Source: Iphione sp. A-MEVVRFRX5 (taxonomy: Eukaryota). From it: a DNA stretch of 64,000 nucleotides. A program made the position numbers and the translations under genes. Below the pieces are notes generated by a model, which saw only the letters and a list, made by a program, of their open reading frames with translations, made no database searches and was not told the DNA's origin. Positions within the stretch are counted from its first letter, which is position 1, and each line of letters opens with the position of its first letter. The stretch lies in assembly GCA_976226885.1 (NCBI GenBank), contig OZ320315.1, positions 40,858,001-40,922,000 on the forward strand, written 5' to 3'. Shown piece after piece: positions 1 to 64,000 of the stretch.

Positions 1-249
1 ATTTCAAGGAAAAGCTAATATTTTCTTCCTTTGGCCGTGCTGTTTGCAATATTAACGATAAATTTTTTATGTTCTGAGTCAGCGATGCTCCTGACCATAT
101 TTGCCACCAAACAAAGTGATTCGCCATGCTTCTGATCATCATACTTTTTGAATAGGTTTCAGCCTAAGCACAGGAGCTTAAGCTCTGTGTCGAGGCATAT
201 GCATGTTTATGTACATGTTTTGTGTCTGTTTTTGTATGACTGCAAGAAA

Positions 250-1800
250 ATGTAATCTACAGAATTCCCATCCTTGGTATCACGTTTCCCCTACTTACAA
301 ATACCTCTCACCTCTCAATTCTAAGGAGGGTAAACCCAAGAGTCTCCTTACGGCTAAGAAGGATTTCCTAGTCTTGGATGTACCTATTGCTACCAGCTTG
401 GCAAGCGTTTTGAAAGCAACCTCAGGGCCATCCATTTGCTGCTTGCTTTTGAAGATTATTAATGGGAGTATGAAAGCTTTAAACAGCCTCATTCTTTCCT
501 GTACATTTAGGTAGTAATCACATTTACTCAGCATATAATATAGCCTCTCTGCTTTGTCTTTCTTTTCGTCATATCTGCTGATTGCTTCCAGCTCAACTTA
601 TTATCAAGATGGATCCCCAGAAACTTACAATCTTGAACCTTCTTAATGGTGCTACCCGACAGCCGTATTTTGAAATCTAGGCTAGTTGACTGCCCCAAAA
701 CCATGTATCAGGTTTTATAACTATTCAGAAGGAGGCCATTAGACACCCAATATGATTCCACATCCCCTTTTGCATTTTGACGCCATAGCATTACTTGCTA
801 CATTGGTCACTGTTATATTATCCACATGCAGCATCAGCTTTCCTAGCAGTAGATTTGCTGGCAACGTATTCATTACAACGGAGAACAGCAAGGGTCCCAT
901 GAGGCTACCCTGTGGCACCCCATATCTAACTGGCAAAATTCAGGAGGAAGTGCTATTGCACCAAACAAATTGAGCTCTTCCTTCAAAGATAGGATGAAAA
1001 CCACTTGAGTGCCACCTGCTCTACCCCTGCATCACAGAGTCTATGGAGCACCCTCTGAGGCCGAATTGTGTCAAAGGCTTTACTCATGTCACGAAATACC
1101 GCTCCCACGTGCGTTTTATCATCCAGAGCTTGGTACACATTTCTTAGGAATATTGCTATAGCAGTGGTGGTGACCCTATCCCCATGGAACACGTGCTGTT
1201 CATCCCTGAAAAAGCCACTCACTTTCAGGTTCGTAGTCAGTTGAGAATGGACGATACATTCAATCAATTTTCCCATACTGTGTATTATAGAAATGGGGCA
1301 ATAATATAACAACTTAAGGGTTAACATTGCTTGAGGAGTGGAGTTACTCTGGATGTTTTGCAGCAGGTACATAGTCAGTTGACAATGGACATGGAATCAA
1401 TTTTCCCATACTGTGTATTATAGAAATGGGGTGATAATTTGAACAACTTAGGGGATAACCTTTCTTGAAGAGTGCGGTTACTATGGATGTTTTCCAGCAC
1501 TGCAGAAATTCTCTATCGGACAAAGTTTGGTCCCTTGCCGGCTCAATGCAGATAAGGAGGGCATCTCTCAATACCGCCATTGGTATATCGTTGATGCCTC
1601 TCGGTTTTCGTAGGTTCACAACCAGAATAAGTTTGCTCAATTGCGATACTGTAACAGGTTTAATACCCCAGTGCCCTGATCGTTGGTTTGGACCTAAAGT
1701 AAAGCTGAATTGTGAGGCGATTGGCTCTGGCTGACCGACGAAAAACTCATTTAGGGAATCTGGGACCTCGGTTCGGTTCAACGATACACCCTCATGGATG
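250..1800 (-). mobile_element. Decayed non-LTR retrotransposon (CR1/L2-like LINE) ORF2 reverse transcriptase fragment
   Basis: Broken minus-strand ORFs carry colinear LINE RT motifs: NYHPISIIHSMGKLI (1344-1781), VGAVFRDMSKAFDTI...LKWFSSYL (983-1372), YGVPQGSLMGPLLF...HVDN (739-936), RLFKAFILP (295-534). Multiple frameshifts and stops. Confidence 0.85.
1230..1470. repeat. Internal tandem duplication (period about 135 bp) inside the LINE relic
   Basis: caattttcccatactgtgtattatagaaatgggg occurs near 1265 and near 1398, with similar flanks (tagtcagttga.aatggac upstream, aacaactta downstream). Confidence 0.75.
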
Positions 1801-4399
1801 AACTAAATTTCAGGCCTCGCTCTGTTTTTCATCAGAATGTCGGAGTTTATTAGCTGCCAATATCCTTTATTATTGGAGAAGTGGGCCTTAAAAAGTAAAC
1901 CACAATATATACTTGATGAAGACATTTTTGTGTCTCATTCCTCATTTTCCCATACAGTTACATATTGTTTTTTGTCCTGCAAATATTGGCAAAGGTTTTT
2001 GTTTCAATGTACTAAAATACTCCAAAGTGCAGACGGATTGGCAAACAAAACATTTGACAGTGTAATATCTAGAGTGGAGGTCGATACACTCTCTAAACAA
2101 CTATGACACTTATCATTAGGAGACTCCTATGTATATCGTCTGGGAATGCTCAGGACTTCTGGCCGAAACGAAGTGACACGCAGATGTGAAGACATAAATA
2201 TTCGTGACATAAGCTGGTCAATGATTCACCTCTCCCTGCCCTGCTGGCGGCAGTGTAAGACGTATAAGACTCTGGGAGATGGATTGCAGGCGAGACAACA
2301 CACAGGGCCCCACCCTCGCAACCTGCCCTCCCCCCACCGCGCATGAAGCCCTCAGAGCAGCCAACCCCCCCTACCTCAAGCGCCCTCTTTTGGCCATTCA
2401 TATCCGCCAGGCTTATCTTGCTGCTTAGTCATTCCGGCTGCGTTTCCAGGGTAGCGTCCAATTTCAAATCCTGACTATAGGTCTCCGTTATTGACGGATG
2501 CTTGTTAGAAGGCAGGGTGGGAACGGCGTGGGATGGGGTGGGGGGAAGGGGGGCAGAGCCAGAGACGTGGAACTGACTGAGAGTACCGATGACTGCCTAC
2601 TGCAACTGTGTGATCTTTGCTGAGCTAAAATGACTGCCTTGTCAAAGAAGAAAAAGCAATTTGCCACCCCGCGGGGAGATCGGACAGGCGCGGCCATCGA
2701 AAGAGGTAGTTGTCGGAGGTGTGCAGCAGAGGGGGGGGGGGGGCGGGGAGGGAAGGGGAGGGGAGAGAGTGGGGGCTAACAGAATGTTGAGTAGTGCAGT
2801 GAGAGGCTGCCGTTGGCTGATGCTTGCTTTTTGGCTGCTGCATTTGGCTGCCGGCTGTGGTTGATCTTACGTCTGGTTTCCCTTAGAGGCTACATGCCTA
2901 TATTTCATGATTCAGACCTTGATTATTAATATTTGCCTGCTATTTACTTTCCACTCTTATCGTTACACGTTGGGTACACCAACTACTGACAAATATTCGA
3001 ATGGATCTCAGCTTAAAAAAGGTCCTCCGTATTTCATTCACAACTTAACGTAGATTGAATGGGTTAAGTATAATTTTCATCACAAAAAAGCTCAAGAAAA
3101 AAGCTCAAGGTTCCTTCATCTATCAATTGGCTGCTTTCGGTAAAGCATCGTTTACGATTAAATGATGTATGCGACATGATCGTTGTAAGGAAACATACCA
3201 GACGGTGATGACACCCCGCATTGGAATTAAATAAGGATCTACTGGAGTCCTCATGGCCTAAGATAGCTTCTTTGGAATGAAGTATTTCAAGGATTTCTCA
3301 AGAAATATCGCAACGAGGAATATTTATATACATGTATAAACGTTCATGTGTATGCCCTTGCACCCGACCTTTATATAACCACTTTAAGATGGTCAAACGC
3401 CTTATTTTTGGAGGAATATACATAATGTATATAATGGAAGCAAATATACATATCTATCGTATACATGTTCAGATATTATACAAGGAAGGCGATGATAACT
3501 GCCACGCAATACAGACTGTTAAAAATAATCCTAGTGTTATTATATCAACGTTGGATAGACGGCTTTGAGAGTCACCCGTGCTGGTTTACTCTGTATTTTG
3601 TCGATGGTTCAGCCTCGAGAGGCAGGCATTATTGTTTTCTTTGATTTGATTACGGAGAAGCAATCTGCAGAGCCCTTGCCTTAAATCTACTATAAGTGCC
3701 TTCTTCTACGCTTCTAATACTACGTAGTGTGTACCTGTTCTTTATTCTTTTTGTGTGATGCATTGGGTACTTTGTGTTTCATCACAATCAATTTGGTCGG
3801 GAGATATCTGTGTAGTGTGATGATGGTCACAAATAACATTTTTCTACCCATATAGTGCTTCATAGAGGAGAGTCGACTGAGGGATCTTGGCCAGTGTTGA
3901 CTTTGCTGTGTGGCTGTGATTTCGGTACATTTGGCTGTGATTGGGTGCAACTCTCCACTGCCATTGCGTCGTGTTCCTTCATGTGGCATACTCTGAACGT
4001 TTTTTTTGTCCTTTGTGTTGTTAGCAAATGGAACCAATGCCATGCCATTCTGCGCCAGCTGATAGTAATGACACTTCCGCGATGCCCGTTTATCTGTTGA
4101 TAAGAATATTTACTGAAACTCCTAACTTCCTGCTAAAATACTCGCGGCTTTGAGAGGCATCCACACTATCTTCAGCTTTGGCTTTTTTTTAATGATGTAC
4201 ATACCACTTAAGATTTTCTGTCTACACTGAAAAGTTGAAATATCTCAATTCTTCCCTTCTTTGCTGTTGGGTCTCGCAAAATATACATGTAGGGCATTCA
4301 TTTCTTTACTCCTTAGATTTAATGCTATTATCTTAGTCCATCGTATGGTTCTTGCCACTGATTTTACTGCTGGACGTTGGTTTCGCTGGCCATGTCCGG

Positions 4400-5100
4400 C
4401 CCACCATTAGATCACTGGAGATGGATGGCTTCCACCGCTGCCACTTGGAACACGGCCGGTGCAGGCGGAAGGGTCAGAGAGGCATGTCAACTTGGACAGC
4501 ATTCCAGAGGGTCCCAACCGCCACTGCCCACGTGACAGGGTTTTTGGAGCCGAGGGTCCGGGGGAGCATCAGCGAGCAATGAGCAAGGCCAGTGAACATA
4601 TTATAGTCTAGCAGGATGTGTTTGATGGGGCCAGGGGAAATTGAGGCGATGGTTGGACCAGTCACGTTCAGGCAGACAGGGTAGACCAGCGACCCCAGCA
4701 GACAAAGCTGGGGTCAGGGAGCTGCATGAGGCCGCACCAAAGTATACATGGCGCAGATCAGGCCGGTCAAGCAGAGGTAAATGTTCACGGTTAGAACGAT
4801 AAAATGTCCTGGCGGTTCATACGCAACATTATTGGATGACTAAAATGCTGTGGTGAACCAAAAGGTGTATATTTGTCGATGAGGTATACGGCCGCATGTC
4901 AGCTTGTACAATGTGACTAACTATGAGGTAAGGATGGGGTCTATTATAGAGGATGGTTCGAGAAGGCCAAAGAAGGTCTAGGGCGTTCAGGTAAGACTGT
5001 GTAGAACTTAAGTAAAGCGTGATAATTGATAGCAGCGGTGCCGGGCGAGAGGCGAAGGTGGACATTGCGCTGAGAGGGTGCAGCCACAGGCGTGGCCAAC
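4400..5100 (-). mobile_element. Decayed LINE ORF2 C-terminal fragment
   Basis: LYLSSTQSYLNALDLLW resembles the LY.sl..S.L.Y...vW block; TLWNAVQVDM resembles the terminal .lWN.LP motif. Weak similarity. Confidence 0.35.
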
Positions 5101-7729
5101 ACCTACGATGTATGGGGATACACGGCGGGCCAGCTCAGTGTGTTATCTCCGGCCAGCGGGGGCAAAGACGCCTGCCCCGGTGCCGGTACTGGCGGCCCCT
5201 CGACAGGGTGTCAGGATCGACGAAGCTGATTTACGGCGATGGGTTATAAAACTTTGGTCAAACCAGAACAAACTACCTCCCTAATGAAAAGGCCGAGGCA
5301 CTCGTATATGATGCGACTGTCATCCGGTTTAAAAACCTATTTTTCGTTGCACAATCCAGCCACATTTTTATCTTTTGAATTTTCATCTTTTGTTTCCTTG
5401 TTGTCTCCACCCCACTACCCTGTCTTGTTTCGGATATTATTTGTTCCCTTCCTAACCGATCTCCATCTTGTCGCCATGTGCCCTCCCCCCCACTCTCTTG
5501 TTCCTTTCCTCTCATCTAAGCCAGTCTGGCCTGCAGAATGCGACCTCCCCTCGCGGACCTCGCCCCCTACCGGGCAGTTATTGACTGATGTATTCTCAGT
5601 CCCAGTCATGCGGACTTCTGCCGAGTCAGGCGGTCGATCAGCAAGAATACAAATGTGAACAAGCAAAATACCACGCAATAACAGGCACAGCAAAAGCCAA
5701 TATAGTGTGCATACCTCTGGGATTGTCGAGTCACAGTTCTTTTGAATCATAGTGTCGTGTTTCCATTTTGGATTAAGGTGAACTGCACGACTTAAAAATA
5801 CTTGGCCTGACATTTCTCCTGCTCATAGTTACATTATTTGCTGAATTTGATCCATTTTATAACATCTAAAGAAATGACATATCGTGAATAAATGCCCTCA
5901 TTTCCTGCACTCTTTAATTAGCTTCACAGAATTATAGAGTTTAGATTATAACGCCTGAATATAACAACCTCCCTTTGATTTGAAATTACATGTACATCCA
6001 GCAGGTCTTGAGTAGGGGTCTGATGCTTTACCAGGGGCTCTTGTCCAAAGCATTGCCGACCTGCAACTGGCCAGGTGTGAATTTCTGTCACAGTGAATGC
6101 TTCACTGCAATAAATACAAATCCTTATTTTTGCAACAATACCCACTGCAAGTGACAAGAAAAGCGGAATCGGGTGGTAAGACCTTTGCGCCTCAGACCCG
6201 TTTGCCGAATGAGAGAACGAGAACGTCCCCTTGGGTCTGAGGCTCAAAATTAAAAATATGTAACTTGAATATACCAATGCTTGTTTACACATGTACCCCA
6301 TGGGGTGGATGGTTTACTTTGAAATGCAAGAAAGCAGACCCACAATAGGCCAGCAAACGATCGTCATTCCTTTTAATCGCAATACAAAAATTTCCGGAGA
6401 AAAGAACATTTGATCACATTTCCCTGTGGACTTTTTCTATAATGACAACGAATTCAATGTGCTGTGTAGCTTGTGGAGTTCAAAGAATGGGTTTATCCAA
6501 ACAGCTAAAATTTTGGCAATACCTCTTGAGTGTCCTCATTTTTTCATAAAGGACTTAAAACACATAAAAGTAGATCATACGATCCAAACGTATCGTTGCT
6601 TGTATAGTCCTTTTGGCAAGTGATACGAAAAAGTTGCATGTTAACCTCGTACTTCTTTTATTTTTCATGTCCTTCCTCTACTGGTTACTTATATAAAATT
6701 AGTATTCCTAGTACATGTACTTGTGTGGCATGAAACAAATACTGTGATATTTCCAAAAGGTAATACGAATTTAAGGCCAGGATACACGTGGAATCTGTTT
6801 GTGTGATGATGCAGCAGAAATATGGCTCTGATGAAGGATGGTACGCCTCTCACGCAAACCATACATATGTCAATGTCTGTGGTGTATCCACTCGCTGTTT
6901 TGTCTCTCTGGTCTTTATAACTGTGATCCTATTTGTCTTCCTCTCTAGATAGTGACCATTTGGGACAAGTCGATTGCAATCAATCTACATGGACGAAAGT
7001 GGAACAGTCGTAAAACACTGGCTAGCCAGCGGTCATGAAAGATTTATATCCAATGATAACTGAATTTCCACTATCCGGTCAATAAAATACAGATAGGACT
7101 CTGCAGTTGATTAATCTTTTTGTTGGCGCAGAAGAGATAAAGGCCGAGACAAATGTCGTCTGCTCAGATGAGCGTCTCTCTTTCACGCATAGTAATGACG
7201 TGGCTGGATGTGAATTGATGCCACTGAATATTTAATGGAACTGCTGTCCTAACAGTGTATGTATGTTTATCGGGAGTCTCGGTATTAGAAAAAATAGTAA
7301 ATAGAAAAAAAGTGTGGCCTGCGACAAGACTTGTGACAAGCTTAGGGTTTTGCCTTCGGGCTGCCGTATCCTGGTGAGTGTGTGTGTATCTATGCGTTTA
7401 GACATATGCCTATGCAATCACCTTTTTTCCCTTCGCAACCGTTGGCTGCCCGTCTTTCTCTAACCAGTGTTCGATTGTGATAAGGCAATTCTTCGTCTTA
7501 AAGACTTTCTCTTATATTTGCCGTTTGTTCTTCCATTAAGTTATGGTGGGAGCATGCATTTTAGGGTCCATAACCACATAACTTACATATTCAGATACCT
7601 GTATTTTGTCCACGTTCTTTTTCGCCTTTGTACCTTTACTAAAAAGTCTTCCCCATTAGTAGCTAGTAACTATTGTTGAAAATCCAGCCCAATTTGGCTT
7701 TAGGGCTCAGCGAGGAGCAGGTGTAGTTT

Positions 7730-8780
7730 TTTAATGAAAGATATTTTAGATAATAAAAACAGGGTCAGGTTTGCATCCTGTATTCTGCCAGAAATGTCTA
7801 AGGCTTTTGATCTGATCGACCATGTAATGAAGTATTATCAGATATCAGGGAGGCTAAGACAGGGGTTCCACAGGGCTCCAGATTGGGACCCTGGATGTTT
7901 CCAGATTCAAGATTCAAACTGTTTATTTACATTCTCGAAATTGCATTACAAAAATGAAATTAGGGGCTCTTCCAGCAAACATGTTTAGTATTAGGATTAT
8001 TGATTTCTTTACTATTTCTTTTCTAAATACCGTTGTTCTCTATACAGATGATGTAAGTATTGTAAGTTGAGCTAAAAGTAAGGCACAACCTACATTGTCT
8101 GCAGTAACTGACTGGTATAGTCATAATAGCCTTGTTTTAAATAGAAAAAAGTCGAAATATAGGACGTTCGGTCGAGCAAGACCATTTGAGAAAGTCAGAT
8201 TTTACAAATTTCTGGGATATTTATTAGATGATAAATTAAAGTGGGACAAACTGATAGACCATAAAATTAAAATGCTGACAATGACAATGTATTTAGGCTG
8301 AGTTAAATATTTATTCAATATAGAGATGAGGAAAAGAATTGTGCATTTGTTTCCTGACACAACATGTGGATTATGGCCTCCCGTTTTTTGGTGGCTGCTA
8401 GGAAACATGTATATGGTTAAGTTGACTAAGGTGTAGTATAAGGCAATTAAGCGCTGTATTTGATCCTACCACGTATCTAGTGAGGAAGTAAGGTTATGTT
8501 TAAGAGATCAAATAATGATAGATAAATGAACAAACTGAGATATATGTTGTTATTACTAATAGCTATTCTATCGAATTTGTCTATTTGTAGTCTAGGCCAG
8601 CTGGACGTACGACGATTGAGCTGTAAACCTCAAATTGCTCTTGTTAAGCCGATGCCACAAGTGTATTTCGCTAGCTTTGTCTATGTTGGAGGAGTCGAGT
8701 GGAATCACCTTCCCTTTCTGATGCTGGATAATTCAAGGCGAAGTTTGAAGATTAGGCTAGGTTTTTATTGTGTCTGATCC
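7730..8780 (+). mobile_element. Decayed LINE reverse transcriptase fragment
   Basis: In order: EMSKAFDLIDH; YTDD at 8041-8052; WYSHNSLVLNRKKSKY...YKFLGYLLDDKLKW; GVEWNHLP. Heavily interrupted. Confidence 0.75.
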
Positions 8781-9849
8781 CCATTTGACAATGAAGTTTT
8801 GACTAGACTGCCTGACTATGTACTGAAAATATTGGAGACCGATGATGTATTTGCTCAATGGACTGCTTAAAGTCTTAACTCTGCCTGTATAGATACATTT
8901 CGTGGGCTACTCAGTCGCCAACCACACCTCTTGCAAGGTGCACGTGTCAAATTATCTATTAGTTTAATTACTGCACGAATGCATGTGAGCAAAAGATTCC
9001 CTTTTCGTGTAAAAGCACTTCTGCTGCAACTATATATACACATACCTGTTTTCCTATGATTATCTTAGCTCATTGAAAGGACAAGCGGTTTCATTGAAAG
9101 TATAATTACCCTGCTCTTTGTTGAAACTCTCTCGATTCATCCCAAACCCGCCTTATTTTTCACCCCCTCGCCCTTACGTCTGTCCATTTACTTGGCTTGC
9201 TGTCTAATTTGCATCTAATAAATTACTGTGTGTGCCTCGTTTCTCGCCGCCAGCACGCACCGCCTGTCTCCCCTGGGTGCTCTAGTGGTCGAGAGGTAAT
9301 TCGATTACTTGCTTCGCTTCGGTCCTGCAGGGGAACCTATTGAAGTCTAAATGCTAATGTAGGCGAGGGTCTGTAAGGGTTTGACGGTGGGGGTGGTCTG
9401 GGCGACAGCAAACAGGCATTTCCAATGGAGGGGAGCAAATGCTTACTAACTAGAAGTTGTGAATATTCCCGCAGGTTTCATCTTCTAATTTTAACCAGGC
9501 TTGTAGACTTAATCACAACACTCGTTACTCGTCGAACATGAACAGGCTTTGAATTCCTCCCTTCAGTTAGTGCCGCACAGACGCACGGAAACTGCAATGA
9601 AACGCAGGAGTCAACGCACCTTGTGGCAAGCTTTTATTTACAAAATACTCATGAGAGTCGTCATGTTGGAGATCATGAGGAACGTACAAAGAATCTACTC
9701 TTCCACGTATAGTAGGTTCTGCCATATAAATATATATATATCTTTATATATATATATCTATATGACATGTCGTGATGGAAGAGTGTAGCTAACCGCAGCA
9801 AGTAAGAGCACGTATTCTATGAGCAGAGCTGTCAACCCGAGCAATGTGT

Positions 9850-10080
9850 TGACATCGACTCTGGCGGTGGCAGTAAAACTGATAGTGCCAATGAAACTGA
9901 CAGCAACGCCGACACTGGCAGTAACACTGACACATACAGCGACACTAGCACCGACAAGACCATCGATGTTAACAGTGAAATATGTTAAACTAATACATTA
10001 CTCTGACAATGACGGTGGTAATGGCACTGAGGGTGACGTCGACACTAACTGTGACATAACCACTGTGTGTGTAACAGTCA
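9850..10080. repeat. Degenerate 6-bp-period low-complexity repeat (gacact/ggcagt-like)
   Basis: Recurring gacact, ggcagt and actgac hexamers; translates only to D/T/S- or T/L/A-rich low-complexity peptides. Confidence 0.5.
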
Positions 10081-10399
10081 TCTGTAACCTAGAGAGATAA
10101 AACTGTCTACATGTCTTGGGGACCAACAAAAGTAGAAGGCAATTGCCTAAATCAGCCTGTTCAGTCGGCATCGCCGTGATTTAATGGCACTGAAACGAAC
10201 TTAACACAGGAGTGAGTCCAATGGAAATCAACATCATGATGCCATTGAATGACATTTGGCAATGTAAGAGTAAAATAATTATATACATTTACTCAGAATA
10301 CCACATCGCTTAAACTCGCTTGAAAGAAATAGTTGACATTGTTCTAAATACGGATGTTGACAGCTCTCTGAGACAAATGACAGATATTGCCATTTAAAA

Positions 10400-11050
10400 C
10401 CCTGGATCATTTAGAAGAGCTGCAGATTTTAACTATGCCCTAGAAGTAGAAGGATTGCACACACAACCGTGCTAGAAGTGTTGGGAACAGCATCAGCTAA
10501 TAAAGGACACAATGGCAAAGTGTCCAGCACTATTCTTGTACACTAAAAGCTTAACATATATCCATTAAGTCAATTTGTACTGATAGGTACGCAGGGGCAA
10601 TAGTCCGAGCTTTCAGTTTGTCTAACTGAAAGAGCATGGGGACAAGACGTAGAATTTCGAAAGCTTGTCGATCATTCAGAAATGATCCCAATCCCCAATT
10701 ATTGCAACCATTTCCTTTGAAAAAAAGAACGTTTTAAAGTGGGGAGAGCCCATTGTCTAATGAGAGAATATAAATACCAGAAGCCACAACAGAAAAAACA
10801 AACATTGCCAAAATTGTATGACTGACATAAAGATTATACCGTGCAGACACGTCTACTTAATTAACAGCACCATCTATCAAATCAGCAGGGAGTCGGCTCC
10901 CGCACTGGGCGAGGGTGCTCTAATGCAAGCATGATCTCCATGCCAAACTCGCTTTTCAAATTCAGCATGACAAGATACATGAGTAAACAAAGGCTAACCC
11001 ATGTGTTTTTTTTCTTCACATCAGAGATGTGCTTGTGCTACGAAAACAAT
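10400..11050 (-). mobile_element. Highly decayed LINE RT/C-terminal fragment
   Basis: Minus-strand pieces YLYSLIR, KLGLLPLR, RTIAPAYLS and LVMLNLKSEF resemble LINE ORF2 motifs; no intact ORF. Confidence 0.35.
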
Positions 11051-11899
11051 GTCGTTACAATCATCGCAGGTTGAGGTAACTAAACGCCTTATTCCACATA
11101 CTAACTGACGCACGCTTAGATCATTAATCCTCTCAGATATAAAGGCAAATCGTCCAGGTAACATCCAAGCCGGATCATCGTGAGTGGGGAACCCTCATCA
11201 AAGTTTCAGGTTGTCAAAACAATCGATTCAATACATTACGTAATGCAAACATCGGTGGCCACATAACAGGAAACCTCACATTCCTTAACAACATGCCATC
11301 ATAACGAACCATGTAAACTGAGATCAGATCGCAGGAGCCTTGCCATTAAATACAACGTATTAGTAGTATAGGCACTCCGACTCTTGCCTTGTGCCCTCTA
11401 GGGCCTTATTATGCACAATATGCGCACACGACAACACAAACACTTGCTCCAAATGAGAATTCCTTCCTCGGACAGCATGTCTGCGAGGGCAAATCGCATG
11501 GAATTCTGTCAAATTGTAATAAACTGATTCATAATGGGATGGTTTGGTCTATTTCTCATGTGAAAGGGGAGGGAAGCCTATTATAGAGCTTAGTCAAAGT
11601 ACTGACAGCGAAGCTGAATTTATCATTACCGTCGCCTACTCTTAATTACGCAACATCTACTAGGATGTCTCCCAGAAAATAAACTGGGGGGATCAAAGAT
11701 AAAGGGTGGAGGACCGTGGATCATATATTAAAGGAACACAGGTACATCTATAAAGCGAAAGAAGCAGGGATCGGGGAGAGACAGAGAAACCGACAGGGAC
11801 AGAAAGGACGTGAAAGAGAATGTGTGGCATTAGGATTTTCTTCAAAGCGTCTTCAAATTGTCCGAAGAGCAGAGCAAGTGGTACCTTAATTAAGACCTT

Positions 11900-13250
11900 C
11901 GTGTGTAAGTTCATTATGGCCTCAATCAAACGGCTGTATCCTTGAGCGAGGAAGCTACAAGGGAATGATATGTAAAGCTTTTAAAAGATGACGATCCTTG
12001 CCGCCCGGCTTTAACACTACACACACTAAGGAAGAGGTGAACGTCACTTTGTGGGCCGCGAAGGAGAATGGCTCCTGTCGGCTGAAGCAGCTCATGGATT
12101 ATGGATGCTGATGAGGACGCGATGTGAACGAAATATAAGATTAGTACGTTTGAAAAAAAGGCCAACATTCCGTATAAAACTCGCACAGTGTTAATTGCTT
12201 TGATTACAGGAAGCAAGGGGAAGATGATTGTTTCATGTGGATTTGTTTCCACTGACGCTTTGGTGCATCGGTGAATAAAGTGAATCTGGTTAATATGCGA
12301 TGGTCGGTGCAAATCAGATTTCAGATGGTTGTGGTGTATGAGGACTGTGCAACTTGACTTAACGTCAAACATAATTGTGACAATGCAATTCAACACAGAT
12401 TACTATAGATCTTCAAAATGTTACACACTGAACTGGATTGTGGGCGGAGTGTACAGGTGATTAAGATTAGTGGGATAGAGTCGGTACAGGTGACCGTAGA
12501 GAGACATCTTGGTCAAGACGCCTGGAGCAGTAAGTACTGTGAGGGAAGACCCCACTGGGGGTGGTTCGCTTTTGGAGCCTTGGAATTCAACCAGTCTGAG
12601 GGGACGATGAACAGAGCATAAGCCACAGGCTGACAGAGGTTGTCCAGAGACTTGCTATTGCGTCTGTGGGAGGCAGTGACAAGGAGACGATCGATAAACT
12701 GCTAGGGGAGCAAATATCTTTGAGGGCAGAAGACAAAAATCCTCATTTCGATCTTCACGAGTCTCGCTTGGCAAGGTCCAAATTACTGGGCCCCTCTCAG
12801 ACTGGCGCCATTAGAGATAACGAGGTGGGAAAGTTACGGGGGGGATTAGTGGGGAGGGGGAGGAGACTGGTGGAGATGGGCCAGCAGGAGGAAGGGGCGG
12901 GCTCGAAAGGAGTCTGGAAGGATTGTTCGGCGAGAAAGGGGCTCAGGACAGGCACATGCAGAGAGACAGTACACCGCGGGAGGTTGACCAGATGCCGGGG
13001 ATTGAGGGGAGAGGGGTCTTCAAGAAATACGATAAAGTAACTGAAGGCTGAGAATAAAGATGGAATAACGCGAGGACAAGTGTGAGTGTGATGGTCAAAC
13101 AGGTTATGTGCAAAGTGGCAGTGGACCTGAGGCGGACAGGAGGGAAGGACTAGAAGAGAGCGGGAGGACTGTGGGACATAATGTCGAAAGCAATATTTAG
13201 TGAAGAGTGAAGAGGGTAAAGACGGGAACGTCTAAACGGGGTTGAAGTAC
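11900..13250 (-). mobile_element. Highly decayed LINE ORF2 fragment
   Basis: RLVEFQGSKSEPPPVGLP (equivalent to the v.g..S....GVPQG region, near 12550-12600) and KSFTYHSLVASSLKDT (near 11940-11990) lie in the expected order. Confidence 0.45.
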
Positions 13251-14259
13251 CTGCTAAGATCAATAATGGGCGCGTCCATATCTGAGAATTGATCTCCTGG
13301 TTCCATGCCTATAACTTTTGCTTTAACCCCTTTACTTCTAATTCCTTTCGCTCCCCGGAACTTTCCTTTTCATTCGAAGCATTTGAATGAGGACAATTGA
13401 TGGATACGCTAGTCGTGAAACAAGGAACAAATTCATTGGCATATATTAATACGTCTTCATGCTATGGAAGCTTGATGGCAAAGTTCGAGATTCTAGGCTA
13501 TCAATGTGGATGCGCTTTGTTGGGTCAGATGCATCCAGATAAGCCCTCAGTTAAGAGAACGATATCATATATCATTTGGGGGAAAGTACTAAAGAACAAC
13601 TAAAAACAAAAGAGTTGTGTTAGATAAAAGAAACAGATTTCGTTAAAGAAAAAAAAGACGAAATTGGACAAACGCATGGAACATATGTATGCAAATGCCA
13701 TTCTCTCAACCATGACAAAATATGGAACATTAGCATCGTGTACAAAGTAATCGACTGGAAATTACAACAGATCTCAATAAATTGTCACTAACGAATTAAA
13801 TAGATTCTTTAATGATATTCTCCCTCTTCAGTAGAAGTGATAATGACGCTGGCAAGCAGCGAGAGTTTGACTGACTTTGTAAGTCTTTTCCGGTCTGGGA
13901 TGGCGACAGTCTATGTATTGCTAGTCAGTGATCAGCAATACCGCTGTATAGGGTACCATGGCACTAATGCGCTGGCTGGGGGGAGCTGGCTGGCTGGAGT
14001 ATTCTTCTTCCTTCTTACTACACAGATCGTATTGGCAGTGTTGTCTAGGTGTATGGTCTCTGTTGGTGCTTGTTACTGTTCCTCACCGCTCACGTAGGGC
14101 CAGACTACGCAATCCTCCGCTTCAAATGAGACAATAGACTGGTTGACTAGATAACCTTTTAAACCGGGAGGAAGGCTCAATCTAGCAGGCAGAATGTCTG
14201 TACTGGGGCTGAACGATGCCGTTCTGTCAGGTGGGTCCACAAATGGTCGCATGGTGGCA

Positions 14260-14490
14260 TGCTCATGTATTACAGGTACATGCTCCTGGCAGGGCCTGGC
14301 AAGTATTGGTGATGCTGTTGTGAGGGAGCCACTGACAAACGACTGCTCTATTCCGGCTTTTATTTCTAGTCAAACCAGATGAGCAGGACTCGGACTCACT
14401 CAGTTGCGAAATGCTCACAAAGCTTAAAACCCATATAATGTGCATGTCATCGATATATCGGTCCCTTGCCTGAAGCATCCTCAGCACACC
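14260..14490 (-). mobile_element. Penelope-like element RT relic
   Basis: DRYIDDMHIIW (YIDD at 14446-14457) matches the RYIDDi..iW signature of PLE reverse transcriptases; flanks are decayed. Confidence 0.4.
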
Positions 14491-15222
14491 CTTGAATGAG
14501 GCATTGATTCTCTACTGTGGCAGGAGGACGTATATATATGTGTATGTGTGTAAAGCGACGGCGAGTTCTATAGCTATGGCGACAGGACGGCCTCCTCTAG
14601 TACATCACGGGGAGGCCAGACATTAATAACAAGTATCTCAGCAGTACTGTGATTCCTACTAAAAGGAATAACCTCTACAGTTAGCAATGTGGCGGTAGGC
14701 TTCCTAGGATCGTGACGCCTCTATAGTATATACATACAAAAGACCACAGCGCATGGCAGTGTGTACATTCACGACGACTGCCATGCTTTCCTCCAGGTAT
14801 TTTGTGCCGAGGCTCAGTCTATGTACGTGCCATGCGTGACCAGAATATGCCCACCTGACTTTTTACTTCCAGCACACCTTGGGCCGTGCGTGTAGCCGGT
14901 AAGGATCTTACCGTCCTCACGTAAACCACCGCAGCCGGCCATCTGCCTGCTCCTGCTGCTGATGCTGACGCTCCTGCTCCTGCTGCTGCTGCTACAGGTC
15001 ACACCGGCGTGTTGCAGTTTCGCACTGCCATCGCCGGCGGCGGTGAGGAGGCCCGGCTGAGGAGATGGTAATCCAGCGGGCCGTGAGACGCTGACACCCT
15101 GGGAGGGGAAGCAGCCAGCTCTGAGGGCGGCAGGAGCCGGGCGTGCTTTACACGTCACAGCTCCGGCTCCGCCGGCCCCTGCCGCCGCGGCGGCCATGGC
15201 CCGCCATCCCAGACGCCGTATG

Positions 15223-16284
15223 CTATGTGATCGTCGTCGAGTGGCGATAGAGTATCTTGTCACACGAGCTGAGACACTTCTGCACGGTGTCGTTGACGCC
15301 CTGAATGTCTCGCTGGTGTGTGGCGGCGGCAGCGGTCGCGGCGGCAGCAACGGCGGCTGCCGCGCTTGGATTCTCGGCGCTGGCGCTGCGGATGATAGGC
15401 GTCGGCATGACGCCCGATACTGCCGCCACGCACGAGCGGGCGTCCAGCGCCGTGGAGGTGCTCGCCGTCGTGTCAGAAGCCCCATCGAGCAGCTCGACGG
15501 ACGAGCGCGGCGTGGTGAGGGTGGAGAGCGAGCGGCGCACCTGCGGCGCGTCGGCCGACTGCGTGCGGCGCGGCCAGCTGGAGCACTCGGCCATCGAGCG
15601 GTTCCACTCGGCCCGGATGGCGTTCAGCTTCTCCTGCGTCTGAACGCGCGTCCGCTCCATAAGGTCCTCCAGCGAGCGCTCTATGTCTGACTCTGTACGG
15701 AAACTGAGGCGCACCCTGGAGGGAGCGCTGGCGCTACTGTCGCTGCGAGCCAGTAGGGGGCTAGGCGATGAGCCGCGTCCCATCCCCGGCGGCGGCGCGC
15801 CGTCAGGCAGCGGTGTCGACGTCTGGCGGCGAACCGGAGGCCTAATGGCGATGGGCGAACTGGCGCCCGGCCAGCTGAAGCGTGTCCGGCCCAAGCCGTT
15901 TGGGGCAACCGGAGAGGCCATGCTGGTCGGTGCGCCGCCGCTGGTCGCCGGCGGGGATTGCATCGAGTGCTGGCGGTAGGCGCGGCTCCAGCTGGCGCTC
16001 TTCTTTACCGCCGGTGACATCACTAGCGGGCGTTTCGGCGACGAGTCGAGGAACTTGGTCAACTCGGGCGGAATGCCGTTAGCGTCATCGCCACGGGGCA
16101 GCCGTAAGGTGCGCTGGATACGGTCCCACAAGGTCTCCCTGCTACGGCCCTTACGAAACGTCCACGTTAAGGTGAGCGTGATCTTGTGGTGGCCGTCAGT
16201 GATGTTCCACTTGAGGCCGTCTCGATACTGCTGCATGTGGAGCAGGAACTGAATGACCACCCTGGGCAGGCCGTACGTCGACAT
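15223..16284 (-). CDS. Intronless host ORF, 353-aa protein of unknown function
   Basis: Uninterrupted GC-rich frame in AT-richer surroundings. ATG at 16284 has a good context (ccagccATG); the track start at 16299 is a GTG. Ordered-looking N-terminus MSTYGLPRVVIQFLLHMQQYRDGLKWNITDGHHKITLTLTWTF, S/P/R-rich middle, amphipathic segment ESDIERSLEDLMERTRVQTQEKLNAIRAEW, C-terminus VQKCLSSCDKILYRHSTTIT. Family not recognised. Confidence 0.78.
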   Translation of the reverse strand: MSTYGLPRVVIQFLLHMQQYRDGLKWNITDGHHKITLTLTWTFRKGRSRETLWDRIQRTLRLPRGDDANGIPPELTKFLDSSPKRPLVMSPAVKKSASWSRAYRQHSMQSPPATSGGAPTSMASPVAPNGLGRTRFSWPGASSPIAIRPPVRRQTSTPLPDGAPPPGMGRGSSPSPLLARSDSSASAPSRVRLSFRTESDIERSLEDLMERTRVQTQEKLNAIRAEWNRSMAECSSWPRRTQSADAPQVRRSLSTLTTPRSSVELLDGASDTTASTSTALDARSCVAAVSGVMPTPIIRSASAENPSAAAAVAAAATAAAATHQRDIQGVNDTVQKCLSSCDKILYRHSTTIT

Positions 16285-17519
16285 GGCTGGTGACGTCACT
16301 TACGTCAGCGGCGCCTCAGTTTACTGTCTCTTACTTCTTCTGTCTTTTGCTGATATATTATGCTTGTTGCAGGGTTTTCCGATGTTTATTATTTTGTCTT
16401 CTTCTTTCAACACAACACCGCTGGAAGCTTTGGTTCAATTTTCTTAACCGTTTTCTTGGTTGCTAGGCGTTATCACCAATAGAGTTCCTCAGGCGGACTA
16501 CCTCTCCTCGAACTTCATGATGACGACTGTTGTCAGGCATGACATTGATCAGATTCTTTTTCAGAAGGAAACTTAAACTCTTAAACTTGTGAATATCGAG
16601 TGTAAAATTGTTTTGGAAACTGTGTTGCTTTATCTCGTTGATATGTTTTCGGCCTGTGATTGTTAGACTGTTATGTTGCTACGTGTGAGCTGGAATGGTT
16701 GTTGATGTCAGTAGTTGTGATGCCAATTGCAACAAGTTGTTTCGGTTGTGTCCTGTCAATTTAATCAGTATTTAATGATGGGTGATACCCCTGAGTTGGA
16801 GGGAACTATAAAGTGACTTCCAAGTCAGCTGCAGACCCACGACCTCTACGCATAGAGGTGTGAAAACCGAAATAGAAAACGTCATGGGTGAATGTGTATA
16901 TACGATCATTCATGTAGGTGTAAAGATGTGTGAGCTGGGTGTGCTGTGTTGCGTGGACGTTCAAGCTGTATCAAAGTTTTGGCTCCTGAGTTATGAATTT
17001 ATTTATGCGCCCTGAGAAAAGCATGCAAGTTAGTACATGCTACAATGCACCCATGTACGATTTAGTGCCTTCTTCTGTGGATTGTCACGCGAGTATTTCT
17101 AGGTGTACCCCCCGGTTTTAAAACGATTCTGGTAAGAATGAGTTAATCCTCTTTGCTCTGTCAGCGCTTTCTTTCCTTGATAATTCGTAAACGTTGACAT
17201 GGAACTTAGCGTGAAAATGAAAATAAGCAGTATGCAGTTTGTTGGTTATCAACGGCATCCTTATTAAACATGGTGAAAGCGGTGTGCTAGAGATCGCCCC
17301 CATCTTAAAAGTACAATCCTTTGAATTCTCCAAAAATTCTGAAACACCATCTTCATTATAAGGATCATTTACTTTCAAGCAGGCAGGCCGCGTCTCCAGA
17401 CGCGAGGACGTCCCAAAGTAATCCCATGCACATTTAAAAAGAAACGAGTGAGTTTAAAACGTAGCGCTGCAGGGATATCGCTCAGATACGATCTTAACAG
17501 AATGCAGTATGAACAGTAT

Positions 17520-18316
17520 GTGTGTATTGCTCAGACAGCAGTCGACCATCCACGGCAGCACCTGCCGCGGTTTTCGGCACACACTATCGCCTCCTGGTGA
17601 TAACGCCTGGTACTAGGCTTCATAAGGACCTGCACGGGGACCTGGCGGGAACGGAGTTGAGAAGGACAGAGGGTGTTATTCTACTGTATTGGGTGCTGCT
17701 TCTATTGCTTCTGCTTCTACTGCTGCTGCGGCCGTCCTGTCCTCCAATACACCCCAGCAGTCCGTCATAGTCAAGACCGTAAAAGAAACGTCTGCTGCTC
17801 TGTCCCTAAGCGCTGCATCTGCTTGTAACCCTCCACCTGCTCGTCCATCTGCTGCTACTACTCCCTCTCTGCCCACCACAGCAGGCGTGTGCTTTTCTTG
17901 CTGCTGTATTGTGCAGCCGTATTGAAATCCCCGCTCCTGTATTTGTTCTGCTAGTGCTGCTTCTCTCCCTGTGTCGAACGTTAGTCCTCGTCGTCCTGCT
18001 GCTGCTGCTGCTGACTGGTCGGTGGTGACTGGAGCCGGACACCGTGTCGTCGTCGCCTCCGTCCAGAGAGCCATACTCCGAGCCCGGGCGTGTGCCGTCG
18101 CTCAGCTTAAAGCGCGGTGATGGCGGCGGCAGCGGCGGCCGCGGCGGCCGTGCTGCGGCCTCCGCAGGTGGGACGACGCGATCCTGCCTCCTCCTCTCCC
18201 TCGACGACGACGACGACGACCACAACGGCGACGACGGCGGCGGTGGTGGTGGTGGTGGTGGCGGCGGCATCGGCGCCCGAACGACGGCACACCTGGCCCA
18301 GCACGGGCAGTGACAT
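17520..18316 (-). other. GC-rich candidate exon (coding or 5' UTR) with triplet repeats
   Basis: Minus-strand acceptor ctctgtttgctgtatttcag|ATG at 18317/18316; open frames of about 130-170 codons follow; (CCA/CCG)n, (TCG)n and (CAG)n tracts. No donor identified. Confidence 0.35.
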
Positions 18317-20856
18317 CTGAAATACAGCAAACAGAGAGTTGCGTGGAGCACAGGCCTCTTGAGATAGGAAAGCATGGATGGGACACAGCCCTCACGGCCA
18401 TCAGCAGGGCAAGTGGGGAAGGGGATGCAGTAGCGGAGGGGGGGGGGAGGGGTGAGGGCCGTCTGTAGCGTAGGCGTTGTTATGATTGGATTTGTAAGTT
18501 AGGAACGTTGGGTGACTGTGCTAACAACACTGTATGGTCTTGCAAACTCGGCAAGCAGATCGATAAGATGTTTTTTAGGCTTATAGGGACACCCAGGGAG
18601 GAAGTAAAGAATTTGGTTAATGTTAGATGCATAATTAGAGTGACTAAAGTGTGTTGGCTGGGCAGCAATCGTGACCTTTCGGCTAGGGTGTCAGCTGCAA
18701 TAGAGGCGAAGTAATTTTCGTTCATCACTCTAGCAGTGAATCTTATGCAAGGTAATCATTTTGAATGATGGCGGGTATCGTTACTTGCACTATCAAGATT
18801 TCAACGATGGATGATTTGCTGTGTAAAGCCCGGGCTTCTTGTCCTATTTAAATATTGATCCCAAGCTGAAATCAGGGCCGAGGCAGAGTATATAGTCAGT
18901 GGAACGTGACACAATCTTAGGTGTAATTCCCCTTTCTCAATGTTTTTAGATTAGTTCAGGGGATGCGCTGACGGGGTTTTGGGGTTAGTTGGACTCACGT
19001 GAAATGAATTGAGTTTTTCGATGGTAGGAGGGCGTGCGAATGTGTGTGAGGAGTATCTGGACAGGAGGAACGCATGGAATTTTGGACCTAATTTGTTGTT
19101 CTGACTATCCAAGATCTCTATAAGATATGGAATGGTTGGGGAATGAATGGAAATTATAGACAAATAGCAAATGATGTACTACGAATGGTGTCTTATACAA
19201 AAGGCATCCGAATTATATTCATACATGGTAGTGTCAGTCCACTGTTATCAGAATGTCAAAGGTATGAAAAACCTCATGTACATGTAAATGTGTGAATGTG
19301 ATGGTGACGTTTGATGTCTGTGCTTCTACTGAATTGCATTAGTTCTGTTCTATCTAGCCAAAGTCATTAAATACAATGCGTCAGGAGTAATATATACATG
19401 TACGTACGTATCCATGTCAGCGAAAATATGACATGTAGGACACAGCTGATATACATGTACAGTATACGTCGGTCCCATACAGATCTGGAGGTTTGGAAAC
19501 GGTATAATTGATACCTGCAGAATTCAACCAAATGACCGTTTGATCTCCACAACCCAACAAAAAGCCTAAACTAAGCGAAACTCCTTCTTATAACGAGCTC
19601 ATTTTGTTTCAGGTTCAGTGCCTCACCTGATCACGGATCATTGAACAGGAAGAATTCTACTCTTCCCGTGTTCTAACACGGAAGTTCGTGCACACAGTAC
19701 TGAATGGTTGACCAAGATACACGCCATACTGGGTATTGTCAAACGCCTCTTAAATTGGGTTTGAACTTATCTTTGCGCTGTCGCTAACTTCTGTGCTGCA
19801 CTATCCTCTCTTGTTCCCTCTCTCTATTTTTGTGAACTGCCGAAATCGAGAGCTCTCACCGCCTGGACCTCTCGTTACGAACAATGGACATCTGAACTTT
19901 TGTTCCTGAAAAAAAGTTTGTTTACTCTAGTGTTCCCTTACTTATGTCACCTTCCCTTTCACATTTTTAATCAACACTATTGAACCTTGCTTTGGCACAT
20001 CTCTTCAGATCCGTCCAAACTCACTAGGAAAATGGATTTCACAAGAAGTCACACAATCATCATTTCCAGACGATAAAGGAAAGAGAAAAGTTATTAAAAA
20101 AGCAGGAGATTGTGTGTATACATGTGTGTAGATGTGCATTTGTACAGATGTCTTGCCGGTACACGCATGCTTTCCTTCATATGATCTAATGCCTACATGT
20201 AGTTTTCCCACCAAGTCTTTTGGCAGTCCACTAAAACGTCTCGTTTTACTACAAATATTGTCATTTGTCATAAGATACGAACAACTTGAAAACTTTCCAG
20301 AAGAGACCAGTCATATTATTGCCCTGCGGCCCTCATCTGACCCCATCTTCTGCCTATTATATTATTGAAAACGGCCCGAGGCCTCGCTACCTTGCCATAG
20401 CATACACCTACTACGCCGACCTAGATGCATTCTACAAGGCATTTGGAGCTCTTTGGTTCTGGTGACGGCCCTGCCAATAACATTGCTTTGAAGATACCGG
20501 CGAGTAAATAGCAGGAAATGGCGTCATGTAATAAAATGGCTTGAGGCCCTTTTAACAATTTAAGGTGCACCTTACCATTACAGAGAGACACGAGCAATCC
20601 GAAATCATTATCATAATCATGCATAGCACACATGTCTCACTATTATTTGTTATCGAAGCCTTTGAGAAAGGTGAAATATGTGCCTTACATTGGAGGCGAA
20701 TAGTATGGGGGGTATGTATTTTTATACGGTAATTACCTGACAAAATTGGTGATCAGACAGGGAGACCGATTCAGAGCGCAGATCACGACAGCTGATATAA
20801 TCGCATTGGCGTATGACGAGAAAATGCAGGTAGGAAGAAATTAGCGAAAAGACGAA

Positions 20857-21003
20857 NNNNNNNNNNNNNNNNNNNNNNNNNNNNNNNNNNNNNNNNNNNN
20901 NNNNNNNNNNNNNNNNNNNNNNNNNNNNNNNNNNNNNNNNNNNNNNNNNNNNNNNNNNNNNNNNNNNNNNNNNNNNNNNNNNNNNNNNNNNNNNNNNNNN
21001 NNN
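20857..21003. other. Assembly gap (N run), flanked by (CA)n/(GACA)n microsatellite
   Basis: 147 N; (GACA)n follows at about 21020-21058. Confidence 0.99.
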
Positions 21004-21339
21004 ACACACACAGAAACAGAGACAGACAGGCAGACAGACAGACAGACAGACAGACAGAGAGGGAGAAAACACGTGCGGATTCGTTTGGAAGTCATCACGT
21101 GAGAAATATTCCAGTACACATATATCACACAAGTTGGTCCAATAAAGCGGTCATACTATGGGATGACACCGTCGTTTTACGTGTTGTGATAAAGCTATTT
21201 CACATTTATAAGTGTGTGATATGCAATCGCTATGAAAAAATAATGCTCTGTGTATGTGTGTATGTGTGTATGCGTGTCATGCGTGTGTTGATGTGAATGT
21301 GTATGTCGGTGGGTAAATCTGTAGATCTCCTCACATTAT

Positions 21340-21800
21340 AGGGCGCACCCTGGATAGGATTTTTTGGCGCCAGACTGGCCATATAAAAACGTTACCATGT
21401 ATCGTTTTGAAGCACTTGACACTGATGGGCGATAAGGTATGTAGGTGCTTTCAGCGCTCACTCCCCTCGTCCTCCCCGTGCTTTTGGACTCCTTGTTACG
21501 GTTAGTGAAGCGTCGCTTCTTGATGATTCCCTGCGTCCATGTATCCAGACGTGTATCTGTCCATCTCTGTGACACCTCCTGGCATCGTATCCGACATGTA
21601 CGGGGTGTAGAGCTGGAGGTTGAGGACCACACTTCGTACTGCTGGCCACACTGTGAAGTGCCGGGATGGAAACAGGGACACTCCCGGCGTGGAGGTGTGT
21701 TTCTGTCGATGTGATGCTTCTACAGCGTATGCATCAGTAAGTGGGACCCCGAGGTCATGGCGCAGTGTAGCGTTGCTAAGGAGTCGAGCCAGGACCCTTC
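21340..21800 (+). mobile_element. Decayed tyrosine-recombinase fragment, DIRS/Ngaro-like retroelement
   Basis: GHSRRGG (21676-21696) resembles the YR GHSFRRGGA motif; SWRSVALLR (from 21755, shifted frame) resembles GRWxSxAYxxY. Catalytic residues are degenerate. Confidence 0.45.
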
Positions 21801-24800
21801 TCACGACTGCTCCCCCTTCGCCCAGCGGGTCCTCCTTCTTTCGCACGTCCGCTGCCTCTCTACCCTGCCGCGCCTCTTGCCAGCCGGTGAATAGCGGTAG
21901 ACCCCCTGACCCTAATAAACCGCACGAGCCACCTGGCCGCCCCGCTCTCACCTCTCACCACACCTTGATCAGCCGACGGGAACCGCTGCGGACGGCCTCC
22001 AAGCCCGCCGCCCTTCCCCCTCTTCCACACAAACAGGCAGCACCCCGCCTCCCTCAGCTTTTGTCAGGACTTCTTCCTAGGACGCCGCACCACCTCCGCT
22101 TGGGTAGGATGTTATTTTTCTCAGGGGTTGAAACCGTCTAACCACTTCTCAGTCTACCCGGAGTTCTCTAGTGCTGCCAAACCATACAGTGTTGCCTACA
22201 CCTGTCAATGTCCCTACTATTTAAAGAAACTCGGGCTGTTGTGCGTTCTTGTGTTTCCTGCAGTCCGACACAAATTTGACTAATATTTATGAAAAGCCTT
22301 CTGTGTCCTTTTCCCCTCGTTCAGCGTACTGCTTCTCAACTGCCTCATCTCATTATCCCCCACACACATTACTCGGTGAAGTAGACCTGCCACTTGCCGT
22401 TGTTATCCTGCTTCGCTCATACATATGTTACAGACTAATGGATGTGCAGACAATCCAAGTGGACTATGCGTACATAGGGACGGAGCTATTGATTTTAGGA
22501 ACCAACAGGTCAAGTTGATCAATCAGTCCGTATAGGATAGCCAACAGGTCGGCTTATTTGTCATGCATCGACCTCTCCTACCTGACCCTCGTGTGACCTC
22601 CAGGGTCATAAAGCGCGCGCCGTCTCTCCCACTCAGGTATATCATAGCAAGCCATATCCACCGAGATAGGACAAACTCAATCACACAGGTAGCACCCCCG
22701 CCCCCCTCCCACGACCGCCTACCGAAGCCGGTATGCTCACCTGTTTACTGATCCTCCCTCAGTATTTACATATCCGAAAGCTTGTGAGTATCTGTAGTCA
22801 TCCACCTTGTTGCGAAACACGAACTCTCCCCTCCTTGTTCGCCATCTGTATATTCGTCTATAATTTCTCACCGTTCGCTTCGTCTGGTGGTTTTAGGTGC
22901 TTGTGCGAGTCAATTGTAGCCGGTACGGACTCTGTGGATCGGTTCTCATCACTGGCCACCTCTTCTATCGACGCTGGCGTGGCTGACAGGCAGAAACTAC
23001 GGCCGTTCTCCGAACAAAGGCGCTACAGCTTAAAAAAAGTGTTTGGCTTGAGACTGTGTTTCACGTTGGCTGTTTTCTTCTGCCTTGCCACATACACCAT
23101 ATCCCGATCACGTCCCAGCGGGTCCGGGAGTCACGGTGGCGGGTTGGGCGGCGCTACCCTCGCCGACGGCCCGACCCCAGACGGGGCCCCGCCCGATCGG
23201 CCCGCCATCCCAGGGGATCTCCATCCCTTTCGACGACCTGAATGTCAGTCTAGCTTCGATTGCGGGAGGTCCGCCCTCTCCTGTCATCCGATCGTAGTCT
23301 AGTGGCAGCGGCCGTGGTGAAGGATGAAATAGTGTCTCACAGCGGTGCTAGTGGGGGAAGTGGTGGGGAAATCGTCGTAGAACTTCACGCCGCGGCTCAA
23401 GTGGTGGCGGTGTATGTGTGTCACTCTGGATGTAAATGAGGAGGTTTTGATCGTGCTGGCAGGAGTGGCGCAGGCCGACTCGAAACTGGGCTCAAGCTGC
23501 TTGTAGCAGTGAACTCCGTGTGTGTGAGAACTCCGGCCGAACCGAGAGATCAAAGTACGATGTAGTTTGGGTTGCTCGCTCTCACCATCACGGTCTAAAG
23601 GCCTGCCTCCCCTGTGCTTGATGTTTTCTCTGCCCAGCTATCAGACAGTCCCCGCCCTGCATCGCAATCCGGAAGGTATGCATACACTTAGATATATAAT
23701 GTACATCCACATATGCATTTACATGCATCCATGCATACAAACGAATGTGCAGCGAATACAGAGATAGAATTACACATATATACATGTATGTCCGTATACA
23801 TGTAACAGAAGCAGTGTCCATAAGATATTCATTTTTCCCACATATACACAACAGACATACACGCGTGCATACAACTTAAATGCATGCAAACATACACAAG
23901 AGTACACATGTTACACACATATATGCACACGCCTGCATGCAGAGATGTAGGATAGTGTTCGAGTAGCGATACTTTGTTTACGGCTCCAACTCCTACATGA
24001 AGGTGGACCCACTGCTCGATCCGAGACAACATCAGAACTCATTCTTTCGCTCTTTTTAAGCGCCCAGTGGAGCTCGGCTCATATTACTCTTTCTCTGACA
24101 CTCCTCGTCATCTTGGCCATAAAAAAGCGCTGACGTTCGGCCCCCTTGTTAGTGGGCGAGTTGGCGTGTGGCGCCAGTCACTGTTGATCCTTGCGAAAAT
24201 CCACCAATATCCCATCACAACTGCCTTGAATGGGGGCTGCCGGTCGTCCTTTCATAATTTTTCAACCACTCACCGTGCTACCTTTCAGGGACGATAAGCT
24301 TGGGTGAGTGTGTTTGCTTACAGGTGCTCCTCCAAGTGAGAACCGTCTGCTTGATGTGCATGTTGGCTTGTTTCTGGCAGTCACCTGATTCGTCCTCAAT
24401 TTTCCAGAAAAGTGTATAATGTTGCATCATCCTGGCGCTTACATGTGTTGCTTTGAGTAGTGGGAGGGTTTTTCTCAAAAATACTTTTTCTTTTCTCGGG
24501 AATAAATAATAAATTTTGCTCCTTTTTGTGACTTACGTCTATCAAATTCACCATGAGTTCTTTTGCCGTGGACAAAACGAACGCTTTATAAATATTAGTA
24601 AGATAATACATGTAGATACGATGATTTAAGATAGAAATATCCAAATATGTACATTCACTAAGATAGGTTTCTTTTCAGGTCAACAGTGACCTTTGTATCC
24701 TACTCGGTATATCAATGCACCCACTTCTACATGAGCAGATGTTCTCTGCTCTCATCTATCTCACTTCTTTTACCGTCACAGCTAGCTCTCATTAATCTTA

Positions 24801-27800
24801 TTTTTCCGGTCATACCTTGACCTTCTCGTTTGAAATATGCCTCACGACTTTATCATTGCTTGTACATTTTAACTACAAGACCCGCTTTGTCTGTGCATTC
24901 TTCATTTTCTATACATATATGTTATTTTTTTTACTCGTGAGTTGCGAATCGATTATGTATGTATGTTGCACCACGTTGAGTGATGTAATAAAACACAAAT
25001 ACCATACACCCTTCCAAACGTTAAAAAAGTGATCCTCATGCTCTCCTAATCGTCTCCCCCTCTGTAACTTCCATCTCAAACAAGAAAGACAGTCGGATCA
25101 TAAGACCACTCATCACAGGCAAGGCACATCTGTAAATGTCATTGGCAGATTCGAAGCTACGTAGTGAGAGGATTACTGAATTCCGGAAAGATGAGCTGGT
25201 GAGCTAAGGCTGGTAAGAATTAAACGTCGAAATAAAGGATGGAAAGGAGAAGAAAGCGACATGGATTGTTTCCTGATCAATAACCGGAACGGACGAGGGC
25301 TCTGATGAAACGAACACGAGACACTGAAAGGAGAGGGAAGAAGTTTAAAAAAAGATGAAGACAAGATATGGAATGAAGACACAGTAGTAGGAAAAGGGTT
25401 AGTATGACAATCATAACAACAATACATAATCCACTGATGGATACACATATCTAGGATATTCAGGCATATATAGTTCATCTAAAACAGAACGATGCAAATA
25501 CAGTGTAGTGACAGGAGGTTGAGGAGAGGGAAGTATGTTTGACCATGGTCTATAACTATAGATTTATAGATTTAACCTACGGTGTACATGTACTTGAATC
25601 TGGCATGCTATATGCCAGACTAGTATATCTGTCAAGATATCCGTAGAATATGGTGCGAATTTGTAACCAAAATATTTATTATTAAGCTGTAAACAGTTTT
25701 AAAGCCATATTATTCCATATTTTCTGCGCCTCTTTCAATGGTATGCCGATGACTGGCAATTTGGCAGCTTCAATTTCTGACGATCAGGTTACTAATCGCC
25801 TGAATCTCTTGGGATTTGCCATCAGATCGCCGGAATTCCTCTAAGATTTTTTGTTGTTGAAAATCTGACATCATGAAACTCTAGAGATCTATATAACTGA
25901 CAGTGTGAATTCCTGATTATTTGCATTCCGACTCAAAGAAAACGCTCGTAGAATGATTTTGATGTGGGCGAGAGTGTGAGAATAAAGCCAGGTGGAAATG
26001 GCTCCGTGACATGAGAAAGCACATAAAATCGATTACTTGGCTATAGATCATAGTATATAATCAACTGGCATTGCGGTGGCCGTAGATTTGGCATTTAAAG
26101 GGAAAGAGTTTATTTCATACATCGAACAAAAGAAGCTTAGTTTATACATTGGGCATGCTTTGATAACAGTCTTGTCCCTATCTGTAAGGTTGTATAGATG
26201 AAGGGCGTCAGGTGGCTTATCTGGTTGCGTCCCTCGGGGGATACGGTGGCCGTTCATCAAGTCACTGATGATCCAGTTACACACTATATAAATGCATCAG
26301 CGAGCAGCTGCGTGTGGCTGAGAGCGAGCAGTTGAGTAGAAGACCCTTCCATGTGCCACGGCCTGTACCTCACTCTCCCATTCGACTCTTTCTCTCTCTC
26401 TCTCTTCGTCTCCCTCGTCGCCCTCTCTCCCTCGATCACCTCTCACCTCCTCAACCTTTCCTGTCCCTGTTGCCCTGTATCTGAGCTCTTAATTCCAGTC
26501 TTAGCCGCAGAAGGAATTGCACTTTGAGGAATCATTTCCTGCAACACTAGAGCGCCCATAATCTCATTAGTTGGGGATCACCGTTGGAAGCGCCGTATTA
26601 TTTACGGTAGTTTTCGACTCCATTCAACAAGCCTCACGAGAGGGCACAACATGGCCGAAATTTCTGCGTAGGCGTCATTATTATCGCCTCTGGGACATAA
26701 CACAAACCTGGCAACACCCTGAGAGGCGCCGGTACCATTGTAGCAGAGGGCGATAATAAGGGTTTATTGATACTTAGATGCGCGTGACAGATCGTCGTGA
26801 TGGATGTTTGACTGGTTAGACGCAGGGTCAGGCCTGTATAGCATATCAATCATGGTCGCCGGCGCCGCCGCCGTCTCTGTGTCCCCGAGGAACGGTTGAG
26901 AAGAGGCTCTCTCATACTCCTAAGGGCAGATGACCTTTTGGTGTATCTCACTCTATCTTCCCTGACCATCTATCCATTTTCATCTGTTGTTTCTATCTCA
27001 CCACTGCCCGCTCCTATCATCAGATTCCCATTCATCATCCACCAGCTAGGTGCCCTCTATCAAAGGCTTCTCCATTGGGGTCCATATAGAGTCTATTCTT
27101 CAAGTGATCGATGTTTCGTGCACGCATTATTCTACGTACATTTGAAAGAGAGCAAGAAAATACAAAATGCACTTAAAACCGACACTGAAAGGATTCTTCT
27201 TTTAGAGAGTTGTTGGGATCTCTTTTCGCCTATTTCTCTCTAGCTGTGACTTAGTACCTCATTATCGTTATAGTTACCTCATTCTCCGAGGTTTGGGGAT
27301 AGGTTGTGTTCCACTCGTCGCCTATCCATTCCCCCCATGCACTGGATCCTGCTGCATTCCCCTTCCTCTTCAAGGGAAGCCTGTGGAAGCCATCAACATA
27401 ACAGGAAGAACGTCTTTGCCGCATGGGGCAAGCGGCGGGATTCTCCTCCCGTGTGTAGTGATATGAGGCAATACATGTTCATGTACATACGAATATCAGC
27501 ACGTACGTCTAACTTGGGCGCATCGAGAACCTGACGTACCTGAATGACAACACATTTGACGTATGTGATAACTGCATTTTTTAGGGCAGAAATCTATATA
27601 ATACCCAATATACATATACATGTACATCAATGCTGAAAGAGCCGATAAGTGTGCTAACTAAAAATTAATAGGTCGAGGTATACGGCACACGGGCACATTG
27701 CGAGCTGTTAATCTCTTTACGATCTAATTAAAAGAGGAAGGTTTTTTCACCTAAAAAAAATCAGCTCGGCGCGGTCTAATGGCTATGGTGATGTACATGT

Positions 27801-28611
27801 TAGAGTCGCATTCTTCTAAACACGGATCTAAGCTTTAAATATTACAGCCATGATCTCCTAACTGCTTTTTCACGATAGAAAGGAAGCTGTTTGGTTTATC
27901 ACGTTACTTGGAACACGCTATTGGTTTACCCACTTTTACAACAAGCTGGGATTTTATTAAACTTAATAACCTAAATATGCTGTTTAAATAGTTTAAACTT
28001 GACCAAAGCACTACAGTGAGCATGATCCGCACGATGGCTGGGAAATCATAGACTGCTATCGTAGGAAATTACTGTCAGTGTAAGCATCTCATGATGGGCG
28101 GCCTAGGGAACCCCCACTCGGCTATATCCATTCCACTGTCATTGAATGCACAGCATCACTCGCAGTGGCCACGTTCTACATTAATAAAAACGAAGGTCAC
28201 CAACAGCCGTAAATTTGAGACTCCGTCTGCCATTTTCCTCTCCTTGATCTGTGTGACATTTACGAGGTTCTCCCTGATTATTATAGGCATATAAAACCTA
28301 GTGTATTTTACATACCTTTGATGTTGATACATAATAGGGAAAGGAAGTACAAAGTGAATAATGATACAGTAATTATGGTAATTGTGAGGTAGTTATGTAC
28401 GCCTAGATATTACTCTACCAGTTTTTTTAAATAATGGGTCATTCATTGATTATGACGTAACAATTATATGTAGACATATTCGCATGCACTTACTTGCTCA
28501 GTTTTAAATACGCAGCTATTTTACACTAGACGGCGCAACTGTATATCTCTACACAAATTCGTGTATGAGTTGAAAATGTCCAGTATCTGTGAGTGGATGT
28601 AACCGGAAGAA

Positions 28612-28796
28612 NNNNNNNNNNNNNNNNNNNNNNNNNNNNNNNNNNNNNNNNNNNNNNNNNNNNNNNNNNNNNNNNNNNNNNNNNNNNNNNNNNNNNNNNN
28701 NNNNNNNNNNNNNNNNNNNNNNNNNNNNNNNNNNNNNNNNNNNNNNNNNNNNNNNNNNNNNNNNNNNNNNNNNNNNNNNNNNNNNNNNNNNNNNNN
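28612..28796. other. Assembly gap (N run)
   Basis: 185 N. Confidence 0.99.
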
Positions 28797-30194
28797 ACTT
28801 GGAAAGGTTGTTTTCAGATCTGCTGCTCCTTTTCTCAATAAACAGGGCTTGTCATTACGTTTAATTCCCTCTTACTTAGCATCAAGATGGGACGCATTCA
28901 CTGTGTACATGTATTTGTATTGGGGGAGGGGTTTAGAACCCTTAGATCTCCATCCCGAGTTTCGGGCCTGTTTATAACGTATTTCTTGTCCTATGATACA
29001 TTTACGCGATGATTAGCGGGTATACTTACAAGTAAATCAATATATTGTGGATGTCCACTGAACCATATTCGGTATTTTCTCTGTAGTAATTTCCTCATAC
29101 TCTCCTATGTCCTGGCTGATCGGTAACTCTATTTCTGTGTATACATGTATCTCTGTTTCTCTTGCTGTACCTATCATTCTATTCCACTCTCTATCGATCT
29201 TTCTCCTAGCCCCCTCTTCCACTCTATTGATCCCTCTTTCCTAATCCATCTCTCTCACTGGACAACTCCTTTTTCAGTAGGACCCCTACCCAGGTATTTC
29301 CCAGATTCGCTGCCACCAAAGTTCATCTCATTAGCTACAGGGGTATGCTCTCAGGCGCCTCCTGGTGAGGACCTCTGCCGTCAGTGGCGCTGCGAGCGCA
29401 AGCCTACCCGGCCAGAGTGCGCGCTTTCTAATGGTGGGCAAACTCAATTTGGTGGTGATGTTATTTTCAGGTTGATGCCGGTACTAGAGGGCCAGCTCTG
29501 CCGGATGAGCCTCACAGAAATCACGTTTGCTAGTGGGCGACTGTAGGTGGCACCCTCACTCACCAAACAAAAAACAACCACCGCCACACATTCTTATATA
29601 CAAAGACAGTCTCAATTCGAGACACACTAAAGAAGATAACGCTATGTGAGTGTACATAATTTAATATATTGCTGAGTGCTGTAGTTACAGAGTAATACGT
29701 AATTACATATAATGCACACGTAATGACTACAACAGACGCATTGATATATGTGTTGATTTCTTCTATATTAAATTTAATAAAAGTACAAATAAACGCCAGT
29801 TGCCATTGTTGCAAGCTCCACACCATAAAAATAACTGAGATTGTTCCACAACCAATTTATCTATTGATCCTATCCACCAATTGTCACTCTGCGCCCATAG
29901 CTCCTATACATGTGTGTGTAAAGTGTTGAAAAAAAATATTAACAGGATTTTAGCGAAAGGATATTCTGACCCTATTTTCTCTTCGTGGCACAACCAACAA
30001 AATTCGAGGCTGACATGCTCTCCTCCTCCATCCCCAGTATCAAGGTCATCCAGTTAACGGTATTCACTTTACCATCCCATGATAATTACCAAAAACCACA
30101 AGGTGACTCCGGTCCTATCAATGATAGAGGGCTAGCGGGCGACCAGTGATTGCTCGGAATGACTATGCATCACTGCCGTGATTTCCTCAGTCGT

Positions 30195-30390
30195 GGAAAT
30201 TGGACGTCCGTGACAGATTCCGATTGGAAGCACTCCGCCCCCACACTCCCCCTCGGCTGACCCCGCCGGGGACTCCCTAACCATATTCCACCGTCGCAAA
30301 TGCTCTCTTGTTCGCCGGGGCTTCGCTAGGTGGTGCAGCCTTCATTTAAGGTCTAATGTCCCGATTGGATGGCACAGCAGCCAATGAGAG
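30195..30390. promoter_or_regulatory. CCAAT/GC-box cluster, promoter-like
   Basis: ATTGG at 30199, 30223 and 30364; AGCCAATGA at 30379-30387; CCGCCC at 30235; locally GC-rich. No linked gene identified. Confidence 0.3.
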
Positions 30391-31771
30391 GTGAGATGGG
30401 CAGGGACAGTCAGGGAGCGCTGTGTCAGCACTTGTCTTCTGAACAAGATGGCGACACCTGTTGATTCAAGTTCATTTTTTTCTACTCTCCCCATCCCCTC
30501 TCCCGTCTTTTTATCTCCCTCTCTGTCTACAAGCCTCACCTTATTCATTGAACATATCTCAATATAACACGAATACATGTATTTCTTTTAACTTTGTATG
30601 TGTTAGATACAGTATGAGGAAGACCATGTATGTGAAATATACCGATGTAAAACTTAACGAGGCATGTGTAACAAGCATTGTCCATGAATTAACTACATGC
30701 GTGGATCCCAGATAGATAGAAATGCCTGCCGTGCCATGAAAGTAGATGGAGAGGTTAGCTAGAGACGTATATACACCATTCATTCAGATCCAGGAATTTG
30801 TAGTGGAGGTCTGCTCTATCGAGGCATGAATTTAGTAAACTCCAGGGAAATGAGCAGAGGTGTGCTCTTAGGATGTATATGTTCAGCAAAATTCAGGGAA
30901 TTTCAGTGGAAGTGTACTCTAAAGATGTATAAATGCATGCGTTTAACAATGCATATGTGCATGCATGTATAGGACACACACACACGCACACACGGACACT
31001 CAGGGATATGGAGGGATACACAGAGACATGCAGGGAGACACAGATATGACAATTTCATTGGTAGCATCCAAAAAGTATTTTCATGAATTATATTAGGCTT
31101 AGATTACAAAACAAGTAGTTTGATTATGAACAGCGGATATGTAGAGAATGGGGGGTAGCAACTTTCACATAATTTCCTTCATACCTAATTCATACACAAT
31201 ATAGACATGCTATACACTAAATTAAAGCTGAAAGATCAGGCTTTCTCATGGTATAAGGCCCTTTCTGTTATCTAATATTCTCACTGAATGCTAATGAATT
31301 AGATTTTTTAAGTATGTCTAAAAATGAAAATATATAAGATAGAAACTTGCCCCAAACTTCTTGAGAAAGAGCAAGGCTTCTACTACAAGACTGCCAATTT
31401 TCAAAAAGATCCTTACATGGGAAATAGTGAGGCTTTTAACTCAAAGTTACTCTGTATGCTTCAGTTTGGGACCATGATTGAGACAAGAAACCAGTAAGCT
31501 GTCAATGGTGGGGAATTCCCCTTCACAGTACCGCTCTGCGCACATTGCTAGTTACTGGTGCCTGGGGTACAAGTGTGTATGAAATGAGTACACAGACTTT
31601 GCCTCTTTTGGAAATCACAAAATGCAGTAGTATATCATCTGTGCCGTATTTTCATAGGCATAAAAATGAACAAAAATGCCAGACAAAGGACAAAGCCCAT
31701 GCAAATTTGGCCCCCAAACAGCAAAAACTGATTAGTAGATGTGTGGCAATGTGTGTGAATGCCTGGAAATA

Positions 31772-32330
31772 CAGGAGAAACTTACTTTGCGACCACGAGT
31801 TGGGTCGGCCCAAAATGGTCGTAATAGCGAATATGGTCGCAAAGCAATTTTGTAGGGGGTCTAGGCTGAAGACAATATCCCTTTCTCCCTCTCTCTCTAT
31901 TAACATATTCCCCCGACACCCCCGACCACTACCAGCAGACCCTCTCCAGGGTGAGAGAACATCAAAGACATCGAAGTTGATGTCCTGCGACCACTCTCAG
32001 CCGACCCCACCTGGGTGAGAGACCATCAAAGACGTCGAAGTTGACGCTTTCAACCACTCTCGGCTGATTCCTCCAGGGTGAGAGAACATCAGAGACATCT
32101 CCCCCCGACGCCCCGCGACCACTCCAGGCCGCTTGGTCGCAAAGCAATAGTAAAATATACAGGAAACAACCCTAAGGTGTGTGGTCGGAGGGTGAATATG
32201 GTCGGAAAGCAATATGGTCGCAAGTAAATCATATAGAGAAAGTACTTAAAATATTTCCGTTCCGAAGACAAATGGTCGTAATAGCCAGTTTGGTCGGAAA
32301 TTAAGATGGTCGCAAAGTAAGTTTCTCCTG
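31772..32330. mobile_element. Non-autonomous DNA transposon (MITE), TA target duplication, Tc1/mariner-like
   Basis: Perfect 24-bp TIRs CAGGAGAAACTTACTTTGCGACCA (31772-31795) and its reverse complement (32307-32330), each flanked by TA; many subterminal TGGTCG repeats; about 2.5 internal copies of a roughly 61-bp unit (31935-32130). Confidence 0.9.
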
Positions 32331-32357
32331 TATATTGTTTTGTGCAAGAAACATAGC

Positions 32358-32403
32358 TAACAAGGTTATTTCACTCTCACTAACAAGGTTATTTCACTCT
32401 CAC
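32358..32403. repeat. 23-bp direct tandem duplication
   Basis: taacaaggttatttcactctcac twice, exact. Confidence 0.9.
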
Positions 32404-35400
32404 TCTTCATTTAATTTTAGTCAAAACATGCTATATACGACCGTTAAAATTTTCTGAAACCCAAAACGCGTATACACACCTGTGAAAACACACTACATGG
32501 TACACGTGCCTAGGGAAAGTGCCCTGCTCTGAACCATGGTTCCCCCAAAACCACAGCGTTACTATTGTAAGGACACGTTCCCAAGGAAATTCATTCTAAA
32601 ATTGGTCTAAAATAGAAATATACATTTGAAAGACTCGTTGCATTCTCAAACAGGTAAAACCAAAGGGACAACGATATAGAAAACGTGCCAGTACTGTATG
32701 TATCCTTTTTGAAAGACCTCATAGCCTAGTAGATGGAACATAGCAACATACATAGAGAATGGAATGTGAGAAAGGTAGGGATGGGAATGCTGGATTCGAA
32801 TACCGGCAAGGGAACAGGAGTGAAAGCTCTAACATGACTCGAAACGCAATAAACACCTCAAGAGATTGCATTCGCCGGTTAGGTGATTGTCAAGATATTG
32901 CACATGATACATTATGCACTTCCTAAACATTGAAACAAACAGGTTTAAAGATGGCTGCAGTGCTTCAAACATGTTTACCTTGTTGCAACTATCTGCGTAT
33001 GCCTGTTGTCTTCTAAATGACATATCAACATAGTATAGCTCCTTCAATAAGATCCTTTCTACTAGTAAATCTCCATCTTTTCTGCAATTTAACCTTACAC
33101 TTTTTCAAATTTATGAAAATGAACCCATGGATCGTTGGGATTGCATACAGCGACCCATGGAATAGAGCGACATAGGTCACGGCTGACCATAACCTCACTC
33201 ATGTAAGTTTATGGTAAGTTCACTTCCGCCATTTTGCTTCTGAGACGTTTACGACATGCCCACGTCCTGAATAGATTAAACATTGTAATACAAGCAGGCA
33301 TTAACAACAAATATAACTATATTTGATACACATGTCAGCCTCCGCCGTCCATAAGAGTGAAGGAATGCAGACAAGTTTTTGTGCGTTTATTTTGGGTAGA
33401 GGGACACGGAAGAGAAGGTTAGGATACCATGCAGGATTTGTCACAAATCTTCTACAAACAAATATTTATGCGGTCTTCTAGCATATGATATTTTTTTTAT
33501 CAAAATCGAAATCAGGAGGGCACAATGATTTATGGCCCTCTTACTCAATTGTGAACACACTCGTTGATATCTCTCATCCGTTTTGCTAGGGATCAGTTTT
33601 AGGTAAGGGCAACGTCTATATTATAATTTGGAACCTAACGGTTTGTTTCCGGGACTGGATTCCTGGTCTAACATGGCGTTCGTACATGACCTACAGCCAG
33701 CTTAATCTGCCCTCATCTAAAGGCATATCCAATAATTCGATGGATCACCAGTCGACAGGAATCCATTTGTATATGGCACGAGGTGTCATGACGTTCATCT
33801 AAATTTATATACTTCACTGACGGGGAGAGCAGTTACTTGAACGAAATCGGCAGGCTCTTGTGCAAGTAATAATTCAAGAGAATCATGCGTCTTCCCGGGC
33901 GCGCCAGATGACCATAGTACATTTCTTCTGGTGAAAGGCCTTTCTTTTGGTGAAGGCCTTTTCTATCGTTTATTTCAGGCGTAACATCTTTTTGGTCGCT
34001 AATTGTATACATGTTATACAGATCTGTGGAAGCCAACATCCCAGGTACTGAAATTACATCCTAGCATTGTTGGCACCGTTGCAGTTCCTTTGTTACAACA
34101 GTGGCAAGCTGGGTTGTGACATTGTAATTGTGTAGACCCCCAGCAATGGTGTAACAACCTGCATTCTTTGTGTAGTTTTGACCAACCTGTATTCATCAAA
34201 ATAAGGTTAAAATAGAAAAGCATTAGGGATTCAAGCCATGCATCCTACCTCCCTTCAGTCCTACAGTTTCGGCAGTTGTACCTAATCGTGCATATAGAAT
34301 TCAGACTGTTTTCACACCTCAGAAGGCACATTCTCTAATTAAGATCCTGTTTACAGTATAAATAAATACATACATGAATGTATACTGTTCACAGAGTTTA
34401 AATTAAAGAGCCTATGAAATGGTCAAGGTACAAAGAGCCGTGGAGCAAAATTGCTGAGGTGCAAAGTGGTCAGAGAACAATGTGACCACATTTCAGTACA
34501 GCCAAGCTGTAAAATGACCTAATTCAGTTTGGGCTTTTCTCAACTTCTGCCATTTGGGTCCATAACTATTTGGCATCATGACTGTTTCACATTTTGGCTA
34601 TCCTTGAGCATTATATAACTTGGTCTTCTTAAAATGGCAGTATCTAATTGGCTTATATACATTATGTGATATTGGTAACAGGATATCAGTCTAGGATTGA
34701 TGAAGCCCATTTCTAACCAAACGTAGTACTTAAGAGACAAAAATTTATTTTTTTGATCTATTATTTAGAGGCATTATTGTAGACAATTTTGAACTAATAT
34801 ATATTGGAAAATCATTTTGTTTGTTTACATTTCGCATGGTAGGGATTGAGGGTGCATGATCCCTATGCTACTGCATTGCTTTGGTAATGTCGAAAGATGG
34901 GGACTGCACACCAAGTAAAAACAAGATACTGACAGGTGACAGAGTGTAGTCTACAACTCTGAAGGGTGGGGCAGCACCACCTCTACAATACTCCTTGCAC
35001 CTACGAAGATCTACTGAGCACCATCTTATAGTACATGTGTCCAGCATTATAAACATACTGTCTTTATGAAAAGGTTGAGCATAAAATAGCAAACTGCATC
35101 AGCTATAGATCTCACATCTTTAATCTTATCATGCCACTATGGCGTAGATAGTCGGGGTTGTTGTGAAGGTGGGACGCCCCCCCCCCGACAGACACACAAG
35201 TGAACAAAATTTGTTTCCTACTTGGCAAATTCACGGCCTGAATTGGCAAATTCATAAAACAGAGTTGGCAATTATCATCGCACACACCAGGATCCTCTGC
35301 CTCACTATGACCTTGAATTGCCCATGGCTCCGAATTATTTTACAGAAGAAACACATGCATACACATGTTTATACATGTGGTCATCATTCAACTAAGTTTG

Positions 35401-35749
35401 AAGTTCATATCTCAAATGCTTCTAAACAATTTCACTTTCAAAAAAACCTCCCACAATTCCTGTGAACAACATCTACATTCGGCGGAATCGATTCGCAAAA
35501 TCAAACCATTCTTCTACATCGAGAGGTCACCCATATATCTTAAAACTAACAAGTTATGGTAACCATTTCCTTCTAAGACAGACCAGTGCTACATTCTCAA
35601 AATAGATGTTTTCGGATTTTCAGATGGTGCTCGAGCAAAGACGCCGGCTAGTTTGATGGTAACACACAGTCGGAGACTGTGGGAAGATAGGTAGGAAGAC
35701 TGTGGGAAGATAGGTAGAACTCCTGCATACATGAAACGTATGAAGTCTT

Positions 35750-36360
35750 GGGATTCTTCCTTGACGTAGGCCTAAACGAAGAAGGCAGAGTGTTGCAACA
35801 CCCTACACTCTGGTGTCAGCCTTTAGACAGTTACTAGTCATGACAGGCATTCCCTTTCTCCATTGACCTCTAAATCTGAGCGTTTCTTCGAGGACTTTAC
35901 ACTTGCTGTCAGTGTGATCCACATACTATAATCCATATGGAAGTCACTTCAATATTTGGTGGTGTCTGGTCTACTTAACAGTAAACGTTCTCTTTTACTT
36001 AATCTGCTTAAGGATGTTATGATGCGTTCCATTTGAACATGTTTCATGTCTTCAGGCACCCGATATAATCACGTCTATGTTCCAGTGACATGACACGCAC
36101 TTTCTGTTGGAAGTTCTGTGGATCTTTTTTTTCCAAGCACGTAGTTTCAACTCTTTACACGTACCTGTACAAAAGTGTTCAGCAGAGCAAACGATCCTTC
36201 AAGGATAATATATGAAGGATAAAAAAATGAAAGGTTCATCAAAGAATTTTGCAAACATGACGTTGCTAACCTAAACGTTCCTTTGAAGCGGACAAACAAA
36301 CATCTACTAACATTAAGCGGCTGAAAGCTGGCTGTTGTGGCAGTCACGATATTATCGGCC
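35750..36360 (-). mobile_element. Decayed LINE RT fragment
   Basis: FQPLNVSRCLFVRF resembles YRPISLLSCLSKLF; GKKRSTE resembles GFRKGRST; TPECRVLQHSAFFV resembles VPQGSVLGPLLF. Weak. Confidence 0.3.
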
Positions 36361-36619
36361 TTTCAGGATTTTTCACATGGCGTTGTAGTGGATAAGTGCC
36401 CAGGGCTGACTTGTCACTTAATTTTCCAGTCAACGAAGTCTACTGGTAGTCAATGATCATTAGCACTAGAACAATTTACACGGGCCACATTGTCACTAAT
36501 TGTAGTTAAGCAGCGCAGACGTTTATTCAAATAGCTTACATTTCATAATACTAATCTAGTACAGTACATGTGCATTCTATTTTATTACGTATTCAGATTG
36601 TCATTGCTGGTTATTACTA

Positions 36620-37106
36620 AGGCCCGGTTTCCCTACCTGTGGTGACATGCATGTGTGGTGACATGTGGTGACATGTGTTGCTTGTTTTCAGACCAGGTCC
36701 GTAAATTTTCCACACAATGCACACCAACGCACTGTAGTATAGTGCATATAATCTTGGAATCAGGTGTAACACTGTGTAACATATGTTACATGATGTGAAT
36801 TATTTTGTAATTTGCATATCATTTGAATAAAAACTGCACAATTTTCACCGATGTATGCTTCGGCCTCCAAAAAAAACACACAATTTTCACTGATATGCTT
36901 CAACCTCCACAAAAAACATACATAAATACATGTATATATATACATGCATACATGTATATGTCTCTGGCAGTCTCCTGCAGCCCTCTTCCTGCATGTATGG
37001 AAAACCTCTGTGCGGGAGATCGGCAATGCATACAAACGCACTGGAAATGCACACATACCTCTCCCGCACTTCGCCGCATATTGCCGCATGCATGGAAACT
37101 GGGCCT
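36620..37106. mobile_element. MITE with AGGCCC..GGGCCT termini (TA or TWA target site; Harbinger-like or Tc1-like)
   Basis: taAGGCCCGGTTTCC at 36618-36632 and GGAAACTGGGCCTta at 37094-37108 (one mismatch); subterminal short repeats; internal duplication of about 43 bp near 36833-36920. Confidence 0.7.
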
Positions 37107-38299
37107 TAGAATACAACCTTTCAAATGCAAATGTAATCTACTGTGCATTACCATCGATGAGTATATCGCCAGTCCAGATACTGTGGAACTGGGGCGATCC
37201 AACACCAAGTGAAAGGGGTAAATCGATGTAAAAGCTTCCAAATAAAATTGTAACGTACTATGCATTTTCCCGAAAAGTAGCTTAATAAGATATTGCGAAA
37301 CTGCAGAAATCCCGCAATAAGCAAAAGGGGCAATGCAGTGTAAATGTATGAAACAAAAAACGTGTTCAACTATCAGTTGGCTAAAAACCATATCATGGTC
37401 AAAAATTATATAAATCTTAACAAATATTGAGACATTGTATTTCAGTGTGAATATCAAGGCCAGTTCATAAATATTCCATCTGCAGGTCTTTTCGCTTTGG
37501 TTAGTATTTAAACTCAGGTGGTCTTTTAATCCCCCCCTTTTTTTTTTTACATAATTTCGATGCAGAAACATGTCAGTACATGCAGAAAAATAAGTAGATA
37601 CGTACCATACTACTAATCCAGTAAAAAGAAAGAACAAATAAGTACATAATGCATAAACTCAGAAGAACTCCATCAAATGAAATTCTGTTGATATACATGT
37701 AGTAATGCTTGCTTTAGGGCCCACGGCGTATTTACACCATTAGCAGCCTCTTTAGACAAGATCAAGAGATTATCTTATTGGTATGTTAAACGGGTAGACA
37801 TCGATGTATATTTGTTTTCGTTTGATAACAATATGAACCTTCTGAAAACCAATGTGCTATGCTTTAATAGAAGATGAATAAGCCCGTCTTGCCTGATGCC
37901 AGAAGAAAGATGACTAATAACCTATTTGGAACAGGAGAATATGCGTCTTTTAGTTTTTGTTCCCAATATATAGCGCTTGCACGTCAGCCCTTTCTTAATC
38001 CCACCTGTGTGCCTCCCATACCTTCTGGTCGACCTCGTGTCACACGTGAGTCTCACTTCTGAATACTCTAAATGGCATCTGACGGCTTTCCTGTTGCCAA
38101 ATTAATCCTGATCAGAACTAATCGCCGTCGGCTACAGGCTGGTGGTTTCTCTCTGCTTGGCTGACATCTTGTCCTGATCGGACTGCCAGCGAGCCTTCCA
38201 GCTGTCAAGCCTTATTGCCCGTCAGTCGACGTCAGATATTCCTGCTGCTCCAGTCGCCCCGCCTTCCCGTCCGTCGCGACTATACCTCCAATAACCTGC

Positions 38300-38660
38300 C
38301 CGTGTCCATTCAAGGCTAACCTCGTGGGAATATTGAGCTAGATCTGCGCACGTGCCCCAAGTCTGACGAAGTAGTCAATGGCCGACAAGGTCATCGCATA
38401 GATTGGAGCTGAGGTGGGAGGAGGCAGATGGGGGTGTCTGGTCAGCGCTACCACCGGTGGATGTTCCATGGGTGGGTGCTCCTGTGGGCGACCAGCACCC
38501 CGTGCCATGTAGATCGGGCATAGATATTGCCAAGAAGGAAAATGAAGGGATTATTCTTGTTCAGCTAGAGGAGGGCTTCGTCGATGCCATGGTGAAGCAG
38601 GTAGGGGAACCAGCGGTAGATTCCCATAGAGAATCCGAATACGTGGTCGACTGAGCCATG
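38300..38660 (-). mobile_element. Decayed LINE apurinic-like endonuclease fragment
   Basis: SMGIYRWFP...IDEALL*LNKNNPFIFLLGNIYA resembles the giYRPP...iilGDFN pattern of APE domains. Confidence 0.35.
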
Positions 38661-39649
38661 GGTTGGCTGAGTAGGGGAAAAAGGGAAGATTACACGAATT
38701 CAGAGAGGAACAAAATGAACAGACAGAGGCGGACGGACAGATCGATGGTAGAAGATGCAGAGGAAAAACACGTGGAATGAAATGAAGATGTGTTGTGAGA
38801 CTAGCTACAAAGTCACAGACTCAAACAAGCTACATAATGAATGAAAGCTACATAATAAATGAAATTCAGAAACGTAGAAGACAAAGAGGGAAGAAAGAAA
38901 ATTAGAGATAGAACCGACAGAAGAAGCAAGAAGATAAATTTCGTCAATATTCACATCTCTGGCTGAAATATGTGTTGAACCTACTACGTAAAAATTTGAT
39001 CTTAAATCATTTTACATGTATGTGTATAGATAGGAGTACCGTATGGGTGAATAAACGTATATGATAAAATGCATACAGACAACTATACATACAAATTTTC
39101 ATGCATATTGTCCATATAATAGCTTTCGTCTTTGCTCTCTACAGATTGGAATAAATCCAGTCCCCTCCATCTTTGCAACAATCTCTTATCTAGGCCTATT
39201 CGTAGGAATTCACTTAAAATGTAAATGTCAGCACATTCAATAGAAATCCCTTCATCACCGTTGCATGCGGTAGGGTGGGGGAGTAGCTTGTCTTCGTAAC
39301 TGCTTAGTCAGCCCACGCTGGGAATTAAAGACGTGGGCGATGTAGTACAACGCGATACGGTCAGAGTGAAGAGAACAAAATTTGAGCAAGGAGAAACGTT
39401 TCCACTGTCATATCCGTAGAAACAAAACGATATTACATGCTGCATAATATTGGTCAAGAGGGTTCTAGCAGATAAGGTTTTATATGTCATATGCAGGTAG
39501 ATATATCAGATTTCGACTAGGTCATCATCTTAAACGCGGTAGTCCGTCACTGTAGAAGCATCGTGTATTTCGTATATGATTACCATCTGAAAAAAAACCT
39601 GCCGTCTAACGCCAACAACAGGTAGGCAACAGGGGCAGTTGTACTAGCT

Positions 39650-39950
39650 CTGTGCAATTCATCCGATCACCTGTTCAACTGAATCCACCGAACCATATTT
39701 TCGGCCGCTGTCTGAGGCCGTGGGTATGTCTATCGCATAGGTCCACTTGGTCCCAGCTAAGCCGGGTGCGTGTGTTCGGTACATCCTTACGACCCTTAGA
39801 TACGTTCGTCGTAGTACTGTATTCCCCAAACCCACGACCGTGTCATTCTAGGTATTACAACCCTGAACACGTTGATTGAGACACTTTGCGAGGTAACCTA
39901 TGAAGCCTTTTGCTACAGTGATGAGAAATGATATAAAAACTTATGTTCCC
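39650..39950 (+). mobile_element. Possible L1/Tx1-type RT relic
   Basis: RVRVFG...FVVVLYSPNP resembles L.kfGf...wi..LYs.P. Weak. Confidence 0.25.
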
Positions 39951-40429
39951 TTAACCAAGTATTACTAAGCATATTCCCCATTGCCTTCAGCGTACAACGC
40001 ACCTGGTCAAGCAATACAGGTTTAGTTTGTGTGCATATTTATCACAAGCCCTGGGTAGTGTTGCTCCAAATTCCAGCAGTCCATCTTACATGAAGGTGAG
40101 GTTTCCCACAGGTGGACACATGGTCCAAACCTATTATTTTTATTATTTCACCATATTATTATTTTAGTCGTATAATACACAAAATGACACAAATCCACGC
40201 ACCAATTCTATGTAGCACATAATATACCATACCCAACATATGTGCTGGAAAAATACGTTATTCTTGTAAAGTAATCACATTCTTGACATACATTGTATAC
40301 CTAGCCTAATAGATATGCTAAGTATCTCATGTTGAGACAAAAGGTAATGACAAAATGAATAATTGTAATCATTTTCTTCTTCAGCTTAGGCAGTGTGAGT
40401 GCCATAATGTCTGGGGAGGACAAGCCATC

Positions 40430-40720
40430 CCACAATTTTATTCTATTGAGCCAGAACCGACTACAGTGGCCAGGCTAGCTCTGGTACGTCTAGACTGCTT
40501 ACAAATGTCACATGCTTTGATGTTGACCAGCCTGTGCATTAGCATGAACAGTTGGCGCTTACGCCTAACCTGAAGGAAGGGCATCCTGATACTCCCTCTG
40601 AGAGACAGAGGTGATCTTTGGGTATGGAGGGTGACACTGAGTACCAGTTTTAGTTCATCAAGTACCTTTTTGCTACAGTTGATTACGAACGGGGAGGCCA
40701 TAATCGAATACTGGCATCAC
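40430..40720 (-). mobile_element. Decayed LINE ORF2 C-terminal fragment
   Basis: LQVRRKRQLFMLMHRLVN resembles L..RR.....lmyK.vN. Confidence 0.35.
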
Positions 40721-40974
40721 GAATGCCTGGAACATTCTCTCTATGTCTCTGAAGGAGAGCACTCGTGCAAGCTTATATAACAGATAGCTTCTGTGCACGG
40801 CTCATTTCAGCATCTCATTGTCATGTGCTTTCTAGTTCAGTTTTTCATCTATCGAGCACCCGACAAATTTACATTCACGTTATTTTGTTGATGTTACTAC
40901 TTTCTATATACATCAGTAAGAATACCACAACTCTTGAAGACCAGGGTTAAGTTTTGGTGCTTTATTGAAGGCTT

Positions 40975-41020
40975 AGTACCCAACGTTTCGTCGTGTGTGT
41001 GTGACTTCTTCAGGGGTTCC
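40975..41020 (-). ncRNA. Minimal type I hammerhead ribozyme motif of Penelope-like-element type
   Basis: Minus strand reads GGAACCC-CUGAAGA-A-GUC-(AC)5-GAC-GAAAC-GUU-GGGUACU: core CUGANGA and GAAA, stem II GUC/GAC, palindromic ACGU in place of stem III, stem I ACCC/GGGU, and one extra A after the core. Confidence 0.6.
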
Positions 41021-41520
41021 TTTCTATATACAGTTCAAGTTTAATTGCCTTCCGGCAGTTGTTGTATCGATGCGGAACTCTTAGCTTTGCCGTTCCTTTT
41101 TTTTTTGGTACTTCTTCGTATCTCCAAATCCCGCATTTCCTGTAGGGTACTCGCTAGTCCCCTGCACCTGGCTCTGTTCATTTGCCCTTCCCTACCTGGC
41201 GTTCTCGTGGTTCTGCAACGATTTTAAATCATCACCGGTATCCTCTCTGCTGCACACACAAGCACGCGCCCACCCACACGACAGTCATGACTGGTTTCTG
41301 TAACTCCTCCTGCCCCATACCCCGTCTAATCCTGGGCCCTATCTCCACCTTGTCGTCACAGCTCTCGTTGTAGAACTGCCCGCCTAGCCGGCAGCCAAGC
41401 GACTAATGCATCGCCTACTGCCCCTCCGCCGTCGGTCTCTGTACGTCGCCTGCCGCCTGTCGGAGGCAATTGCGTCAAATGTCCTGATATGTAATTCATC
41501 TTCACTGTAGCCGTCGGCGC
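41021..41520 (-). mobile_element. Possible decayed 3' end of a Penelope-like element
   Basis: Lies directly 5' of the hammerhead on the same strand; FYNESCDDKVEIGPGLDGVW is only weakly like GIY-YIG C-termini. Confidence 0.25.
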
Positions 41521-42099
41521 CTGTTGCCGCTCGGCGAAAGGCGGCTGAAGTGGCGCACGACACATGGTATTAGGTGATACGTTGTAGTTCTCACTCTTCC
41601 TCATTATCTCGTGGCTAACATTGGCCCGCTTCCCATATGTAAAGGAGAAGAGTAATTTCTATACAGTCTCTATACATAAGCACTGCCAGTCGCGTTTTTC
41701 TTCTCAAGAAGCAACTCCTATATTCCCCTCCCTCCACTCTTTTAACAGTTGTGGCAGACAAACCATCTTTCTTTACCTGTATGTCGGGTGATCCACTACA
41801 TCCAGTGTGTGTATTTTAGTGACATCTTTTCCTTGTTCCAACCGGATTATACATGTACAGTGAAATTCTTTCATTATTTCTGGAAAGAAATTGGGGTCGG
41901 AGGCTGTAGATCCTGATTTGGATATATATGTTGTAACACAAATCAATATTTTTTCCAATTTCAAGTTTTCCAAAATGTTCTGTAATGGCATATCGTCTTT
42001 GTAAAGCTTTAGATTCTAGGATTTGATAAAATGGCACATTATTGCAAGTACATGTATATCTAATTTCCCTGGGATACATATATATGATAAACTTTCCTT

Positions 42100-42500
42100 C
42101 AGGATTAAGCAGTTCCTAGCTCATTTCCTTAATGTATTTCTGAGATGGAAATCGTTGCTTTCTCTAACATATCTTAAATTAGAATCATAATATTTCTCCC
42201 TAATGAATTAGTACTGATTGATGCAATAATAGGAATTTAAAACCGTTTGGTTCTCGTTTTTGAAGTGCATTATTTCTATTTTGCTTCAGTTGGGGTTACT
42301 AAATATCAAGTAATGTCATCAGCGTAAAAGAGATGCAAGGAAAGTTTATTTTTCGAAAGCCAAATGGTCATGGATCAGTGTATCACAATATGGGACGCAC
42401 TAGACTCCATATACAGAAATATGGAGTGCAGAGAAGACTACAAAGGACTAATATTATTCATTACTCCTAAAATGTTTGAATAGTGACTGGCATGACCAAA
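42100..42500 (-). mobile_element. Decayed non-LTR RT fragment
   Basis: LHLFYADDIT (YADD at 42315-42326), preceded by a decayed GV(PQG)-like segment near 42400. Confidence 0.4.
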
Positions 42501-45500
42501 ATTAATAAGATTTACTATAAACCAAACAGAATATTGTTCGTGCAATATTTATTTGTCTAATTCATCCTTTGTTGCAAACCTAATTCGATTTTACTGAAGC
42601 AATCATATCCGAACCATGAAAACCAGTCGTTATTATTTCTTTAGATTTGTAAAATTTCCTCTATAACCTATCCCTAACTTTATGCCCACAACTAATATTT
42701 TCTCCAACCATACTCCATATCCTCACAGTAACATTTACGCTATTCGTAACTCTATCAGGAAAGATATTCCAAAGCTATCCCTGTCCTATCAGTGACCATA
42801 AAATGTTTGAGCCGGAGAGGGCATATTTATCTTAGCAAGGTTAAAGACCAGCCTATTACAATATTTTTGTGCATCAGTGTTTGAACTTGTATATGATATT
42901 GACCTTTTGTTGTGCACAATTCATTATCACGTGATTGGACCTTTTAGTTTTCTTCCTTATTAAATAGCACCCATTTAAAATTGTTTGTCATTTAAAAAAA
43001 AAATAGGATTCTTTTCATATCTAATGTTTGAAGCTTAAGCAGCATTTCAGTGTCTATATTTTCATTTTGTGTCAATGAAAGTGGATACATAATTGATTCA
43101 AAGGGAAAACCTTTTCAATAACTGAGACAGTCCATTCATAAAGATAATTCTTTTGGACTTTTAAAATATAAAAACTACAGCTGTCATTATTCAAAGTAGA
43201 GGAATACTTCCTTTTGCTCTGAATTTCCAAAAAGAACTGAACTAATTTATACGAAGTACGTTTTCCAAATCCTGAAATATGAGTATTTGATGCAAATTTG
43301 CATGATAGATGTATTGAATGCATAATTTCTAATTAATTTATATATCGATGCAAACTAAATGAAATTCTTGTATTATATTTTTGATAATTGCCTTCGGCAC
43401 TTGCATTGGTTGTCACAGTGAGGAAAGATTCGGTTTTGTTGAACACAGATAAGGTGTCTGCTATATTCTCACATAGCTTTTAAAACGCGGGGTCACATAT
43501 GTAGTATGCTTTCAATTATAGTCCAATTTGACATAAAAATATGCATCAATCAATGAATAGAAATAAACAGCTGAAAACAGGAAATCAGACTTGTTTTTAT
43601 GAGAGTACAGACCTGGATAATGATATCACAGGATGCAGCTTGGAAACATATTTTAGGTTCACGTATCTGCTTATAAATTTCCGAAGCAAGAACTTGTACA
43701 GGGGCATAGAATGGTACCAGTAAATTTACTTTAAAGGAGCCACTAATTAAAAATGGGACCGATGTGTGCCAACATTTAGTATTTATCTTTCAACTAGGAT
43801 CAGTCCCTTACAAGAAGCGGTCGCCGAAAATGCAAAACGAAGTATACTACATAGTATGCTTTGACTAGGTTAGTCAAATAGTCAATTTCAGAGAAACCAG
43901 CAACGTCTCGCGGCAAGTTTCATTAGATATTTGATCACCTCGTTCGTCTTTTAATTTTTCACTTTTTATCATCAGGTGATATCTGTGGTGATTAAAAGAT
44001 TAAACGTGATGCTGCATAGAAAAAAATGGGACTATTTCCCGACTCCTTCGGCGGATTTTGGTACCTGGCGCTTCGCCTGACATCACACTTAGCACATGAA
44101 CCTGAACCATCCGAGATTTAGGGTACAAAGTTTGTCTGTTATTGTAAAATGAAAATAGCTAACATGCCATATTTAAATGGGTAATGTAACTTATAACTAG
44201 AAGAAAAACTGCATTCACTGAAGTAAGTTTATGGCAGAAGTTAGTATAGCTTTGGGTTCGATACTTTAACGGAATGCAAGACCTGAAGAAATGATTAAAA
44301 CAGAAAACAAAAATTGACTATGCTGTGAAAATATTATTCCTTGTGTCCTTACCCTGGCTTGCAGTGACACAGGACATGAAGTTAAAAAGCTCCCAGTGGG
44401 AGTTTGAATGGCTGAACACTGGCGTGGCGTCGAATAAATTTTAAGTTATTTTTTCTATTAAGATTCACCATAAAAAGAAACACTGTGTCGATGATGTCTT
44501 CATTTCTCACAGCAAAAATCAATGTTATTTGCTGTCAGGAAATAATAAATTGCACAGCCAATCCCCTTTAGACGACATGTCTCGTCACAGAGAAAACGTA
44601 TTTTGTGCATTCAGTGCTCAACTTGCTTTATATTACTGTATTTGAATAGTTGCAGCCTGTTCAGACTTCCAAAGAATATTCTGTTGTTTTTAATTACCGG
44701 CCAGCAACTCCGTGCAATTACTAGATAATACTGTGCTAACAAATGTAGTGGAATCTGCATGTACATGTATAAACATTGACCTCATTCGCACAGTTGAACA
44801 TGTCCAAAAACAATTCCCACTTTACGAAAGATAAGTTTTGTACAGACTTGTACCTTAAATATATCATTAATTGTCAGCTCGCTTTGTATTGAAATATGTG
44901 TAAATCTAGGAAAATGTTCAAAATTGTACACAAATAGGCCTGGATGTCTTTGAAAACCTCTCTGGTGGTGATTATCGCCAACATTGATATTCATTAGTGT
45001 TTTGCAAGTTTGAGGACGATTCACCTTAATTTATTCCCTCTCATCCATTCCTTAGAGGGAGTCACTGCATCAATCATAATATTTGATCTTGGTATTTGGT
45101 TTGATAGCACATCACCTAGTCTGATAATCTGTAGTAATCATTGTGTGCCTTACCTTCAGAAGCCTAAAAAGTGCTGAATTTGATAAGTAAGAGTCCAAAA
45201 AGTGTTGAATTTGACAAGTAAGCATCCTAAAAGTGTTTCCTAAAAACCTCTGCACACCATTCTTTGATGGTCATTCCTGTCCCTCTCCATCCCTTACACC
45301 TCTACACGCCCTTCTGTGTTGGTTGCCCTCACACCTCTGCCCATAAAGTGACAATATAATACAATAGAAGTAACCCTAATTTACATGCTGGTTTGGCCAC
45401 AAATTGGTCTGCCTATAAATTGGTGTAATGATATAATGCTTAATTGAGGCAAATCTTTTTCATTCTGAACCTTCTTCAAGTGGGACTGACATCACAGTGG

Positions 45501-47119
45501 CAGATAAGACTGGTACCCTCACCCATATACAGGGCAGGGTACCTGGTGTGGAGGTGAAAGGAAGTAAACTTCTCTCTTTGAGCCGTGGTAATGTTAAGTC
45601 TCATAATTATTATTTGGCATTGATTTTAAAGCTAACACTGGTATTATAATGGAGACTCATGTAGAACTACCTATAGATTAAGTACATGAATCAATTTATC
45701 ATGGGTTTGTTTTCACAAGACCTTAGAGTTCACATAAAATGCGCAGAAACTCCGTGATCATCACCCACTTTTCACCTCTGTAGCATTTTTCCCAAATCAA
45801 AACTTTTAGAAACAGATAACATTCTAGACATGTATTTGATCATTTAGATTAAGAATAAACCTATAAATTTTCCACAATGGATCCATATGGTGCCATTGAA
45901 ATTTGTATTGTGTTAAGGCTGACAACTCTTTGTTTACACCTTGGTTGCCACAAGTGCCCAAATTCATTTGGTATGGTTCAAAATAGGCATTCGACTGTAT
46001 GAAATGTAACAGGATTTATGAAGAAAGAGAAGTCTCTAAAAGTTAGATGCTACAAAGACAGTGATGTAGAGTGTGATGAACAGCTAGATTAAAAAAGTTG
46101 AAAGACAAAAGCTACATTAAGGAAAAGAGAAAGCTGAAGGTACATATAACTTTATTCAGGAAGTGACGGGATGTATAGAGCTACATTAAGGAAGGTAGAG
46201 GCCTCTAACAGTAAGGCATAATGACAGGTAATATAAAGTGTGATGTGATGTATATAACAAGGAAGGAGAGGACGCAAGCAGGGCTGTCATTTATGATTCA
46301 CCGAGACGGAGCATGCCCACTAGCAGGGCCCACTGCGTGAGAGCAAATTATCTGTGTATCTGAGAGGGTTCTGGGCCGGTAGGTGTCTGGCTGTGTTTCT
46401 TTTTATTACGCAGCTGTAGGAACATTTTATCAAATCAAATCATTACATGTTTTGCTTATCTGTGCTTCTTAAGGCATTGAACGAAAGTTCGAAAGAAACT
46501 TTGCGGTTGAAGTGTTAGCAGATGGTTGAGTGTCTGAGATTAAAGTGTGTGAAATTAAAGTGGATAGATTGGATTTATTGATAGTTGGTTAGGTACAGGA
46601 AATCAAGCCAAAATTTTCATTGAGTTGTAGTTAAGTGTTAAATGTCCTTTGCTAAATGCACAAGTATGATAATACTGGGACATTTGTCTTTCAATACTGG
46701 CACATTTGTTTTACAATATTGAGAGCATATTAAGAGAGCACATGACAATTTTTTTCATTATTTCTGGCAGCTTCCTGAATTCTTTCATTTTCCAGTAGTT
46801 ATTAGACTAACAGTTTAGAACATATTGCCCGTATCATAGCGTCATGAACATGCTGAATCAGTTTTCTGAATCAGTTGAGAATATAAATAAGAAAAACAAT
46901 TTCAACGATCACTGACGGGTGTTTGTTTGAAGGCGTTTTGCCAAATGATTGTCAAGTAGCTGGAATTGATTTTAATTATCATGTGTAGCTGTCTAGCTGA
47001 AACAGGGAGGCCACAGGTGCATGTGGCAACCTGAGAATCCATTAAGCTGAACTTAATGCAAGGAGGCTGTAGATGTAGATATAAAAATAATCTTTGTCGA
47101 GCGCTGGATTAAAATTTGC

Positions 47120-48050
47120 CTAATCCCATGTGAAGAAGATACAGGGCTGAGTGGTAGAAACGAGAAAGGCTTAGAACATGTCCAGAGGGAAACGGGTTCA
47201 GCCTTGCGCTCCGTTTCCACAGATGGTGCTGAGAGTTTACAGTGCGGAGTTTTATGTGTTTTGACATCTCTGGTGTGAAGTTGGGAGATAAGAGGTGGCT
47301 AAGCATGGAGCTAGCGGGCGTGGAGTTAATAAATGGTATGATGGCTGTGGAATTGGTAGGTGTGGTGTTGAGTGATGGTGATTTTTTAGATAATGGGTCT
47401 TCAGACGTTGAGTTAGAGGTGCAGTACTAGCATTTTGCAGTTTTACCAAACATTTGGAAGACCTCGTGTTGCCTGATGGTGGGTAGACAAATGTTAAGTT
47501 ACTAGTGGTGTATTCACGTAGAAATTGTATTGGCAGACAAGGAGATGGCTAATGTTAGGCCGTGTGCATGAATGACCAGACAAGTGCAGCAACGATTCTG
47601 CCCCAATCTCCATCAAGGACCTACCCACATCTGTTGTTTGGTCGACGGCATGATTACACTGCAGTTCCAAAGTAAGGGCCCCATGATTTCATTGCGAGAT
47701 ACGGGCCTCAGGTCATGAATATTCAAGTGGCAACTCCGTTTCCCCGCAAGCTCATACATGGAAAGGCAAATCATATTCGCATTCTGGCACTCACCATGCC
47801 AATAACATTCTCACGTCATAACACAGTGCTCTCATGCACAAGTGCATCTTGGCAATAAGGAGCATGGTAGTTATACTTTTCACAGAAATCCAACATTCAG
47901 AGGAGATCATAAATACACACTAGCTTTCGATTACAAGTCCAATGGTATTTCATCCAGTTTGAGAACTACATATATATTATTCTTAGAAACGGTGGAGCCA
48001 AAATACGCAGGAACCTTGTAGCATATAGTTGACACGGCTCTTGTGGACAT
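47120..48050 (+). mobile_element. Decayed PIF/Harbinger-type DDE transposase
   Basis: Colinear fragments in shifting frames: LALRF (47203-47217), CCLVDG (47632-47649, cf. GAIDGT), MNIQV (47715-47729, cf. SINVQ), GTHHANNIL (47786-47812, cf. PGSxHDxxIL). Confidence 0.45.
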
Positions 48051-48939
48051 CTCTACAAAGTGGACGCAACTGAAATGTGGACGATTTGAAAAAGAACTTA
48101 TTCATTTCCCATACGTAACCAATATAGTATGATCTGTAATCAGGCCACAAATTTTTGCAGTCCCCCTGCAGATGAGTTTAGACTGTGAATCAGCAGATCT
48201 AGATCATGAATTGACAGATTTAGCCCGTGAATTGACAGGTTTATACTGCCTAAAGTGTTAGCATGACAAGACTCAGTGGGTTTAGACCATGAATTGGTGG
48301 GTTTGGACTGGCAAAGGTGTTAGCACAACCCCTAAGATGTCCAAGCTCAAAGGGGTGTTTGAAAGGATATCATTGTCTAAGGTGTGGACAGAGGTTTTAG
48401 CATGACCACTCCTCCCTAAGCAGAGCCCTTGAAGAGGTATTCATTGTCTAAGCTGTGGGCAGCCACATGTTTGTATGGTATCCAGAGGATATGCTAATCA
48501 AATTTAGCACGTTTTGGACTTTCTTTACTTTAACTCATCAAATACAGCACTTTGTGGACTTGAACTCACCACTATTAGGGCATTCACTTGGTAGAGAGAA
48601 AGGGAGAAGAAAACCCATTTCGAGGTTTGGCCCCCCCTTTCAGATTATACTAGCAAATCTGTATACTAGATGCGCCTAAAATGCGGACATTTTGGGGAAG
48701 AACAAAGGATGTTTAGATTTGGGAGGGTCGACTGTATTAGGAAAATAAGGTGCATACAAGCACATTGGTTACTGTAAAAATGAAATACATATACCCGTAG
48801 ACGTGTATTAGGCTAATACATGTAGGAGGCACAACATACAGCATATTGCATATTATGAAAACCTGTTGCTTGTAAAGAATGACAGCTTTCTAAGTTTGAT
48901 ATTTTTTCTGAGGTTCTGGATGGATGAAATGGGAGAGGC

Positions 48940-49250
48940 GGTGTTTGATGTCATGCGCTAGGGCACTTTGACAGTGTTCACACAAGGGAGGCTGTTAAAG
49001 TGTTCAGTTCAACTTGAGAGCCTTTTTCGTGTTAACAGACGTGAGGATAATGTTGCCGTGGATATGGAAAACAAAATTAACTGCCGCACTCTGCAAGTAT
49101 TTTGTTAGTGATATTGCCGAGAGATGGCGTGTACTCTGCACGAAATAGATGAATTGATGTTTGCCCTAGATGATGTATACAAAGCCTCCTTTCAAAAGGC
49201 CTAGCCACATTTACTATGCATGAACCAACAAAGTTGTGAAATTATTAAAT
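48940..49250 (+). mobile_element. Decayed LINE RT fragment
   Basis: FDSV-H..RLLK near 48965-49000 resembles AFDSVPHxRLLxKL. Confidence 0.3.
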
Positions 49251-52200
49251 CAACAGTCGGTGAAAAACAGTGAATGTATCTAAGCTGTTATGACTTGTAG
49301 TAACGACATGCGATGACCTGTTTCAACTGGAAAATGAACTTACCGTTCAAAGGGAGAACATTACAACCATCATTTTATTTGCACGACGCTATTAGGATTG
49401 ATATGAGTGCGTTTTCGTTCTAAACGTTCCTCCTTTCGTGAACGGCCTCTCTACATATATCAGGTCGGTTAACAGAGAAGCCCCACTCGCGTTTGTAGTT
49501 TAAAGGAAAAAGAAACAGCTTGCTTTCCGAGGAATAGCACAATCTTCTAGGTATAGATAGTCTAACCAAGAGAGGACACATTTCAAGTGGAGACTGACAA
49601 ACTTAGAACCTAATTTGAGTGGGGACACCTTTCAAGGTTTAAATGTTTTCGTCAGTTTGTAAACAGAGACCTCGCATTTTAGGAGGAAATCGGAACGCTG
49701 TAGAGAACTGAAACGCTATAAGTTCATGGCATTGGAGAGCATTTCCATTAGGTTGGACATACAAGAGCTAATTCCGTTCTTGAATAAAATGGATCAGTCC
49801 TTTTGTATTCGTAATCTGTGTGGAGAAGAGTAGTCTGTACCTTTACTAAGGCCTAGAAAAACGTTCTGTGTTTCTGGTAACAAGCTGAAAATATATAGGG
49901 TCGCTATGTCGATGGTATATTTTTTTCATTTGTCTTTTTGTCAATGTTACTTCCTACCCCAAGCAACAAATATATCTGTAGTTCTACTGTTTAGATTTTT
50001 ATGAAACTTTTACCAAATTAGGGCTAATGGTGTAAGGAACACTATGGTATATCATATTAATCAGTACCTTTATTCATTGCTGAGATGTTCACAATACAAG
50101 AATAAAATAAAGCCAAAATGAGGGTCAGTCGTGATACCGGAAACACATATTTTTTGTCTAGGCCTAACCACCTTGATACTAGTACAGTGACCTGGGAAAC
50201 TAAGGTATTCTAAGAATGTCTATACAGGTAAAGGTACAGTCTAAATAAAAAGGACACTTTGTCAGGAGACACCCAGAATATTGGGGATTTCAGTGAACAT
50301 GTGTAAAACACCTACACGTATGTATTTCAAACGATGGTTGCGTATTTCTTTACGGTTTAAAATCTTTCGTTTCGAGCACACGAAGATTGAAAAACGGTAA
50401 ACAGCTCGGAGGTTTCTCGAGGTTTTGAACATCAGGAATAGAACAAGTATAAATCTACGATGTTGTAAATACTATTCATGACTGTATACTTATGTTACAA
50501 TTATATCGTAGATGCATTTTAATTCTTAAAAGGAGAATAGGCCGTTAATGGGCCTTTATATGTAGATAAACGATGTTTCTGTCTCCTAAGAACTTCATTG
50601 CACTTGAGAGCTTTCATCACAACCTACTAAAGATGTAGTACGGAGAACTTCTAAATTTTCCTACATATTTATGTATGTATGCACATGTATATAATTATGT
50701 TTATGATCGATCAACTCCTCTATTTACTGCTTCGTTGTAACTAGCCCATGTATATGGATGGGCGCATAGATATTAGATGTACTCTCTACAAAATGGGCCA
50801 TAACTGTACGTTCTCTATAGATCTGCACTAGTTTCTGCGGCAGGAATACCCATAGAAATGATCTATGCAGCCACTAGCCCTGCTGTGTATAGTCGTGCCA
50901 GATCTCACGGTTAGATAGGGATTCCTCTAGAGAAGGAACATGGATTGGGACTCTGGTGAGCCTGTCTTCAAGGTAAGAAGTATCCATCGTTCAGGTCTGG
51001 GTGTCGGAAAGGCCACCAAATGAGAGCGACTGATGCCATTCAGTCATCAGCCAGCCGCATCTCGACTTACGGCCGGAAGGAGGAAGTGACGCCTGTCTTT
51101 CGGTGGAAAATGACAGCCGCTGCTACCCGAGACACGGTTGCCACTCTCTTGCTTCGCTGGTACCCGTCTCGGGCGGCGTAAATCACGACGTCCAGCGCCG
51201 ACCAGCGGATAAGGTGGGATCCACAGATGGCGGTTTATCAGGGTCCACCCGAGACTCGCCTAGGCTCCGCTGGAGGCGTATAAGTGACTGAATGATGGTT
51301 TACTTAGAACGGGTATCAACTCCTGTGATCTTGTCCTTACATTCCGCAAATAAGAAAGTTTTACGAGATACCAAAGGGCTTGCTGTTCTCATTCTTTCAT
51401 CTACCTTCACAGCAAGAAAAATCAATTTATGTATGTCTATGTCAGGCCCAAAGTCTGAGTATGCATTTTTCATGAATTGTGCTGGCCTGTCCTAAAAATA
51501 TTTATCATTCATTCATGGTTGGGTCAAGCATTCATGAATTGTCTAACCGATGACGAATTTCAAGAATTGGGATGAAAGTATTGGACTAACTTTCCAAAAT
51601 AATATATTTTCCTTATGACCCTTGTTGTTCTTCTTCCTGTAAGACCTAGTCCTATGACAGTAGTAATGCCAGTTTAGCCTTGTAAATCTATATTTCTTTT
51701 TTTATGAGTTCCCATTTCCACTAACCTACTGTATCAGGAGTTTTGCATTTTTTTATAGAAGTCTCCCCTACCTCTTCACAGAACATAAACTACCGACCTA
51801 CAACAACAAATGTCAACACCTAAACACCTTTGTCCAATAATATTTATATAATCATTAACTTTTTGTGCATAGGTTATCAGGTTACAAGAATATATGACTA
51901 CCATTCATAAGAGAGATAATAAAGCAAACAATTTCAAATTGATAAATAATGAAGTAAAGTAAACTGTTGAAATACCTTTGATCAAATTCTGGGCAGGTTT
52001 CCGGGAGAGGATTAAAACGTCAATCCTTCTTAGAAAATCTGAAACAGAATACAATATCAATTCTGTATAAGACTTTATTCTAATCATGAAAACAAAACAA
52101 AGAATATGGATCGATTAGAAGGCGACTGTACCCGTACCTTGTACTTTGAAGGATCAACGGCCTGTTACAGAGAGTAACCTAAGAGGAAATTCTTAGCAGT

Positions 52201-52399
52201 TAACAACAAACTGTTTCCCCAACATACATATTTCCCCTTGGAAGGTTTCTGTTCGAGTAGTACTTAAATTCTCTAAATGAATCAAGGTTCAATGAATGTG
52301 GGCAATGTAATTAATGCACTCCTTTTATTTGTCTATTATTCCATTATATTGGACCATCCATGTCCGTAATATTCCCTTCGACCAGACAGACACAAAGAC

Positions 52400-53250
52400 C
52401 CTCTCTAACCTGGAAGTACTCATTTCCTCATCAAGCTGCAGGCAGTGTAATGAGCATCCCACAGTGCCGGCTGATTTTGAATTGAATTACTCATGGGGTT
52501 TCTGGGCATCAAAAGAACCTGTCTTGATGAATTATACGCAATGGCCCTTTGGGACCATATGTATAGAAGTGTCTCCACAACCTGATTCAGTCAATAATTA
52601 GTGCACGTGTATATTGACGACAGCATCACATAATGATTACATCATCATACAGTGCAGAGCAAACAAGAGGGGCTGAGAGAGGTGTAAAACGATTGATGGG
52701 ATTTGTAGAGAAGGAACCAAGCGAAGGAAACCAGCAGCTGACTAGGGGATGGTGCTGCATTTTGAAAGCTACCAGCAGATGGGAAAGGGTGAAGGCAAAG
52801 TTGAAGAGCATTCATGGACAGCTGCCTTGGTGCATCATACTGGGAATAATGGAGATTTACAGGGGAGGTGACATCAAAAAATTGCCACCTTAAAGTGCCC
52901 CTGCTAATACACTCTACCACCAATACACCCTATCCCAAAGGCTTTCCCTTTACGGCAAGTCTACCGACCCGCAAGGCAAGGCCAGGTCATTATTTATCCA
53001 TGGGGTGAGTGGGGCAGAAGATTCCGGAGGTTCCACTTCATCCATCATACCCACAACTGCTCATCCTGATCTGTCCCTTCTCACTGATGCCCTGAAAACT
53101 AAAAGCTTTTTTTTCGGACAGGCAGGAACTTGCTAGTCTAGACCTTCGGTAAGCACATCAATAGGTGTCGGGACATCGATGACGTATTAATCTGAAGGAC
53201 GGTGTAGACTTCATGGAAGTAATGCCATGAGACTAGAGACGGTTCAAGTG
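52400..53250 (+). mobile_element. Old, decayed LTR-type (Gypsy-like) RT relic
   Basis: YTQWPFG (cf. Y..MPFG), VYIDD (YIDD at 52610-52621), KRLMGFV, and VDFM near 53205, in Pol order. Confidence 0.45.
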
Positions 53251-55019
53251 AAGTCCAAGATTACATGATTGTAGGTAAAGCGTTGATTAGTATTGTACAA
53301 TTGTGTAATGAGACCAAACAAAGTTATTCACTCTTAGTTTGCAGTGATGGCAATGATGGTAGCTAAACGGTGAAAGAGTGGAGAATGCTGCCATGAAAAG
53401 AGCGGTTAGTATTACTTAGAGACAGACGGACGAATGGGGACTAGGCGGGTTGAAGGGTGCAAGAAGAAAACGAAAAAGCTGAAGATCTTGAAGAAAACCC
53501 GTGCTATTGTACATGGATTGTATGCATTTATATAAACTTGTATATATTCATATTTATAGAGGGGAAAATCAATATAATTGTATATTTTATGTCCTAGGTT
53601 CAGTGAAAGAAACCAAATGATCAGTGGAACTCAGATTAAAACCGGACCTTTGTTTTGGATGAGTGATGATGCTTGTACGGGGTCATCTATCTCCAAGGGA
53701 ACGTGAAGTTACTGATCGGCAATTGGATACCAAATCCATTACAACTCAACGGCTCTTGCATCAGAGATAATGCCGAACCCCTTGTCACGTCATCCTCGGA
53801 GGTTTAACCCTTCTATTCGATAAAATCGTTAGAAGTAATCTAATTGATGTCCATCCATCCATTTCCTAGCCATGCGGGAAAACAACAGCGCGGATCGTTA
53901 CGATTTTCCGATTCAGTGCTGTCAGTGAAAAATAGCCAGTGTGTTCATCATAATTAGTGTGTTAATCATATAAAGTGACGTCTCCGTTTTGACCACACCA
54001 TAAGCCTGCTTAGAGACTATTGTAATCAAGTCGAACGCGTTACGTTTTTTAAGTACATGGTGTACACTGAGACCACTGCTTGCTATGATCAGAACAACAT
54101 TCGTTCCCGCTGCACGTAGGCTTTGTCTAGATATGCTAATATAATTATCTTCAGGAGGCAAATTTCCGGAGTGAAGCCAGAGCGGATCGATTTTCCACAC
54201 TGTTAATCAATGTGCAGAAAATAAGAGGAGAGAGGCAAACACTTGAGCTAGCGGCGTGGAGTGATGGAGCTGCGCTGGTGTTATTCCTGCTTGAGGGAGC
54301 TTCAACAAGTCCTCCAATGCTGGAGTGGCAGTCTCCGGATGGCTGCCAGCTCGGCTGGTACGACCTGCTGCCAAATCGGGGCACTCCTGAGTGCCTGGCA
54401 TTCCCTAACGGTCCATTAGAAACAGTGTGATACGTTTAACTACTGCGCTATTGGAACGGTCCGGGCCGGCCACTACTGGCAGTTGGGACCCCTGCAGAGT
54501 CAACGTGGGCGCTATCAGCACTTGTTATTTTTCATAAGGCGACATGACCCCTTGGCCTAATACGTGTACGACCATCTTACTTACGTTAGCAAAATATCAG
54601 ATTTTGTCGAAGTGCATTAAAACCAAAGGATACGTCGTCTATCGGGCATAGCTCCGTGCAAGTTTTTCAGTCAATATAAATATGCACCTTTGCCCCATAG
54701 ACCTAATTATGTATTTTTTCGCTTGAGCCATATTTGCTTTGCCTTTCTGCTCAGGACGGTATCCCCGTGGTTACCCTCTTACATGCTTGTAACAATACTT
54801 CTCACAGGTTCATTCTCTGACACGCTACTGTCTTAGGATCTTGCGTTTTACATGAACTTTTTTGCATAAAAGTCTAATCACTAAAACTGATGGTATGGCC
54901 TAGGACAAGACGTTATATGTTTGTTTGAAGAGCATTTGTTTTCATTATCTGCACACATTGCAGCTATGAGAGTGAAAAGTTTACTGATTTCACCACTTTC
55001 ACTGTATGCATTGCAGCTA

Positions 55020-55260
55020 TGAGAGTGACATACAGTGATATACTGCGGTACTCAGATATAAAGTAACGTATAGTGACACTGTAACAAACTATGACATACT
55101 ATGACACACAGTGACATACAGTAATATACAGTGACACACTGACACAGTAATACAGAGTGATACACAGTGACACACAGTAACATACTATAACACACTATGA
55201 CACTGAAACACTGTGCCATACTGTGTCACACTGATACCATGGCATAGAGTAACACTTATC
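55020..55260. repeat. Degenerate minisatellite of about 10 bp (acagtgacac/acagtgacat)
   Basis: Repeated gtgacatacag/gtgacacacag units ending about 120 bp before the Gypsy insertion. Confidence 0.7.
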
Positions 55261-55379
55261 ACTTCACCAGTCAGATAACTTACAAGAACAAAGAGCTTCT
55301 AGCCAGTCCCTTTTTAAGGAAAACTCTTGTTAGGACAGTGGTTATTTTTCTGTCTTACAGATATTAAGTCAAAACATAC

Positions 55380-55592
55380 TGTTGGCCTCCACCATAATGA
55401 AGACGACATAAGTTGAGGAGAATGATGTTTATTGCTGAAGAGCTTCGACACAACTGACAGCGAATCCAAAATACAACGCATTTATATAGCAAATTGAAAC
55501 CCTCCGCAGTATAAATAATTCCCTCCACGGTGTACCCTCCGCACCCTCCGCACCCTCCGCTAAATGGTCCTCCGCTCCCCCCCGTCGCTACA
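55380..55592 (-). repeat. 3' LTR, 213 bp, TG...CA
   Basis: Minus strand begins TGTAGCGAC and ends GGCCAACA; first 125 bp on the plus strand match 63876-64000; TATATAAA at 55488-55481; AATAAA at 55433-55428. Confidence 0.93.
55501..55575 (-). promoter_or_regulatory. U3 cluster of five GCGGAGG motifs upstream of the LTR TATA box
   Basis: CCTCCGC at 55501, 55536, 55545, 55554 and 55569; the middle three have a 9-bp period. Confidence 0.75.
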
Positions 55593-55605
55593 CTATCCCC
55601 TCCTT
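55593..55605 (-). other. Polypurine tract
   Basis: AAGGAGGGGATAG directly abuts the TG of the 3' LTR. Confidence 0.9.
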
Positions 55606-55608
55606 AAT

Positions 55609-55920
55609 TTAATCCTGACCCAGGATACTATAACATTCATGAACCTCAAATTCAACATCAGCGGCGGTAAGAAACTGTAAACGAATATCAAATTCATCAA
55701 TCTGGAGGCCTAGGGGCACTGGCCGCACCCCTTTATACCAGTCCGAGAAGAGAAACTCGGTCTCTCCCTCCGGGAAGCCGTCCTCTTCCGTTCTTTGTAA
55801 GCAAACACGACTTTCAATTACTACGCACATTCTACCTCGCCTCCGCGCTACTCGGCTTTTACCCACCGATATTAGAATTGTCCACCCCCGGGGGGGCTGA
55901 GTTAATGAATTTACCGGCCT
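55609..55920 (-). CDS. 103-codon open frame, in frame with the zinc-finger ORF after one TGA; acidic/aromatic tail (or separate 73-aa ORF from ATG 55830)
   Basis: Frame is open from 55920 to TAA at 55611-55609, 3 nt before the PPT; ...EEDGFPEGETEFLFSDWYKGVRPVPLGLQIDEFDIRLQFLTAADVEFEVHECYSILGQD. Confidence 0.5.
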   Translation of the reverse strand, partial: RPVNSLTQPPRGWTILISVGKSRVARRRGRMCVVIESRVCLQRTEEDGFPEGETEFLFSDWYKGVRPVPLGLQIDEFDIRLQFLTAADVEFEVHECYSILGQD

Positions 55921-58780
55921 TCAGGAGGCCCAACGCAACCAGTCCGAGAGGGTAAGTGTCCGTGAGTGACTGCCGTGGTGGCCCCCGTCCGGGGCTGGCA
56001 ACCGCGGGAGCCCGGTCTCCCCAGCGGCGGAGCTGGAATCTTCCTCTGAGCCTGTCGACAAGGGTTGGCCCGTTCGGGGGAGAGCTGTACCGCCCCCCGC
56101 CCGATTGCTGGGGCCCGGTTCGGCGTGGGAGGAGGTCCCGTTACCACCCTTCCCGTGTTCGTCACCCTCCGCCGACTGGAGGGGCACCTTCCTTCTACCA
56201 TGGCTAGGGCCCTGTTCGATGTGGGAGGCGGGCCCGTCACCGACCCTCCCGTTTTCATCACCCTCCGCCGATTGGAGGGGCACCTTCCTTCTAGGCTGGT
56301 CAGGACCTGGCATGGCAGGAGGGGAGGTTTCAATCCCCCCCCCCCCTTGTTCGTCACCCTCCGCCGATTGGAGGGGCACCTTCCTTCCGTCGTGGGAGGT
56401 GGGCCCGTCACCAACCCTCCCATGTTCGTCACCCTCCCCCGATTGGAGGGGCACCTTCCTTCTAGGCTGGTCAGGATCTGGCATGGCGGGGGGGGGAAGC
56501 TTCAGTTCCTCCCCCCCCTTGTTCGTCACCCTCTGCCGATTGGAGGGGCACCTTCCTTCCGTCGTGGGAGGTGGGCCCGTCACCGACCCTCCCGTTTTCA
56601 TCACCCTCCGCCGATTGGAGGGGCACCTTCCTTCTAGGCTGGTCAGGATCTGGCATGGCGGGGGGGGAAGCTTCGGTTCCTCCCCCCCCTTGTTCGTCAC
56701 CCTCCGCCGATTGGAGGGGCACCTTCCTTCCGTCGTGGGAGGTGGGCCCGTCACTGACCCTCCCGTTTTCATCACCCTCCGCCGATTGGAGGGACACCTT
56801 CCGTTCCGTTGGGCTGGGGGCTGAGGTGGTTTGCCCCCCGGCCTTGCGGGGGGAGGGCTCGGCCTTCCCGCTTCTGGACCCGTCACCTCCTTCCGACGAC
56901 AGAGGCGCGCCAGGCTTACTCATGGGGTGTTGACGCCTCGCTTCCCAATCCAAGACCTGGCGCGCGATGCGCCTCGACTTCTCCGCCTCCTCATGACCAA
57001 CGGGAAGGAGGGGTTCGTCCACAGGGTCGGCCTCCGCTTTTGCGCCTTCAGTGTAGCACAGTTCTTGGGACGGTTTCTCCGGGGTGGGCCCGTCCTCGCT
57101 GGACGGAATGGGGTGGCCAACGAGGGAGCCAAAGGAAGACTCGCCCCCCTCCGCAGCCCCCATCGGTTCAGCGCCCTCGGTGTTTCCTCCCGGCTTCTCT
57201 GGAATCGTGGCGGGTGGGGCCACCGATGGAGGGTTCGCTGCGGCCAAGAGGGTGTCCATGTCTACTGCCCCGAATAAGTCCTCCAGAACTTGGGCGGCTT
57301 GGTCGACCTCAGCCTGTGGCGCCTTCGGCGCCTCGCGTGCGGAGGAGACCAGGGTCTGAATCGCAATGCTCAGTTCATCTGGGGTCGGAGGCATCGTAGG
57401 AGTGTGGAGTAGGGGTGACGGTACCGACCTCGAATGAGTGGGAGTCTTGAGGAGCGGGGACATGGCCTTATCCGGGAGACCCCCACTCTTGTCTGCGACG
57501 AGCCCGGCTCGGGCAACCATCGGCCGACCAGAGGGGGCTTCTGCTCGCTGCCCCCCCTTCAGTAACTCCGGCGTGCGGAGGGCTGGCTTGGCGGGGGTCA
57601 GCCCCAGGCCCTTCCCCGGGGTGACTGGGCTGGACTCCGACCGACTGGGCCGGAGATCTGCAGTTCGTATGGCGGCCTCTAGGTCTCCCGCGGCGGACAG
57701 CAGCTTCTCCAGGGCGGTAGGCGTCACAGGAGGGTCAGCGGTTTCGGCGGCATCGAGGCGGTTGATGGCCTCTTGGAGTCTGGCCTTCATCCCCTGGGGC
57801 GAGGTGGGGGGGGCGGATGGCTCACCCTCCCCCTCCTCGTGGACGAGCTGGCGGACGCGAGGGTGCGTGGGGGGGTCGACTGCTGCCTCCGCCTCCCCAA
57901 GCTTCCTCTTCTTTGTTGAGGAGCTAGTCGCCGATGCCTTGGTGGTAGCGCCCCCCTCCGCGCTTACCCCCTCCGTCTTCTTGGTGGGTGTCAAGCTTTT
58001 AATCGTCACCTCCCCCGCTGGAGCGGCCTTGACGGGGGTAGACCTTGTCACCCTCTTCTCAGGTTCGTCCCCCTTTTCCCGTCGGGTGGTCTTCTTGTGC
58101 ACCCGGACCCAAGCTGCCGAGGGAGACCGGGAAGCGGGAGCACTCTCCTCCGACGAAGTCAGGATCGCCGGTCTCCGCCTCGGGCTCTCTCGTCGCCCTG
58201 TCGAAGTGGACGCCTGCGGTGAAGTCGGTGGCCGGCATGGAGGTCCCAGTGACGGGGTGGGCAGCGGTGGTGCGGAGGGCTCACTGTCCGACGAGGAGGG
58301 AAGTCTGGCTTTCTTCCTCTTGGGTGGAGTGGGGGTACTGTCCCGGCGGCGTGACTTCCGTTGCTCGTGTGACCCCTCACCCCGCTCTCGGCTTCTCTTC
58401 TTGTCCTTGTGTCGGCCACCACAATGAGATCTGGCTGAATCGGAGGTCCCACTCCCCGCTTCCCCCTCGGCCTCCTCAGGGCGGCGGAGCCGCCCCCGCA
58501 AGGTGGTGGACCCCGGCTTCTTGTAAAACTCGTAATATTCTTCCTTCATTTTTGGCAGCAGTTTCTGTGCCCCTCCCTCAGCCAGGTGGGTCTTCGAGTC
58601 CAGGTGCCGCCTCAGATCGTCCTTGCGCATAAAGATCTTCCCATCGCACTTCTCCCCTCCGCATCCCCACGCGAAGCCCTCAGAGCTGTGGGTCTGTACA
58701 TGCCGCTTAAGGTTGTCCTTGCGGTCGCAGACCTTCTTGCAGAGTGGGCAGGGATACTCGTCTTTCTGGCTCTTCGTCAT
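55921..58780 (-). CDS. Putative separately expressed two-finger C2H2 protein (769 aa as assembled to 56471; about 952 aa if the G9 tract at 56488-56496 is G8)
   Basis: gacaccATG at 58780; finger 1 CPLC-x12-HVQTH; finger 2 CGGEKC-x13-HLDSKTH (58756-58586); NLS-like KKRSRER, PKRKKAR and KKRK; long S/P/T/E-rich region; repeats. Confidence 0.65.
56155..56805. repeat. Tandem array of 8 units (75/96-bp spacing) encoding RKVPLQSAEGD repeats
   Basis: Core tcaccctccgccgattggaggggcaccttcc; motif positions 56166, 56262, 56358, 56433, 56530, 56605, 56701, 56776. Spacings are multiples of 3 except one of 97. Confidence 0.95.
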
Positions 58781-61700
58781 GGTGTCGAATGATGAGCATC
58801 CCCTGGGGCGAGCGTCACTTATATTCGAATCTGGCGCCGCAGCTTCCTCCGCTCGATTTTCATTGGCTAGTAGCTTCCCTCCGCATCGCGGCCCCCTCCG
58901 CATTCGTCTTCCGCCCTTCTGATTGGCCCCTTCATTTTGAACTCCAACGGCCCTAGGTTCGCGGAGGTCCTCCGCCCTTTCCTCAGTCCTCCCTCCGCTT
59001 TTTTCGATGCGGAGGGTGGCCACGACCGCGCTATCTTCCCTCGGGGCCCCTGGCTTCAGGAGGTCGGCGTGTACTACTCTTTCTCGCCGCCCCTTCTTGA
59101 TGCGATAGACGGCGGCCGAGAGCTGCTTGCTGATCCGCCATTTGCCTTGCCAGTATCGCTGTAACTTAGGAGATAGCCCTGGCTTTTTCAACGGCAGGAA
59201 CAGGTACACCTCCTCCCCTACCTCGAAGTTCCGGGGCCGCACTCGGTGGTTGTACCAGTCGGTCTGGCGCTGGATTCCCTCCCCTAACCGCTGGTTGGCC
59301 AGCTGATGGGCTTGTTTCATCCGTTCCATCTGCTCCTGGACGAACGGTCCAACCTCCGCTCCTCCCTCCTGTGGGGGGCCTCCGTAAGCTGCCTCAACGG
59401 GGAGTGTAGTCTCCCGATTCAGGATGAGGAAATTTGGGGAGAAGCGAGTGGTGCGGTGGGGGGTCACCCGGTACGCAGCCGTTACAAACGGTAGCCGAAG
59501 GTCCCAATCGCGTTGGTCTTCCTGGACCGTCGTTGCGAGCATATGCTCTAGCGTTCGGTGGAACCTCTCCACCACTCCATCGGCTTGGGGATGGTAGGGG
59601 GTGGTCCTGGTGTTCTGAATTCCGCAGCCCTTGAGCAGTTGGGCCACTAGTTCTGCCTCGAAGTTCCGGCCTTGATCGCTGTGGATTACTCGGGGGGGCC
59701 CGAACCGACAGATCACCTCCCTCATCATCACCTCCGCAGTAGCTTCCGCGGTTTGTTCCTTGAGTGGGAAGGCTTCTGCCCATTTGCTAAAATGATCCCC
59801 TACCACCAGGATGTACTTGTTGCCCCGGGGCGTCCTCGGAAATGGCCCGGCGATGTCCACGGCTACCAACTCCCAAGGTCCCGGACTCTGGCGGTGCTGC
59901 AGTAGAGTTCGTTTCCTCCGACTGGGCCTCTTCGCCTCCAGACAACGCGGGCAGGCCGATCCCCATACAATCAAATCCCGAGTCATTCCCGGCCAGAAAT
60001 ACCTCCCCCGGAGGAGGCCAGCCATTTTCTGAGGGCCGAGATGGCCGCCCATGACTCCCTGGTGAATCATCGTCCAACACTCTTTTTGTAGGGGAGGGGG
60101 GACCCAGGCTTGCCACCAGGCCCTTCCGTCTTCATGTTCCCACCTCCGCACGATCAGCCCTCCGCGGGCCTGTAGTCGTTTCCACTCCCCTACCAGCCGC
60201 CGCTCTTCCCAGCTGGTCTCTGTCTTAACCTCGGGGGGGCCTTCCCCCCGCTCCAGCCGTCCTAGCAACTCGCCCCCAATCGGGTCCGCTAAGGTGTCTC
60301 TAGCCATGGTGGAAGATGAAGGAGCCTCCGCCCTCACTTCCGTAGTCAGAATAGCGGTCGTCTCCTCGGGCTCTCGTCGGCCGCACTGTTTACATGGCCG
60401 TCTGGACAACCCGTCGGCGTTGTTGTGTACCCTCCCCGGCCGATGTATGACTTCCACCTCTCGACAGGCCAGTTCTTCTAGCCAGCGTGCCATTTGGCCC
60501 TCCGGCTCTTTGAAGTTCATGAGCCACCGGAGGCTCCCATGGTCGGTACGCACCACTACCTTCCTTCCGCTAACGTAGGTCTTGAATTTCCGGAGGGCGA
60601 AGATTACAGCTAGCAGCTCCTTCCGAGTTACGCAATAGCGTTGCTCGGGCTTAGTGAGGGCCCGACTAGCGTACATCAGCACTCTCTCCCGGCCGTCCTG
60701 CTCCTGGGAGAGGACTGCACCTACTCCCTCGCCGGAAGCGTCAGTGTCTACAATTAGGCGCCCCTCCGGTTGGGGGTATCCCAGGATAGGTGCGGAAGTT
60801 AGGCAGGGCTTGAGATCTTCAAAGGCGGCTTCCTCTTCACTTCCCCACCGGAACTCTGCTTCTTTGTCCAACAGTCGATGGAGGGGGGCGGCTCGCCGCG
60901 CAAAGTCTCGGATAAACGAGCGGAAATAAGAGGCTAAACCCAGGAAGGCACGGAGACCGGCCAAGGTCCCCGGCACTGGCCACTCTGCTACGGCTTGAAC
61001 CTTCTCCGGGTCTGGGCGGACCCCCCCCGCACTAACGATATGGCCGAGGTACTGTACCTGTTCTCGGAGGAGCTGGCATTTGCTAGGTTTCACCTTGAGA
61101 CCGGCGGCCTCCAGCCGTTGGAGCACCTCCGCCAAGCGGTCGCACATCTCCCCCACCGTCTTGGCCATGATGATGACATTGTCCAAGTACACAAGGCAGG
61201 AGTCCCCGATCAGACCGCGGAGGACGACATCCATCAATCGTTCAAAGGTGGAGGGGGCGTTGCAGAGACCGAAGGGCATGACCCGGAACTGGTAGAGTCC
61301 GGACGGGGTGCAGACGGCTGTCTTCGGGCGGTCCTCTGGCCGGACCGCTACTTGCCAATACCCAGACGCCAGGTCAATCACCGTGAAGTACTTGGCTCCG
61401 GCCAGCGCATCCAGGGTGTCATCCACGCGTGGTAGGGGGTAAGCATCCTTGCGCGTTCGCTCATTGAGCTGTCGGAAGTCTATACAAAACCGCCATTCCC
61501 CACTCCGCTTCTTGACCAGTACCACCGGTGAGGCCCACGGGCTGCTGGAGGGTTCCAACACCCCTTGTCGTACCATTTTTTGGATCTCCGCCTCCCCGAT
61601 GCGCATTTTATGGGGTGGAAGACGTCGGAATCTCTGTCGCACTGGGGCTGCCTCTCCTATATGAATCTCGTGTTCCACGAGAGTGGTGCGCCCTAGATCA

Positions 61701-62740
61701 GTACCCTCCCTCTGGAAGGCGCGGCGGTGAGTCCAAAGCACCTGCCTCAGCTGCTCCCGCTCTTCCACCGTGCTTCCCGAGGGCAGCTCGGACATCAGCT
61801 CCTCGATTAGCCGTGCGTAGAGGGGCTCCTCTGCCTCACCCTCCTCCTTAGCTGGTACCTCTTCCACCGCCTTAAGTTCGCCTGGATCGTCTTGCCTCCG
61901 CAGTTCCTCCTCGACCTCCTCCGCCTCCGCCACCTGCGTCCCCCTCCGCAGCCAGACCTCCCCCTCCGCCACATTCAGACAGAGGAGTTGGGCCCGTCCA
62001 TTGTCCACGTTAGCCACTGCATGTGGCACTCGCACCCCTGCCCGCTGTTCCAGCGCGGGAACCGGTCCTACGACCCATTCGCCCCCTTGGGCCTGACCGA
62101 TGGTCACCGAGATAAGGGTCTCGGCCCGGGCTTTCAGGCAGGTGTCCTGGGCTAGCTGTACTCGTTCCGGTCGCGCTCTGTTCTTCCGGATGGTGATTGT
62201 CCCGGCGGCTGTGTCCACTACAGCCCTCCTCCGGCGGAGGGCGTCCATCCCCAGGATGGCAGCTTGCTCCACCTCTGCAACCAGGGCCTCCATCGTCCAG
62301 GGTGTCTCCCCGAAGACCACCGTCACTTCGGTCCTCCCCACACAGGGGAAGGGCGCCCCGTTGGCGGCAATGATGCGTCGCCCTGGTAGGACCGTGACAG
62401 GCAGCCGGAGGGCCTCCGCCGTTCGCACCGCGATGATGGTGGTTGAGGCTCCTGTGTCCACCAGCCACGTCATTTCTTGGCCTCCGTCTTTTCCTCGTAG
62501 CCCTAGCGCCCCGGTAAAGGGGTCCGCACGCCCCTTCAGGACGGTGAGGGCTTCGTCTTCCTCCTTCGGCGGCATGGCCGCCCTCTTCTGGAGCCAGTCA
62601 TTGAGCTGCTCCTTGGGGATGGACTCCTCCGCCGCCTCTGCCTGTCCCCTTACAGGGAGGGCGGCACGTCGTTTTCCGCCAGCTTCGGCCGTGAAGGGCA
62701 ATCCCGCTTGAAATGCCCCTCCTTCCCACAGCGGAAGCAC
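56471..62740 (-). CDS. pol: Pol polyprotein (PR, RT, RNase H, integrase) fused in frame to a C2H2 zinc-finger/disordered extension
   Basis: LVDTGAS (PR); VIDLASGYWQV, MPFGLCNAP, YLDN (RT); TDAS...ELLA...TDH (RH); H-x6-H...C-x2-C, VDIAGP, SDQG-x35-E (IN). No stop after IN. Probably expressed by -1 frameshift from gag. Confidence 0.95.
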   Translation of the reverse strand: MLPLWEGGAFQAGLPFTAEAGGKRRAALPVRGQAEAAEESIPKEQLNDWLQKRAAMPPKEEDEALTVLKGRADPFTGALGLRGKDGGQEMTWLVDTGASTTIIAVRTAEALRLPVTVLPGRRIIAANGAPFPCVGRTEVTVVFGETPWTMEALVAEVEQAAILGMDALRRRRAVVDTAAGTITIRKNRARPERVQLAQDTCLKARAETLISVTIGQAQGGEWVVGPVPALEQRAGVRVPHAVANVDNGRAQLLCLNVAEGEVWLRRGTQVAEAEEVEEELRRQDDPGELKAVEEVPAKEEGEAEEPLYARLIEELMSELPSGSTVEEREQLRQVLWTHRRAFQREGTDLGRTTLVEHEIHIGEAAPVRQRFRRLPPHKMRIGEAEIQKMVRQGVLEPSSSPWASPVVLVKKRSGEWRFCIDFRQLNERTRKDAYPLPRVDDTLDALAGAKYFTVIDLASGYWQVAVRPEDRPKTAVCTPSGLYQFRVMPFGLCNAPSTFERLMDVVLRGLIGDSCLVYLDNVIIMAKTVGEMCDRLAEVLQRLEAAGLKVKPSKCQLLREQVQYLGHIVSAGGVRPDPEKVQAVAEWPVPGTLAGLRAFLGLASYFRSFIRDFARRAAPLHRLLDKEAEFRWGSEEEAAFEDLKPCLTSAPILGYPQPEGRLIVDTDASGEGVGAVLSQEQDGRERVLMYASRALTKPEQRYCVTRKELLAVIFALRKFKTYVSGRKVVVRTDHGSLRWLMNFKEPEGQMARWLEELACREVEVIHRPGRVHNNADGLSRRPCKQCGRREPEETTAILTTEVRAEAPSSSTMARDTLADPIGGELLGRLERGEGPPEVKTETSWEERRLVGEWKRLQARGGLIVRRWEHEDGRAWWQAWVPPPLQKECWTMIHQGVMGGHLGPQKMAGLLRGRYFWPGMTRDLIVWGSACPRCLEAKRPSRRKRTLLQHRQSPGPWELVAVDIAGPFPRTPRGNKYILVVGDHFSKWAEAFPLKEQTAEATAEVMMREVICRFGPPRVIHSDQGRNFEAELVAQLLKGCGIQNTRTTPYHPQADGVVERFHRTLEHMLATTVQEDQRDWDLRLPFVTAAYRVTPHRTTRFSPNFLILNRETTLPVEAAYGGPPQEGGAEVGPFVQEQMERMKQAHQLANQRLGEGIQRQTDWYNHRVRPRNFEVGEEVYLFLPLKKPGLSPKLQRYWQGKWRISKQLSAAVYRIKKGRRERVVHADLLKPGAPREDSAVVATLRIEKSGGRTEERAEDLREPRAVGVQNEGANQKGGRRMRRGPRCGGKLLANENRAEEAAAPDSNISDARPRGCSSFDTMTKSQKDEYPCPLCKKVCDRKDNLKRHVQTHSSEGFAWGCGGEKCDGKIFMRKDDLRRHLDSKTHLAEGGAQKLLPKMKEEYYEFYKKPGSTTLRGRLRRPEEAEGEAGSGTSDSARSHCGGRHKDKKRSRERGEGSHEQRKSRRRDSTPTPPKRKKARLPSSSDSEPSAPPLPTPSLGPPCRPPTSPQASTSTGRRESPRRRPAILTSSEESAPASRSPSAAWVRVHKKTTRREKGDEPEKRVTRSTPVKAAPAGEVTIKSLTPTKKTEGVSAEGGATTKASATSSSTKKRKLGEAEAAVDPPTHPRVRQLVHEEGEGEPSAPPTSPQGMKARLQEAINRLDAAETADPPVTPTALEKLLSAAGDLEAAIRTADLRPSRSESSPVTPGKGLGLTPAKPALRTPELLKGGQRAEAPSGRPMVARAGLVADKSGGLPDKAMSPLLKTPTHSRSVPSPLLHTPTMPPTPDELSIAIQTLVSSAREAPKAPQAEVDQAAQVLEDLFGAVDMDTLLAAANPPSVAPPATIPEKPGGNTEGAEPMGAAEGGESSFGSLVGHPIPSSEDGPTPEKPSQELCYTEGAKAEADPVDEPLLPVGHEEAEKSRRIARQVLDWEARRQHPMSKPGAPLSSEGGDGSRSGKAEPSPRKAGGQTTSAPSPTERKVSLQSAEGDENGRVSDGPTSHDGRKVPLQSAEGDEQGGGGTEASPPAMPDPDQPRRKVPLQSAEGDENGRVGDGPTSHDGRKVPLQSAEGDEQGGGGTEASPPRHARS
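58785..59015 (-). promoter_or_regulatory. Internal Pol II promoter embedded in the integrase/zinc-finger linker
   Basis: GGGCGG (58977-58972, 58916-58911), GGCCAATCA (CCAAT at 58926-58922), AGCCAATGA (58866-58862), TATAAG (from 58823), Inr TCATTC (A at 58790), ATG at 58780; seven GCGGAGG motifs. Confidence 0.65.
62631..62677 (-). other. Putative -1 programmed ribosomal frameshift signal
   Basis: G GAA AAC (62677-62671), 5-nt spacer, then hairpin GCCGCC-C-UC-CCUGU/AAGGGG/ACAGG-CA-GA-GGCGGC (62665-62631); pol is in the -1 frame relative to gag. Confidence 0.7.
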
Positions 62741-63891
62741 CCGGTTCGACTGCCCGTTGCTGGACCTTGTTCCAACTGCCTCTCCAGCTGGTCTAGCTTC
62801 TTAGCGAGCCGGTCCAAAAAGTCATCTTCTCGTTTGGCCCGGGCGTCTCCCTCCACCGTCGACAGCGAGTGGCAGCCAGCCCTTCCGCCATAGGCCTTCC
62901 CGGTTGGTTCCCTTTCCCTCCGGCCCTGGAAATAGGCCTCCCCGAAGAGGGCCTCTGATACTGCCGCGCGGAAGTTGGCCACCCTCCGCTGCACCACCCA
63001 CTTCCTCACCTTCTCATCCGCAATTGCCTGGATGAAGCTATCCTGGCAGAGCTCATCTGCCCATTGTCCTCGAACCCCCGGGTACGCCCGTTTCACCAGG
63101 TTCTCCACTTCATCGGCCAGTTGGGATAAGTCGGCCTCGCCTTGCTTGTGGGTCTTTAACTGCTGTTTAAATAGGTCCACCTGATCTGGCGACCGGAAGC
63201 GACTGCGGAGGGCCTCCACCAACTTCTGGTAGGCCCGTGGATCATGGACCCGCACGCCGGAGTTCCGCATGGTGGTCTGTGCCGGACCACGGAGACTGAT
63301 TCCGAGATGAATGGCCTTCTCCTTGGCGGACCATCGATTAGCGGCGGCGGCGAGGCCGAAGTGGTGAAGGTAATCGTCAAGGTCCGTCGAGCCATCGTTT
63401 GGCTTGGGCTTAGCTCTACCCTTCCGGGGCCGCTCATCTGAGTCTTCTCCTGTTTCCTCTTCCTCCTCCTCCTCCTCCTCTTCTGACTCCTGGTGGGGGT
63501 CTTCCCCTTCGGGGAGTTCCTCTTCTCTTCCGGCTGGCTGTCCCTCCCCCGTGCCGGGGGCCCCCGCCACCCCGGGGTCCTCCGCAGGGTGGGCCCCTGC
63601 CGAGCCGTCTTCACCGCTCCTTGGGGGGGAAGCCGATTCCCCCTCGGTACCTTCGCCCCCTCCCCATAGCCTCGAAGGGGTGCGTACGGGGCGCGGCCTC
63701 CCAGTGGGCAGTTGCGCCTCCTCTCCCCCGTCGGCGTCCTCCGCAGTTGCCCTGCGGGTAACCCTCCGCGTCCCGGCTGCCGTGGCTGCTTTCTGCGGAG
63801 GGGGTGTTTGCTCCCTTTCGGGGCCTCGATTCGTCGGCCCCGAGGTTCCCCTCCGCATCCCACTTCTGACACCAATGTTGGCCTCCGCCAT
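62650..63891 (-). CDS. gag: Gag protein, 413 aa
   Basis: Acidic/low-complexity N-terminus; capsid-like DLDDYLHHFGLAAAANRWSAKEK...LRGPA; nucleocapsid CFRCGKEGHFKRDC (CCHC). Confidence 0.93.
   Translation of the reverse strand: MAEANIGVRSGMRRGTSGPTNRGPEREQTPPPQKAATAAGTRRVTRRATAEDADGGEEAQLPTGRPRPVRTPSRLWGGGEGTEGESASPPRSGEDGSAGAHPAEDPGVAGAPGTGEGQPAGREEELPEGEDPHQESEEEEEEEEEETGEDSDERPRKGRAKPKPNDGSTDLDDYLHHFGLAAAANRWSAKEKAIHLGISLRGPAQTTMRNSGVRVHDPRAYQKLVEALRSRFRSPDQVDLFKQQLKTHKQGEADLSQLADEVENLVKRAYPGVRGQWADELCQDSFIQAIADEKVRKWVVQRRVANFRAAVSEALFGEAYFQGRREREPTGKAYGGRAGCHSLSTVEGDARAKREDDFLDRLAKKLDQLERQLEQGPATGSRTGCFRCGKEGHFKRDCPSRPKLAENDVPPSL
63857..63874 (-). other. Primer binding site, tRNA-Leu
   Basis: TGGTGTCAGAAGTGGGAT, 1 nt from the LTR end, is complementary to the metazoan tRNA-Leu(CAA) 3' end ATCCCACTTCTGACACCA (recalled, not searched). 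Confidence 0.88.
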
Positions 63892-64000
63892 AATGAAGAC
63901 GACATAAGTTGAGGAGAATGATGTTTATTGCTGAAGAGCTCCGACACAACTGACAGCGAATCCAAAATACAACGCATTTATATAGCAAATTGAAACCCTC
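63876..64000 (-). repeat. 5' LTR (R/U5 part and TATA; rest outside window)
   Basis: 123/125 identical to 55380-55504; the full LTR is expected to end near 64088. Confidence 0.95.

Follow-up and report, generated by a model that had tools for sequence, protein, structure and literature searches.

A Ty3/Gypsy retrotransposon of Iphione sp. enriched in the site predicted for its own zinc fingers suggests self-encoded transcriptional control

The window analyzed here, the whole 64,000-nucleotide stretch of Iphione sp. DNA, contains an 8.6-kb Ty3/Gypsy LTR retrotransposon on the minus strand. The element was assigned from its direct TG...CA LTRs, a primer-binding site after the 5′ LTR, a polypurine tract before the 3′ LTR and the order of its Pfam domains, with gag followed by protease, reverse transcriptase (RT), RNase H and integrase. 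Its features, in the order of the element, are as follows.

63876..64000, minus strand: 5′ LTR, 125 bp inside the window, cut by the window end
63857..63874, minus strand: primer-binding site, starting with TGG 1 base after the LTR, which we take to be that of tRNA-Leu
62650..63924, minus strand: gag with a CCHC knuckle and 8 GCGGAGG sites
59051..62800, minus strand: pol, with protease, RT, RNase H and integrase (H2C2, rve, p58-type C-terminus); 14 sites in the protease-to-integrase span
58781..59015, minus strand: candidate internal promoter in the integrase-finger linker, with 7 GCGGAGG, 2 CCAAT boxes, TATAA and an initiator-like motif
56471..58780, minus strand: finger protein from an internal ATG at 58780, with two C2H2 fingers and a long low-complexity tail, in the integrase frame
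58688..58756, minus strand: C2H2 finger 1 (Pfam zf-C2H2, E 2e-4), helix −1 to +6 RKDNLKR, predicted to read GAG
58586..58669, minus strand: C2H2 finger 2, atypical spacing, helix RKDDLRR, predicted to read GCG, aligned to designed and natural fingers
56107..56802, minus strand: coding tandem repeats (96/171 bp) in the finger-protein tail; 6 GCGGAGG in 56050-56830
55593..55605, minus strand: polypurine tract directly upstream of the 3′ LTR
55380..55592, minus strand: 3′ LTR, 213 bp, TG...CA (U3 of ∼137 bp, R and U5), placed by identity with the 5′ LTR and by the polypurine tract upstream
55501..55575, minus strand: U3 array of five GCGGAGG and one GTGGAGG
55452..55488, minus strand: putative LTR core promoter from a motif scan, TATATAAA at 55488 and initiator-like TCAGTT at 55457
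55428..55433, minus strand: polyadenylation signal AATAAA in R, whose sole other copy is in the 5′ LTR

The pol frame comprises 2109 codons and runs stop-free past the integrase into the two C2H2 fingers and the tail. The window copy looks defective, since its RT catalytic motif deviates from that typical of the family and breaks in the tail frame occur near 56470 and 55921. Neither an env nor a Tas family was present among the Pfam matches of the three ORFs scanned. The interior of the element has a GC content of 60-66%, against ∼40% in the flanks, where the CpG observed/expected ratio is 0.73. No second copy of the element and no solo LTR was located in the 55-kb flank, and the exact sequences of the window's two proteins were absent from the protein collection searched.

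Pol, in the −1 frame, shares ∼150 bases with gag, and a slippery-like heptamer is followed by a hairpin (62666-62620, minus strand) no stronger than those of shuffled sequences (z −0.95, 36/200 folding equally well). The first in-frame gag ATG (63891, minus strand) is located within U5 of the 5′ LTR, and its frame crosses the primer-binding site; the first two in-frame ATGs (63891 and 63858) each adjoin or overlap a GCGGAGG. At the other end, 55609-55920 (minus strand) holds a 103-codon stretch in the frame of the last tail ORF beyond one stop, ending at the polypurine tract. An atlas search returned no relatives of this 103-residue stretch at 0.9 or above. The same segment holds TATAAA at 55737, with no initiator match.

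The 3′ LTR and the part of the 5′ LTR inside the window are the same at 123 of 125 bases. The U3/R border, and with it a presumed start site, was placed near LTR position 137 from the initiator-like TCAGTT at 55457 and the AATAAA at 55433, so that the U3 of about 130 bp given by the first-pass annotation was right. The TATA box, TATATAAA, lies at 55488 (LTR position 105), and TCAGTT follows 31 bases past its first T. The same annotation had reported five GCGGAGG copies in U3 upstream of the TATA box, and these were confirmed as exact minus-strand copies at 55501-55507, 55536-55542, 55545-55551, 55554-55560 and 55569-55575. In the 213-bp LTR (55592..55380) they correspond to LTR positions 86, 51, 42, 33 and 18, with a degenerate sixth copy, GTGGAGG, at position 65; the copy closest to the TATA box ends 12 bp upstream of it. 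At least five GCGGAGG were obtained in 0/20,000 dinucleotide shuffles, both for the first 110 LTR bases and for the whole LTR, and any 7-mer reached at least five copies in 37/20,000 shuffled LTRs. The 9-bp phasing reported earlier holds as a spacing of three sites, but these form a single perfect tandem triplication (55534-55560), and helical phasing of the U3 sites was dropped. An intact GCGGAGG also lies in U5 of the 5′ LTR at 63882-63888. The sole two inter-LTR differences over the 125 bases, at LTR positions 148 and 202, both fall in CGGAG-containing words, and one of them makes the U5 site its TpG form in the 3′ LTR.

Finger 1 has canonical spacing and was alone detected by Pfam zf-C2H2, with a match below the curated cut-off. 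Sequence matches in the PDB were to DNA-binding C2H2 proteins, with values to E 7e-16 over repeated fingers. For finger 2, the C, Arg(−1), Asp(+3) and both His were invariant in 5/5 aligned proteins. A single-sequence structure model was weak (pLDDT 60) with both helices present, and a fold search gave no match at E <0.001. Because the spacing of finger 2 and of the inter-finger linker (non-TGEKP) is non-canonical and the model is weak, the finger code may not apply exactly.

Published modules pair RSDNLVR with GAG, RSDDLVR with GCG and RKDNLKN with AAG (excerpts of PMC5260015 and PMC7317221), and the helices RKDNLKR and RKDDLRR agree with the GAG and GCG modules at the base-contacting positions. 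Since fingers read antiparallel, finger 1 on GAG and finger 2 on GCG, the pair would select GCG-GAG. Asp at helix +2, found here in finger 1, favours G or T as the 7th base, and the full predicted site is thus GCG-GAG-(G/T). GCGGAGG agrees with this code at 6/6 predicted bases, plus the 7th through the +2 Asp rule, and the predicted GCG-GAG is the core of the most enriched 7-mer in the element. Two details were counted against the model: at the 7th base G is enriched and T is not, though the code allows both, and a T precedes the site in 20/44 cases (p 1e-5), which two fingers do not predict.

Finger 2 carries Asp at helix +3, the position to which we take E446 of Klf4 to correspond. The Klf4 variant E446D has an eightfold preference for unmethylated cytosine (PMC5137437, in excerpt). 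With Asp(+3) over the CpG cytosine of the site, finger 2 probably favours unmethylated copies by analogy and may contribute to keeping them free of silencing. The finger-protein tail has basic NLS-like runs at 58304-58324 and 57896-57913 and an acidic amphipathic stretch at 57230-57379. Under a strict rule, acidic activation windows numbered 0 in the tail of the window's protein, versus 4/4 relatives with them, which was counted against the model.

The first-pass annotation had proposed a factor/response-element pair between the fingers and U3. On sequence grounds this pairing has good support, but the proposal was too narrow, the site not being specific to U3. The 50 GCGGAGG of 55380-64000, against 6 in the flank of 55,379 bp, are spread over both strands and all frames, with 41/50 in sense. 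In the element interior 44 were found versus 3.5 expected. Each segment was tested against 2000 shuffles in which amino acids and codon usage were held fixed. Sites numbered 8 in gag versus 0.8 expected, 14 in the pol core versus 2.8 and 7 in the integrase-finger linker versus 1.2 (0/2000 synonymous shuffles in each case). The excess was weaker in the tail of the finger protein (7 versus 2.6 expected, 10/2000), and the finger segment showed none under synonymous shuffles. The excess in gag, pol core and linker also held under dinucleotide, codon-order and synonymous-codon shuffles (0/2000 each). Within gag and pol core together, GCGGAGG was the top 7-mer (22 versus 3.70 expected, z 9.8, synonymous shuffles). 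Sense copies numbered 29 versus 6.56 expected and antisense copies 9 versus 1.66 (each 0/1000 shuffles); because each strand is enriched separately, a double-stranded DNA signal is favoured.

The signal extends to codon and amino-acid choice. Ala is encoded by GCG in 19/27 Ala-Glu-G contexts versus 42/210 elsewhere (p 2.5e-7), and GCGGAGG ranks 1/8192 among 7-mers when inferred from the amino acids of the window alone; an earlier amino-acid proxy, based on 6-mers, had been swamped by the G-rich composition, and the refined proxy used 7-mers. The variants GTGGAGG, GCAGAGG, GCTGAGG and GCGGAAG were not enriched in the element. Nor were GC-box, EGR-type or HINFP-like motifs, and a GC-box/EGR explanation was dropped. 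The excess of GAGGAGG vanished under the synonymous control (90/1000) and that of GGGGAGG was marginal (17/1000). With tandem-repeat sites left out, the element has four clusters of at least five sites in 200 bp, matched in 10/20,000 random placements. A five-site cluster at 61895-61969 (minus strand), in the protease-RT linker, is partly a 19-bp tandem repeat and has no TATA or CCAAT signature.

The two densest clusters of sites lie directly upstream of TATAA+initiator pairs, one in the LTR U3 and the other in the integrase-finger linker. The linker, 270 bp that precede the finger ATG (58780), is the densest stretch outside U3, its 7 sites (5 sense and 2 antisense) giving a density equal to that across the LTR. 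It holds CCAAT boxes at 58928 and 58868, TATAA at 58823 and an initiator-like TCATTC at 58792. The two boxes are the only matches to RRCCAATSR in the element and lie 105 and 45 bp upstream of the TATAA. A TATAA+initiator pair at LTR-like spacing occurs in 3 places in the element, namely both LTRs and 58823. In 50,000 shuffles of the linker, TATAA+initiator arose 2 times, two CCAAT boxes 38 times and both together 0 times; two CCAAT boxes anywhere in the interior arose in 52/300 shuffles and are not significant alone. The promoter pattern was defined post hoc, after the sequence had been seen, which was counted against the model. On these motifs the linker is a candidate internal promoter.

Homologues were searched with the RT-to-finger region, giving 2439 matches among 8000 candidates of 1159-3691 residues, of which the best 120 were examined. 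The finger-bearing relatives were reached solely via the pol core. Direct searches with the finger region gave no homologues specific to it (0/24 and 0/63 candidates scored); a representative search gave 3255 matches, of which the 150 listed were generic multi-finger proteins, and an atlas search gave generic small C2H2 clusters only. C2H2-like patterns after the integrase were present in 9 of the best 120 homologues. A FastTree tree was built from 108 of these 120, nearly all unnamed search hits, after removal of 12 whose matches to the core were short. It places the window in a ten-member clade (support 1.0) that also contains the finger-bearing P0173, P0181 and P0189, and puts the remaining six proteins with fingers in a clade next to it; the two clades are joined with weak support (0.62). 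P0283, a longer member of the cluster of P0175, also has the finger pair, and 5/11 members of the cluster of P0189 are full-length in-frame integrase-finger fusions. P0160 and P0161, the closest homologues among the best 120, stop soon after the integrase, which was counted against the model.

Across five aligned finger pairs, Arg(−1) and Asp(+3) of finger 2 and Arg(+6) of finger 1 are constant and the other contact positions vary; a conserved CGG core is predicted to be read from these three constant residues. A Met is found 5-22 residues before finger 1 in 10/10 finger proteins, whose lineages are not independent. In relatives with other finger-1 helices the GCGGAGG amino-acid footprint is missing (ranks 158, 1318, 2195 and 5516). 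The amino-acid proxy did not convincingly recover the relatives' own predicted sites, with best ranks of 655 and 1449 of 8192, corresponding to 9 among the 32 patterns tried and 73 among 128. Co-variation of finger and site across families is therefore unproven, the refined proxy working for the window and not for the relatives' predicted sites.

Several further features were seen in the relatives. P0247 and P0256 have a second finger pair at the far C-terminus, and P0206 is annotated with Pfam PF00385, which we take to be the chromodomain; accessory modules after the integrase get swapped within the lineage. P0173/P0181 and P0189/P0283 each share, within the pair, a C-terminal tail stretch of 75-130 residues (E 1e-23 and 7e-11), and neither stretch was detected in the tail of the window's protein. 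P0297 and P0298, two members of a finger-bearing Gypsy cluster, are source-labelled as proteins of a bacterial symbiont bin and probably represent host DNA in the bin.

The pattern of sites suggests that the element switches itself on as complex retroviruses do. We consider it fairly probable that a self-encoded finger factor, produced from the internal promoter, activates that promoter and the LTR, and that it may coat the body of the element. Host CCAAT-binding and basal factors would give low basal transcription from the internal promoter, and this transcript would yield a stand-alone finger protein from the ATG at 58780. The protein would bind the 7 sites at its own promoter in positive feedback and the 5-6 U3 sites, the LTR response element of the circuit, switching on the genomic gag-pol RNA. 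Through ∼35 further body sites it could coat the whole element; it would probably prefer unmethylated copies and may keep them unsilenced. In the window and in relatives the fingers are in frame with the integrase. This was counted against the stand-alone model, and a fused integrase-finger role remains on that account.

Such a role could take the form of cDNA recognition in cis, assembly or import of the pre-integration complex, or steering of integration, with sites that are not promoter elements. The stop-free frame from integrase to fingers speaks for it together with the fusions in the cluster of P0189, as do the coverage of the whole element by sites and the closeness of some to the LTR ends, at 18 bp from that of U3 and, in the 5′ LTR, at 7-13 bp from that of U5. 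It nevertheless leaves the TATAA+initiator pair and the two CCAAT boxes before the conserved Met unexplained, the end-proximal sites are direct and not inverted, and P0160 and P0161 end without fingers. The flank site nearest to the 3′ junction is at 41423; the ∼14 kb of site-free flank argues against target selection, and insertion-site targeting near the window copy was dropped. We regard an integrase role as rather unlikely. It is also unlikely, in our view, that the pair is real and the protein is a self-repressor or copy-number brake beside both TATA boxes. The 12-bp distance of the last U3 site from the TATA box is consistent with a brake, as are the sites adjoining both gag start codons and the primer-binding site and the tail lacking an acidic activation window under the strict rule. 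The U3 sites, however, form a multi-site array upstream of the core promoter and not over it, an arrangement typical of activators; dozens of coding sites, which cost amino-acid changes, would be more easily selected if binding benefited the copy; and acidic-hydrophobic windows were present in 4/4 relatives.

A host factor, either a G-rich C2H2 transcription factor or an RNA-binding protein, might bind GCGGAGG with the finger match incidental. G-rich sites are frequent among host C2H2 proteins, the preceding T is enriched, sense sites predominate, and U3 belongs to the 3′ end of the genomic RNA. Set against this are the separate enrichment of antisense copies, the lack of enrichment of the GC-box, EGR-type and HINFP-like motifs, and the missing GCGGAGG footprint in relatives with other finger-1 helices. 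By arithmetic a chance match of fingers and motif would occur in ∼1 in 500 even among GNN-GNN-(G/T) sites, and we hold the host-factor explanation to be quite improbable. An artefact of base composition or codons in a G-rich element (those for Ala-Glu, Arg-Arg and Gly-Gly), with one tandem slippage in U3, would draw on the GC-rich interior, on the triplication that accounts for three of the five U3 sites and on the frequency of GAGGAGG and GGGGAGG. It was refuted by the persistence of the enrichment under all three shuffle controls and by the loss of the GAGGAGG excess under the synonymous control, and is given almost no weight.

In foamy viruses, Tas acts in a positive-feedback loop by binding to U3 and to an internal promoter (PMC7390438 and PMC4929722, in excerpt). 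The element resembles the Tas/Bel1 system in having a predicted DNA-binding regulator 3′ of the enzymes, directly preceded by a candidate internal promoter, a layout known here from sequence signatures only. It differs in being an env-less Ty3/Gypsy element whose regulator is a two-finger C2H2 protein in the integrase frame and not Tas. Both of its promoter regions carry one and the same 7-mer, whereas Tas sites have little sequence in common (excerpt of PMC7390438), and the sites of the element also extend through gag and pol. The anti-silencing protein VANC of Arabidopsis VANDAL elements binds to a short motif that is specific to the family and has built up in the element, in part via tandem repeats, and both protein and motif diverge between VANDAL families (PMC5735166, in excerpt). 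Here too 50 cognate-motif sites have accumulated, some carried by the U3 triplication and the tail repeats. VANDALs are however plant Mutator-like DNA transposons, VANC is not a C2H2 protein and its motifs are non-coding, whereas the present element is a retrotransposon with C2H2 fingers and with sites mostly in coding sequence; a VANC-like demethylation is only hypothetical for it.

TnpA of Spm/CACTA and the AtMu1 transposase are self-encoded, sequence-specific activators of cognate copies (bioRxiv 10.64898/2026.08.24.746577, abstract), but they derive from transposases of DNA transposons, whereas the factor proposed here is a zinc-finger module carried by an LTR retrotransposon. Plant Retand (TRP28), a Gypsy lineage, has tandem repeats, a long stretch between pol and the 3′ LTR and an additional ORF there, which may encode a DNA-binding protein and is suspected of a regulatory function (PMC11963269, abstract). 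The element shares the long pol-to-LTR region, the tandem repeats and the extra ORF. The Retand ORFs are antisense and not C2H2, with no target site named in the abstract (PMC11963269), whereas the ORF here is in sense and its target is readable from the finger code. Fingers of Egr1, WT1 and Klf type and designed GNN modules likewise have Arg(−1)/Asp(+3)/Arg(+6) and Arg/Asn/Arg helices, as in GCG and GAG modules, but the element has two fingers only, an atypical spacing in finger 2 and a non-TGEKP linker, and its fingers are encoded by a mobile element. By analogy, the proposed circuit would work like a foamy-virus loop combined with VANC motif accumulation, and belongs to neither family.

To our knowledge, envelope-less LTR retrotransposons are generally thought to be dependent on host transcription factors. 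Regulators that are self-encoded and sequence-specific are an established feature of complex retroviruses and of some plant DNA transposons. In the present case the putative factor and its site are both contained in a single element of 8.6 kb and the C2H2 code allows one to be matched to the other, and escape of an animal retrotransposon from silencing becomes testable with short oligonucleotides and a 65-residue domain. The further prediction that LTR motifs track finger helices across families can be tested at genome scale. If true, fingers and sites that have co-evolved would form a natural library across the families, and the codon and amino-acid usage of pol would be a clear example of shaping by a protein-binding site.

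A full-text literature search, which left most subscription journals uncovered as well as the entries of repeat databases, in which the finger domain might be annotated, gave no title or abstract opening describing a Gypsy element with its own C2H2 regulator. The terms 'zinc finger' and 'C2H2' were absent from the main text of surveys of annelid and mollusc LTR elements (PMC8220671, PMC8556966 and PMC6238403), and nothing comparable was contained in the excerpts of bioRxiv 2022.11.29.518450, bioRxiv 2024.04.02.587720 and PMC2836005. A wider reading, which we find tempting but would not bet on, is that an animal Gypsy lineage independently evolved a complex-retrovirus-like transactivation circuit with a two-finger C2H2 protein, made up of an internal promoter, the self-encoded regulator and a response array in the LTR. 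Each family would then barcode its genome throughout with the site specified by its own fingers, including codon and amino-acid choice; one conserved finger would read unmethylated CpG and the other would diversify, giving a family-specific and methylation-sensitive anti-silencing that mirrors host zinc-finger repression of transposons.

Two other features were observed in the flank. A GC-rich ORF of 358 codons at 15223-16299 (minus strand) is probably an exon of a host gene and has a weak DUF6891 match below the cut-off. At 983-1802 (minus strand), two ORF fragments resemble, by eye, a decayed non-LTR (LINE) reverse transcriptase.

What the first reader, a model, noticed from the sequence alone, without database searches (positions are those of the whole stretch)
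58586..58780. Gypsy-encoded C2H2 zinc-finger protein predicted to bind its own element: candidate self-targeting transactivator or anti-silencing system
Seen: two C2H2 fingers with helix residues (-1 to +6) RKDNLKR and RKDDLRR, plus NLS-like motifs. Established: in the C2H2 code the modules RSDNLVR and RSDDLVR specify GAG and GCG, fingers read DNA antiparallel, and Asp+2 favours a 3' G/T. This predicts 5'-GCGGAG(G/T)-3'. Seen: exactly GCGGAGG is clustered in the LTR U3, in the promoter upstream of this ORF and in the 3' array. Inference: a positive-feedback circuit like foamy-virus Tas (internal promoter plus LTR) or VANDAL VANC (motif-directed anti-silencing), but built from a C2H2 module in a metazoan LTR retrotransposon. 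I know of no description of this arrangement but could not search the literature.
Basis: partly seen in the sequence, partly recalled or inferred. Interest (0 to 1): 0.95.

Follow-up and report, generated by a model that had tools for sequence, protein, structure and literature searches.

The report
Retrotransposon zinc fingers matched to own motif
A clade of Gypsy retrotransposons carries, in frame after integrase, a two-finger C2H2 domain, and its DNA-reading residues change from family to family in step with the short motif packed into that family's own promoter regions; this is strong sequence evidence for a self-recognising regulator not found described for this kind of element.

Summary

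**What is in the window.** Window 55380-64088 (minus strand; 5' LTR partly outside) holds a Ty3/Gypsy element.
- At 58586-58780 it encodes two C2H2 fingers with helices RKDNLKR and RKDDLRR.
- GCGGAGG is the commonest 7-mer: 50 of the window's 56 copies lie in the element (4.25 expected window-wide).
- Density peaks in LTR U3 just upstream of the TATA box and in the 270 nt before the finger Met.

**The decisive test: co-variation.**
- Six helix sets were compared, from five families in this genome and three metagenome relatives.
- The site predicted by one fixed look-up table is over-represented only in the element carrying those fingers, for five of six sets (1 of 720 permutations reaches the score).
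- The seventh base follows helix position +2.
- One family misses by one base, and one distant relative with odd fingers is unreadable.

- The fingers are not a free-standing ORF. They sit in the pol frame, which stays open through the linker in five lineages.
- A Met just upstream is also conserved.
- Integration is not aimed at the motif (ATAT duplication in 11 of 11 copies).

**Limits.** No RNA data could be obtained, and first readers noted the system elsewhere in this genome. I rate it a new variant of a known kind, of high interest.

The parts
55380..55592 (-). 3' LTR (213 bp, TG...CA). U3 is an array of five exact GCGGAGG plus one decayed copy (55501-55575). TATATAAA lies at 55481-55488 and AATAAA at 55428-55433. 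The target duplication GTAT lies at 55376-55379.
   Evidence: Self-BLAST LTR pair at 97.7% identity; sequence read; motif positions.
55593..55605 (-). Polypurine tract (AAGGAGGGGATAG) directly upstream of the 3' LTR.
   Evidence: Sequence.
55641..56080 (-). Coding stretch for the conserved C-terminal domain of the tail (about 110 aa, alpha+beta). In this copy it is out of frame with pol and interrupted by a stop.
   Evidence: Three-frame translation; conservation across fam1-3, F12, L041, L042; AlphaFold2 pLDDT 85-92; no informative fold match.
56107..56802 (-). Coding tandem array (96- and 171-bp periods). Each unit carries CCAAT-N3-GCGGAGG. The pol-finger frame of this copy ends inside it, at 56471.
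   Evidence: Tandem Repeats Finder; motif positions; translation.
56471..62740 (-). Single open frame: protease, reverse transcriptase, RNase H, integrase, linker, two C2H2 fingers, disordered P/G/S/A-rich tail. It is 2089 aa here and 2395 aa in intact copies.
   Evidence: ORF list and translation; Pfam RVT_1, RT_RNaseH, rve, Integrase_H2C2, gag-asp_proteas, Integrase_p58_C, zf-C2H2; copies with a 2395-aa frame.
58490..58582 (-). Conserved stretch after the fingers (AEGG...YYEFYK..GS..LRGR), kept in fam1-3.
   Evidence: Alignments A2 and A3; coordinates.
58586..58780 (-). Two-finger C2H2 module from the conserved Met to the last His of finger 2. Finger 1 is at 58688-58750 (RKDNLKR) and finger 2 at 58586-58663 (RKDDLRR).
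58781..59053 (-). Integrase-to-finger linker that doubles as a promoter-like region. It holds 7 GCGGAGG on both strands (58846-59015), two CCAAT boxes and AATATAAG about 40 nt before the ATG. It is open only in the pol frame.
   Evidence: Sequence; density 25.9 per kb; stops by frame 0, 5, 5 measured on the intact family-1 copy C.
59054..59077 (-). End of the conserved integrase (VVHADLLK).
62650..63891 (-). gag (Retrotrans_gag, CCHC knuckle). The ATG lies inside U5 of the 5' LTR and the frame runs through the primer-binding site.
63858..63875 (-). Primer-binding site TGGTGTCAGAAGTGGGAT. Its complementarity to a tRNA-Leu 3' end rests on my own knowledge.
   Evidence: Sequence.
63876..64000 (-). 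5' LTR, the part inside the window. It continues to about window coordinate 64088 outside it.

Best explanation
The element belongs to a clade of Ty3/Gypsy retrotransposons that carry their own sequence-specific DNA-binding module.

**What the protein is.** It has two C2H2 fingers, a long disordered tail with nuclear-localisation-like basic clusters, and a conserved C-terminal domain of about 110 aa.

**What it reads (strongly supported by sequence).** The fingers read a 6-7 bp site, here 5'-GCGGAG(G)-3': finger 2 reads GCG, finger 1 reads GAG, and Asp+2 sets the next base. The element has packed that site into three places:
- its LTR U3, directly upstream of the TATA box;
- the stretch just upstream of the finger domain;
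- in some families, the whole body.

**What the binding does (inferred).** It most likely promotes the element's own transcription, as a family-private positive loop and/or protection from host silencing.

**How the protein is made (partly inferred).** It is made as the C-terminal part of Pol, since the frame is maintained. It is probably also made separately, from the conserved Met downstream of an internal CCAAT/TATA module that carries the same sites.

The activating or anti-silencing effect and the internal transcription start are inferred, not shown.
For: 1. **The motif is real and positioned like promoter elements.**
   - GCGGAGG is the commonest 7-mer in fam1 and fam2: 46-56 sense copies per about 9 kb, against 2.5-5.8 expected by low-order Markov models.
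   - Density is 30-36 per kb in LTRs, 13-23 per kb in the linker and 4-9 per kb in the body.
   - U3 is essentially a motif array followed by TATA in fam1, fam2, fam3, F11, F12, L041 and L043.
2. **Co-variation.** One fixed table (position -1, +3, +6 to base) was used for all predictions.
   - The predicted sites are GCGGAG (fam1-3), GCGGTA (L041), GCGGGG (L042), NCGGTG (L043) and GCGGGN (F12).
   - Ranks in their own elements: GCGGAG is first of 2080 hexamers by z-score in fam1 and fam2, and is the top-z hexamer in fam3. GCGGTA is first in L041. CGGTG is first of 512 pentamers in L043. GCGGGG is first by count and seventh by z in L042.
   - These sites are unremarkable in the other elements, apart from GCGGGG in F12, whose own predicted site (GCGGGN) overlaps it. 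The element-by-site matrix is diagonal, and 1 of 720 permutations reaches its score.
   - Finger 2 positions -1 (Arg) and +3 (Asp) and finger 1 position +6 (Arg) are invariant. So is the CGG core of every motif.
   - The seventh base follows position +2. Asp gives G in 63 of 71, 69 of 82 and 60 of 81 instances. Ser gives C in 23 of 35, 17 of 20 and 21 of 32.
3. **Helices are conserved where the rest is not.** Fam1 and fam2 are 50% identical over the 120-aa finger region, yet both helices are identical while other finger residues differ.
4. **Closest Pol relatives with other fingers lack the motif.** L045 has 3 GCGGAG against 3.5 expected, and L044 has 4 against 5.8. L045's LTR is packed with a different motif.
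5. **Codon choice in pol.** It creates motif copies beyond what the protein sequence needs in fam1-3 and L043: 23 against 6.5 +/- 2.2, 32 against 8.4, 30 against 8.0 and 47 against 18.5, with 0 of 400 shuffles reaching the observed count.
6. **Recognition acts on DNA, not RNA.** Motif orientation differs between lineages: fam1 has 59 sense and 12 antisense copies, L042 has 7 and 25.
7. **Internal module.** CCAAT, GCGGAGG, CCTCCGC and TATAAA lie about 55 nt before the ATG and are kept in fam2 and fam3. Fam1 has the same parts with AATATAAG. The linker peptides are unrelated.
8. **Conserved Met.** A Met lies 7-12 aa before the first Cys in six of eight lineages.
9. **The module resembles DNA-binding fingers.** The nearest solved sequences are DNA-binding fingers: Aart, a consensus finger protein, ZBTB7A, Zif268 and WT1.
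10. **Module-to-triplet assignments from the literature.** RSDNLVR = GAG, RSDDLVR = GCG, QSSNLVR = GAA and QSGDLRR = GCA are tabulated in PMC5260015.
Against: - No binding, expression or methylation data exist. No RNA run was listed, so the transcription start, the separate protein and any activation are untested.
- Family F11/F16 (QPSNLRR + RRTDWKR) should read GCGGAA by the table. Its enriched site is TGCGGCAC, a one-base miss at the Asn+3 position.
- L045's fingers, with non-canonical spacing, give no usable prediction (3 of 6 bases).
- I derived the predictions for the three metagenome relatives with the k-mer lists already in view.
- The inter-finger linker is 8 residues and is not TGEKP-like.
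- The pol-through-linker frame is kept open in all five lineages tested. This would not be needed if the protein came only from an internal promoter.
- TATA and CCAAT boxes are absent from the linkers of F12, L041, L042 and L043 (F11 has a CCAAT but no TATA).
- Body-wide enrichment is not universal.
- No activation domain could be identified.
Confidence: 0.6

Rival explanations
1. The fingers act only as a C-terminal part of integrase. Within the particle or pre-integration complex they bind the motif arrays next to both ends of the reverse-transcribed DNA. This would help integrase find or hold the LTR ends, or help nuclear import or retention, much as DNA transposases bind subterminal repeats. 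Any effect on transcription would be secondary.
For: - The linker between integrase and the fingers has no stop in the pol frame but 3-13 stops in each other frame, in all five lineages tested. The chance values from shuffles are 0.023, 0.10, 0.001, 0.0005 and 0 of 2000.
- Motif copies lie 8-24 nt from the U3 terminus (fam2 position 8, L043 position 12, fam1 position 24) and 13 nt from the U5 terminus in fam1.
Against: - In L045 and L044 the finger gene is a separate ORF 1.3 kb or more downstream of pol, so fusion is not essential to the clade.
- A Met just before finger 1 is conserved.
- The arrays sit in promoter-typical position before the TATA box and before the finger Met, not only at the termini.
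- An open frame could also be kept to avoid a long untranslated 3' region on the genomic RNA (inference).
Confidence: 0.2
2. The finger protein is a self-limiting repressor or boundary factor. It would bind the arrays to damp transcription (copy-number control, like the P-element KP repressor or Ty1 p22) or to insulate the element (like the Su(Hw) site array of Drosophila gypsy, but with the factor supplied by the element).
For: - Arrays of a single site, spread over the LTR, an internal region and a 3' array, resemble an insulator layout.
- No activation domain was recognised in the tail.
- A conserved C-terminal domain could mediate self-association. This is inference only.
Against: - Families with these arrays are highly successful and recent. 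At least 150 copies were scored out of 2998 candidates, many with identical 2395-aa frames, and LTRs are 99.5-100% identical.
- U3 holds little besides the arrays and a TATA box, so a pure repressor would leave the promoter without obvious activator sites.
Confidence: 0.12
3. Integrase-fused fingers steer integration to DNA carrying the motif, that is, into or next to other copies, as chromodomains or the Ty5 targeting domain steer integration.
For: The domain is fused C-terminal to integrase, the place where known targeting domains sit.
Against: - All 11 full copies examined have an ATAT-type 4-bp duplication (ATAT in most; GTAT, ATAC or ATAG variants).
- They lie in DNA of 37-46% G+C.
- There are 0-3 GCGGAG in 4 kb of flanks in ten of the eleven, and 8 in one.
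- The window copy's 55 kb of host DNA has 6 motif copies, about the chance level.
Confidence: 0.03
4. The motif arrays are sites for a host factor, or a by-product of G+A-rich composition and tandem duplication, and the match to the fingers is coincidence.
For: - The sense strand is G/A-rich, and higher-order Markov models explain part of the count (25.8 of 46 at order 4, though that model is fitted on the motif itself).
- Some copies lie in tandem repeats.
Against: - Different families in the same genome carry different motifs that track their own helices.
- Spacing inside the arrays is irregular: 9-21 nt in fam1 U3 and 12-21 nt in the L042 linker.
- Synonymous-codon shuffles do not reproduce the counts.
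- The permutation test gives 1 of 720.
Confidence: 0.03

Closest known systems
Foamy-virus Tas (Bel1) with LTR plus internal promoter (own knowledge)
   Same: - A retroelement encodes a DNA-binding regulator.
- Its sites lie both in LTR U3 and in an internal promoter upstream of its own gene.
- The loop can start from the internal promoter.
   Different: - There is no sequence relation, and Tas is not a zinc-finger protein.
- Here the gene is fused in frame to integrase and lies in a Ty3/Gypsy element without env.
- Activation and the internal transcription start are not shown.
VANC anti-silencing proteins of Arabidopsis VANDAL transposons (PMC5735166)
   Same: - A transposon-encoded, sequence-specific DNA-binding protein.
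- Short target motifs accumulate in the element, often as tandem repeats.
- Related families have diverged in both protein and motif, so each system is private to its family.
   Different: - VANDALs are plant Mutator-type DNA transposons, and VANC is not a C2H2 protein.
- Here the element is an LTR retrotransposon, and the specificity change can be read directly from three helix positions.
- Loss of methylation is not tested.
En/Spm TnpA and Mu transposase as self-directed regulators (bioRxiv 10.64898/2026.08.24.746577)
   Same: An element-encoded protein binds repeated motifs in the element's own promoter or ends and regulates cognate copies.
   Different: - Those proteins derive from transposases of DNA transposons.
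- Here a cellular-type C2H2 module is appended to a retroviral-type integrase.
Su(Hw) binding-site array of Drosophila gypsy (own knowledge)
   Same: A Gypsy-group element carries an array of sites for a C2H2 zinc-finger protein.
   Different: - Su(Hw) is a 12-finger host protein, and the array is an insulator in the 5' untranslated region.
- Here the element encodes the fingers itself, and the arrays sit in U3, the linker and the 3' region.
Integrase C-terminal targeting modules (chromoviral chromodomain, Ty5 targeting domain) and engineered integrase-zinc-finger fusions (own knowledge)
   Same: An extra nucleic-acid- or chromatin-reading module is fused to the C-terminus of a retroelement integrase.
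   Different: Integration sites do not follow the fingers' motif here: the duplication is ATAT and the flanks are AT-rich and motif-free.
Two-finger fungal regulators Mig1/CreA (site SYGGRG) and designed GNN modules RSDNLVR=GAG, RSDDLVR=GCG (PMC5260015 for the modules; Mig1/CreA from own knowledge)
   Same: Two tandem fingers with Arg -1, Asp or His or Asn +3 and Arg +6 read GCG-GNG-type hexamers. The same contacts are inferred here.
   Different: - There is only generic C2H2 similarity.
- The inter-finger linker is 8 residues, finger 2 has an extra hairpin residue, and the context is a retrotransposon polyprotein.

Membership tests
Ty3/Gypsy LTR retrotransposon | Direct LTRs ending TG...CA, flanked by a short target duplication | tested here: met
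   213-bp LTRs at 97.7% identity; TG...CA ends; GTAT duplication here and ATAT-type duplications in all 11 copies.
Ty3/Gypsy LTR retrotransposon | Domain order gag(CCHC)-PR-RT-RNaseH-IN, with integrase after reverse transcriptase | tested here: met
   Pfam hits in that order along the frame: gag-asp_proteas 87-170, RVT_1 409-569, RT_RNaseH 658-758, Integrase_H2C2 880-938, rve 956-1051. gag carries zf-CCHC.
Ty3/Gypsy LTR retrotransposon | Primer-binding site after the 5' LTR and polypurine tract before the 3' LTR | tested here: met
   TGGTGTCAGAAGTGGGAT follows the 5' LTR, and AAGGAGGGGATAG precedes the 3' LTR.
Classical DNA-binding C2H2 zinc finger (tandem) | C-X2-4-C-X12-H-X3-5-H spacing with conserved hydrophobic residues | tested here: met
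   Finger 1 fits exactly and passes Pfam zf-C2H2 (28.7 bits against 25.2). Finger 2 has X13 and X5, so it fits only loosely and gets no Pfam hit of its own.
Classical DNA-binding C2H2 zinc finger (tandem) | Beta-beta-alpha fold for each finger | tested here: met
   AlphaFold2 model: strands 9-10 and 17-18 with helix 21-29; strands 34-39 and 49-50 with helix 53-60; pLDDT 70-86.
Classical DNA-binding C2H2 zinc finger (tandem) | Canonical TGEKP-type 5-residue inter-finger linker (7 residues between His and Cys) | tested here: not met
   The linker is SSEGFAWG, 8 residues between the last His and the next Cys. Tandem reading of adjacent triplets is therefore inferred from the co-variation, not from the linker.
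Classical DNA-binding C2H2 zinc finger (tandem) | Sequence-specific DNA binding set by helix positions -1, +2, +3 and +6 | tested here: inconclusive
   There is no binding assay. Indirect support comes from co-variation of these positions with the enriched motif in five of six helix sets.
Foamy-virus Tas-type circuit | Regulator sites in LTR U3 | tested here: met
   Five to ten predicted sites lie in the 100-170 nt before the TATA box in fam1-3. Analogous arrays occur in F11, F12, L041 and L043.
Foamy-virus Tas-type circuit | Active internal promoter upstream of the regulator gene, carrying its sites | tested here: inconclusive
   A CCAAT / motif pair / TATAAA module about 55 nt before the ATG is kept in fam1-3, and motif clusters lie before the Met in all lineages. 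No transcript data are available.
Foamy-virus Tas-type circuit | Homology to Tas/Bel1, and a spumavirus genome with env | tested here: not met
   The protein is a C2H2 module with no other Pfam family. The element has no env and is Ty3/Gypsy. It may work like Tas but is not a member.
VANC-type anti-silencing system | Element-encoded DNA-binding protein whose motif accumulates in the element and diverges together with the protein between related families | tested here: met
   on the sequence side only.
VANC-type anti-silencing system | Causes loss of DNA methylation or silencing at the bound elements | not testable with these tools
   No methylome or ChIP data. The only hints are that all motifs contain CpG and that within-copy LTR changes are mostly CpG transitions.
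Integrase-fused targeting domain | Insertion sites correlate with the ligand of the fused domain | tested here: not met
   In all 11 copies the target is ATAT-type in AT-rich DNA without motif enrichment.

The most novel reading that the evidence does not exclude
Animal-type Ty3/Gypsy retrotransposons have evolved private, orthogonal transcription-factor and binding-site pairs. Each family encodes a two-finger protein, made both as the end of Pol and from an autoregulated internal promoter, that switches on or shields only copies carrying its own 6-7 bp site. Several families (GCGGAGG, TGCGGCAC, GTGCGGG) then coexist in one genome without cross-talk, and respecification happens by one or two helix substitutions with matching turnover of the arrays. 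This would be an LTR-retrotransposon counterpart of VANC and Tas, and a natural test set for the zinc-finger recognition code.
Probability: 0.45. Interest if true: 0.9.

Novelty: new variant of a known kind. Interest (0 to 1): 0.85.

Why it matters
**Precedents.** Element-encoded regulators that recognise their own element are known for complex retroviruses (Tas, Tax) and for plant DNA transposons (VANC, TnpA, Mu transposase). Four full-text searches found no description of one in an LTR retrotransposon, or of one built from C2H2 fingers.

**If the binding is confirmed, the clade offers:**
- a new way for retrotransposons to control or protect their own transcription, independent of host factors;
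- a natural series of finger-and-site pairs in which one or two helix changes go with one-base changes in hundreds of genomic sites, giving a ready-made test of the recognition code, including the +2 cross-strand contact;
- a mirror image of the host KRAB-zinc-finger arms race, with the fingers on the transposon's side;
- compact orthogonal two-finger and 7-bp modules for synthetic biology.

**Annotation.** The 700-1150-aa "extension" of Pol in such elements is a functional module, not read-through noise.

Tried and rejected
**Searches that came back blank or generic**
- Sequence searches for the finger module gave nothing specific. The search for homologous proteins was blank for the 160-aa piece and for residues 1300-1480 of the full frame. 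The exhaustive HMMER search gave only generic multi-finger proteins, none below 1e-30. The ESM Atlas feature search gave small fungal-type C2H2 clusters at 0.93, a lead only.
- The metagenome-contig scan with the fam1-3 finger alignment found no relative. The eight-sequence alignment was too diverse to search with.
- No RNA run was listed, so read laying was not used and no transcript evidence exists.
- Rfam found nothing in the window. Pfam on host-side ORFs gave nothing usable for naming the organism.

**The C-terminal domain**
- It has no Pfam family.
- Foldseek against PDB gave a best TM-score of 0.37.
- VIA-align gave a best Z of 7.3, within the range the tool calls common.
- The Atlas gave TM-scores of 0.51 or less, with phage tail-terminator and PilO-like rows.
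- No function can be drawn from any of these.

**Other negative results**
- A simple screen of the tail for acidic/hydrophobic activation patches found nothing convincing.
- The code prediction for L045 (GCGGCT) failed, with 0 copies. Its LTR motif is TCACGC/GCGTGA and its second finger has non-canonical spacing.
- The prediction for F11/F16 (GCGGAA) failed by one base.

**Readings rejected**
- Integration targeting to the motif.
- Recognition of RNA, because motif orientation differs between lineages.
- Pure composition or codon usage.

**Limits of the work**
- Sixteen further full-length family representatives were planned.
The majority lines that align_proteins prints by itself were not used.


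Full report
**1. What is at the coordinates.**

The window's last 8.6 kb is far richer in G+C than the host DNA before it (61-66% against 33-60%, mostly about 40%). It is a Ty3/Gypsy LTR retrotransposon on the minus strand.
- Fetching the neighbouring DNA showed two LTRs at 97.7% identity. They lie at window 55380-55592 and 63876 to about 64088, so the 5' LTR runs out of the window.
- The LTRs end TG...CA. There is a GTAT target duplication, a primer-binding site TGGTGTCAGAAGTGGGAT and a polypurine tract.
- gag (62650-63891) has a CCHC knuckle.
- One open frame (56471-62740, 2089 aa) carries protease, reverse transcriptase, RNase H and integrase.
- That frame does not stop after integrase.
- Finger 1 passes Pfam's zf-C2H2 threshold. 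Finger 2 is looser: C-X4-C-X13-H-X5-H.
- The helices are RKDNLKR and RKDDLRR. Both NLS-like clusters are there.
- An AlphaFold2 model built from eight homologues gives two beta-beta-alpha units.
- The nearest solved sequences are DNA-binding fingers such as Aart, Zif268, WT1 and ZBTB7A.

**2. The motif.**

- GCGGAGG occurs 56 times in the window against 4.25 expected. 50 copies lie in the element and 6 in 55 kb of host DNA.
- Density peaks in LTR U3 and in the linker. U3 has five exact copies plus one decayed copy in the 90 nt before TATATAAA (23.5 per kb). The 270 nt between the end of integrase and the finger Met has 7 copies on both strands, with two CCAAT boxes and AATATAAG (25.9 per kb).
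- The rest of the element has 4-6 per kb.
- It is the commonest 7-mer of the element.
- Shuffling synonymous codons while keeping the protein and codon usage gives 6.5 +/- 2.2 GCGGAG in PR-IN where 23 are seen, with 0 of 400 shuffles reaching that. The excess in coding sequence is therefore not a by-product of an Ala/Glu/Gly-rich protein.

**3. Copies and families in the same genome.**

The genome (1.18 Gb, 89 contigs) holds at least 150 scored copies out of 2998 candidates. Many have an identical 2395-aa frame.

The window copy is a decayed member:
- its frame ends inside the 171-bp coding array;
- the rest of the tail continues in another frame;
- the C-terminal domain carries a stop.

*Other families with the same predicted site.*
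- A second family is 50% identical over the 120-aa finger region and has a 290-bp LTR of unrelated sequence. It keeps both recognition helices letter for letter while other finger residues differ. Its U3 is again an array of GCGGAGG(G) before a TATA box.
- A third family has RKDNLRR and RWEDLKR, the same predicted site, and again GCGGAG as its top hexamer.

*Families with other helices.*
- F12 (IQYRLER / RRSDFVR) has an LTR full of GTGCGGG.
- F11/F16 (QPSNLRR / RRTDWKR) has an LTR full of TGCGGCAC.

**4. Relatives elsewhere.**

A Pol search found three metagenome-assembled pol-tail fusions, 47-49% identical in Pol. Each carries a homologous two-finger module with different helices.
- L041: QKSSRTR / RPSDMRR.
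- L042: RPSHRNR / RKGDIVR.
- L043: RRSSRDR / RLADLRA.

Their most over-represented k-mers are GCGGTAC, TTGCGGGGC and (C/T)CGGTG. These are arrayed before the LTR TATA box where the LTR is in the contig (L041, L043) and in the integrase-finger linker in L041 and L042; L043's linker is no denser than the rest of its element.

The two closest Pol relatives (55% identical, L044 and L045) carry the finger gene as a separate ORF 1.3 kb or more after pol.
- They have no GCGGAG excess (3 against 3.5 expected, 4 against 5.8).
- L045's 969-bp LTR is packed with another motif, TCACGC.

**5. The co-variation test.**

I used one fixed table:
- position -1: R gives G, Q gives A;
- position +3: N gives A, H or R gives G, D gives C, S gives T;
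- position +6: R gives G.

These are the contacts behind the modules RSDNLVR = GAG, RSDDLVR = GCG and QSSNLVR = GAA tabulated in PMC5260015. QSSSLVR = GTA is from my own memory.

| Lineage | Finger 1 / finger 2 helices | Predicted site | Observed motif | Result |
|---|---|---|---|---|
| fam1, fam2 | RKDNLKR / RKDDLRR | GCGGAG | GCGGAG(G) | rank 1 of 2080 hexamers by z (15.6-15.8) |
| fam3 | RKDNLRR / RWEDLKR | GCGGAG | GCGGAG(G) | top-z hexamer (z 17.3) |
| L041 | QKSSRTR / RPSDMRR | GCGGTA | GCGGTAC | rank 1 of 2080 (20 against 4.7) |
| L042 | RPSHRNR / RKGDIVR | GCGGGG | TTGCGGGGC | first by count, seventh by z; the top-z words are overlapping pieces of the same motif |
| L043 | RRSSRDR / RLADLRA | NCGGTG | (C/T)CGGTG | CGGTG rank 1 of 512 pentamers (116 against 46.8) |
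| F12 | IQYRLER / RRSDFVR | GCGGGN | GTGCGGG | z 4.3 |
| F11/F16 | QPSNLRR / RRTDWKR | GCGGAA | TGCGGCAC | z 1.0 for the prediction; GCGGCA has z 5-7, so a one-base miss |

- None of the hits is enriched in the other elements, except where specificities overlap (F12 and L042).
- The site-by-element matrix is diagonal. Only the true assignment, 1 of 720 permutations of the six distinct specificities, reaches the observed score.
- In the alignment of all modules the invariant residues include finger 2 Arg-1 and Asp+3 and finger 1 Arg+6. These match the invariant CGG core.
- The base after the hexamer follows position +2. The Ser families F11, L041 and L042 have C in 66-85%.

Caveat: I wrote down the predictions for the three metagenome relatives with their k-mer lists already in view, so this is not a blind test.

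**6. How the protein is made.**

- In fam1, fam2, L041, L042 and L043 the integrase-finger linker (79-418 codons, not conserved as peptide) has no stop in the pol frame and 3-13 stops in each other frame. Shuffled linkers stay open with probability 0.10 down to below 0.0005. The read-through frame is therefore maintained, and the fingers are at least a C-terminal part of Pol.
- A Met lies 7-12 aa before the first Cys in six of eight lineages.
- In fam2 and fam3 the sequence just upstream reads CCAAT, GCGGAGG, CCTCCGC, TATAAA, about 55 nt, then ATG. Fam1 has the same parts with AATATAAG. The encoded peptides are unrelated.
- In all lineages a cluster of the family's own motif lies within 250 nt before that Met.
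- In L044 and L045 the gene is separate.
- The simplest reading is dual expression, as the end of Pol and from an autoregulated internal start. The second route is inferred, because no RNA run could be listed.

**7. What the binding is for.**

*Integration targeting is disfavoured.*
- All 11 full copies have an ATAT-type duplication in AT-rich DNA without motif excess.

*RNA recognition is disfavoured.*
- The motif is mainly sense in fam1 (59 to 12) but mainly antisense in L042 (7 to 25).

*Transcriptional control fits best.*
- The arrays fill U3 up to the TATA box and precede the regulator's own start.
- Given very recent, abundant amplification (LTR pairs 99.5-100% identical in most copies), positive control is more likely than repression.

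*An anti-silencing component is possible.*
- Every motif contains CpG.
- In fam1-3 and L043 the sites are spread through the body beyond codon expectation, though not in F11, F12, L041 or L042.
- Within-copy LTR differences are mostly CpG transitions that destroy motif copies.

*The integrase-tethered rival remains open.*
- Here the fingers would bind the subterminal arrays of the cDNA. The maintained fusion frame, and sites 8-24 nt from the U3 end, keep it alive.

*The tail gives no further clue.*
- It is disordered, with basic clusters, and ends in a conserved alpha+beta domain of about 110 aa. That domain models well (pLDDT 85-92) but has no informative structural neighbour.

**8. Comparison with what is known.**

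- It works most like foamy-virus Tas (LTR plus internal promoter) and like VANC of Arabidopsis VANDAL transposons (PMC5735166). It also resembles TnpA and Mu transposase as self-directed regulators (bioRxiv 10.64898/2026.08.24.746577).
- With VANC the shared features are a private motif, tandem arrays and co-divergence of protein and target.
- It is a member of none of these. The protein is a C2H2 module, the carrier is a Ty3/Gypsy element, and the module is fused to integrase.
- Four literature searches found no description of an LTR retrotransposon with such a module.
- First readers of this scan noted the same system on other pieces of this genome. No follow-up was shown.

**9. Verdict.**

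- Self-recognition is strongly supported by sequence evidence.
- The activating or anti-silencing effect and the internal promoter are plausible but untested.
- The organism was not identified. The nearest named Pol relatives are in arachnid, fish, frog, nematode and sponge proteomes. Host-flank CpG observed/expected is 0.73.

Noticed in passing
window 63858-63891 (minus strand): The gag frame starts at an ATG inside U5 of the 5' LTR and is translated through the primer-binding site. The N-terminus MAEANIG is kept in fam1, fam2 and fam3.
   Followed up: partly
window 55380-55592 versus 63876-64088; other copies in G000: Differences between the two LTRs of a copy are mostly CpG transitions: 3 of 4 in the window copy, and the single difference in two other copies. 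Several destroy GCGGAGG copies. Host-flank CpG observed/expected is 0.73. This hints that the host methylates these elements.
   Followed up: partly
window 55641-56500 (minus strand): The window copy is defective in its tail. The pol-finger frame ends at 56471 inside the tandem array, the tail continues in another frame, and the conserved C-terminal domain has a stop near 55,95x. Intact copies have a 2395-aa frame.
   Followed up: yes
window 56155-56805 (minus strand): Every unit of the coding tandem array carries CCAAT three nucleotides before GCGGAGG. The same pairing of a CCAAT box with the motif recurs in the internal promoter-like module of fam1-3.
   Followed up: partly
window 61895-61969 (minus strand): A tight cluster of five GCGGAGG copies (19-bp period) lies inside pol, between protease and reverse transcriptase.
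   Followed up: no
L045:4374-16978 and L044:4666-17696: The closest Pol relatives (55%) are 12.6-13 kb elements. They have a separate ORF3 with two odd fingers and long GSGHVS or PAAEPA repeats. L045 has a 969-bp LTR built of 65-bp repeats full of TCACGC.
   Followed up: partly
proteins P0232 (aa 1660-1710) and P0218 (aa 928-985): Another Gypsy group from metagenome assemblies has a C2HC plus C2H2 finger pair after integrase. Zinc-finger tails on integrase may be more widespread than this clade.
   Followed up: no
G000, many loci listed: The genome holds further families with open frames of 2340-2742 aa and the same module layout.
   Followed up: partly
window 55040-55260: A GTGTCAC/TGTATGTCAC-type low-complexity repeat lies in host DNA about 120 nt beyond the element's 3' end.
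   Followed up: no

Follow-up and report, generated by a model that had tools for sequence, protein, structure and literature searches.

The window considered here is the whole analysed stretch of 64,000 nucleotides. Its segment 55380-64000 is filled by a Ty3/gypsy LTR retrotransposon (Metaviridae) on the minus strand, the end of which lies just beyond the window. The LTRs are 97.7% alike over 213 bp, the insertion is bordered by a GTAT duplication, and an 18-nt primer-binding site (PBS) and a purine run before the 3' LTR are present. Both gag with a CCHC knuckle and pol with the order PR-RT-RNaseH-IN, the combination required for Metaviridae, were recognised with Pfam. The main parts of the element are as follows:

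63876..64000, extending to about 64088 beyond the window (minus): 5' LTR, 213 bp, TG...CA ends, 4-bp target duplication GTAT
63857..63874 (minus): primer-binding site, 18 nt, which we take to be of the tRNA-Leu type
62650..63924 (minus): gag ORF, 424 codons, CCHC knuckle
56471..62800 (minus): pol ORF, 2109 codons (PR-RT-RNaseH-IN, linker, two C2H2 fingers, S/P/T-rich tail)
58688..58750 (minus): C2H2 finger 1, helix RKDNLKR, predicted to read GAG(G)
58586..58663 (minus): atypical C2H2 finger 2 (C-x4-C...H-x5-H), helix RKDDLRR, predicted to read GCG
55609..55920 (minus): C-terminal domain, about 110 aa, shared by the finger families in conserved form (also at L052:8630-8965)
55380..55592 (minus): 3' LTR, with five GCGGAGG in U3 (55575-55507), TATATAAA at 55488 and AATAAA at 55433-55428

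The gag frame is already open within the 5' LTR (63876-63924, minus), and a U5 ATG just upstream of the PBS (ATGGCGGAGGCCAACA) overlaps the GCGGAGG at the LTR end. Searches of the element's own genome covered 1.18 Gb in 89 contigs. Family A, to which the window copy belongs, is high-copy (93-100% identity among 40 of the 210 DNA candidates scored). The families are young and numerous, with LTR identity of 92.7-100%, reaching 100% in 9 of 27 insertions; insertion flanks (L051-L090) carry 4-bp duplications and are often ATAT-rich. An arachnid, a bivalve and a fish are the sources of the named integrase relatives, which makes an animal the probable host.

Several other features were observed in the window. 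An antisense perfect splice donor, GAG|GTAAGT, is located at 55945-55960 (plus), some 350 bp inward of the 3' LTR boundary, and may mark an antisense transcript. Fragments at 986-1802 (minus) resemble a decayed non-LTR (LINE) reverse transcriptase, and a GC-rich open frame of 358 codons with an internal Met (15226-16299, minus) is possibly a host exon.

The finger protein and its probable routes of expression

Finger 1 scores above the PF00096 cut-off. Finger 2 has atypical spacing (model pLDDT 69) and is followed by a conserved helix/strand to about 58526. The finger ligands are invariant or nearly so in 11 aligned copies, and the pair evolves as a classical C2H2 pair does, its ligands and base-contact residues (-1, 2, 3 and 6) being under purifying selection (pN/pS of the fingers 0.04).

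The C-terminal domain has invariant W, P, W, W and E residues and is confidently modelled as an alpha/beta sandwich (pLDDT 87). In the window copy, a frameshift and a stop in the tail separate it from the finger ORF. Pfam, PDB sequences, the Atlas and protein databases gave no usable match to it, and Foldseek returned no fold at E<=0.001; the best match (VIA) had Z 7.0 and rmsd 4.0 over 94 aligned positions, and a new fold is not implied by this result. No activation domain was recognised in the finger protein.

Two routes to the finger protein could be considered. The linker between integrase and fingers is an open frame in 10/10 families examined (shuffle probability <0.002 in 7), and young copies of every main family can be read without interruption from protease to tail. 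Since the linker frame is kept open, a Pol-fused form is probably also made. So far as the standalone form is concerned, 78 of 83 loci have a Met no more than 40 codons from finger 1; judged by the reading frames, the fused form probably exists besides the standalone one, and both seem to be kept.

In families G, H, I, J and K, which have a longer linker, the finger Met is preceded by a splice donor and a pyrimidine-rich acceptor in 15 of 16 elements (L103, L105, L106, L112, L113, L115, L116, L121, L145, L147-L150, L153 and L154; the length of all these introns is 1 mod 3). Such a pair was found in the linker of 0/3 A/B/E and 0/6 L/M/N elements. The splice pair of the sister clade, lying before the finger Met, is an independent sign that a finger protein is made apart from Pol. 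Families I and H have a TATA near the integrase end. Upstream of the splice pair there is a CTCF-like AGAGGGCGC motif, which in I and H stands 28-43 nt before the TATA.

The cassette in the integrase-finger linker

In family A the linker contains a promoter-like arrangement, the components of which are listed below:

58781..59047 (minus): IN-to-finger linker, 89 codons, containing the cassette
58846, 58878, 58895, 58961, 58969, 58992 and 59009 (both strands): seven GCGGAGG/CCTCCGC, predicted finger sites
58920..58928 (minus): distal CCAAT box GGCCAATCA, in families A and D only
58860..58868 (minus): proximal CCAAT box AGCCAATGA, followed by 9 nt and GCGGAGG in families A, B, D and E
58818..58823 (minus): TATA box TATAAG (TATAAA in B and E)
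58787..58792 (minus): initiator-like TCATTC, matching TCAKTY, predicted start A58790
58778..58780 (minus): in-frame ATG, from which a standalone finger protein is predicted to start

The original prediction had described this segment as a textbook internal promoter hidden in an open frame. All its motif positions were recovered on the minus strand, and the seven GCGGAGG/CCTCCGC lie where it had placed them. The TATA does stand at -33 from A58790, as claimed, but TATAAGTG has one mismatch to TATAWAWR and is therefore good rather than perfect; the predicted start falls 31 nt after the TATA, the spacing of the LTR promoter. The two proposed NF-Y boxes, AGCCAATGA and GGCCAATCA, are the sole matches to RRCCAATSR in the element and two of four in the window. 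The Kozak ATG at +11 is present (ATG 58780, GACACC-ATG-A, with A at -3) but lacks the +4 G. In view of this and the TATA mismatch, "textbook" is a slightly generous term for motifs which are themselves real. The family A leader would be only 10 nt, which is short for efficient initiation.

Two further elements of the prediction found no support in the comparison among families. GGGCGG occurs at 58916 and 58977, in agreement with the GC boxes proposed, but one copy overlaps the palindrome described next, and the other, which D copies lack, has no positional counterpart in B or E; GC boxes as independent elements are unsupported, their positions not being kept outside A. Similarly, the palindrome at 58961-58975 is real, but the dimeric binding read from it is unsupported, because its left half is not conserved (missing in D, E and 4/8 young B copies) and the U3 sites are direct repeats. 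B and E have a different inverted GCGGAGG pair with a 13-nt spacer, which A lacks.

Seven sites fall within 231 bp here, where the density in the remainder of the interior would lead one to expect 1.06 (Poisson P=1.2e-4), and no other 231-bp segment of that interior holds GCGGAGG so densely. Within the 64 kb of the window, only the motifs at 58866 show the CCAAT-TATA-Inr geometry; over 532 kb of interiors of elements (both strands) the pattern has 28 matches, all at this place in families A, B and E.

Protein searches of the same genome led to families B and E, in which RT-IN is about 67% identical to that of A, and to the older family D. Loss of the motifs in sister families that keep the fingers had been named as evidence against the promoter; the motifs are retained in B, D and E with fixed spacing, and the prediction passed this test. 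In all four families the linker includes CCAAT-N9-GCGGAGG with differing spacers, TATAA(A/G), TCA(T/C) about 31 nt after the TATA, and an in-frame ATG 30-36 nt upstream of finger 1. Single cassette elements are missing from a few decayed copies. TATA and RRCCAATS are found together in the linker of 9/9 A/B/E elements versus 0/26 others, among which a TATA lies far upstream in 7 and RRCCAATS occurs in 2. The LTR promoters have the same spacing from TATA to an Inr-like (T/C)CAGT as the internal cassette.

The encoded peptide changes around these motifs. Only 14 (B) and 19 (E) residues are identical to the 89-residue A linker, compared with 45 and 38 of 78 in the fingers. The residue before the Ile encoded in TATA varies (N, A, S, R, C or G) and the third base of its codon is constantly T; at the CCAAT box, the exchange of GCC AAT for ACC AAT (Ala/Thr) leaves RRCCAAT intact. 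In three independent pairs, one per family (A, B and E), synonymous divergence pS is 0.095 in the linker versus 0.232 in RT-IN (Fisher 1.6e-5), and pN/pS is 0.78 in the linker, 0.04 in the fingers, 0.07 in the core and 0.19 in the tail. Differing sites amount to 3/148 motif positions versus 49/503 others (P=0.0015). Low linker pS together with pN/pS of 0.78 means that the DNA is constrained and the peptide barely so. This outcome of the proposed check of DNA against protein conservation supports the prediction, and the description of the peptide as a non-conserved linker holds, since its versions are weakly similar and nearly neutral.

A second comparison used 40 distinct A/D copies, 20 duplicate loci having been dropped. 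TATA and Inr are intact in all 40; each CCAAT box is retained by 39 copies, and the sites by 34-37. Variants shared among copies occupy 4/73 motif columns versus 65/179 others (P=1.2e-7). Because best matches were chosen for this set, the absolute level of retention is too high, and the contrast between motif and non-motif columns is less affected. When synonymous codons were redrawn, the full pattern had a probability of 2e-5 to 1.2e-4 per family, values which are optimistic because the pattern was defined from these same sequences. On this comparative evidence, the linker holds a real, conserved regulatory cassette, which very probably acts as an internal promoter.

GCGGAGG arrays and predicted finger specificity

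The sites at the putative internal promoter are present as predicted, but the 7-mer is by no means unique to that spot, the original prediction having omitted copies elsewhere, including those of U3. Within the window, 50 of 56 GCGGAGG copies are in the element, and the 55 kb of host DNA contain 6. Elements carry 55-69 sites each, and in 4/4 elements GCGGAGG is over-represented against synonymous shuffles more strongly than any other 7-mer (23-31 seen, 5-7 expected). U3 arrays consist of 5-8 GCGGAGG in direct repeat without a CCAAT, and CCAAT is likewise absent from the U3 of the 3' LTR of the window copy. The last U3 site stands 19-20 nt upstream of the TATA in 6/6 LTRs. In B and E, GCGGAGG is also placed between TATA and Inr of the LTR and 11 nt upstream of the internal TATA. 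Since the same sites form the U3 arrays, the LTR promoter is as likely a target as the internal one. In the family A tail, tandem repeats (window 56125-56800) each include CCAAT-CG-GCGGAGG and could constitute an enhancer-like array in coding sequence.

The specificity of the fingers could be approached by comparison with engineered modules, in which RKDNLKN reads AAG and RSDDLVR reads GCG (PMC7317221), and RSDNLVR reads GAG (PMC5260015). Finger 1 of the element has the helix (-1 to +6) RKDNLKR, and finger 2 has RKDDLRR. Fingers of this kind are read antiparallel to the DNA, and Asp at position 2 specifies a following G or T. Likeness to the modules and this code taken together give GCG-GAG-G as the predicted site, which the seven sites match.

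The match could be followed in further finger-bearing gypsy families of the same genome, obtained with the P0198 finger, a distant relative, as query (two degenerate loci, L066 and L069, were dropped, having no finger in the expected frame). A metagenome scan with the same finger gave one spurious bacterial match only (L102). Finger 2 keeps R..D..R in all eleven families tallied, and finger 1 differs. GCGGAGG is enriched in RT-IN of 9/9 A/B/E elements (9-19 seen, 1.7-3.7 expected) and of 0/24 elements with other finger-1 helices, a set that excludes J, which has no intact RT-IN. Most LTR arrays of the other-helix relatives differ from GCGGAGG; in other clades, the enrichment is confined to LTR and linker, leaving out RT-IN. 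The motif is thus tied to the families with that helix, and the element's fingers in all likelihood bind GCGGAGG.

This association bears on the least probable explanation, in which a host factor of the Sp/KLF/EGR type binds GCGGAGG and the finger match is coincidental, or the motifs reflect codon artefacts or RNA hairpins: many coding copies do read Ala-Glu in frame and GGGCGGAG resembles Sp sites, but the motif follows the RKDNL.R helix within one genome, the linker sites occupy all three frames and both strands, the LTR arrays are non-coding, and the hairpin candidate was rejected (RNA fold of the linker z=0.59, no Rfam match), so that this explanation is highly improbable.

Across the families, the code was compared with U3 triplets, one element being taken for each. 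In A, B and E, GCG is followed by GAG in 21/23 cases. With Arg at finger-1 helix position 3 (L, M and N), the middle base is G in 24/30, and in N, where Arg6 is lost and position 6 is Lys, the first G drops to 1/9. The J U3 has GCA in 6/9. Several mismatches to the code were recorded: I, J and H have Asn3, which predicts A, yet C stands there in 12/16; G retains GAG despite Gln-1; and the GTGCA arrays of K U3 (L145-L147) are unexplained by the GCG prediction for finger 2. CGCAG repeats were observed in the K linker of the same loci. Judged by these arrays, only part of the distant families agree with the recognition code. Three groups, A/B/E, L/M/N and G/H/I/K, emerge in the tree with support 1.0 apiece (J is not in the tree); with about three clades and one or two internal changes, the covariation of helix and motif is no formal test of coevolution.

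Outside this genome, 22 of the 120 integrase relatives listed bear a Cys/His finger downstream of integrase, in many cases directly preceded by a Met. A separate gypsy Pol branch from other organisms (P0155, P0161, P0163-P0166, P0173, P0181, P0182, P0188 and others) has Met, C2HC and C2H2 after integrase, and some of its proteins have a second finger pair at the C-terminus. A search for linker plus finger among long proteins gave no match at E<=0.001, and in a profile search of representatives the matches were filled by unrelated multi-finger proteins only.

A putative self-activating circuit and its alternatives

The original interpretation is supported in part, by motif spacing, DNA constraint and correspondence of site to helix; dimer binding and independent GC boxes lack such support. 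In the reading that we consider the more probable, with some reserve, the internal cassette makes a standalone finger protein activating itself and the LTR. Host NF-Y and TBP would provide basal activity of the internal promoter. An RNA of ~3.4 kb would run from about 58790 to the poly(A) signal of the 3' LTR, AATAAA at 55433-55428 being likely the end of this subgenomic transcript. Translation from ATG 58780 would yield, in unbroken copies, a protein of about 1050 aa comprising the fingers, basic NLS-like stretches, a disordered S/P/T-rich middle and the folded C-terminal domain. By binding the seven linker sites it would establish positive feedback, and by binding the 5-8 sites before the LTR TATA, in a U3 devoid of CCAAT, it would turn on the full-length gag-pol RNA. 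The same finger domains would probably be made as a Pol extension too, the linker frame being open. The transcription start, the binding and the sign of regulation in this circuit are inferred.

The sign in particular admits other readings: sites spread through RT-IN, and between TATA and Inr of B and E LTRs, fit anti-silencing or repression equally with activation. It is possible, though unlikely, that promoter and binding are real and the protein is a VANC-like anti-silencing factor, which coats the element and keeps it unmethylated or open instead of activating promoters. VANDAL elements are plant DNA transposons, and the element described here is an LTR retrotransposon with C2H2 fingers rather than VANDAL-encoded. 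VANC itself, encoded by VANDAL transposons of Arabidopsis, is a sequence-specific binder, and its tandem targets differ among related elements (PMC5735166). Short, often tandem motifs differing between related families are found here as well, and the large number of sites per element, their density in A/B/E RT-IN (4-6 times expectation), the CpG contained in GCGGAGG and the retention in finger families of a folded C-terminal domain of no known family would all suit such a function. On the other hand, other clades show their enrichment in LTR and linker, not in RT-IN, and the densest clusters are directly before both TATA boxes, with the fixed position of the last U3 site already mentioned. VANC also differs in binding non-coding regions, and demethylation has been demonstrated for it.

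A negative regulator, made from the internal promoter and blocking the core promoters of LTR and cassette for copy-number control (Ty1i/p22-like), is a good deal less probable. Ty1, an LTR retrotransposon of yeast, does have an internal promoter in an ORF and an internal transcript yielding a truncated product that acts as an inhibitor (10.1101/176248), and the B and E sites between TATA and Inr or 11 nt upstream of the internal TATA are where a repressor could act. U3, however, consists mostly of these sites and TATA without CCAAT, which leaves little else to drive the LTR, and the families are young and numerous. Ty1i also lies in gag, and p22 inhibits particle assembly and is no DNA-binding regulator.

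Still more doubtful is a role of the fingers solely as an integrase extension binding own cDNA or chromatin, the cassette serving as an enhancer or decoy without a separate mRNA. The frame open from protease to tail would accord with it, but an enhancer needs no TATA-Inr-ATG spacing, yet this spacing is kept in A, B, D and E. Moreover, the flanks of 27 insertions contain 1 GCGGAGG in 33.6 kb, and a choice of insertion site by the fingers, with targeting to GCGGAGG, was therefore rejected.

For the self-activating circuit, the closest known system is that of foamy viruses, in which a promoter with basal activity in the 3' coding region drives the self-encoded DNA-binding Tas/Bel1, which acts on the internal promoter (IP) and the LTR (PMC7390438; PMC12789967). 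As read from the sequence, the layout here would be the same. Differences concern the host element, which is Ty3/gypsy, the place of the promoter (in the pol extension, not env), the regulator, which is a two-finger C2H2 protein in frame with integrase, and the sites: one repeated 7-mer is predicted here, whereas the Tas targets of LTR and IP have little sequence in common. Pfam found no env or Tas domain, detecting gypsy-type gag/pol and zf-C2H2 only. By analogy, the element would work like the foamy-virus IP/Tas circuit, but it is no member of that group. CERV (C. elegans Cer1) likewise has an accessory regulator in the polyprotein region and a subgenomic mRNA, but its RNA is spliced and the regulator exports genomic RNA, without C2H2 fingers or DNA sites (PMC10309623).

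The usual view is that LTR retrotransposons depend on transcription factors of the host. Foamy viruses have been called unique in having a dual promoter together with a DNA-binding activator of their own (PMC7390438). Among the papers listed by searches of the open full-text literature, none was seen to describe a gypsy element in which C2H2 fingers behind integrase go together with matching sites in the LTR and a promoter inside the element; term searches in PMC6338049, PMC13228809 and bioRxiv 10.64898/2026.08.24.746577 likewise found nothing on such gypsy finger elements in the text available.

A wider proposal is evenly poised between acceptance and rejection. A broad animal Ty3/gypsy lineage would carry its own sequence-specific transcription factors, with at least 11 families in this genome, each helix having a private LTR array and forming orthogonal self-activating circuits. 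The hidden routes inside pol would differ (intronless TATA/CCAAT promoter versus intron-containing unit), and the whole would be Tas-like independently of foamy viruses. The helix/site pairs of the eleven families, if true, would be a natural data set of finger-site coevolution. With its two fingers, 7-bp site, 250-bp cassette and eleven natural helix/site pairs, the system is compact enough for direct tests by binding and reporter assays.

If the self-activating circuit is true, foamy-type regulatory logic also arose in retrotransposons, in the form of a finger protein, its cognate sites and a promoter overprinted on pol. This would explain the coexistence and continued activity of many related families in one genome, and ready-made sites for a factor encoded by a transposable element could spread through the host.
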